Positions 1 through 33,406 of a DNA stretch of 33,406 nt are shown here, piece after piece (positions within the stretch are counted from its first letter, which is position 1; each line of letters begins with the position of its first letter). Both the position numbers and the translations under genes were made by a program. The notes beneath the pieces were generated by a model. That model had not been told where the DNA came from. It worked only from the letters and a program-made list of their open reading frames with translations, and made no database searches. Source of the DNA: Promethearchaeia archaeon (GTDB lineage: Archaea; Asgardarchaeota; Lokiarchaeia; Sigyniarchaeales; SOKP01). Where the stretch lies: the NCBI GenBank assembly GCA_046483985.1, contig JAWOCD010000013.1:1-33406 (forward strand). The letters are read 5' to 3'.

Positions 1-1
1 T

Positions 2-184
2 GAGATCGATTGGAAGAAAGTAGCACAATCTGCTGTAAAGCAATATTTAGAGAAGTTAGAGTTAGCAGATCGTCTTACAGCAAAAAGCAAAATTACGCTT
101 GAGGATGCTGATAAATGGGGCGATGAGATTAAACAAGAAATGTGGAAACGGCATAAATATTACATTGAGCATCTTGAAGAATGA
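2..184 (+). CDS. Antitoxin (VapB/RHH-type), 5'-partial
   Basis: Not in the ORF track. The frame from nt 2 reads EIDWKKVAQSAVKQYLEKLELADRLTAKSKITLEDADKWGDEIKQEMWKRHKYYIEHLEE*, similar to the 'EINWS.VAR.AI' archaeal antitoxins. Its TGA overlaps the PIN gene ATG (ATGA, 181-184). Confidence 0.75.
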   Translation, partial: EIDWKKVAQSAVKQYLEKLELADRLTAKSKITLEDADKWGDEIKQEMWKRHKYYIEHLEE

Positions 185-597
185 AACTTATTATCGATAC
201 AAATATTATCTTTTCAGGTTTAATACGAGCATCTTTTACTCGTGATATTCTTCTTAGCATAGATTTTACATTTTATTTACCTGATTATTATCATACCGAA
301 TTAAAAAAATATATTCCATTAATTCGAGAAAAAATGGGTGTTCCGCTTGAGGAAGTTAAGAAGACTGTGGATTTAGTGCATGAGCAAATTACATTCGTTC
401 CTGAGGAAGAATATAGTAAAAAAATGCCAGAAGCAGTAAAAATTATGGGGCAGATTGACGAGAAAGATGTGCCATTTATAGCTTTAGCACTCTCAATAAA
501 GAATGACGGTATTTGGACAAATGATAAGCATTTTTTAAAACAAGATAAATTAAAAGTATATTCAACAGCGGATATCATAGAAATCTTAAATAAGTAA
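181..597 (+). CDS. vapC: PIN-domain ribonuclease toxin (VapC family)
   Basis: N-terminal IIDTNII, central D.KD.PFIALA and IWTNDKHF motifs; translationally coupled to the upstream small gene. Confidence 0.9.
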   Translation: MKLIIDTNIIFSGLIRASFTRDILLSIDFTFYLPDYYHTELKKYIPLIREKMGVPLEEVKKTVDLVHEQITFVPEEEYSKKMPEAVKIMGQIDEKDVPFIALALSIKNDGIWTNDKHFLKQDKLKVYSTADIIEILNK

Positions 598-838
598 AAT
601 GAAGAATCTTAATAGCACCCCCCTCAGAAAATAATTCAATATAGGGGATGGGATATGAGTTTTTCTCCACTATCCATTTCTCCCCATCTTCGCTGCTTTC
701 GGAAGGCGGTTCGATTACTTTCCACCCGAACTGTTCTAATTTATTCCGACCTATTTCGCCCTCTTGGCGGGGCGGGTTCTCCTCCATCCGAATCGTCTCA
801 TCGTCAATGATCGTGAGCATATCGATATCTATTTTCAT
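575..838 (-). CDS. Hypothetical protein, possibly a foreign fragment
   Basis: 87-aa ORF with more G/C-ending codons than its neighbours; TATA-like and GTGA-like elements upstream; 3' end overlaps vapC convergently. Confidence 0.4.
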   Translation of the reverse strand: MKIDIDMLTIIDDETIRMEENPPRQEGEIGRNKLEQFGWKVIEPPSESSEDGEKWIVEKNSYPIPYIELFSEGGAIKILHFTYLRFL

Positions 839-930
839 CCTTACGCATCACTTTGCACTATACATATAATTCATATGCCCAATATGGATGAGGGCTATAA
901 AAAAATACGGGGTATAGATTCTTATTGAAG

Positions 931-973
931 AAAAAAGATCGGAAAGATGCGAAGGGTCGGCATCCCTATTCCG
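931..973 (-). terminator. Hairpin plus oligo(T) terminator-like element
   Basis: The minus strand reads CGGAA-TAGG-GATGC-CGACCCTTC-GCATC-T-TTCCG-ATC-TTTTTT, overlapping and following the stop of the 966..1088 ORF. Confidence 0.4.
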
Positions 974-1088
974 TTTCGATCCCGAAGTCGTCATAGATCT
1001 CCTTCTGAGCGTTCATTAAGATCTCGATGTCATTGTAGCCCCCGTATTCCTTGCAGATATTTATGAATTTGATCTGGTCAATGCCCAT
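966..1088 (-). CDS. Small 40-aa ORF or C-terminal gene fragment
   Basis: Read manually: MGIDQIKFINICKEYGGYNDIEILMNAQKEIYDDFGIETE*. Strong C/G third-position bias (ATC, GAC, TAC, TTC, AAG), unlike the flanking genes. Confidence 0.4.
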   Translation of the reverse strand: MGIDQIKFINICKEYGGYNDIEILMNAQKEIYDDFGIETE

Positions 1089-1098
1089 ATGAAAAAAT

Positions 1099-1572
1099 CT
1101 AAGATAATTGCAATTTAAGTTGATCTTCATCAATTTTTTTTATAATTCCTACTTTTTCAAGAATGTCTTTCATCCCCAAAAGAAATGGCCCCCTATCAAA
1201 TGAATGGAATGCAAACCATCCCGATAATTCTGTTGATTCTTTATTGAAATCATCTATTAGTTTGAAAGGAACTTTTGCGACCTTAACTTTGACTCAGTTT
1301 TCTTTCTGCGGTGCTGCTCCACGAATATAGCCCGTAAATTCTGAATTAATCTGTAAATGTTTTAAGATCATATCGGGCGCATATGAAATAAACGCCCCCG
1401 TGTCGATAACAAACTTATATATCGCTTCAAAGGGAGCATCATTAGTTTTAAAAAGTAAACGAGCTATATATCTGGTAGAATTACCAAATATTTCTTCGAA
1501 GCGATTTTTTGAAAGATCTCCCCAAAATTCTCTAGAAGGAGTATATTCACTTTTTTTAAAAGTTAAATCCAT
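1099..1572 (-). pseudogene. Retropepsin-like (clan AA) aspartyl protease interrupted by a single in-frame TGA at 1294-1296
   Basis: Contains the FVIDTGA catalytic motif. The frame continues past the TGA as VKVKVAKVPFKLIDDFNKESTELSGWFAFHSFDRGPFLLGMKDILEKVGIIKKIDEDQLKLQLS* (TAG 1099-1101), which includes the conserved LLGM.D.L psi-loop motif. Confidence 0.75.
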
Positions 1573-1846
1573 AGACCGTTGCCCCTTCTTCAATATATTC
1601 TATTTCACACCTTTCTCCTGTAGGGATCAGGCTTTTCAGCGTGTTATACAATTGTCTGAGTGATTTATCTATAGCTATAATTTGGTCATCATAGATTGCT
1701 ATATTATGTCCTCGCAATTGTTCTATGAATTTGGCTTTCTGGTCCAAATGTATTGGTAATTGTAGGTTTAATAGCTCTTCCTTCTTATCATCGGGTAAGG
1801 ATGTTTTTGAAGATCCATTTTCTAAAATTTTACCCATTTTTCTCAT
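1556..1846 (-). CDS. DUF5678-like small protein, partner of the aspartyl protease
   Basis: Pattern 'LRGHNIAIYDDQIIAIDKSLRQLYNTL...IEYI'; overlaps the start of the retropepsin gene, a commonly seen gene pair. The start may be 1837. Confidence 0.65.
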   Translation of the reverse strand: MRKMGKILENGSSKTSLPDDKKEELLNLQLPIHLDQKAKFIEQLRGHNIAIYDDQIIAIDKSLRQLYNTLKSLIPTGERCEIEYIEEGATVYGFNF

Positions 1847-1888
1847 TCACCATTCTTTAATTCTTATATTACAAATACTTATATATTC

Positions 1889-2074
1889 TTATATTTTTTT
1901 CCATCCTTTATATTCTAATATTTTCATTCTATAGATTTCCAAATATGGTATGACTGCATCTTGTAGCAATTTTGAATTAATAAATTCTTCTTTTTCCTTA
2001 TCGCGAATATATTCCTCAATTAGTCCTATAGATTCTATTATATGGTTCAGAAAGACACGTACATTTTTCTTCAT
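1889..2074 (-). pseudogene. Truncated HEPN/HepT (DUF86) ribonuclease toxin
   Basis: The N-terminal half is typical of DUF86 (FLNHIIESIGLIEEY...EEF...LLQDAVI..LEI), but the sequence then diverges and stops at 61 aa. No R-x4-H motif. Coupled to the MNT gene. Confidence 0.75.
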
Positions 2075-2358
2075 AAGATCCCTACCTGTTGCTTAAGGAT
2101 GCGTTCTTTTAGCAAGGGATGAATGGAATTAAAGGTTAAAATATCCACACCGCATTGTAATTTTTTCTCGATCTCTGATTTTAACCGGGCTAAATCCAAT
2201 AGGCTCTTTCTACCGGAGAATTCTACGATTAAATCAAGGTCACTTTGAGCGGTTGCCTCCCCTCGAGCAAAAGAACCAAACACGCTCGCACGTTTTACAT
2301 TGTGACTCTTGAGTATCCGCTCAATAACCGGTTTAATTTCCTCAATCGTTCTGCTCAT
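2071..2358 (-). CDS. Minimal nucleotidyltransferase (MNT/MntA antitoxin)
   Basis: VFGSFARGE...SDLDLIVEF and VDIL motifs; likely ATG at 2358 (MSRTIEEIK); overlaps the HEPN start. Confidence 0.9.
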   Translation of the reverse strand: MSRTIEEIKPVIERILKSHNVKRASVFGSFARGEATAQSDLDLIVEFSGRKSLLDLARLKSEIEKKLQCGVDILTFNSIHPLLKERILKQQVGIL

Positions 2359-2656
2359 TAGGAAGAATTCACCTACTCTTGCAGTATTTATTGGCTTTAT
2401 ATCTAAAAAATACATACTCATCTTCATATTTATTTTTTGGTCTTAGAAGTAAAAAATAAAAGTTTCGCTTGTACCAAAAGATCCAGAATTTCAATAAAAT
2501 CGCAGAAATCATTCTGGAGCAAAACCAGCGGGTAATTCAAGGATTTAGGTTTTTTCACGGGACTTTACTATACCTCGAGATTATTTTTTTCTAATGTCAA
2601 GTTTTTGTAGTCTGTAACGAGAACATAATCTCAGAAAGCGAATTGAAATATTATAT

Positions 2657-3421
2657 TTGAATGGGAATTTTTTAGAAGAATTAGACGGGATTGAGGTCTT
2701 GGAGGATCTGGAAGTCCTATATTTAAGTTTAAATCATTTAAATGAGATTAATAATCTAAGTGAACTTAGGAATTTAAAAGAACTTCACTTAGACGACAAT
2801 GGGATACAAAGAATTAGAGGATTAAATAATCTAACTAATTTAGAGATTCTATCTTTAGCTTATAACTCTATAAAAACAATAGATAATTTAGATAGTCTTA
2901 GGAATTTAGAAAGTTTAGATTTGAGCTATAATGACATAGATAGAATTGGTGGTTTAAACAATCTGGATAATTTAACACAATTAGATCTTAGCGTTAATAA
3001 TATTTCAAAAATTAAAGGTTTGCGCAATTTAAAAAAGTTAACTTTTCTTGATTTAGAATCAAATTTAATAACAAAGATTGATAATTTAGAGGAACTTAAA
3101 AAATTAGAATATCTAATATTGTCTTATAATAATATTAAAAAGATTGAAAACTTAGACACATTAAATAGATTAAAAGAGTTAATTTTAAGTCATAATAAAA
3201 TTGAAAGGATTGAAAACTTAGAGAATTTAGGTAATTTAGAAAGACTTTCTCTTAATAGTAATGATATAAGAAATATAAGCGGATTATCAAATCTCAACAA
3301 TATAAAAAAAATGGATTTAGCAGACAATCCTTTTGAAAGTGAAGAAGAGAACTACTTAATACATTCCGAAGCTCCACCAAAAGCAATTATTCATTACTGC
3401 CGAAGATGTAAGAGATCATGA
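2657..3421 (+). CDS. Leucine-rich repeat protein (SDS22-like 22-aa repeats), probably 5'-truncated
   Basis: About ten LxxLxLxxNxIxxIxxL repeats followed by a C-terminal cap. The TTG 'start' lies inside a repeat, and the in-frame upstream codons read IEILY-LNGN. Confidence 0.85.
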   Translation: MNGNFLEELDGIEVLEDLEVLYLSLNHLNEINNLSELRNLKELHLDDNGIQRIRGLNNLTNLEILSLAYNSIKTIDNLDSLRNLESLDLSYNDIDRIGGLNNLDNLTQLDLSVNNISKIKGLRNLKKLTFLDLESNLITKIDNLEELKKLEYLILSYNNIKKIENLDTLNRLKELILSHNKIERIENLENLGNLERLSLNSNDIRNISGLSNLNNIKKMDLADNPFESEEENYLIHSEAPPKAIIHYCRRCKRS

Positions 3422-3707
3422 AGATCAGCTACGTTCTTAAAGTTATCACTTAGAAGTGAATCTTGGTGTTATAACTAATGGCCAAGCTCTATACATATAT
3501 AATATTCAAACTGTTAGATATATCGAAATTTATTACAAGCGAAGGAAGAATTTGTAGAAAGTGTCAGATGAGCCAATTTTCACAGCTCAGAAAGAAATCT
3601 CAAAAATAACTAACATTTTTCTTGATACATATTAGTTATTCTTCTCACATCTGGTCGTGACACTTAAACGCCTTGAAAAAAGGAATTAGGTCAAATAAAA
3701 TCGAATC

Positions 3708-3723
3708 AAAAAAGAAAAAAAAA
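3708..3723 (-). terminator. Oligo(T) archaeal terminator of the histone gene
   Basis: T9-C-T6 on the minus strand about 30 nt downstream of the histone stop codon. Confidence 0.55.
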
Positions 3724-3753
3724 GTAAATTAATATGAATCTAATTCTGGTGAA

Positions 3754-3960
3754 TTAGATTAAATCTATTGCGATTTCCATATCGCCTGCTGTAACTTTTT
3801 TGCGGCCCGAATGCTTTGCGATATCAAGCGCGCAATTGGTTAGATCTTTAGCGTATCCTTCCAAATAGTCCATTAATTTATCGACAGCATCACGACTTAC
3901 AATATCTGCACCAGCCTTCTTCATTAGTGATCGAAGGGGTGACCAGGCAAAAGCTCCCAT
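3754..3960 (-). CDS. Archaeal histone (HMf-like histone fold, tailless)
   Basis: FAWSPLRSLMKKAGADIVSRDAV...AKHSGRKKVTAGDM histone-fold signature; GGAGG Shine-Dalgarno at 3971-3975. Confidence 0.95.
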   Translation of the reverse strand: MGAFAWSPLRSLMKKAGADIVSRDAVDKLMDYLEGYAKDLTNCALDIAKHSGRKKVTAGDMEIAIDLI

Positions 3961-4020
3961 TTTATTTATTCCTCCACTTATTTGTTTTTTTATTATTTTT
4001 AATCCAATGTATAAATTTGT

Positions 4021-4135
4021 AAACAGTTTGAACTTGGAATAGTAAGAAAATTCAAACTATTTATATTAAAATTAGTATTACTTCTATTTAAATGTGATGG
4101 TTGATCATGGTTGTTTGATGAATTTGATCAACCAT
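4021..4135. promoter_or_regulatory. Histone upstream region: TATA-like box and two inverted repeats
   Basis: IR1 AAACAGTTTGAA (4021-4032) / TTCAAACTATTT (4051-4062) with 1 mismatch; IR2 ATGGTTGATCA (4097-4107) / TGATCAACCAT (4125-4135) perfect; minus-strand TATAAATA at about 4058-4065. Confidence 0.45.
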
Positions 4136-4722
4136 TTTCCCATCGACAAAAAAAATGAGATAGTTAAAAAAAAGATTTTTTATTTATGAGATTCAAATAA
4201 TTTTATTGATAAGGGAAATTGATAGATAGAAGGGGTTTTTGATCTGATTATTGATACTTCCTAGTAAAGGCATAAAAAATGGAGATGGACAAACCAGCAA
4301 GCACGGAGGAAAAAAAGGATCGAATCTCAGACTTTCGATTGAGAGAACTTTGTCAAAAAAATATGATAACTGTAAAAGGACAATAGTTCAATAGTTTTTT
4401 TAAAAAAAGAACAATGAGCAATCCAACCCACGTTTCCGCGAAAATGGGTGATTCTGATCTATCGAAAAAGATTGTAGGCATTGAACTCCTCAGAAGTACG
4501 CGCAGCAACCGTAATCCATGGAAGGGATTTATAAGTTCTTAAGCTTTTCAAGAAAAAGAATCCAATTAAGATATTTAAGGATGGAAATCGCTCAGATGAA
4601 GTCATACATTCCAATATAAGGAAAAAAGATAAAATGAAAGCCATAATAAAGGAAACGAAACGAGCAAAAAGGAATCCAAACAAGAAATAATAAAATGAAT
4701 AGGAAATATAGATTAGTTGGAG

Positions 4723-6723
4723 ATGCAGTTGGAAAATAGTTATAATGCTCACCGGCCCTATTACAAAATTGTTCCCATTCCATTCGAAAAGGTTCACATC
4801 AGCGACCCGTTCTGGTCCGAAAGACAAAAAGTCAACCGGGAAATTTCCATTTTTGCCCAGCATCGGCACTTAGAAGAGCAAGGACATCTCGACAACTTTC
4901 GGATCACGGCAGGTCAAAAAAGAGGGATGACAAAGGGACTGTTTTATTTGGATTCCGATCTCTACAAATGGCTGGAAGGGGCATCCTACATTCTCAGTCG
5001 GAACTTCGATAAACGGTTACACGAAATGGTGGAAGAGATGGTAACCCTAATTAAGCAATCCCAGACATCCGATGGTTATGTGAATACCTTTTTTACCACT
5101 AAATTTCTGGAGGAACGATTCACCACCACCTATGTAACCCATGAACTATACTGTGCGGGTCATTTATTTCAAGCTGCCATCGCTCATTATAAGGCTACCG
5201 GTAATACAACTCTCTTAAAAGTGGCTGAGCGATTCGCGGACCTGTTAGTGCACCTATACCTTACCCGTCACAGGAAGGGGGTGCCAGGGCACGAAGAGAT
5301 TGAAATGGCATTGATCGATCTATACAGACATACCGGAAAGAACAAATATCTCAAACTAGCGAAAGAATTTCTCACGCGGCGCGGCACTATTCCCCATTTT
5401 AAAACGTATGCTATGAACCAATATCTCCATACGTCCTCGCTCTTACGGAAAGCAGAGCAACTGCAAAAAGAAAAATTAAAAAAAAATACGCTAAAGGGAA
5501 ACGAGGCGGAGGCAAAAATAGAGGAGGAATCTCCTGAATATCTCACCGGGATGACTGTAAAGGATGCTATTGTATTAATACGGGAAAACCTTAATGGAAA
5601 GGTATATCAGCTCCATAAGCCCGTCCGAGAGATTCGAAAGCCCGTGGGACACGCAGTTCGCGCTCTGTATTTATATTGCGGAATGGCAGATTTATATGCA
5701 GAAACGGGGGAAGAAGAGCTATTAAAAGCATTAGAACTAATCTGGCTGAAAATGACTAAAGCCCAAATGTATATTACGGGGGGAACGGGCACGGTAAAAA
5801 GTACCGAAGGATTTGGGAAGGATTTTGCACTTGATCCCGCAGACTCCTATTCAGAGACATGCGCCGCAATCGGCAATCTTATGTGGAACTGGCGCATGCT
5901 GCAAATCACGGGCAAAACAAAATATGCCGAATTGATTGAACGGCTGTTATATAATGCGGTGTTGGTAGGTCAGTCGATCGACGGGTTAAAATATACCTAT
6001 ACAAACCCGCTTAAGTCTTGTGGAGACGATACGCGTCATGAGTGGTTCATCTGCGCATGTTGTCCTCCCAATATTGCCAGGACCATATCTTCCTTGGGAA
6101 ATTACATTTATAGCAAAACAAAAAATGGGGTATATATCCATCAATACATCGGCAGCTCCGTGCAACTGACTCTGGAGAATACTAAAGTGCGGATAACAAT
6201 GGAATCTCATTTTCCATGGCACGGCGATGTGCAAATCCACATAGATCCTTCCAATTTCGGTCAGTTTTCTCTCTTTTTACGTATTCCTAATTGGGCAGAA
6301 GACACTAACTTAGCTGTTAACGGAAAAGCTGTCACTAATACGTTGAAGAAGAGTACGTATTTCAAAATTCGGAGGATTTGGGAGAGGGGGGATAAAATTC
6401 AACTGAGATTTTTCATGGAACCGAAAATAATAAAAAGTGAGCCACGGGTAAAATCAACCTGTGGAAAAGTTGCGATTCGATATGGTCCATTAATATACTG
6501 CATGGAGCAGATTGATAATCCCACAATTGATATTTTCAAGGGAACAATTGCGGAAAAACCCCATTTTCAAGTCATCTACAAAGAGAAACTGCTGGGAGGG
6601 ATTAATATCATTAAGGGAGAATTAGCAAATAATTCCGAATTTACGGCTATCCCATACTATGCGTGGGGCAATCGGGGGCCAAATAAAATGCAGGTATGGC
6701 AACCTTTAGAGAAAAAAAGATAA
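4723..6723 (+). CDS. Glycoside hydrolase family 127 (beta-L-arabinofuranosidase-like)
   Basis: DSDLYKWLEG, HELYCAGH, GHEEIE, GHAVR, YSETCAAIG and CACCPPN (Zn/nucleophile cysteines) motifs; C-terminal IPYYAWGNRG. Confidence 0.93.
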   Translation: MQLENSYNAHRPYYKIVPIPFEKVHISDPFWSERQKVNREISIFAQHRHLEEQGHLDNFRITAGQKRGMTKGLFYLDSDLYKWLEGASYILSRNFDKRLHEMVEEMVTLIKQSQTSDGYVNTFFTTKFLEERFTTTYVTHELYCAGHLFQAAIAHYKATGNTTLLKVAERFADLLVHLYLTRHRKGVPGHEEIEMALIDLYRHTGKNKYLKLAKEFLTRRGTIPHFKTYAMNQYLHTSSLLRKAEQLQKEKLKKNTLKGNEAEAKIEEESPEYLTGMTVKDAIVLIRENLNGKVYQLHKPVREIRKPVGHAVRALYLYCGMADLYAETGEEELLKALELIWLKMTKAQMYITGGTGTVKSTEGFGKDFALDPADSYSETCAAIGNLMWNWRMLQITGKTKYAELIERLLYNAVLVGQSIDGLKYTYTNPLKSCGDDTRHEWFICACCPPNIARTISSLGNYIYSKTKNGVYIHQYIGSSVQLTLENTKVRITMESHFPWHGDVQIHIDPSNFGQFSLFLRIPNWAEDTNLAVNGKAVTNTLKKSTYFKIRRIWERGDKIQLRFFMEPKIIKSEPRVKSTCGKVAIRYGPLIYCMEQIDNPTIDIFKGTIAEKPHFQVIYKEKLLGGINIIKGELANNSEFTAIPYYAWGNRGPNKMQVWQPLEKKR

Positions 6724-6743
6724 AGATAAGAAAAGAGCGGGAA

Positions 6744-8156
6744 TTATTCGTGTACTCGTTCATAATATTCATTATAAGAGCAGAGATGATCAAGTGAGTT
6801 TGCTGCGAGTTCAATAGATTCAAATATTGGCACTCTTAACTCAAACAATTTCCGTTTAAATAAGACTTTTTGGGCATAATCGCTGGTATCATCTATAATC
6901 TTATAAGCGATGCAGATCAGTGGTTTTTTCATTTCTTGATACGCTTTTTTAATTTCTTCTATAAATTCGTGATTAAAATCATAGTGCTTAATAAATACCA
7001 CAGCGGAAATATTTGGATCCGAATCTAACGTCACTAAAGTCCGATGGAGGACCTCGGGTCGTGCACCCGATCCTCCTAAGTCCAATGGGTTACGGATAAT
7101 GGTATTAACGTCCGGTAAAAATTCTTTAAATTTCTCTGCTGTTTCGCCCGTTAGTTTGGGAACGTGTAAATTATGTTGTTCAAAGACGTCGGTAATTTCG
7201 ATTGAGGCGCCGCCCCCAACTGCAGTAACTGCAAAGTTCCGGTTAATGGGTAAATGATTCAAATGTTCAAAGGCCATTGCCAGATTAATCAATTCATGGG
7301 AATTATTCACCCAACATACCCCGGTTTGTTTAGCCATCGCCTTCCAAATCTGAAGAGAGCCCGCCAACCCACCAGTATGTGATACAATCGCCTCTTTTGA
7401 GGCTTCCCCGGTGCCAACCTTCCATAAAATAACAGGTTTTCCAGCGCGAGTGAGTTTTTTCACAGCCCTAAAGAATTTCCTCCCTTGCGCTTGGCTTTTT
7501 ATATTTTCAAGGTACAGAGCAACAATTTCTGTGTCCTCATCTGTTAAGAAATAATCCAAGAAGTCTACAAAATTCAGATCAATTTGATTACCGATGGATA
7601 TAACTTTGCTCGGGGGAACGCCGTACACGGATTGGGCCATCGCAGACGTATAAACCGATAATCCTCCAGATTGGAAAATCATCCCTAAGGGGCCAGAAGT
7701 ATCTTTCAAAAGAGTCAGAGCAAACGATAATTTTATTTCAGGGACAAATACCCCCAGACAGTTTGGTCCTAATAATCGGATATCATACTCATCTGCAATT
7801 TTCAGCAACTCTTCCTCCAGATGTCTATTTCCTACTTCTGAAAACCCAGAAGTAAAAATCGTTACGAAAGGGACTCCCTTTTTCCCACATTGTTCCAGAA
7901 TTTTGGGGGTGATTCGAGCGGGAACTGCAACAATTACATAATCCAGCGGCACATCATCCGGGATATCTAAGAGCGAGCCATACACTTCATAACCTTTTAA
8001 TGTTTTTCCTTTAAGGCGAGGATTAATTAAATAGAGAGGCCGCTCAAATCCCATATTAACTAACCCTCTTAGGAAATATCCGCCACCAAACCGTTTATCA
8101 TTGGCACCGACTATTCCAACAGCACGCGGTGAAAATAATCTGCTAAAATCAGTCAT
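6744..8156 (-). CDS. ADP-forming acyl-CoA synthetase alpha subunit (CoA-binding, AcdA-like)
   Basis: LFSPRAVGIVGA, TSGFSEVG, LLGPNCLG, QSGG, SIGNQID, phospho-His motif SHTGGLAG and NPLDL. No ATP-grasp beta domain. Confidence 0.9.
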   Translation of the reverse strand: MTDFSRLFSPRAVGIVGANDKRFGGGYFLRGLVNMGFERPLYLINPRLKGKTLKGYEVYGSLLDIPDDVPLDYVIVAVPARITPKILEQCGKKGVPFVTIFTSGFSEVGNRHLEEELLKIADEYDIRLLGPNCLGVFVPEIKLSFALTLLKDTSGPLGMIFQSGGLSVYTSAMAQSVYGVPPSKVISIGNQIDLNFVDFLDYFLTDEDTEIVALYLENIKSQAQGRKFFRAVKKLTRAGKPVILWKVGTGEASKEAIVSHTGGLAGSLQIWKAMAKQTGVCWVNNSHELINLAMAFEHLNHLPINRNFAVTAVGGGASIEITDVFEQHNLHVPKLTGETAEKFKEFLPDVNTIIRNPLDLGGSGARPEVLHRTLVTLDSDPNISAVVFIKHYDFNHEFIEEIKKAYQEMKKPLICIAYKIIDDTSDYAQKVLFKRKLFELRVPIFESIELAANSLDHLCSYNEYYERVHE

Positions 8157-8232
8157 AATTGTGAAGATTCCTTTTTAATAATAAATAAGATGAGGTACAA
8201 AATAATTAATCTGCATTAAAATTAAATAAATC

Positions 8233-8778
8233 TTAGATTGTTTTGGTTTTATCCAGCAAGATTTTGGTGATCACTTTAAACGCCTTTTCCACATTTTCTC
8301 CTGTTTTTGAAGATAACTCCATAAAGGAAGCTAAGTTATATTTCTGAGCCGCTAATACCCCTTCTTCATAACTTACCACGCGATATTCTTCAAGATCCTT
8401 TTTGGAACCGATTAGTACTATAGGAATGTCTCCTGCATTTTCCCGAATAATTTGTGTCCAATCGGGTAAGTGATCTAAACTTAAGGAGTTGGTGATATCG
8501 TAGAGAAAGAATGCCCCATTGGCACCCTTTACATATTGACTTAAAAGAAAGCGAAACCGTTCTTCTCCCCCAAAATCCCAGATCTGCAATTTTACCTTAT
8601 TATCATCAACCACAGTATTTTTGCTATAAAAATCAACGCCAATTGTTAATTTCAAATCATCTAAAAATGAACCGCTAATATATCTCAGTACTAAAGAAGT
8701 TTTTCCCACTGAAGCATCACCTAACATCATAATTTTAAATGTAAAATCATAATCTGTCATTCTATTGACATCCACCAT
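8233..8778 (-). CDS. Rab-like small GTPase
   Basis: G1 GDASVGKTS, G2 TIGVDF, G3 KLQIWDFGGEERF, YDIT, G4 GSKKD, G5 ELSSKTGENV. Confidence 0.95.
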   Translation of the reverse strand: MVDVNRMTDYDFTFKIMMLGDASVGKTSLVLRYISGSFLDDLKLTIGVDFYSKNTVVDDNKVKLQIWDFGGEERFRFLLSQYVKGANGAFFLYDITNSLSLDHLPDWTQIIRENAGDIPIVLIGSKKDLEEYRVVSYEEGVLAAQKYNLASFMELSSKTGENVEKAFKVITKILLDKTKTI

Positions 8779-8989
8779 TCAGTAAAGAGGGTTTTTTTGA
8801 TTCAGATTAATATTTCCATTAAGTTCTTTAATTTTTAAAATTTTATTTAGTAAGGACAATATTCTAACTATATCCTAATTATTATTTAATCTTATTTCAT
8901 TTTAATGTTCTTATATTAATTTATAATTCATTTTTAAAAAATTTAAAAAGATGGAGTGTCTCGGCCTAATAAAGCCCCATGCCATATTT

Positions 8990-9637
8990 TCAAACCAAAA
9001 TTAGTAGAATATTAAAAAATGAATGAGCCACTATACCAGGTAATAAAGAGTTATCGGAAAACTTGAACACGAGAGATAAAAGAACGCCAAAGCTAAAGTA
9101 ATACCCGAAAAAAGTAATAATGGTTGAGAGCGGGACTATAAACGGCGGAACATGATAAATTGCAAATATTAAGGACGATAAGATTATTCCAACGCCAGAA
9201 GGTAACTTATCTTCCAATTTTGACAGCATAAAGCCCCTGAAGAAGGCTTCTTCGCAAATACCCACCACAAAAACTTGCATAATAATCAAAATTATAATCT
9301 GCATTAGAGTTGGGGTTACGGGAGAGGTATTTATTACATTTTCTTCGGCTCTAACAATATATTCAGTCCCAAAAAGTTGCTCAACAATAAAATTCCTAAA
9401 AAAATTTGTAATATATCCACTGATCAAATAAAAAAGCAATCCTCCCAGTAACCCAAGCCCGATCCTCCGCAATCTTATCATAAGGGGGTTTCGTGCAAGC
9501 CTCAAACCCATATTTCTGAGCTCTTCTCGAAAAGTATGGTTTTCTATTCTTGCAGAAATCAACGGAGGGATAATGACAAAAAGAACTTCTAATAATGTTA
9601 ATCCAATTAATATCCAGGAATTGACGCCTAAATTCAT
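8990..9637 (-). CDS. CPBP/Abi (type II CAAX) intramembrane metalloprotease
   Basis: EEAFFRG, FAIYH and AHSFFN motifs all intact; multiple hydrophobic segments. Confidence 0.9.
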   Translation of the reverse strand: MNLGVNSWILIGLTLLEVLFVIIPPLISARIENHTFREELRNMGLRLARNPLMIRLRRIGLGLLGGLLFYLISGYITNFFRNFIVEQLFGTEYIVRAEENVINTSPVTPTLMQIIILIIMQVFVVGICEEAFFRGFMLSKLEDKLPSGVGIILSSLIFAIYHVPPFIVPLSTIITFFGYYFSFGVLLSLVFKFSDNSLLPGIVAHSFFNILLILV

Positions 9638-9753
9638 TTTTCTTCTTTTTATTAATCTTGAAATATTTTTCTTGTATCTTCAATAAGATTTAAAAATCAA
9701 TAAATTAAACCCCTCTTAATTGTTAATTTAGAAAGCATAATAATGATTAAATA

Positions 9754-11028
9754 ATGACGATAAGAGAAGATTTTGAATTTTCCTCAAGGGTAAATCCCTC
9801 TCCGCTGGAAGAACAAGAAAGTGGTTCCACCAAAGAACAGTTATTATTGAAAAATTTGAAAAATCTTACAAAAGAGTATATTAACATAGAAAAAATCAAA
9901 AAAAGATTTGTAACACTAATTACTGAACAGATTCCGGAGTTTAATTTCTCTCAATTTATTGAAAATCCCCATTATGACATTAAGGAAGCATGTTTAATAC
10001 ATAAGGTCAAGAAATCGAATATTCGGGGGTTAAATATTGTCAGTGTGGACGGAAGCTCGGTAATAAAAAATTTTCTGAACGTGGATTTTTCTTTTCTTAA
10101 GACGATTGCCGTAATCTATCAGTTTCGTCAAAATCATTCCGCAAACATTAAGTACTATCCTGATTTAAACGGTTTTAATAATTATCAAGTTAAGGCGAAT
10201 TATATCAATAGATTCGAAAGTTCCGTGGAATCGGAATTATCAATGAATATGAAATTTATGGAATTAAATCTTTTGAACAAATTAATAGAAGAGGATAGGA
10301 CACCTATTGATTTGATCATTATAGATGGATCCATTGTTATTATGCCCATAAATTACATCTTTTCTAAAGATAAGGAGGTACTCAATAAGTATAACAATCT
10401 TTTACTCGAATATAAACGATTATATAAAAATTGTAAGAAAAAGGGGATTCTTTTAGTTGGTTCCATCAAAGATACCAGGTCTTCTGCCTTGACTCATCTG
10501 TTAAGAGACTCAATTCAGTTACTAAAGCCCCAGAATAATAACCCCGAATTGATGGAAATTATAAAAATGAATTACCGAACCGTTATGGAATACTTTAATG
10601 ATGTGGATTTATTTAATCGCATTCTATCTAAAGGAGAAAGAAGTTGTATCTTCCAATGTAAAAGAGAACAAGAGATGATCCGTGACACGGGAATTAAGAA
10701 GGACATCTCATATCATTTTCCTCTAGATTTTTATGCTTATTACTTTAAGACCGCGAAATATGACACTCCATGCCGAATAGAATTCTTTACAGATGAAGAA
10801 GAAACAATTAATAAAGCCGCAGAGAAAGCACAACTGATCTCCTCTATCTTATTACCTGTATCGAATTTAAATGAATCCTTTGGTCTCCCCATTCCACAAA
10901 TAGAAGCTCACAAGCGAGCTGTCTTTAAAAAACATGAAATTAATCTATTATTTAGAAGTTTAAACAGAAATCTTTCTCAACATGGCATTAATCTAGTAGA
11001 AAAACGAAGAAACCGAAGACCATTTTAA
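9754..11028 (+). CDS. nurA: NurA-family nuclease
   Basis: VSVDGS, ME..L, IIIDGSI, GSIKD, RIEF and PIPQIEAHKRA motifs. Confidence 0.88.
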   Translation: MTIREDFEFSSRVNPSPLEEQESGSTKEQLLLKNLKNLTKEYINIEKIKKRFVTLITEQIPEFNFSQFIENPHYDIKEACLIHKVKKSNIRGLNIVSVDGSSVIKNFLNVDFSFLKTIAVIYQFRQNHSANIKYYPDLNGFNNYQVKANYINRFESSVESELSMNMKFMELNLLNKLIEEDRTPIDLIIIDGSIVIMPINYIFSKDKEVLNKYNNLLLEYKRLYKNCKKKGILLVGSIKDTRSSALTHLLRDSIQLLKPQNNNPELMEIIKMNYRTVMEYFNDVDLFNRILSKGERSCIFQCKREQEMIRDTGIKKDISYHFPLDFYAYYFKTAKYDTPCRIEFFTDEEETINKAAEKAQLISSILLPVSNLNESFGLPIPQIEAHKRAVFKKHEINLLFRSLNRNLSQHGINLVEKRRNRRPF

Positions 11029-11031
11029 AAT

Positions 11032-11718
11032 TCACTGTAAAAAGGCCCGATTTAAGTAGATATCTTCAAAAAATACATGTTTTTTTTCTATTACTTGATT
11101 CATATATCCCAAATCAGAGAGCGTCCGATTTAGTTGCCTTAAATCTGCCTTACTTGAGGATATAAAATAAAGATAACTCTTTTTATCCCTTGTAATATAT
11201 TTCTTAGCCGAATCAAGAAACTTTAAGATTACTTCTATTCCTTTAGGGCCTCCATTCCAAATTCTGTCTTCTGATAGGTTTTTATTGCTTTTTCCCCCCA
11301 CATTATAGAAGGAAGGGAGATAAGGAGGGTTAAAAATAACGATATCGAAGGAGTTCTTCAATTCACTTGAAAATGACTGAAAAAGATCGGATTTAATGAA
11401 TTGGATTTGTGGACTCACGTGATTTTTGCATGCGTTACTGTGGGCGATCTTTAGGGCTTCATCTGATATGTCAGATGCATAAATTTCTGGAGAAAAATCA
11501 TCACATCTTTTTTCAAGTAATGCCAAATAAATAGCGATTATGCCGCTACCGGTCCCAAGATCTAAGATCATATCAACTTGCTCAAAAGGGATAGAATCAA
11601 ATCGGTTACTTTTGATATATTTACTGAAATAATCGAGTATTAAGTAACTATCGTCAGAAGGGTAATATACATCATCATCAGCAACATTTATTATAGGCTC
11701 GATGTTTTTAATCAGCAT
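11032..11718 (-). CDS. HemK2/Mtq2-family release-factor glutamine methyltransferase
   Basis: VYYPSDDSYL, LDLGTGSG, FNPPYLP, WNGG..G and FFE.I motifs; conserved position after rsmA. Confidence 0.9.
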   Translation of the reverse strand: MLIKNIEPIINVADDDVYYPSDDSYLILDYFSKYIKSNRFDSIPFEQVDMILDLGTGSGIIAIYLALLEKRCDDFSPEIYASDISDEALKIAHSNACKNHVSPQIQFIKSDLFQSFSSELKNSFDIVIFNPPYLPSFYNVGGKSNKNLSEDRIWNGGPKGIEVILKFLDSAKKYITRDKKSYLYFISSSKADLRQLNRTLSDLGYMNQVIEKKHVFFEDIYLNRAFLQ

Positions 11719-11719
11719 T

Positions 11720-12562
11720 TCACCGGTATACGTATATTTGTTTTGCTAATTTAATGAAAGTGTCAATAGAATACATAAAGAGCTTCTTGTCGGGGAAATC
11801 GTTTTCTTTCAAGAGATTTAAGATAAATTTCTTGTTTAGGGTTTTACTAAGATCTCGAGTTTTAGAATAGTAGACAAGAGCATTTGAAATCTTTTTATTT
11901 TTATAGGGCATAATTCCCGCAAGAAAATCCAAGTAAAATTCCCGGGATTCTAGATCTTGCAAAAAAGGGGAAATATGCTCTCTCGGGACTAATTTAATAA
12001 GACTAAGAGGGATTTTCGGAGCGGGATAAAACGAGGTCCTCGGCACCTTAATCCTTTTCACAGGTTTTAAAAATGAATTTACAGATACCGTGATCCGTGA
12101 GAAGTTTTTATAATTAGTCTCGTAAAATATCCGATCTGCAAGTCGCTTTTCAATCGTAAGAATTCCTGGAACAGGAGATTTTCGAAAGAAGACTTTTTCG
12201 AAAAGCGGACCCGTAATAGAATAGGGAATATTTGAAACCACTTTTGAATAATTTGGGAGCTCAGTCTCCAAAATATCTGCATGAATGAGGTGGAAGTTTT
12301 CTGAATCTTTAAACTTTTCTTTTAAATAGTTCGTCAATGTCCCATCAATTTCAATACCGTAGACATTCCCAGCAAATCGCAGCAATTCAGCAGTCAAGAT
12401 CCCCAGCCCTGACCCTATCTCAAGAATATTATCAGACTCAGAAATAGCTGCGAATTCCATAATTTTTTCGAGAATCTGCTCATCTACTAGAAAATTTTGC
12501 CCTAATTGTTTATTAGGGCGGATATTTAAATCTCTTAATAAACCTTGAATTTTAGATCTCAT
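11720..12562 (-). CDS. rsmA: 16S rRNA adenine dimethyltransferase RsmA/KsgA/Dim1
   Basis: LGQNFL, ILEIGSGLG.LT, VSNIPYSIT and SFYPAPK motifs. Confidence 0.95.
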   Translation of the reverse strand: MRSKIQGLLRDLNIRPNKQLGQNFLVDEQILEKIMEFAAISESDNILEIGSGLGILTAELLRFAGNVYGIEIDGTLTNYLKEKFKDSENFHLIHADILETELPNYSKVVSNIPYSITGPLFEKVFFRKSPVPGILTIEKRLADRIFYETNYKNFSRITVSVNSFLKPVKRIKVPRTSFYPAPKIPLSLIKLVPREHISPFLQDLESREFYLDFLAGIMPYKNKKISNALVYYSKTRDLSKTLNKKFILNLLKENDFPDKKLFMYSIDTFIKLAKQIYVYR

Positions 12563-12577
12563 GGAACATAGAAAAGA

Positions 12578-13231
12578 TTATTCATATTTCTTAGTCTTTG
12601 AAAATAGATAGTACTTTGCGTCTCTTTGTAATTCCTTGATTATCCTCTGCACTATAGGTTTTTTGGGATTAGAGATACTAGTGCGATCTATGATATCTTG
12701 GAAGGTTGTAAAGTTCTGTTTCTTTCTTGCTTCAATTATTTCCCACATATGCTTATTACCTATGCCAGGTAATAATTTAAGTGCATGCATACGCGGCGTA
12801 ATGGAAGTGGATTTATTATAAAAATTAATAAATTTACCTTCTAGTTCTTCTACTTTTTCTTCAAGAATTGGTTCAATTAATGCCTTTGAAGTGGAGGTTA
12901 GATCATCATAATCAATTTTCTTTAAAACCTTTCCCAATTTTTGCTCTTTCCTAAATTTCTCAAATGTTTGCTTTTCTTGAACTTGAATATCACTCTTTTT
13001 ATCAGGGATTTCAACCTCATAGAGCACAAAATCTTCAAATGTGAGGACTTGTGCGATTGATTTTTTTGCCCAACTCGGTTTGCTTTCATCAAGATGTCCA
13101 TGTAATAGTACATCCAATATTGCAACTTCCCGTTCTTTTTTAATAAATTGGTTTTTTTTATGGGGTTTTCGACCTCTCCGGCGATCATGACTTTTACGAT
13201 GAGATCGTCTATATCTATCTCTTCTAGACAT
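12578..13231 (-). CDS. DUF655 family protein (HhH, putative RNA-binding) with a basic N-terminal extension
   Basis: FINFYN.STSITPRMHALKLLPGIG.KHMWEII..R...F..F.DI..R; conserved rpoF-DUF655-rsmA order; likely ATG at 13231. Confidence 0.9.
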   Translation of the reverse strand: MSRRDRYRRSHRKSHDRRRGRKPHKKNQFIKKEREVAILDVLLHGHLDESKPSWAKKSIAQVLTFEDFVLYEVEIPDKKSDIQVQEKQTFEKFRKEQKLGKVLKKIDYDDLTSTSKALIEPILEEKVEELEGKFINFYNKSTSITPRMHALKLLPGIGNKHMWEIIEARKKQNFTTFQDIIDRTSISNPKKPIVQRIIKELQRDAKYYLFSKTKKYE

Positions 13232-13399
13232 TTTAACCAACTCTTTTAATAAATATTTTAGATTTCTCTTTTCCAAATATCTTTAAATTTGGATGTATAA
13301 CTAATTAATTTGCTACTAAATAAGAGTAAAGGATAATATATTATTTTATTTAATTCAATTTAACCTTAAAAAATCTTTGGTAATATAATTAGCTAAAAT

Positions 13400-13762
13400 C
13401 TATTTTTTCAATTCACTGATTTCATAGAGAATTTCTTGTAGCTTTTCATCATCAAATCCTTTTCCTTTTGGAGACTTTTCAAGAATTACTCGTAATTCTT
13501 CAATCGTTTGGGGATCAATATTAATTATATTTATTGCGAAATCTTCCCCTAAGTTATATTCCTCCATTAAATGTTTTTTCACTTTTAACGCGACTTTTTC
13601 GGACATTTTCGCAAATTTATTAACGTAATTAAAGGTGATTTCTTGAAAATGAGACATTTCCTCCTCTTCATCGATTAATTTTTTGCTCTCTTTCACTTTT
13701 TCCATAATCTTTTTGACCTCAGGAAGCGACACAATCTTTTCCCGTATTTTTCGACCAGACAT
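13400..13762 (-). CDS. rpoF: RNA polymerase subunit Rpo4 (RpoF/Rpb4)
   Basis: VSLPEVKKIM...Q..TFNYVNKFAK...INIINIDPQT.EELRVIL; conserved position after rpl21e. Confidence 0.93.
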   Translation of the reverse strand: MSGRKIREKIVSLPEVKKIMEKVKESKKLIDEEEEMSHFQEITFNYVNKFAKMSEKVALKVKKHLMEEYNLGEDFAINIINIDPQTIEELRVILEKSPKGKGFDDEKLQEILYEISELKK

Positions 13763-13782
13763 CTTTTGATTTTCTCCCTCTT

Positions 13783-14079
13783 TTAGGTGGTCCGTTTTTT
13801 AATATGTTCTTTTCCAACTATTAACAATTTTTTGCTTTTTCCCAGTTTTACTTCCACTTCGTAACAGCGCCCTCTAGTGCCCACGATGGTGCCAGTCTTT
13901 CCATGATATCGTCGATGAGGCATTCCATGTCTATGCTTAGAAGGGTCCGTAATGATATCTACTTTATCGTTAACATTATATTCAACAAGATATTTATCAA
14001 TTGACCCTAAGCCCCCTTCTCGAGCTTTCTTCTTATGCACACGTCGGGTCTTATTTCGATATCCTTTATGTAAAGTCAT
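13783..14079 (-). CDS. rpl21e: 50S ribosomal protein L21e (eL21)
   Basis: KGYRNKTR...DPS.H.GMPHRRYHGKTG...EHIK. Confidence 0.97.
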   Translation of the reverse strand: MTLHKGYRNKTRRVHKKKAREGGLGSIDKYLVEYNVNDKVDIITDPSKHRHGMPHRRYHGKTGTIVGTRGRCYEVEVKLGKSKKLLIVGKEHIKKRTT

Positions 14080-14216
14080 CTTTCTATCTCCAGAAAATTA
14101 AATCTGATATTTGTTTATATCTTTCATAATTTATTTATTTTTTGGTTAAAATGAATATCTTATGAGATACTAAGAAATTGTTCAGTTGCCGCGATAAAAG
14201 TATTCAAATTGTATAC

Positions 14217-15575
14217 TTAATATTTAATTTTCAATACATCCAAAGTTTCACAAGTAAGATCATCGTCCATAATCTGAGCTATGCTGGGACGAGTTCTACC
14301 CTCGTCACTATGGATTAGCTCTTTAATATAAGTCCCCCCTTGCGATTCTATGATGAACTCAAAGCTGGAAGGAGTCAGATATTCTCCTTGAATCGAATAA
14401 ATCTTCTTCTCTCGTATTTTATCCGCCCGACGATGAGCTACACGATTGGGGGTTCTCTGCTGGATTTCTTTATCTTCAATACATTCTTTAATCTGCGATA
14501 ATGAAGTATGGAATTCCTTTTCAGTTAAGTCTTTTGTGCCCCTTACATGAGCCTTATATACTTTTCTGGTATTTTTTGCCTCTTGTTTGAGTTTAATGAC
14601 CTCTTCTTTTGAACTTTTTCGAAGATTGGTAATTTTTACTTTTCCTTGGTGGGTTGTATTAACATACTCCTGAATTTTTGAAAGATTAATACTTCTGATT
14701 TTTGGTTTGAGGAGTTCGATTACGAATGGTCTTCCAGTCCCCAACATCCTTACATCGATGTCCTCTCGTCCCGCTCCATGAAACTTGGAATCCTCTGCTT
14801 TCGCCTCTTTGACAAACTTAGGGCTAATCAGTCCCTCTACACTAGTTTGATATTGTTTTCCAGTAAAATTACATTCTTCGCATCCTTTTCCATGGCAATT
14901 GCCGCAATACCAATGTGTTTGAGGAATCCCTCTCACCAGTTTTTGATATCTCCCAAAGATATATTCTGATTTTACAATCGTTTCGACATCGAAAGAGTCG
15001 TAGTCCAAAGAAAAGATGAGGGTGAGATGGGGATTTTGAAATTCCACAGGTTTATCAATCTGATAAGCAATCCGTTTTCCCACTTCGCGGTTAAAATGGC
15101 TTTTGAAGGCTTCCGTATGTGTGAGATTAAATTCCGCTTTGAATTGGTCCTCTTTATTGATAATTTGACCTGCTGGACTAGTTCCGCAGAGAAAATGGTT
15201 AAATTCCCAGTCTTTCATAATATCTATCGCTTTATTTGCATATCTTTCAATGTGAGAGAAGATATTTTGACAAAGATAACACTGTTCGGGAGCTTTTTCG
15301 GAAAAAGAAATTCCTTTCTTTTCCAAAACTTTTTGGGCTGATTCAAACTTGGCCATTTCCGCCAGTAATATTAAATTTTCTCGTGCTCCGTCCCTTTCCT
15401 CTCCAGTCCCCCATAAAAGCGCTTTGTGAAAATCCATTGTCAGCCCAAGGAGAAGCGATTTTCCTCGCTCGAGGTTCGTGGTATCCGTTGCTAACAATGA
15501 AAACATTCGTCCCAAACAGTATGGGCAGAGATAGTTATTTTGATATATTTCCAGCACTTTTTCAAAAACGGACAT
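14217..15575 (-). CDS. pus10: tRNA pseudouridine(54/55) synthase Pus10
   Basis: LCPYCLGR and CYLC Zn sites; GRYQKLVRGIPQT.W, FHGAGREDIDVRMLG.GRPF and GGTYIKEL..SDEGRT.PS motifs. Confidence 0.97.
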   Translation of the reverse strand: MSVFEKVLEIYQNNYLCPYCLGRMFSLLATDTTNLERGKSLLLGLTMDFHKALLWGTGEERDGARENLILLAEMAKFESAQKVLEKKGISFSEKAPEQCYLCQNIFSHIERYANKAIDIMKDWEFNHFLCGTSPAGQIINKEDQFKAEFNLTHTEAFKSHFNREVGKRIAYQIDKPVEFQNPHLTLIFSLDYDSFDVETIVKSEYIFGRYQKLVRGIPQTHWYCGNCHGKGCEECNFTGKQYQTSVEGLISPKFVKEAKAEDSKFHGAGREDIDVRMLGTGRPFVIELLKPKIRSINLSKIQEYVNTTHQGKVKITNLRKSSKEEVIKLKQEAKNTRKVYKAHVRGTKDLTEKEFHTSLSQIKECIEDKEIQQRTPNRVAHRRADKIREKKIYSIQGEYLTPSSFEFIIESQGGTYIKELIHSDEGRTRPSIAQIMDDDLTCETLDVLKIKY

Positions 15576-15825
15576 TCTATTTTACATAGTTTCAAATCAA
15601 ATTTGTTTTTAACGGAATAGTTTTATTATAAGTAAATGGGAGTCAAAATTTCAAATTAATGTAAAAGATTCTAATAGACGCAATTATAAAAAACTTCAAT
15701 AAAATAAACTATTACTTTTTCGCAAATCAAAAAAAACTTTTTAATAGGGATTTATTAATCTTTATAATAATATATTATAATTTTGAACGAAATAGAAATA
15801 GAAGTAAAAAGAAAGGAGAACTGCC

Positions 15826-16065
15826 ATGAGCGAGAAGCAAGGGATTGTTAAGTGGTTTGACTATAAGAAAGGATATGGTTTCATCAGTCTTGACGACCAA
15901 GAAGAGGACGTGTTTGTACATTACAGCAATATCGATATGGACGGGTTTAAGAAATTAGATCAAGGAGATATCGTGGAATTTGAAGTCCAAGAATCCGATG
16001 ACGGAAAAGGACCAGAAGCAACAGATGTCAAGATTGTGGAAAAAGATAGCAGATACAGGTACTAA
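15826..16065 (+). CDS. Cold-shock domain protein (CspA-like)
   Basis: GIVKWF...KGYGFI (RNP1), DVFVHYS (RNP2), GFKKL..G..VEFE and GPEA motifs; AGGAG Shine-Dalgarno. Confidence 0.95.
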   Translation: MSEKQGIVKWFDYKKGYGFISLDDQEEDVFVHYSNIDMDGFKKLDQGDIVEFEVQESDDGKGPEATDVKIVEKDSRYRY

Positions 16066-16194
16066 ACAAGTAGAAAATCCAATCCTTATTGCCTAACATT
16101 TTTTCTTATTATTTTTAATTTTTCTCAATTTTCCTCATTCTAGAAATAAAAGAAAAAAATTAAATAGTTAGATGATAATTTTAGGTTTATCTAT

Positions 16195-17589
16195 CTATCT
16201 ATCCTTTTCCCAGCCAAAATCCAAAGTGATAAAATTTCTTAGATATAGCAGCGCAATAATGAGAATTAACGATCCTATGGGACCCCATAGCAAATATCCC
16301 CACGAATAACCTTTATTCGGAAATGATGGGAGTTCAAGAATGGACCCCACTAACAGTAATCCAAATGCTTGAAATATATTCAGGAGAATACTTGGAAATC
16401 CCGTATATAGTCCCGCTTTGAGCTCTTTTTCCCCAGTGGATTTTTGATCATTCTCGGCTAAATCAGCAAAGATGATATACGGAAATAAATACCACCCACC
16501 TAAGGCAGCGGCAACAATTCCCACTAAAATAAGGGCAGGAGGTAGAAAATTCTCAAACGGCAAAATGGGTAAGATTGCTGTGAAAGGAAGGACAATAATT
16601 GCCCATAGAAGAATGTAATTAAGCGCAGTTTTTTTTCCGGACTTGGCAATCACTCTTTTCCAGATAAATAACGCGGTAATCACCCCTAACGCTAATATGG
16701 CCGCGCTTAAGAGTGTGTGAGTTGTTTCTGTCAGCTTAAGTACCTCATTTACATAATCAAGCATAACTCCCGTAATCATAGACCATGTGAGAGATGCAAT
16801 ACCCACCAGTAGACATACATGGATAAAATTGGTATCTTCGAAAATTTTCTTAAAATCCTCTATAAAACTCCATTCCCCGGGTTCTGTCCTTTCTTTTGGT
16901 AAGAAAAGTGCGGAGAGATAAAATAACACGATGGTAACAATAGCGAATAAAATTAAAATAATTATAAAATTAAAATCTAAAATCTGGGTTTTAAGAAAGT
17001 CTTGTAAGACTTGCGGAAGGATTACCATCGTTAACAGAAGTGCAATCCCAGTTCCTAAATAATTAAATACATTTTGATATGCTGACGCTTTAGGACGCTG
17101 ATTAACTTTAAATTGTTCTGCCATCCATGATTGATAGGGTGTGGTTAAAAATCCATAAAAGAATTGGAATGAGACATCCCAGATAAGAAGCCAGATAAAG
17201 AGATCTATTTGCACTGGATTTGCACCAAGAAAAATAGGGGGTAAAAGAAGCAATAAAAAGGAAATAGATAAAGCGGGAGCTCCGATAAGCATGAAAGGTT
17301 TTCGTCTTCCCAATCGTGTATCCATTTTATCAGAAAGCCATCCCATGGTCGATTGGGAGATTGCAATTGCGAATTTGCCCATCATTAAAGAAACTCCGAT
17401 CAAGAAAGGGGTCAAGCCATAGCCTTTTTTATAGAGAAAAAGAATACAGAAGTCAACAACGGTAAGGACAATTGATGTAGAAGCTCTTGGCATTGAAAAC
17501 AGCAAATAATTCTTTAACGGTGGTTCTTCTTTTACGGACGATAAATCAGAATTATTTGTATTATCATTTCTTATATTCATATTATTCAT
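16195..17589 (-). CDS. MFS transporter (GPH/MelB-like sugar-cation symporter family)
   Basis: GWLSDKMDTRLGRRKPF motif A, PYQSWMAE, D..E.D...G....GLY and about 12 hydrophobic segments. Start uncertain (17580-17625). Confidence 0.88.
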   Translation of the reverse strand: MNNMNIRNDNTNNSDLSSVKEEPPLKNYLLFSMPRASTSIVLTVVDFCILFLYKKGYGLTPFLIGVSLMMGKFAIAISQSTMGWLSDKMDTRLGRRKPFMLIGAPALSISFLLLLLPPIFLGANPVQIDLFIWLLIWDVSFQFFYGFLTTPYQSWMAEQFKVNQRPKASAYQNVFNYLGTGIALLLTMVILPQVLQDFLKTQILDFNFIIILILFAIVTIVLFYLSALFLPKERTEPGEWSFIEDFKKIFEDTNFIHVCLLVGIASLTWSMITGVMLDYVNEVLKLTETTHTLLSAAILALGVITALFIWKRVIAKSGKKTALNYILLWAIIVLPFTAILPILPFENFLPPALILVGIVAAALGGWYLFPYIIFADLAENDQKSTGEKELKAGLYTGFPSILLNIFQAFGLLLVGSILELPSFPNKGYSWGYLLWGPIGSLILIIALLYLRNFITLDFGWEKDR

Positions 17590-17648
17590 AAGAGAAATAA
17601 CTATAAAAGTTTTAAAGATCAGCAATAAATAATGAAAGAATACCGATT

Positions 17649-18812
17649 TTATTCTTCTTCCTCTTCATACCCTAATTCTTCAAGGGCTTCATCTAAATCT
17701 TCTGTTTCTTCGTCCAACACAAAGTCCGTTTCATACTCAGATGCTTCCATACTACCAAAATCAGGGGTGTTTACCTCATCAAAATCCGGAACTTCTTCTA
17801 ATGGGGGTAGTTCCTCTGTTTCCTCAACTTCAGCAGGAGGTTCTTCATCCAGAGTTGGTTGCGCTTCCTCAACTTGAGATATTTGCGTCGCTTGTTCTCC
17901 TTGTATTTCCTCTTCTTGAGTTGGTTGCGCTTCCTCAACTTGAGATATTTGCGTCGCTTGTTCTCCTTGCATTCCCTCCTCAACCATTATTGGAGTATAA
18001 TCTTCTAAGGGAACTGGCGGTATCTCATCGTCATATACCTTGACACCAGTATCCAGTTTAGCTTCAGTTGAAGTTGGAGTAGTAGCTCCTTCGGCTACGC
18101 TTGCTAGACTCTCAAGCGATTCCTCGCTGGGACCTTCTGGTATCTCTTTTCCACCAACTCGGGCGGCTTCTTCAGAAGGAATGGAAACCACATTTGATTC
18201 GGGAATAGATACTATATTATCCTCTGGTGAGCCCTCTAACTCCCCAACGTCTTCAGCAGATTCTGGAGACCACTCATCAAAGAAATCGAGAATACCGTCT
18301 AACGCTTCTTTATCTTGCTCCACGGAGGGTTTTAAGGGAGATTTCTTCTTCTCGGGTTTTTCCTCCTCTTTCGCTTCCAACTTTTCCTTTTCGGACTCTT
18401 CCAATGATAATGACATGACGCTTTCCTCGTCCCCTGAAATTAGCTTATTCAATTTTCGCGACAGGTCACGCAAATAAGCTAAATAATATCCGACCCGATA
18501 CATCGCTTTTAACGCACTAAAGATAATATATTCGTTATTAATTGCTATTAAAATACTATAGCCCGATTCATTATGAAGCAAAATTTCTTTTAGTGATCCA
18601 TGGTCTGTGGCTTCACTTAATTTTATCCCTAAATCAGTAAGCGCAGTACTTGATGCATTAACAGCGTCAGCATCCAAGTCTGTAGAGTCTGCAGAGGCAA
18701 CTCGGAGCCCTACTCGAGAGAGTACAGCAAGATTTTCTAAATCTGTTTGTTCCTCCTCTTTTTTAAGAATTTGCATAATTTGTTGCCGCTTTGAAGTTTC
18801 CATCGATGACAT
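17649..18812 (-). CDS. Roadblock/LC7 (LAMTOR2-like) domain protein with a long acidic disordered C-terminus
   Basis: N-terminal ~125 aa show the Roadblock pattern (AVLSRVGLRVAS, A.S..L..LG..L, G.LKEILL....GY.IL..I); the remaining ~260 aa are E/P/S/D-rich. Confidence 0.8.
   Translation of the reverse strand: MSSMETSKRQQIMQILKKEEEQTDLENLAVLSRVGLRVASADSTDLDADAVNASSTALTDLGIKLSEATDHGSLKEILLHNESGYSILIAINNEYIIFSALKAMYRVGYYLAYLRDLSRKLNKLISGDEESVMSLSLEESEKEKLEAKEEEKPEKKKSPLKPSVEQDKEALDGILDFFDEWSPESAEDVGELEGSPEDNIVSIPESNVVSIPSEEAARVGGKEIPEGPSEESLESLASVAEGATTPTSTEAKLDTGVKVYDDEIPPVPLEDYTPIMVEEGMQGEQATQISQVEEAQPTQEEEIQGEQATQISQVEEAQPTLDEEPPAEVEETEELPPLEEVPDFDEVNTPDFGSMEASEYETDFVLDEETEDLDEALEELGYEEEEE
17852..17969. 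repeat. Intragenic tandem duplication: 52-bp identical units with a 66-bp period
   Basis: 17852-17903 is identical to 17918-17969; encodes QGEQATQISQVEEAQPT twice. Confidence 0.95.
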
Positions 18813-18910
18813 AGTAAAAATACCTTTTAAGGTAGTAATTAGAATGAATGTTACTATTTATTATTATAAAATTAAAAGATTTATTTCTTTCTAATTTAGG
18901 TTTTTATTTC

Positions 18911-19630
18911 CTAAGTAAAAAAACTTAATCTTGTTTGGGTCGGAGGATGATTCTTGATCTTTTCTGAAGAATAGCCCGTAATTTTTTTAATATATTTTTC
19001 TACTTTTTGACGTACTTCTCGAGGAGTTAATCCATCGGTCTCTATCACAAATACCTTATCTTTCATATTCTCAGGCGTTAGAAGAATCATTTTATAATAT
19101 GATAAAATTTCAAGCAAATAATCTTGTTGTTCTTCATTCCATTCTCTTCTTTTCGGATCCAAGGAACCTCGCTTCAAGATACGTTTCATTATGGTTTTCG
19201 GTTTTGCAGTGAGATAAATGATATAATCTTCTTTCCACTCTATCGAATTGTAGGTATCGAGAATAAGATTATAATCTTTTTCTTTTAAATAGAGGCTTTT
19301 TGAATACACCAAGACACAAAGTGGCGTTCGGTCAAGAATTAGGATGCGACCATTATATCTTTTATCATAATTAGTGATACTCTTATTTCTCCGGATAAGT
19401 TGTTGGAGGAAATGAATTTCACTCCGAAATGCGACTTGTTTATCAGAAGATCCAAAAGGAAAGGGGGGTCTTTCAACATACCGTTCAGGATAAAATTTGA
19501 ATTTGGGATTATCTTCAAATTTTTTCTTTAATAATGAAAAAATTGTGGATTTTCCTACTCCATGCGCGCCAGAAAGCGAAATGATTACATTCTCTTTGCT
19601 TCCTTTATTTCGATAAACTTTTCTTACCAA
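18911..19630 (-). CDS. Deoxynucleoside/thymidylate kinase-like P-loop kinase
   Basis: SGAHGVGKST Walker A, ILDRT, IIYLTA.P.TIMKRI.KRG lid and IETDG motifs; TTG start. Confidence 0.82.
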   Translation of the reverse strand: MVRKVYRNKGSKENVIISLSGAHGVGKSTIFSLLKKKFEDNPKFKFYPERYVERPPFPFGSSDKQVAFRSEIHFLQQLIRRNKSITNYDKRYNGRILILDRTPLCVLVYSKSLYLKEKDYNLILDTYNSIEWKEDYIIYLTAKPKTIMKRILKRGSLDPKRREWNEEQQDYLLEILSYYKMILLTPENMKDKVFVIETDGLTPREVRQKVEKYIKKITGYSSEKIKNHPPTQTRLSFFT

Positions 19631-19799
19631 ACTTAATTGCTCCCATTCTTTTAAATAAAGTCGTATTAATGTCGAATATAAAAAATCATAAAGATACTTA
19701 TTCTACAACAGATAGATGATTTTTCTAATTATTAAATTTTTATGTTGATTCTCTAATTTATCCATATAATAAAATAGAAATTAGGATAAACTGAAAAAT

Positions 19800-20900
19800 C
19801 TAAAGGAGCACCATACTTAATACTATTATGATATTATAAAGAACGCTCGCAATAATTGTATTATAAAGATTTCCATTGTATTCATAAAGCATCCCTAAAA
19901 GAAGAAAGGAAATGAAATTGACTACGAAAAATACTAAACCTAACGGTATTGAAAATAAGGCATAAAGAGCAGCATAGATTAAAGCTGTCAGGACAATAAC
20001 AACCCAAGTCCTCCCAAATTTTTCATTTAGTGTATTATGAAGAACACCCCGGAATACAAATTCAGTGGAAATGGCACCCAAGCCTAATAAAATAACCAAA
20101 AGAAGAATCATAACGGCATCCGCATTTTGGATCACTCGATATGTTTCATTGAGGTACGATTCCAGACCGAAAATATCAAATCCAGAAGCAAAAAATAGAT
20201 CTAAAACAAATTCATTGAGGTAATTCACCAAGACTAGGGCAAGTCCCCCAATTATTCCAATAATAAGGGCATTGGTTAACTTTTTTGAGCTTGAATGCAA
20301 ACCTATTTTAGATAAGTGGTGTTTATGGAACAGAATATACAAGATCGGATATAGTCCAAAAAACACTTCTGGAAGTTGAATGAGTAAAATCGAGGTCATA
20401 TCAAGCGCGAAAGTCGTTTGAAGAGGATCTTCCGGAGTAAGTGTAAACGATAAGAGGATGAATAATAATAGATTCACAGTGATGTAAATCAATATGGAAT
20501 TGCCAAATGCATTGTACCCTTCTTTTAGATTCCATTTGTCTTTCTTGACTCTAAGATTTTCCTCGAGTTCTAATTTTTTCTTATCGGTAAAAATTAATCC
20601 GGGCTGTTTTGGTTGCGATTTAACACTTTCTGGAACCGGTTCGAGTCGAGTATTACAAATAGGACACTGTTCCAAGACGTTTGAATTAATTATAGAACCG
20701 CAGCCAGGACAAATTCTCTGATATTTTCCGTCCTTTACCCTAATTTTTGATTCCTTTCTTTTTTTAATCCTTTTCGAGGATGGGGATTCTGAGCCCTTAA
20801 ATACCAGCCTCCCACATTTGGGACAATAAGGGTTATGTGGTTGAGTTTTCGCTCCACAATGTGGGCAAGATTCAACATTATGTTCTTTTTCATCATTCAT
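19800..20900 (-). CDS. Double zinc-ribbon plus CPBP-like membrane protein with degenerate catalytic motifs
   Basis: CPHC/CPKC and CPGC/CPIC ribbons; membrane domain with STEFVFRG, YAALY and ASVLYN at the CPBP motif positions. Confidence 0.8.
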   Translation of the reverse strand: MNDEKEHNVESCPHCGAKTQPHNPYCPKCGRLVFKGSESPSSKRIKKRKESKIRVKDGKYQRICPGCGSIINSNVLEQCPICNTRLEPVPESVKSQPKQPGLIFTDKKKLELEENLRVKKDKWNLKEGYNAFGNSILIYITVNLLLFILLSFTLTPEDPLQTTFALDMTSILLIQLPEVFFGLYPILYILFHKHHLSKIGLHSSSKKLTNALIIGIIGGLALVLVNYLNEFVLDLFFASGFDIFGLESYLNETYRVIQNADAVMILLLVILLGLGAISTEFVFRGVLHNTLNEKFGRTWVVIVLTALIYAALYALFSIPLGLVFFVVNFISFLLLGMLYEYNGNLYNTIIASVLYNIIIVLSMVLL

Positions 20901-21011
20901 AATAGAAAAAATCCTAAGATTCTGAATAATAAGAATTAAAATTTATTATAATAATTTATCATTATAAAATTAAAACCCCACCCTCAGCATGAAAGAGGAA
21001 GTTTTCTAAAA

Positions 21012-22160
21012 ATGAAAAGTAAAGAACGGGTAAAACGAGCGTTCCATTTTAATAAGCCAGATAGAGTTCCTATGTCGTGTATTTCGTTAAAGACTGATTT
21101 CTTTCCTGTAATGCAGTTTGAGCCCAAATCGTGGCAACCAAAGAAATATCCCCCCCATGTGCAAGGAGGCGCATATACCTTATCCTCGCGCTTAGTAAGG
21201 TGGTTCGTCTATAATTGGAAAAAGGAATATAGGAAAAAAGCAGGATATTCAAAAAAGTGGTGGAAATATCCTCATACCAGCATAGATGAATGGGGGGTAT
21301 TATGGAGATCTAGCGGAATTGAAAGTAAAGATAAAACGATGGGACATCCCTTTCAAGGTCCTCTTCAAGAGAGTTGGGATGGATTAGATGAACTCGAAAT
21401 TCCGGATGTCTCAGAACCCAAACGATATCGGCTCATGAGGTCAAAAATCATGAGATTTTTGGGAAGGAATAGATATACTTTAGGTTCTTATGGTCCTGAC
21501 GGGTTATTTACGAAAGCTTCCCAAATCAGGGGTTTTAATAATTTGCTCGTTGATTTTGCGCGAAATCCAAAAAAAGTACAAAAACTGATAGCAAAACTAT
21601 TGCCCTACTATAAAACCCAAGCAGAGAAATATAAGGAATATTATCCTAGTTTAGATTCGATGGTAATGGCAGACGATTTTGGAACGCAAAATAGTCCTTT
21701 TTTATCTCCACAGATTTTTAGAAAATTCTTTTTCGAACCTTTAAAGGAATTAAGTGATCTAATACACGATTTGGGAATGGATTTTATCTTACACAGCTGC
21801 GGCGATGTAGGGGATTTGATTCCACAGTTTGTAGAAATTGGCATAGATGTAATGGAGTTTGATAGTCCACATATGACCGGCGTCGAAAACTTTAAACAAT
21901 ATGCTGAAGAAAGGAAAATGGCGTTTTGGTTGTGTTCGAATATTCAAACCACCTATGTCAAAGGAACCCCTAAAGAGGTAGAAAAAGAGATCAAATACTA
22001 TATTAAAGAAGTCGGAAATAATGAAGGGGGGTTAGCTATCTACGAATATCCGCAAAATTATTCCTTGGGGACACCAAAAGAGAATATTAAGGCTCAACGA
22101 AACGCAGTCCTTAAATGGGGAAATTACGCCGAAAATAATAAAATTGAATGGTTAGATTAA
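21012..22160 (+). CDS. Uroporphyrinogen decarboxylase/MtaA-CmuA-like TIM-barrel protein
   Basis: ERVKRAF....PDRVP, DEWG, RG..NLL.D, DDFGTQ....LSP..FRKF, LHSCG and GTP.EV motifs. Confidence 0.85.
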   Translation: MKSKERVKRAFHFNKPDRVPMSCISLKTDFFPVMQFEPKSWQPKKYPPHVQGGAYTLSSRLVRWFVYNWKKEYRKKAGYSKKWWKYPHTSIDEWGVLWRSSGIESKDKTMGHPFQGPLQESWDGLDELEIPDVSEPKRYRLMRSKIMRFLGRNRYTLGSYGPDGLFTKASQIRGFNNLLVDFARNPKKVQKLIAKLLPYYKTQAEKYKEYYPSLDSMVMADDFGTQNSPFLSPQIFRKFFFEPLKELSDLIHDLGMDFILHSCGDVGDLIPQFVEIGIDVMEFDSPHMTGVENFKQYAEERKMAFWLCSNIQTTYVKGTPKEVEKEIKYYIKEVGNNEGGLAIYEYPQNYSLGTPKENIKAQRNAVLKWGNYAENNKIEWLD

Positions 22161-22177
22161 AAGCGTTCCTATTTAAT

Positions 22178-22978
22178 CTAATTTATATTGTTCCCCTTCT
22201 TCTCTGCCTTAAGCTCATTCCCGCAATAATGGCAATAAACTGCTTTTAACGAGTTCTCCGAACCACACTTTTCACAAATAATTACATTACTCTCTGGCTT
22301 CTTCTTGGGCTTTGTAAATTTAATTTTTTCGTATTCTGAATAAATATTATTAAGTTTTTCCCTTTTAAGGGATATTTTATATTTCTTGATGTGATTACCA
22401 ATAAAATTAATTAATTCCTTCCAAATCCTCCATTCTGATGAATGTTTTTCTATGAGTGATTCATTTTTGTCTGAGCCGAAAAGAGGAAAACCCTCATTAT
22501 GGATTAATATATCTTCCTTTCCTTCTTCAAGGTTTAATCTAATTTTTTCCAATTTTTTCTTCAATTTCCGTTTTTCCAGGAACCCATGGTTGGATTCTTC
22601 CAATAAATACTCTATAAATTCTTGCTTTAGTTGGAGAAGCTGGTTTTCATTCTTTATGAAACACTGACTATCTTCAGAAATTGATTCCTTAATATAATCT
22701 TTTCTTGCTTGGAACTCTTGATTAATTCTATCTTTAATATCCTCAATTTTTTCTGAAATTGTATTATACTTCTCCCCCTTAACTTGAGATTTAGGTTGTT
22801 CCTTGACTTTTTTGGTTACAGTTAGTTTTCGTTGAGATTGTTTAGGTTTGGATTTACTGGTTTTGGTCGTCGGATAGATTAATTTACGATAAATAAATGA
22901 ATTTTGGAAATGATGACTATGATAACGCTTATTGGCACGATTAATTTTAAAACTTCGATTTCTCCTCCTATGGCGCAT
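22178..22978 (-). CDS. Hypothetical protein with a basic N-terminus and C-terminal zinc ribbon
   Basis: 266-aa ORF with AAGGAG Shine-Dalgarno; C-terminal CEKCG.EN....YCHYCG. Confidence 0.75.
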   Translation of the reverse strand: MRHRRRNRSFKINRANKRYHSHHFQNSFIYRKLIYPTTKTSKSKPKQSQRKLTVTKKVKEQPKSQVKGEKYNTISEKIEDIKDRINQEFQARKDYIKESISEDSQCFIKNENQLLQLKQEFIEYLLEESNHGFLEKRKLKKKLEKIRLNLEEGKEDILIHNEGFPLFGSDKNESLIEKHSSEWRIWKELINFIGNHIKKYKISLKREKLNNIYSEYEKIKFTKPKKKPESNVIICEKCGSENSLKAVYCHYCGNELKAEKKGNNIN

Positions 22979-23174
22979 TTTATTTACACATCTCCTTCTT
23001 TTTTGTTAGATTTCTTATGAATATATATTCATTATATGTTTTAAATTTTATTATTAAAAAATGTTATATAAATAGATTTACTTGTCTATTTCGTTGAAGT
23101 TCACATTCTCAAAATAATATTAAGGGAAATATAATTTTCTTATATCAAGAATAATATTTGTATTTGAATTTAAA

Positions 23175-24476
23175 ATGACGACTTTTTGGGCCCCTTTAAT
23201 CCACATATATCAGCCTCCCACGCAAGATATAAAAATATTGAAGAAAATTAATGAGGAATGTTATAAACCATTATTTAAGGTAATTGAAAGTCATAAAAAC
23301 GCTAAATTTTCCCTCAATATTAATGGAGTACTTATCGAAATGCTCTATGAGTATGGAATGGGAGATACGATGGATTTACTGAAAGATTTGGTTGCAGAAA
23401 ATAAGGTGGAAATCTTAGGCACAGCAAAATTCCATCCCATTCTCCCCCTCATTCCCAAAAAAGAGGCATATCATCAAATTCGGATGAATGAAGATGTCAA
23501 TCGGAAAGAGTTTGGGAATATTTGGGAGAGAAACGGATTTTTCCCCCCTGAACTGGCGATTTCCTCAAAAGTTGCCAAATATATTAGAAAACATAATTAT
23601 AAGTGGGTTATTATGAGCGGGATTGCATGTCCGGTCGACTGGCCTTATGATAAAATTTACAAATCGCCAAACGGACTGCAGCTTTTTTTCCGGGATGACA
23701 TTTTAAGTAATAAAATCTCTTTCAAAAAAATCACAGCGAAAGAGTTTGTACAAGAATTAAGAGAACATTATAAAGATAAAAAGTATGAGTATAAAAATGA
23801 CACCTATACAATCACGGCGATGGATGGAGAGACTTTCGGACATCATATTCCAAATTATGAAAAAAAATTCTTAGGAAAGGCTTTAGATTTAATTGCTGAA
23901 AATGGAGATTTTAACAATCAAGAGGAGAACGGGAAAGAGGGAGATGGGAAGAAAAGAACAGATGATATTAAAATTGTGTTTATATCTGAATTAGATCACT
24001 ATTTTCCAATCTCTGATAAGCGAATTATTCCCAGAGAATCCAGTTGGAGTACTAATCTTGAAGATATACGTAAAGGTATTCCTTATCCTTTATGGAAACA
24101 TCCCGATAATGATGTGCATAAATATTATTGGAAGGTTATCAAAAGTCTTAATAAATTGATGGAACTGGCTGATAATTTAGATTTAACCAAGGAATGGGAA
24201 GTTGAGAACTACTATAACACCGCTCGATGGTATTACGATCGAGGTCTACATTCATGTCCTACATGGTGGGCAAATCCGCTAAATGATACGTGGAGCCCGA
24301 ATTTAATCTACAAAGGTATTGATTTATTAATGCGGGCTGCCTTGAATGCCGAGTTAGCTCTGGAATATGCTGGTATTGAAGACGGAGAAGGCTATTTTGA
24401 TTCTATCTCATTTTATGAAAGTCTTTTGCTAATGGAACTATACGAGACAACACGTAAGAATTTGAAAAAGAAATGA
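23175..24476 (+). CDS. Glycoside hydrolase family 57 protein
   Basis: HIYQP, HPILPLI, GFFPPELA (nucleophile Glu), FRDD.LSN and AMDGETFGHH (acid/base Asp) motifs. Confidence 0.92.
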   Translation: MTTFWAPLIHIYQPPTQDIKILKKINEECYKPLFKVIESHKNAKFSLNINGVLIEMLYEYGMGDTMDLLKDLVAENKVEILGTAKFHPILPLIPKKEAYHQIRMNEDVNRKEFGNIWERNGFFPPELAISSKVAKYIRKHNYKWVIMSGIACPVDWPYDKIYKSPNGLQLFFRDDILSNKISFKKITAKEFVQELREHYKDKKYEYKNDTYTITAMDGETFGHHIPNYEKKFLGKALDLIAENGDFNNQEENGKEGDGKKRTDDIKIVFISELDHYFPISDKRIIPRESSWSTNLEDIRKGIPYPLWKHPDNDVHKYYWKVIKSLNKLMELADNLDLTKEWEVENYYNTARWYYDRGLHSCPTWWANPLNDTWSPNLIYKGIDLLMRAALNAELALEYAGIEDGEGYFDSISFYESLLLMELYETTRKNLKKK

Positions 24477-24579
24477 TTTTAAAAAAACTAATGCTTTATT
24501 GAGCCTTATTTAAGTCTTATGCTTCTCAATGGATGGAAGTTATGATCTATTTGCAGATTTACCACTAAAGTGCGAAAAA

Positions 24580-25689
24580 CTATTTCTCTATAATAGTTTC
24601 CTTGATAGCCGTCCCAAAATGTGTCGCTCCGGGACCGATGTGCACCAGAATTTTGTCCCCTTCTTCAATATCTACCACAGATTTTGCCTCTCCATTTGAT
24701 GATACCAACCGTATCGTTTCGGCATTCTGACATATACAATTTATCGGTATTTTCTTTCCATCTTGAGTGGCTTCTAACTCAAACCGAAGCATCGGTCTGG
24801 TTTCTATCTTAACCCTGCCTACAGATACGATCCGCGCATTGGAATCAGTATCTACAACAATTACCTTATCTCCACCTTTTAACTCACTAAGGTAATTGGT
24901 CTTATAACTTCCAGGTTCTTCGCCTGGAACAAGAATATAGGCTGATACATCGCCAGCATTTACCCGAAAAGGGCGGGAAGCAACAAATTGCGTTTCGAAA
25001 ACTTCCGCATGAACCAAAGCAAATCCCATTGCAGTACTTCCCACTAACATCCCTTCGCCAGGACGTAATAAAGAAGTTGTATCTACGCAAACTCGGTCAC
25101 TTTCCGGAATACTTGTAACGTTTACCACTTTTGCAGTTGTAAGAGGGACGGAAAATTGAGAAACTGTCAGATTTTTAAGATCTACCAGATCATTCGCACT
25201 TTTCGGTTCAATCAGAACTCCATCAACCCCCATCTCAAGCGTTTTTAGCATTAGTTCCGCTTCCTCTATATCTTGCACTTGGGCAATCAGTTCGGTATCA
25301 TTTTTATGCATCTTCGCAATTAGATTTTCAAAAGGGATTATTTTCCAATCCTCGGCTGAGACTATCATCATATCAATCGGATACTTAGTTGCATTTTCAA
25401 CGATTTCAACTTCATCCTCCTTCGATTTTAACCTCTTAAAATAGGCGATATTTTTCTTCAATTCTGAGTTTTCTAATTGTCGTTCTAACGCGCTCATATC
25501 TTCAATTATCGTATAATCTGAATCAAGGGCTTTTCCTTTTGCATACAGCGTAATTCTTTCTATATCTTTAAATTCATCGATAGTGTCTTTTGATACTAAA
25601 AAATGGAGAATATCTTTATTAAATGCTTCTTGTACTAATTCCTTAAATTCGGACATCTTAGATGCAAAATCTAGAATAATTTTTTTCAT
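24580..25689 (-). CDS. 3-dehydroquinate synthase II (archaeal type, AroB')
   Basis: DWKIIPFENLIA, LEMGVDGV, DRVCVDT, RPFRVNAG, YLSELKGG, VGRVKIETRP, QNAETIRL and HFG..I.E.I.EK motifs. Confidence 0.95.
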   Translation of the reverse strand: MKKIILDFASKMSEFKELVQEAFNKDILHFLVSKDTIDEFKDIERITLYAKGKALDSDYTIIEDMSALERQLENSELKKNIAYFKRLKSKEDEVEIVENATKYPIDMMIVSAEDWKIIPFENLIAKMHKNDTELIAQVQDIEEAELMLKTLEMGVDGVLIEPKSANDLVDLKNLTVSQFSVPLTTAKVVNVTSIPESDRVCVDTTSLLRPGEGMLVGSTAMGFALVHAEVFETQFVASRPFRVNAGDVSAYILVPGEEPGSYKTNYLSELKGGDKVIVVDTDSNARIVSVGRVKIETRPMLRFELEATQDGKKIPINCICQNAETIRLVSSNGEAKSVVDIEEGDKILVHIGPGATHFGTAIKETIIEK

Positions 25690-25871
25690 TTCTTACCAAC
25701 TCATCAACTACTGGACTCTAGAAATTTTAATATGATATAATTGTTACGTTCTCTTAAGCATTTAGTTATTATAATCAAACTAAATTTTTATATTCGAATA
25801 TTTATATTTATTATATCAGAACCATAAAAAAAATTTAACATTCAAGAATACTTATACAAAAGTTGATATAT

Positions 25872-26555
25872 ATGGGCTTCTTTGATAAACTATTCAGCAA
25901 GGACAAGAAAACGCAAAAAAATGCTCAAGATGCGCTTGTTGGAAAGATTAAAGATTATAAGCGTCAAATATCGCTTAGAATTAAAGGTATGAATAAGAAA
26001 GCTACGGCGGCCCGCCATAATGCCAAAATTGCGATTAAAAGAGGAGAGGAAAAAACCGCAGAAACATATTTAGTTCAATTCAAGCAATATCAGAATTATG
26101 CAAACAACCTCAATAAAACAAGATTGAAACTGGATTCCTACCAAATGGCAATAGAAACGGGGGGAAATAACTTAGAGTTCAAAAGCCTTATGAAGGATGT
26201 TACAAATACATTAGAAAAAATTTCTCAAACTGCTGGTTCTACGGAGATCGGAGAATTAACAGCCTATGCAGATGAATATGCAGCTGATATCCATGAAGCC
26301 CAAGATATGATGGCAGGAGAACCGACTATTGATACGGGAATTGACGTTTCCGAAGAGATGAATAAATTACAAACCGAAGTTCTTTTGGATGAGAGTGGTT
26401 CCCTACCCGAAGTTCCAAGTGAAACAGAAGAGGGAAAAGAAGAATATATTACTGATTTAGATGCATTAGAATCAGAAAAAGGGAAAGAAGTTAAATCAAA
26501 GGAGCAGGTAAAGAAAGAAGTCGATAAGCTTAAGAAAGAACTTAATATTGAATAA
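25872..26555 (+). CDS. ESCRT-III / Snf7 family protein (Vps20/32/60-like)
   Basis: Amphipathic MGFFDKLF N-terminus, basic helical hairpin (AKIAIKRG...A..YL...K.Y), acidic C-terminal half, LPEVPS MIM2-like motif and a terminal helix. Confidence 0.82.
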   Translation: MGFFDKLFSKDKKTQKNAQDALVGKIKDYKRQISLRIKGMNKKATAARHNAKIAIKRGEEKTAETYLVQFKQYQNYANNLNKTRLKLDSYQMAIETGGNNLEFKSLMKDVTNTLEKISQTAGSTEIGELTAYADEYAADIHEAQDMMAGEPTIDTGIDVSEEMNKLQTEVLLDESGSLPEVPSETEEGKEEYITDLDALESEKGKEVKSKEQVKKEVDKLKKELNIE

Positions 26556-26623
26556 TTAAGTTCCTTTCCTCTATTTAATACCTGCATATCTCTTCTTAAG
26601 TAGTTAAGTTTGCCTTAAGTATT

Positions 26624-27649
26624 TTAACCTTTCAGAGAATTTACGGCTAAAACCATATTATTTAACTTTTTGATAACAATTGTGTATGCACGTTCTTCGC
26701 CAAACACTTCTTTTAGAGAACCGAATCCACAGTCAGGTTTAATCAACAAGTTTTCTTTTCCATACTGATCGATTCCCCTCTGAATAAACTTTCGAAGAAA
26801 GTCAATATCCTCTACGTAATCTTTAACTTCAGCGTTATCCTTCGGACTAATATTAGTTTTAAGTACTCCCATAGCTAAGTATTTATTTACATCTTCAATG
26901 TGTTCTTTACGAAAGATCTCGAAATTCTTTTCATTATTTCGAAATTCATGGTCCATAATATCGATATCGGTTTGTAAGAGAATATCCCGTAATTTGGGGC
27001 TGACACGACCACATACATGAATTGATGATAGGTCATCAATTCCAGAAATAGCTTCATTCAATTTTTCGATAATGTAATCTTCTGAATGAAGATATGATTT
27101 TTTTCCTATGATGAGACCTAAAATTGGTTCATCCATAGAAATAATATTAACCCCAATATCGCTGTAGGCTTTTCCGATTTTTTTCATAATGGTCGCTAAA
27201 TTATCGACAACCCATTCAAGTCCAATTGCCTTAGGTTGTTTAAAGATCATCGGTTTAACCCGTTTAGACAGCCGCTCATTTAACAGAATCTCGCTTGCTA
27301 ATGTAAACGGACCCGTAAGACAAGCTCTTGTCCCTTTCACCATACTTTTGAGATAGGGGCGTTCATTAAAAAAATCTACCATAAATCTTCCATATTCCAG
27401 CGCAAATGGTTCATGGGGGATATCAAATTCTCCAGATAATATATAATCTCCATTATTGGATTTATTCAAGGAAGATATCCGTTCAGATAAGGGATCTAAG
27501 AATTGGTCAATCATCGGAACGAGCTGCGGATAACATGGATAATCTATTCCCATATTAACCTGTTCTTCAAAAGCCTTAATCATGTTTTCCTTGGTATTAT
27601 CAAGGGGAAAACTACCCACCACCGTGGTGAATAATCCTTCTTTTTCCAT
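26624..27649 (-). CDS. Cobalamin-independent methionine synthase-like (MetE C-terminal/core) protein
   Basis: TTVVGSFP, LTGPFTLA and MDEP motifs; Zn ligands IHVCG, HE and KPDCGF; KLNNMVLA. Confidence 0.88.
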   Translation of the reverse strand: MEKEGLFTTVVGSFPLDNTKENMIKAFEEQVNMGIDYPCYPQLVPMIDQFLDPLSERISSLNKSNNGDYILSGEFDIPHEPFALEYGRFMVDFFNERPYLKSMVKGTRACLTGPFTLASEILLNERLSKRVKPMIFKQPKAIGLEWVVDNLATIMKKIGKAYSDIGVNIISMDEPILGLIIGKKSYLHSEDYIIEKLNEAISGIDDLSSIHVCGRVSPKLRDILLQTDIDIMDHEFRNNEKNFEIFRKEHIEDVNKYLAMGVLKTNISPKDNAEVKDYVEDIDFLRKFIQRGIDQYGKENLLIKPDCGFGSLKEVFGEERAYTIVIKKLNNMVLAVNSLKG

Positions 27650-27709
27650 ATTAAATAATAAGTTTAAAAAAATAATAAACCTTGTAGCTTAAATTGAAAT
27701 TCTAGAGGT

Positions 27710-29848
27710 TTATGAAAAGTATTCTCTAACCTTATCCTTATCCTTACAAGAATCAGTGTTAATTGATTCTCTTAGATTTTCAAGCTCTTGGTCAATAAGA
27801 TAAACTTGTCTTTTTATATTATTGTATTGTCGATTGTATTTGTTTCTTGACATGTTACCTTTTTTGAATTTTCGATTTAAGCTTTCTAGATTCTTCATTT
27901 TATTATGTCTTTTTTTGCGCAATAGGAGAGTTTTTTTTCGTAAGTTTTCTTGTGGATTAAAATTATATTCCCTTGGTCTTGGCTGGGAGTGATTTGAAAA
28001 CTGAGAATGAAACTCTGGAGCCAAATGATTTTTATTAAATCCATTTACACCAGAATTTCCTATAGGAAAGCCATCACTCCTCTCAGAAAATTGGGATGAA
28101 TCGAATTCTTGGTCATTATGGACTTTTCTCAATTTCTTCATTAATACAGAACGCTCATCAAAATAATCGTCTCGGTCAGTAAAGTCATTATTCTTAAATT
28201 CATGTTCTTCACCCGTTTTCTCGAAGGGTTCATAATTCTGAAACCGTGAAGGATCGTGGGGATCAGAATAGTATTTATTTGCTTTACTGTATCTCGGCGA
28301 ATTGTGCAGATGATAGGGTGGTCTGATATCTTCCGTTTGTCTGGGTGGATTAAAATGGGAATTCATTTGACCCGATTGAGCTTTCCTATTAGCATGAGAT
28401 CCATTAGCATTAGAGGGGTAATCTTTCCTCCTTCCATGAATTTGAGAGGGTTGATTCACAGAATAATGATTCGATGTTTGTTCTGATTGATAAGAAGGTT
28501 CACGATTATATTGTTGGCCTTGATAAGGTACGGAGGGGCTAAAGGAAGGAGTCCGTTTAAATTGCTGAGTCTGATGATTAAAGGATTGATTTTCTGATCC
28601 AGAAGAGTTGATATTTGCCTGTATCTGGGGATGAGGCGTATTTTTCTGATTAAATTTACATTTTAAGCTAAAGAATTTATTTATACCTTCTTCTATATAA
28701 CTTATGAGATTATTTACATCCAAGGACATCTCGTGTAGATTATCAGCAGCAATCTCATCAAATTGGACCCTATCCTCAAAATCCTTAGCAAGGAGGATAT
28801 ATTCAACCACCGTGGGTATGCTATCAGATGAGATGGAAAATTCATACTTACCGTAAGAAAATTCAACGATTAGTTTTTTGAATAATAAATTTCCTCCTTC
28901 TTTAAGTTTAATTAAGTCATTTACCGGCGCCTTAAAAATCAATTCGTATTTCTTATTTATCAAGCCATATTTTCGAACAAATGAAAGGTCCATATTAGTG
29001 ATAAATAAGATCCCACTATTTCTCTTAAATCTATCTTCATCATTTGTTAATTTTGTTTTGATCGCAAAGATAGGTTTTTCGTTAGCCGCTAAATTCAAGA
29101 ATCTTTTGTAAGAGCTGAACAGATCATCGACCTTCTGAATGAAAGGTAACTTTTCTTCAATTGCTTCTAATTTCTCGCTAAATCCATCTAACTTTTTAGA
29201 AATAAAGGTTTGAATTGTATCATAACTCTTTTGTAAGTTCGCGAGAATACCTTCTATGATTCTGATATTTGAATTCGGTTGATTATAGATATCAAAGAAA
29301 TATTCAATATTCGTTGAGATATAACGAAAATGGGTTTTTATTTTCTCAAGAATATTTTCCTTCAGGTAAATTATAAATTGATAAATCTTAAGTAAATTCG
29401 GTTCAATATTTGGATAATGATAACATCTTATTGGAGGTTCCCTGACTTTTTGAACCCTTTGACGGACTGAATCCGTTTCATTAATAATCTCTTGAAAGGG
29501 GTCGGCAAGTGCCCGGGTTTTTTTAATTAAATCCAGAAATTGCTTCTCCAAGGTTTCTTTCTTCTCAAATACGTTAATGATTTCTCGGGAACCGCACTTT
29601 GGACAGGATTTTATCTTTTCGTTGAGCTTAAAAATTTGAGAACTACCACAATCTTTACATATTTTACCATCTGGATCATTTTGTTCTATCTTTCTTGAAT
29701 CACATTTTTGGCACACAAAAATTATCTTCTCTTCATCTTGCAAACAATCAGAACAACAAGTCATACCACATTCTTCACAATAATATGCAAAATCAACTTT
29801 TCTGTTACAGAATCGGCACTTCTGAGGCTTATTTATCTGTTCTGACAT
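27710..29848 (-). CDS. Multidomain hypothetical protein: Cys-rich Zn finger, coiled coil, PH/GRAM-like domain, low-complexity region, C-terminal helical hairpin
   Basis: Six CxxC pairs in the first ~85 aa, a heptad-rich region, a 'GILFITN.DLSF' PH-like strand pattern, a Q/N/S/P-rich region and a basic C-terminal helix pair; likely ATG at 29848. Confidence 0.8.
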   Translation of the reverse strand: MSEQINKPQKCRFCNRKVDFAYYCEECGMTCCSDCLQDEEKIIFVCQKCDSRKIEQNDPDGKICKDCGSSQIFKLNEKIKSCPKCGSREIINVFEKKETLEKQFLDLIKKTRALADPFQEIINETDSVRQRVQKVREPPIRCYHYPNIEPNLLKIYQFIIYLKENILEKIKTHFRYISTNIEYFFDIYNQPNSNIRIIEGILANLQKSYDTIQTFISKKLDGFSEKLEAIEEKLPFIQKVDDLFSSYKRFLNLAANEKPIFAIKTKLTNDEDRFKRNSGILFITNMDLSFVRKYGLINKKYELIFKAPVNDLIKLKEGGNLLFKKLIVEFSYGKYEFSISSDSIPTVVEYILLAKDFEDRVQFDEIAADNLHEMSLDVNNLISYIEEGINKFFSLKCKFNQKNTPHPQIQANINSSGSENQSFNHQTQQFKRTPSFSPSVPYQGQQYNREPSYQSEQTSNHYSVNQPSQIHGRRKDYPSNANGSHANRKAQSGQMNSHFNPPRQTEDIRPPYHLHNSPRYSKANKYYSDPHDPSRFQNYEPFEKTGEEHEFKNNDFTDRDDYFDERSVLMKKLRKVHNDQEFDSSQFSERSDGFPIGNSGVNGFNKNHLAPEFHSQFSNHSQPRPREYNFNPQENLRKKTLLLRKKRHNKMKNLESLNRKFKKGNMSRNKYNRQYNNIKRQVYLIDQELENLRESINTDSCKDKDKVREYFS

Positions 29849-30119
29849 TTTTTTTAAACACAACCGCATTTGAGAGATAATTTTTATTCAAATAAAGAAA
29901 AAGAAAACTATTATTTATTTAAGAATGTTATTTATGTATTACTTCGATATTAGGATTTTAGTTTGATAAACGTACGATTTTATCAAATGTTTTATAAGAC
30001 TTTTGGTAAAAAAAAGCCAAATAATAAGAAATGGAACTAAAAAATCCTTAAAATCACATCGAAAAAAGATCAAGATTTTCTTTCTGATTCTCCCCTTGAT
30101 ATGAGAGGAGAATTCTAGG

Positions 30120-30209
30120 GGCGATTACAAGGGAAAGAACCACGAAGAGGATGATAAATAAACCTTGGACAATTTAGTAGTGTGCTGATAATTCTGCAAT
30201 ACTCATTAA
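30120..30209 (+). pseudogene. Possible relic of an HNH-type endonuclease
   Basis: One frame reads ...EDDK*TLDNLVVC**FCNTH*, resembling the 'Y.LDN.V.CC..CN' His-Me finger motif with stop codons at Y/C positions. Confidence 0.3.
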
Positions 30210-30300
30210 TCAAATTTCATTATGATTTCAATTTGAATAAGAATTAGCTTAAAAATATTTATATCCTTTTTATATGCAAGTTTTCTTCTGTTTTGAGTTC

Positions 30301-30876
30301 TCAAACATATACAGCTTTGCATTTTCCCTTCTTAATAGCACGTTTAATATCGATTAATGAAAAGATTTTTTCTCCAAATTGCGTTGCAATTGTGTTTAAT
30401 TGATCTTTCGAATGTGAATCACTCCCCCCAGTTGTGGGTATATCCATTATCTGAGAAGCTTCTTTTGCTAGTTGATTTGCCTTCTTTCCGATAGCTCCAT
30501 TCAGTTCAATTGCGTCAAAATCGTAATTATATACACTTTCTCCAAAAGCACAATGACGCTGTGAAAAGGGATGGGCACAAACAGCAACAGCGTCTTGTTC
30601 ATGAATAAATTGAAGGATTCGGCGGCCATTTAAATCCTTAGAGGGAAGACGTTTTAATCCATATGCTATAATATCACCCTGGTTACACCTCAGTTCTACA
30701 CCAAAATGAACTTGAAATCCATAAAAACTCATCTGCTTGATGGGTTTTAAAACCCAATGATCGGTTATACAAATTCCGTCAAGACGGGGCGATAAATTAT
30801 TATATAATTGTTGCTCTGAAAGAATAGAGCAAGAGGAGCGGCCAGAAATATGGATATGCATATCAATAAGCGACAT
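30301..30876 (-). CDS. PHP-family metal-dependent phosphoesterase
   Basis: DMHIH, GICITDH, GVE, AHPF, DAIELN and GGSDSH motifs. Confidence 0.92.
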   Translation of the reverse strand: MSLIDMHIHISGRSSCSILSEQQLYNNLSPRLDGICITDHWVLKPIKQMSFYGFQVHFGVELRCNQGDIIAYGLKRLPSKDLNGRRILQFIHEQDAVAVCAHPFSQRHCAFGESVYNYDFDAIELNGAIGKKANQLAKEASQIMDIPTTGGSDSHSKDQLNTIATQFGEKIFSLIDIKRAIKKGKCKAVYV

Positions 30877-31009
30877 TTGAGTAATATGTAAGATAAATTG
30901 TTTTTATATTATGATGAACTTCTTTCCTTGATTTGGTTTTTTATCTAAACTCGCTATGTGATAAGATGTGCGCGAAAATTAAAATTTGATGATTATAATC
31001 TATTTAAAT

Positions 31010-31471
31010 TTATATCTTTTGGAGAGTATTTCCTCCTTGTTTCTTAGCCTTTTTTAAAGATTTATAAGCCAAATATATAGTGGGATGTTTTAAAAATTCT
31101 TGTTTCTTATGAACTTTCAGAGGCTTTATTTGTGAAATATCTCCTCGAGCTATCCCCACGCTCAAACTCGTGGGCGCATTTAATTTTTGAGCTAGTTCCA
31201 GAATGTCCTTTCTTAATCGATTAAGTAGTGTTATTACGGTCTCAGTATCTTGAGAAAATAAAAGAATGAATTCCTCGGTTCCTTCTGTTTCATTTAAACC
31301 CCATAGAGGTGTAGCTTGAAAATGAGTAATATATCTTTTTATTTTATTCGTCATAAGACGGGTTATTTGGTTTGGGGAATAACGTGACCAGCCCATCACA
31401 TGCATGCAATCTTGAAAATTATCTAAGTCGGCGAATACAACTGTCCCTTTATTTGAAAAACGTGCATTCAT
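31010..31471 (-). CDS. Stand-alone GGDEF-like (nucleotide cyclase palm fold) protein with a GTEEF motif
   Basis: VFADLDNF, EGTEEFILLF, TSLSVGIA and LAYKSLKKAKKQGGN match the GGDEF-domain motif order. Confidence 0.72.
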   Translation of the reverse strand: MNARFSNKGTVVFADLDNFQDCMHVMGWSRYSPNQITRLMTNKIKRYITHFQATPLWGLNETEGTEEFILLFSQDTETVITLLNRLRKDILELAQKLNAPTSLSVGIARGDISQIKPLKVHKKQEFLKHPTIYLAYKSLKKAKKQGGNTLQKI

Positions 31472-31550
31472 AAAAATTAAGAATTTTAAATAATGTTGAA
31501 CTTAAACAACAGAATTATTATATTTTAAAAATTAAAATAAGGATATTCTC

Positions 31551-31844
31551 TTATTTGATGATTTTTACTCGTGTCCCTAATGCTTGACCCGGAACCCCGC
31601 CCTCCTTAAAATGAGCACGAACAGCTCCGCTGTTCCCATGTGCTCTGCTGATTTTACCTTTTAACTCTTTTCCAGTTTCACTAACCCATACTACCGTCCT
31701 TCCTATTAACTTATTTGCTTCGTTTCTGGTTTCAATTTCTGGAAAAACAAGAATACATTGTTTTGGATGGATCGTATGCCTTCCTTGGCGGTAATTGCTG
31801 ATTATTCCTTTCATTCCAATGATGTCTAATTTATTTGATGCCAT
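31551..31844 (-). CDS. rpl35ae: 50S ribosomal protein L35Ae (eL33)
   Basis: KGII.NYRQG...A.KLIGR.V.W...GKI.RAHGNSGAVRA.F...PGQALG. Confidence 0.96.
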   Translation of the reverse strand: MASNKLDIIGMKGIISNYRQGRHTIHPKQCILVFPEIETRNEANKLIGRTVVWVSETGKELKGKISRAHGNSGAVRAHFKEGGVPGQALGTRVKIIK

Positions 31845-31988
31845 ATAGATGACCTTAATATGTGGCGTTCTAAATTACTAATTTAAATAAAATAGCATTT
31901 AAAAAAATAAAAAATTTTGCTTTTTTACTATAAAAACTTAATATTTATGCAGAGCTAACCTTAATTAGCAAACGTAAAATGGAAAAAG

Positions 31989-33389
31989 ATGACTAACAAA
32001 AAAGAAAAGAACAAGCAAGGACCTTTGGAACTTAACTTGTTTAAAGGCAAAAAGTTAAAAGAGGCGGCAGAACTTTTATCTGATTTAATACAAATTAAAT
32101 CTGTAAATCCCCCGGGAAATGAAACGGTCGCTGCTGAGTTTTGCAAGGATCTATTAGAAAGGGAAGGTTTTAAAGATATCGAATTAATAGAATCGGAACC
32201 CAGTCGCGGTAATATTATATGTCGATGGCATGGAAGCGATCCAGACGCCAAAAGTCTTTTATTACTAGCTCATCTTGATGTTGTCCCCGCAGATCCTTCA
32301 AATTGGGAGCGAGATCCCTTTAGTGGAGATATCGATGAAAAATATGTTTGGGGAAGGGGTGCTGTAGATTGTAAAGGCATGGTAGCAGCAGAGGCAATGG
32401 CTGCCATATTCTTAAAGAGAGAGGGATTCCAACCAAAAGGAGATGTTATTCTTGCATTCACTGCAGATGAGGAAGCCGGTGGAGAAAAAGGCGTAGGATA
32501 TTTGGCACGTAACCACTGGGATAAGATCAACGCAGATTATGCCATTAACGAGGGAGGAGGTTTTTTACTCCCCCTTGGAAGTGATCCTAAAGATTATATA
32601 GCCCAAACGGGTGAAAAGGGAGTTTTTTGGACCAAGATCCGAGTGAAAGGAAAAGGAGGACATGGCTCTATGCCTACCAAGAAAAAAGATAATGCGATTT
32701 ACAAGTTAACACAAATTGTAGAAAAGATCATTGACTATAAATACCCTATAGAAATTACACAACCAGTTGAAGAAATGGCGGAAAAGATCTCCATGCCCGG
32801 AATCGCTAAAAAGTTACTTAAATCAAAACGATTGATTAGACCTATAGTTAAGATCGCAGATTTTATCACGGGAGAAGGTTTATCTCGATTAATTCTTCCC
32901 TTAGTCATGGATATCGTTAATCCAACAGGCCTCAAAGGGAGTCAAAAAGTCAATATCATTCCACAAACAGCAGAGATTACATTAGATTGCCGATTGTTAC
33001 CAAATCATGATCGAAAAACGATTAAACACTATATTCAAGACGCGATTGGTAAAAAAATGATGGAGGAAATAGAAATTCTTCCCATTGAACCTACGCAACC
33101 AGCGACCGTAAATTCCACAGAGCATCCATTCTGGGACCACGTTGAAAAAATTATGAACAAAATGCATAAAGGGAGTACCCTCGTTCCTATGTTAAGTGCA
33201 GGGTCTACAGATTCCAAATTCATCCGAGAACGTGGGAATTATATATTAGGTTTTAATCCAATGATTGTGGATCCCAACATGTCCTACTCTAAGATGGCTG
33301 AAATGCCACACGGGAAAAATGAACGAATGTGGAAACCAAACCTCTCCTATTCGCTTGAATTCTTTTATAGATTAATAAAGTCAATATAG
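31989..33389 (+). CDS. M20/M25/M40 family metallo-hydrolase (aminoacylase/PM20D1-like)
   Basis: HLDVVPA, WGRGAVDCKG, DEEAGG, INEGG, GGHGS, TDSKF and HGKNER motifs. Confidence 0.93.
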   Translation: MTNKKEKNKQGPLELNLFKGKKLKEAAELLSDLIQIKSVNPPGNETVAAEFCKDLLEREGFKDIELIESEPSRGNIICRWHGSDPDAKSLLLLAHLDVVPADPSNWERDPFSGDIDEKYVWGRGAVDCKGMVAAEAMAAIFLKREGFQPKGDVILAFTADEEAGGEKGVGYLARNHWDKINADYAINEGGGFLLPLGSDPKDYIAQTGEKGVFWTKIRVKGKGGHGSMPTKKKDNAIYKLTQIVEKIIDYKYPIEITQPVEEMAEKISMPGIAKKLLKSKRLIRPIVKIADFITGEGLSRLILPLVMDIVNPTGLKGSQKVNIIPQTAEITLDCRLLPNHDRKTIKHYIQDAIGKKMMEEIEILPIEPTQPATVNSTEHPFWDHVEKIMNKMHKGSTLVPMLSAGSTDSKFIRERGNYILGFNPMIVDPNMSYSKMAEMPHGKNERMWKPNLSYSLEFFYRLIKSI

Positions 33390-33406
33390 ACTTTGTGTTA
33401 ATAATT

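Follow-up and report, generated by a model that had tools for sequence, protein, structure and literature searches.

The window analysed here is a stretch of 33,406 nucleotides from an Asgard archaeal genome. The locus of interest comprises three genes, all on the minus strand, and the spacer between two of them:

31551–31844, minus strand: rpl35ae (L35ae), 97 aa, the neighbour upstream of GG
31010–31471, minus strand: GG, a 153-aa open reading frame for a single-domain palm of the GGDEF superfamily, from an archaeal family without a Pfam model
30877–31009, minus strand: the GG–PHP spacer, 133 nt
30301–30876, minus strand: the PHP gene, 191 aa, a metal-dependent phosphoesterase with intact trinuclear-site ligands

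The gap between rpl35ae and GG is 79 nt and that between GG and PHP 133 nt; gene positions, gaps, shared strand and intact PHP are all as the original prediction described them. The L35ae family model scores 98.6 bits against a cut-off of 85. Read from the sequence, T-runs follow the GG stop codon and an A/T-rich ‘ATAATATAAAAA’ box lies ~20–30 nt ahead of the PHP ATG, so PHP may have its own promoter within the spacer. Given the 133-nt spacer and its TATA-like box, co-transcription of GG and PHP in the window cannot be assumed, in agreement with the earlier caution that the gaps are too large to prove an operon. Synteny of rpl35ae with GG is kept only inside the window's own family, f1, within which the GG–PHP pair is inverted as one unit with respect to both flanking genes; genera g4 and g13 show the pair reversed against rpl35ae, which is probably not a functional partner of GG.

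GG is a real gene, as shown by orthologues of 72–75% identity on syntenic contigs, by family-wide motif conservation and by its AF2 model (pLDDT 94.2), which is a confident GGDEF/cyclase palm. Structural comparison with VIA-align gave GGDEF domains as the best matches (Z 12–13.5 over ~130 residues), led by 5euh, 6eib and 6ttr with Z of 13.5, 13.4 and 13.4 (127–130 residues, rmsd 2.8–3.4), and Foldseek against GGDEF returned E ~5e-6. The mCpol structure 9mnr follows with Z 12.9 and an rmsd of 2.5 Å over 110 residues, then class III nucleotidyl cyclases (1cs4, 5mbg, 3r5g; Z 11–12, with no PF00211 sequence match), GTP cyclohydrolase III (GCH III; 2qv6, Z 10.9) and Y-family polymerase palms (Z 10.8–11.2). 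In language-model features (Atlas), the neighbours of GG are mCpol, the nearest named cluster (0.92), GdpP-GGDEF (0.91) and single-domain GCH_III-like clusters (0.89).

The window protein has no Pfam match at E ≤ 1, and TIGR00254 (GGDEF) reaches 21.2 bits, below its cut-off of 37.4. The weak sequence matches that exist go to the GGDEF family: PF00990 matches 10 of 26 GG family members (best E 4.5e-5), Cas10-Cmr2_palm2 is weakly matched by three of the 26, and neither mCpol (PF18182) nor GCH_III (PF05165) matches any of them at E ≤ 1. The GG family profile aligns end to end with the GGDEF chains 3ezu and 4zve. These are the profile and structure searches proposed in the original prediction. GG is a GGDEF-superfamily palm that falls below every curated family cut-off and forms a separate archaeal family.

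Four motifs define the family:

31421–31429, minus strand: D15-L16-D17, in the first beta strand, the predicted metal-binding Asp motif; invariant in family alignments A1 and A4
31361–31393, minus strand: G27-W-x-x-Y-x-P-N34-x-x-T37, a family-specific motif in place of the GGDEF guanine-binding ‘N..GH..GD’ segment
31268–31282, minus strand: G64-T65-E66-E67-F68, the counterpart of GG(D/E)EF; G, T, E and E invariant in the family alignments
31028–31048, minus strand: A142-K143-K-Q-G-G-N148, the counterpart of GGDEF ‘AK..GRN’; K143 invariant, a predicted phosphate contact

In the window protein these read as DLDNF (D15–F19), GWSRYSPN (G27–N34), GTEEF and AKKQGGN (142–148), with SLSVGIA at 102–108. 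GG thus has, in common with GGDEF diguanylate cyclases (PF00990/TIGR00254; PleD, WspR, DgcB), the fold over the whole protein and the motif order: a strand-1 DxDxF, a G-x-E-E-F hairpin, an S-x-G-hydrophobic strand and AK..G.N. Across aligned Asgard and Thermoproteota members, at 22–47% identity, D15, L16, D17, N34, T37, G58, G64, T65, E66, E67, A135, L139 and K143 are invariant, with conservation of 90% or more at G27, Y31 and P33. The motif order and the retention of both acidic metal positions had been noted from the start.

The differences from diguanylate cyclases are equally consistent. The second glycine of GG(D/E)EF is Thr65 in 30 of 30 aligned members, so the signature with both glycines is absent. 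When the family profile is aligned with 3ezu, DLD and the acidic pair match the DLD/DxD and DE of that chain, GW falls on GH and PN on GD, with a two-residue insertion. The column of the guanine-contacting Asn is variable (M23 in the window protein) and that of the guanine-contacting Asp is the invariant N34, within the GW..Y.PN..T motif; the corresponding residues of PleD are N335 and D344. No RxxD I-site precedes GTEE, where the residues are N-E-T-E-G-T-E-E, and the GGDEF N-terminal helix is also missing. The absence of a sensor domain and of an I-site, and the replacement of the guanine-binding segment by GWSRYSPN, had likewise been called correctly. Because GG has lost both the I-site and the residues with which diguanylate cyclases read guanine, c-di-GMP is an unlikely product.

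The neighbouring PHP protein belongs to its superfamily by profile, ligands and fold: PHP_C scores 39.2 bits against a cut-off of 21.3, the HxH...DH...E...H...H...DxH ligands (H7, H9, D39, H40, E61, H92, H102, D153, H155) are fully or almost fully conserved across 13 orthologues, and the model (pLDDT 95.9) is a PHP barrel. Nearly full-length structural matches were obtained to PsfC (Z 19.4), TM0559 (Z 19.3), EndoQ (Z 17.7, over 185 residues of its nuclease domain) and RNase AM (Z 15.1), and the best sequence-profile match is 7ug9, a 5'-3' exoribonuclease, with 2anu and 9etk also matched. PHP therefore falls in the nucleic-acid-cleaving EndoQ/RNase AM/TM0559 branch. Its fold and metal ligands resemble those of TM0559, PsfC, EndoQ and RNase AM (TrpH-YciV), whereas at 191 aa it is shorter than these proteins and has no extra domains.

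A PHP gene lies directly downstream of GG on the same strand in 23 of the 66 loci placed on the GG tree; related genomes among these do not count as independent observations. These 23 loci are spread over three clades (f18; f1 with f3; and the G573 lineage, in which TgtA accompanies PHP), and a further case is provided by a Toprim–GG fusion locus (L096) in which PHP is the next gene. The GG–PHP adjacency thus recurs in at least four GG lineages, beyond close kin; the original prediction had staked its pairing on this adjacency being conserved. Relatives space the two genes by 11 nt or overlap them by 4 nt, the latter between the GG stop and PHP start codons in L005, L094 and L120. Presence or absence alone is uninformative here, as PHP-family genes are widespread regardless of GG: they occur in 106 of 400 Asgard genomes, and in five of five GG-positive and four of five GG-negative Thermoproteota genomes.

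Other linkages involve RNA-related genes. GG overlaps the 3' end of tgtA in three lineages (f21, with six genomes; f8; and G573). In each, the overlapped gene encodes the only TgtA above cut-off (TIGR00432, 547–572 bits against 350), and its product is the housekeeping tRNA-guanine(15) transglycosylase. In L094 and L120, Lsm, TgtA, GG and PHP are consecutive, and P0039 is a fusion of a Toprim domain (PRK04017, RNase M5-like) with GG. No longer fused form was found, weak evidence in itself, and Toprim is the sole fusion known. In Thermoproteota, GG neighbours include RsmB/F-type and RrnaAD-like methyltransferases, TBP is the commonest neighbour, and several loci have a Metallophos phosphoesterase gene no more than two genes away from GG. 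Since archaeal genomes abound in genes for RNA and translation, part of this RNA theme may be chance. The 320-aa product of a gene that overlaps GG in f32 matches no family and shows no similarity to TgtA.

The family occurs in 30 of 400 Asgard and 35 of 401 Thermoproteota genomes, as a single-copy gene among housekeeping genes, and comprises at least 257 clusters. It is common in the order Desulfurococcales, and its cultured carriers include Hyperthermus, Pyrolobus (Pyrfu_0834 of P. fumarii) and Staphylothermus. Archaea are generally considered to have no nucleotide chemistry of the GGDEF type, and no study of what the GG family does turned up in our literature search. Archaeal GGDEF relatives typified by MK0296/APE1864 have nevertheless been described (Galperin 2005, PMC1183210; Anantharaman, Iyer and Aravind 2010, PMC2904730) as small GGDEF-like proteins that keep three acidic residues and have no signalling-domain partners. 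They were predicted to be active but not signalling, and an RNA-specific nucleotidyltransferase activity was raised as possible for some GGDEF domains (Anantharaman, Iyer and Aravind 2010, PMC2904730). GG is likewise small and archaeal, with its acidic residues kept and no signalling partners, and APE1864 comes from Aeropyrum, itself of the order Desulfurococcales. The GG family probably corresponds to these relatives, the match being by description and taxonomy rather than by sequence. In contrast to what is seen here for the GG family, the papers on the MK0296/APE1864 group mention neither a link to PHP, TgtA or Toprim nor members from Asgard archaea.

We tentatively favour the reading that GG is an active minimal nucleotidyltransferase which works with the PHP phosphodiesterase in RNA- or tRNA-linked nucleotide chemistry. 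GG would represent an archaea-specific, single-domain branch of the GGDEF/CRISPR-polymerase palm superfamily. Most likely it binds NTP-Mg and carries out nucleotidyl transfer, as suggested by the retained two-metal carboxylates (D15/D17 and E66/E67) and phosphate-binding K143. It may add or join nucleotides, whether at the end of an RNA or to form a short oligonucleotide, and PHP, with which we infer that it cooperates, would cleave the phosphodiester corresponding to the GG product. RNA or tRNA metabolism is the most likely substrate context, supported by the conserved linkage of GG with the PHP and tgtA genes, by the Lsm gene and the fused Toprim domain seen at some loci, and by the nearest PHP relatives, which act on nucleic acids or nucleotides. 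Against this, a 153-aa palm without fingers or thumb has no obvious grip on an RNA substrate, and the closest characterised relatives, GGDEF and mCpol, all make cyclic di- or oligonucleotides rather than RNA extensions. Furthermore, 29 of 30 Thermoproteota loci have neither PHP nor TgtA adjoining GG, an orthologue of PHP is found without GG in sister genomes, and translational coupling joins one relative to a histidine kinase (HisKA/HATPase) gene.

That last coupling fits better with the second-messenger make/break pair put forward in the original prediction, which now stands in second rank, the recurrent partners besides PHP being TgtA, Lsm and fused Toprim, and which we regard as less likely but still in contention. 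On this view dimeric GG would be a constitutive cyclase, turning NTPs into a cyclic di- or oligonucleotide that is not c-di-GMP, in the manner of the stand-alone mCpol OptS, and PHP would be the degrading phosphodiesterase. Cyclic-nucleotide synthases are indeed the closest characterised folds and sequences (GGDEF with the highest Z, mCpol with the lowest rmsd and the closest features), the catalytic residues are invariant, a phosphoesterase partner is conserved, and the Metallophos genes near GG in Thermoproteota would suit the same scheme. GG also resembles mCpol (PF18182; Panoptes OptS, 9mnr) as a stand-alone minimal palm of similar size, but it carries GTEE where mCpol has GGDD, its family is not matched by the mCpol Pfam model, and it sits in an archaeal housekeeping context without effector or defence genes. 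No sensor, receptor or effector gene is a conserved neighbour of GG, and PADLOC found no defence-system match for GG, PHP or other neighbours. The genome that contains the window, 97% complete, shows no match to GGDEF, EAL or PilZ, and GG is confined to archaea, with no fusion to sensor domains at any of its loci. The persistence of PHP without GG, the single-copy state of GG, its coupling to tgtA, Lsm and Toprim, and a PHP branch known for nucleic-acid and nucleotide phosphodiesterases rather than cyclic-dinucleotide ones all weigh the same way. A related proposal, which we also find doubtful, is that GG synthesises a messenger native to Asgard archaea and Thermoproteota: as a minimal, constitutive cyclase resembling mCpol, it would produce a non-guanine dinucleotide, cyclic or linear, that PHP degrades, and may report tRNA or RNA status through the TgtA coupling. 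A non-catalytic or regulatory role is improbable. In it GG would be an RRM-like subunit, sensing NTPs or binding RNA, through which TgtA, PHP or other partners are modulated, in keeping with its very small size, a median family pI of 9.1, the lack of a PUA match in the TgtA copies adjoining GG, and the GTEQ that replaces GTEE in the Toprim-fused member. That both acidic motifs and K143 stay strictly invariant in two phyla is, however, what one expects of an enzyme, and the family pI spans 5.6–9.8.

A metabolic GTP or NTP enzyme of the GCH III type, for example one that provides TgtA with purine or 7-deazapurine intermediates, or recycles them, with PHP as a phosphatase, is more improbable still. 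GCH III (PF05165; MJ0145, 2qv6) is archaeal, acts on GTP with metal ions and has the same palm fold; similarity in language-model features adds to this, and the tgtA linkage would fit a deazaguanine-pathway role. GG, though, is a single domain of ~150 aa, about half the ~250 aa and two halves of GCH III. Bona fide GCH_III genes above cut-off occur elsewhere in six of the seven GG-positive Thermoproteota genomes sampled (G400, G415, G423, G447, G471 and G495), and the window's own genome has GG but no GCH_III. With no Pfam match in 26 members and an hhalign probability of 4.7% against the GCH_III alignment, membership of GG in that family, an outcome the original prediction had set against its own reading, is rejected. 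The least probable of the alternatives is a DNA-repair module in which an EndoQ-like PHP nicks damaged DNA and GG serves as a small gap-filling or terminal nucleotidyltransferase. It draws on the likeness of PHP to the EndoQ nuclease domain, that of GG to Y-family palms, the Toprim fusion and RadA as the gene next to GG in f6. PHP nevertheless lacks the EndoQ Zn-finger and C-terminal DNA-binding parts (191 against ~400 aa), GG lacks fingers, thumb and little finger, and there are no recurrent repair-gene neighbours, while linkage to tgtA and Lsm speaks for RNA.

Either of the leading outcomes would be new: a minimal palm enzyme in tRNA/RNA metabolism or an archaeal nucleotide messenger. The latter, if true, would establish a GGDEF-type second-messenger system that arose in archaea, the first of its kind. 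A mini-GGDEF family that appears catalytically intact from its residues has been kept in archaea as distant as hyperthermophilic Crenarchaeota and the Asgard group, and its partnerships with a PHP phosphodiesterase, tRNA-guanine(15) transglycosylase and a fused Toprim domain name candidate substrates. The members in cultured Pyrolobus, Hyperthermus and Staphylothermus make the question directly testable. The answer would also bear on the proposal that GGDEF, Thg1 and Cas10 polymerases descend from an RNA-acting ancestor.

With Thg1 and Thg1-like 3'-5' RNA polymerases (PF04446), GG has the palm superfamily and a tRNA context in common, but the hhalign-aligned stretch covers only the first strand and the D..F motif, and GG lacks the C-terminal Thg1 domain. 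GG as a Thg1 replacement was rejected: hhalign against nine Asgard Thg1-like proteins gave a probability of 0.15%, there is no PF04446 match, and the phyletic pattern is not complementary (Thg1 in 16 and GG in 30 of 400 Asgard genomes, both in two), with Hyperthermus having both. A 150-aa open reading frame after tgtA in the window's own genome, considered as a hidden GG paralogue, has no similarity to GG and is a DUF371 protein. Five long proteins of 850–1570 aa (P0028, P0030, P0032, P0036 and P0041), in which five to seven phmmer stretches had suggested tandem GG repeats, are FG-GAP repeat proteins.

The original prediction placed GG, a 153-aa GGDEF-like protein, between rpl35ae and a PHP phosphoesterase gene, and the ORF map and sequence agree with this arrangement and its spacers (79 nt from rpl35ae to GG, 133 nt from GG to PHP):

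30301-30876 (-): PHP gene, 191 aa; PHP_C 39.2 bits against a cut-off of 21.3
31010-31471 (-): GG, 153-aa ORF (ORF map and sequence)
31551-31844 (-): rpl35ae; NF003326, 98.6 bits

The motifs also lie where they had been described: D15-L-D17-N-F19 and G27-W-S-R-Y-S-P-N34 in the N-terminal half, G64-T-E-E-F68 (window 31282-31268), and S-L-S-V-G-I-A (102-108) and A-K143-K-Q-G-G-N in the C-terminal half. The absence of RxxD upstream of GTEE in the GG sequence was likewise borne out. T-runs and a TATA-like box occur in the 133-nt spacer, so GG and PHP may not be co-transcribed in the window.

Pfam models gave no match to the window GG, and the GGDEF model TIGR00254 scored 21.2 bits, under its cut-off of 37.4. 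When 1.8 billion representatives were searched exhaustively with phmmer, only 40 matches came back, five of them FG-GAP false positives. A profile built from Asgard and Thermoproteota members retrieved 257 clusters, all of ~140-180 aa and none with a precomputed Pfam domain; those with names are labelled ‘hypothetical’ or ‘GGDEF domain-containing’, and the set includes Hyperthermus butylicus, Pyrolobus fumarii (Pyrfu_0834) and Staphylothermus hellenicus. Among the species genomes sampled, GG occurs in 30 of 400 Asgard (Promethearchaeota) and 35 of 401 Thermoproteota, in single copy per genome. Across the two phyla (22-47% identity), D15, L16, D17, N34, T37, G58, G64, T65, E66, E67, A135, L139 and K143 are invariant, the pattern expected of an active two-metal nucleotidyltransferase. 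GG is a real, conserved mini-palm enzyme that appears catalytically intact. One copy, in genome G274 of genus g13 (locus L059, 13450-13785), is N-terminally truncated and matches residues 32-136 only; it adjoins a 717-aa zinc-ribbon gene, with the PHP-rpl35ae pair 12.6 kb off on the same contig, and is likely a rearranged, decaying copy.

The AlphaFold2 model of GG, built with the family alignment, reached a pLDDT of 94.2. Its best structural matches are GGDEF domains (Z 13.1-13.5), followed by the stand-alone mCpol OptS (Z 12.9, rmsd 2.5 Å), class III cyclases (Z about 12), Y-family and Cas10 palms (Z about 11) and GTP cyclohydrolase III (GCH III; Z 10.9). Solved GGDEF chains align with the family profile over its whole length. 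In the GG family the column of the guanine-binding Asn of GGDEF varies, and the guanine-binding Asp is replaced by an Asn that is invariant and lies within a family-specific motif, GW..Y.PN..T. GG is a distinct archaeal branch closest to GGDEF, since membership of GCH_III, Thg1 and mCpol was not found. The possibility that GG is of the GCH III type was not supported (0/26 Pfam matches; hhalign probability 4.7%), and a separate genuine GCH_III gene is present in six of the seven GG-positive Thermoproteota genomes sampled. For Thg1, the hhalign probability was 0.15% and the distributions are not complementary; none of 26 GG family members had a sequence match to mCpol. Only two Asgard genomes combine GG with a Thg1-like gene; in one of them, G397, the Thg1-like gene and a PHP-family gene are some 4 kb apart (contig C104, 6050-6634 and 10818-11201).

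Every metal ligand of PHP is invariant or nearly so among 13 orthologues, and its structure model has a pLDDT of 95.9. The closest structures are PsfC (Z 19.4) and TM0559 (19.3), then BVU_3505 and BAD_1165; the lesion endonuclease EndoQ aligns at Z 17.7 over 185 residues and RNase AM at 15.1. The top sequence-profile match is the 5'-3' exoribonuclease 7ug9. On these structural and profile matches, PHP belongs to the nucleic-acid/nucleotide phosphodiesterase branch of its superfamily.

The GG-PHP linkage is conserved beyond the window. PHP lies directly downstream of GG on the same strand at 23 of the 66 loci on the GG tree, a count that includes related genomes and hence non-independent observations. 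Three distinct clades account for these loci. Asgard family f18 contributes 12 rows, and families f1 and f3 together contribute 10, the flanking genes being different in f3; the remaining row, where TgtA is also present, comes from the G573 lineage in the Thermoproteota sample. A fourth case is P0039, a fusion of a PRK04017-type Toprim domain (small archaeal RNase M5-like group) with a genuine GG domain (hhalign 99.4%; GTEQ replaces GTEE); a PHP gene comes next and overlaps it. In L005, L094 and L120 the stop of GG and the start of PHP share 4 nt. In family f1 the two genes are flipped together with respect to rpl35ae and the 700-aa zinc-ribbon gene. PHP-family genes are widespread whether or not GG is present, and the orthologue occupies the same place without GG in three genomes (G275, G163, G162). 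In 74%-identical relatives (L001-L004, e.g. L001 6527-7357), a 276-aa Rce1-like (CPBP) membrane protease gene separates GG and PHP; the window has none there, with Rce1-like genes at 19800-20900 and about 9011-9271. At L055 (5818-7136; G047, family f15), a 29%-identical PHP paralogue has a 4-nt overlap with the end of a Pol-beta-superfamily nucleotidyltransferase gene, divergent from GG, giving a second nucleotidyltransferase-PHP pairing with an unrelated transferase fold.

The linkage of GG with tgtA is also conserved. In Asgard families f21 (6 genomes) and f8 and in the G573 lineage, a gene of 535-545 aa has its 3' end overlapped by GG. This gene encodes TgtA, tRNA guanosine(15) transglycosylase (TIGR00432, 547-572 bits against a cut-off of 350), and no other copy in these genomes exceeds the cut-off. 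In G573 and its relative P0059 (89% identical), overlapping genes run Lsm, TgtA, GG, PHP, an order that joins the TgtA and PHP linkages in one operon. On the GG tree, members linked to TgtA branch close to the base of the Thermoproteota half, which makes it plausible that a TgtA-GG-PHP cluster was ancestral and decayed in different ways by lineage. The window's own genome has its housekeeping tgtA away from the GG locus, in an overlapping operon (G000:C50; L095 4258-8085, -) of AAA_18 kinase-like, TgtA, DUF371 (150 aa) and Trm5/TYW2 methyltransferase genes; DUF371 stands where other lineages have GG but is unrelated to it.

Other Thermoproteota neighbours of GG are TBP (12/30), a Metallophos phosphoesterase (5), an RsmB/F-type methyltransferase (4) and a radical-SAM gene (3), the last accompanied by a small RrnaAD-like methyltransferase in two further loci. 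At the Desulfurococcales-type loci L010, L121 and L122, a small methyltransferase (weak RrnaAD or faint DOT1 match) stays beside GG together with a 343-aa radical-SAM protein (weakly MoaA-like) and an 80-aa ORF; the side of GG varies by genome, with Metallophos and TBP opposite.

We propose that GG would use an NTP as donor for nucleotidyl transfer and that PHP would hydrolyse a related phosphodiester. An RNA/tRNA-linked role is our tentative first choice, because the partners are TgtA, Lsm, Toprim and an RNase AM/EndoQ-like PHP. The original prediction of a second-messenger make/break pair ranks second and appears rather unlikely. All characterised close relatives of GG produce cyclic oligonucleotides, GG as a palm of 153 aa offers no evident surface for holding RNA, and the conserved PHP adjacency and intact-looking GG also suit this reading. 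Indicators of signalling were not found: no sensor, receptor or effector gene is a conserved neighbour of GG, PADLOC returned no matches, and GGDEF, EAL, PilZ, Thg1 and GCH_III models had no match in the window's own 97%-complete genome. The only signalling-type neighbour seen is at L008 (4883-6462; Asgard metagenomic relative P0009, 40% identical), where the end of a 373-aa HisKA/HATPase_c histidine-kinase gene shares 4 nt with GG and no PHP lies nearby. Less probable again are roles in GCH-III-like metabolism or DNA repair, or one without catalysis.

The family has been noticed before and never studied. Galperin (2005; PMC1183210) set aside the ‘truncated’ GGDEF sequences MK0296 and APE1864, and archaeal GGDEF relatives were predicted to be active and unlikely to be signalling proteins (Anantharaman, Iyer and Aravind 2010; PMC2904730). 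To judge by description and taxonomy, the GG family is probably the MK0296/APE1864 group. Our literature search found no functional study, and the publications consulted make no mention of the PHP, TgtA and Toprim linkages or the Asgard members. The question is directly testable in cultured archaea.

The window consists of ordinary housekeeping DNA, including Snf7, DHQS-II, GH57 and M20 peptidase genes. The Snf7/ESCRT-III family gene (25863-26555, +; 53.9 bits) adjoins a Meth_synt_2-like gene, and this pair also flanks the GG locus in relatives. A 719-aa protein (27710-29869, -) combines N-terminal zinc-ribbon motifs with a long Q/N/S/P-rich low-complexity C-terminal half and had no confident family match; its gene is a conserved locus neighbour throughout family f1 (666-753 aa in relatives). 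Between PHP and this ~720-aa gene, relatives carry a conserved 243-aa gene without family assignment. Its remnant sits in the 432-nt gap 29870-30300 of the window (30066-30173, -; residues 11-46, 47% identity, E 3e-6; a further short piece at 30009-30032) and looks like a decayed pseudogene.
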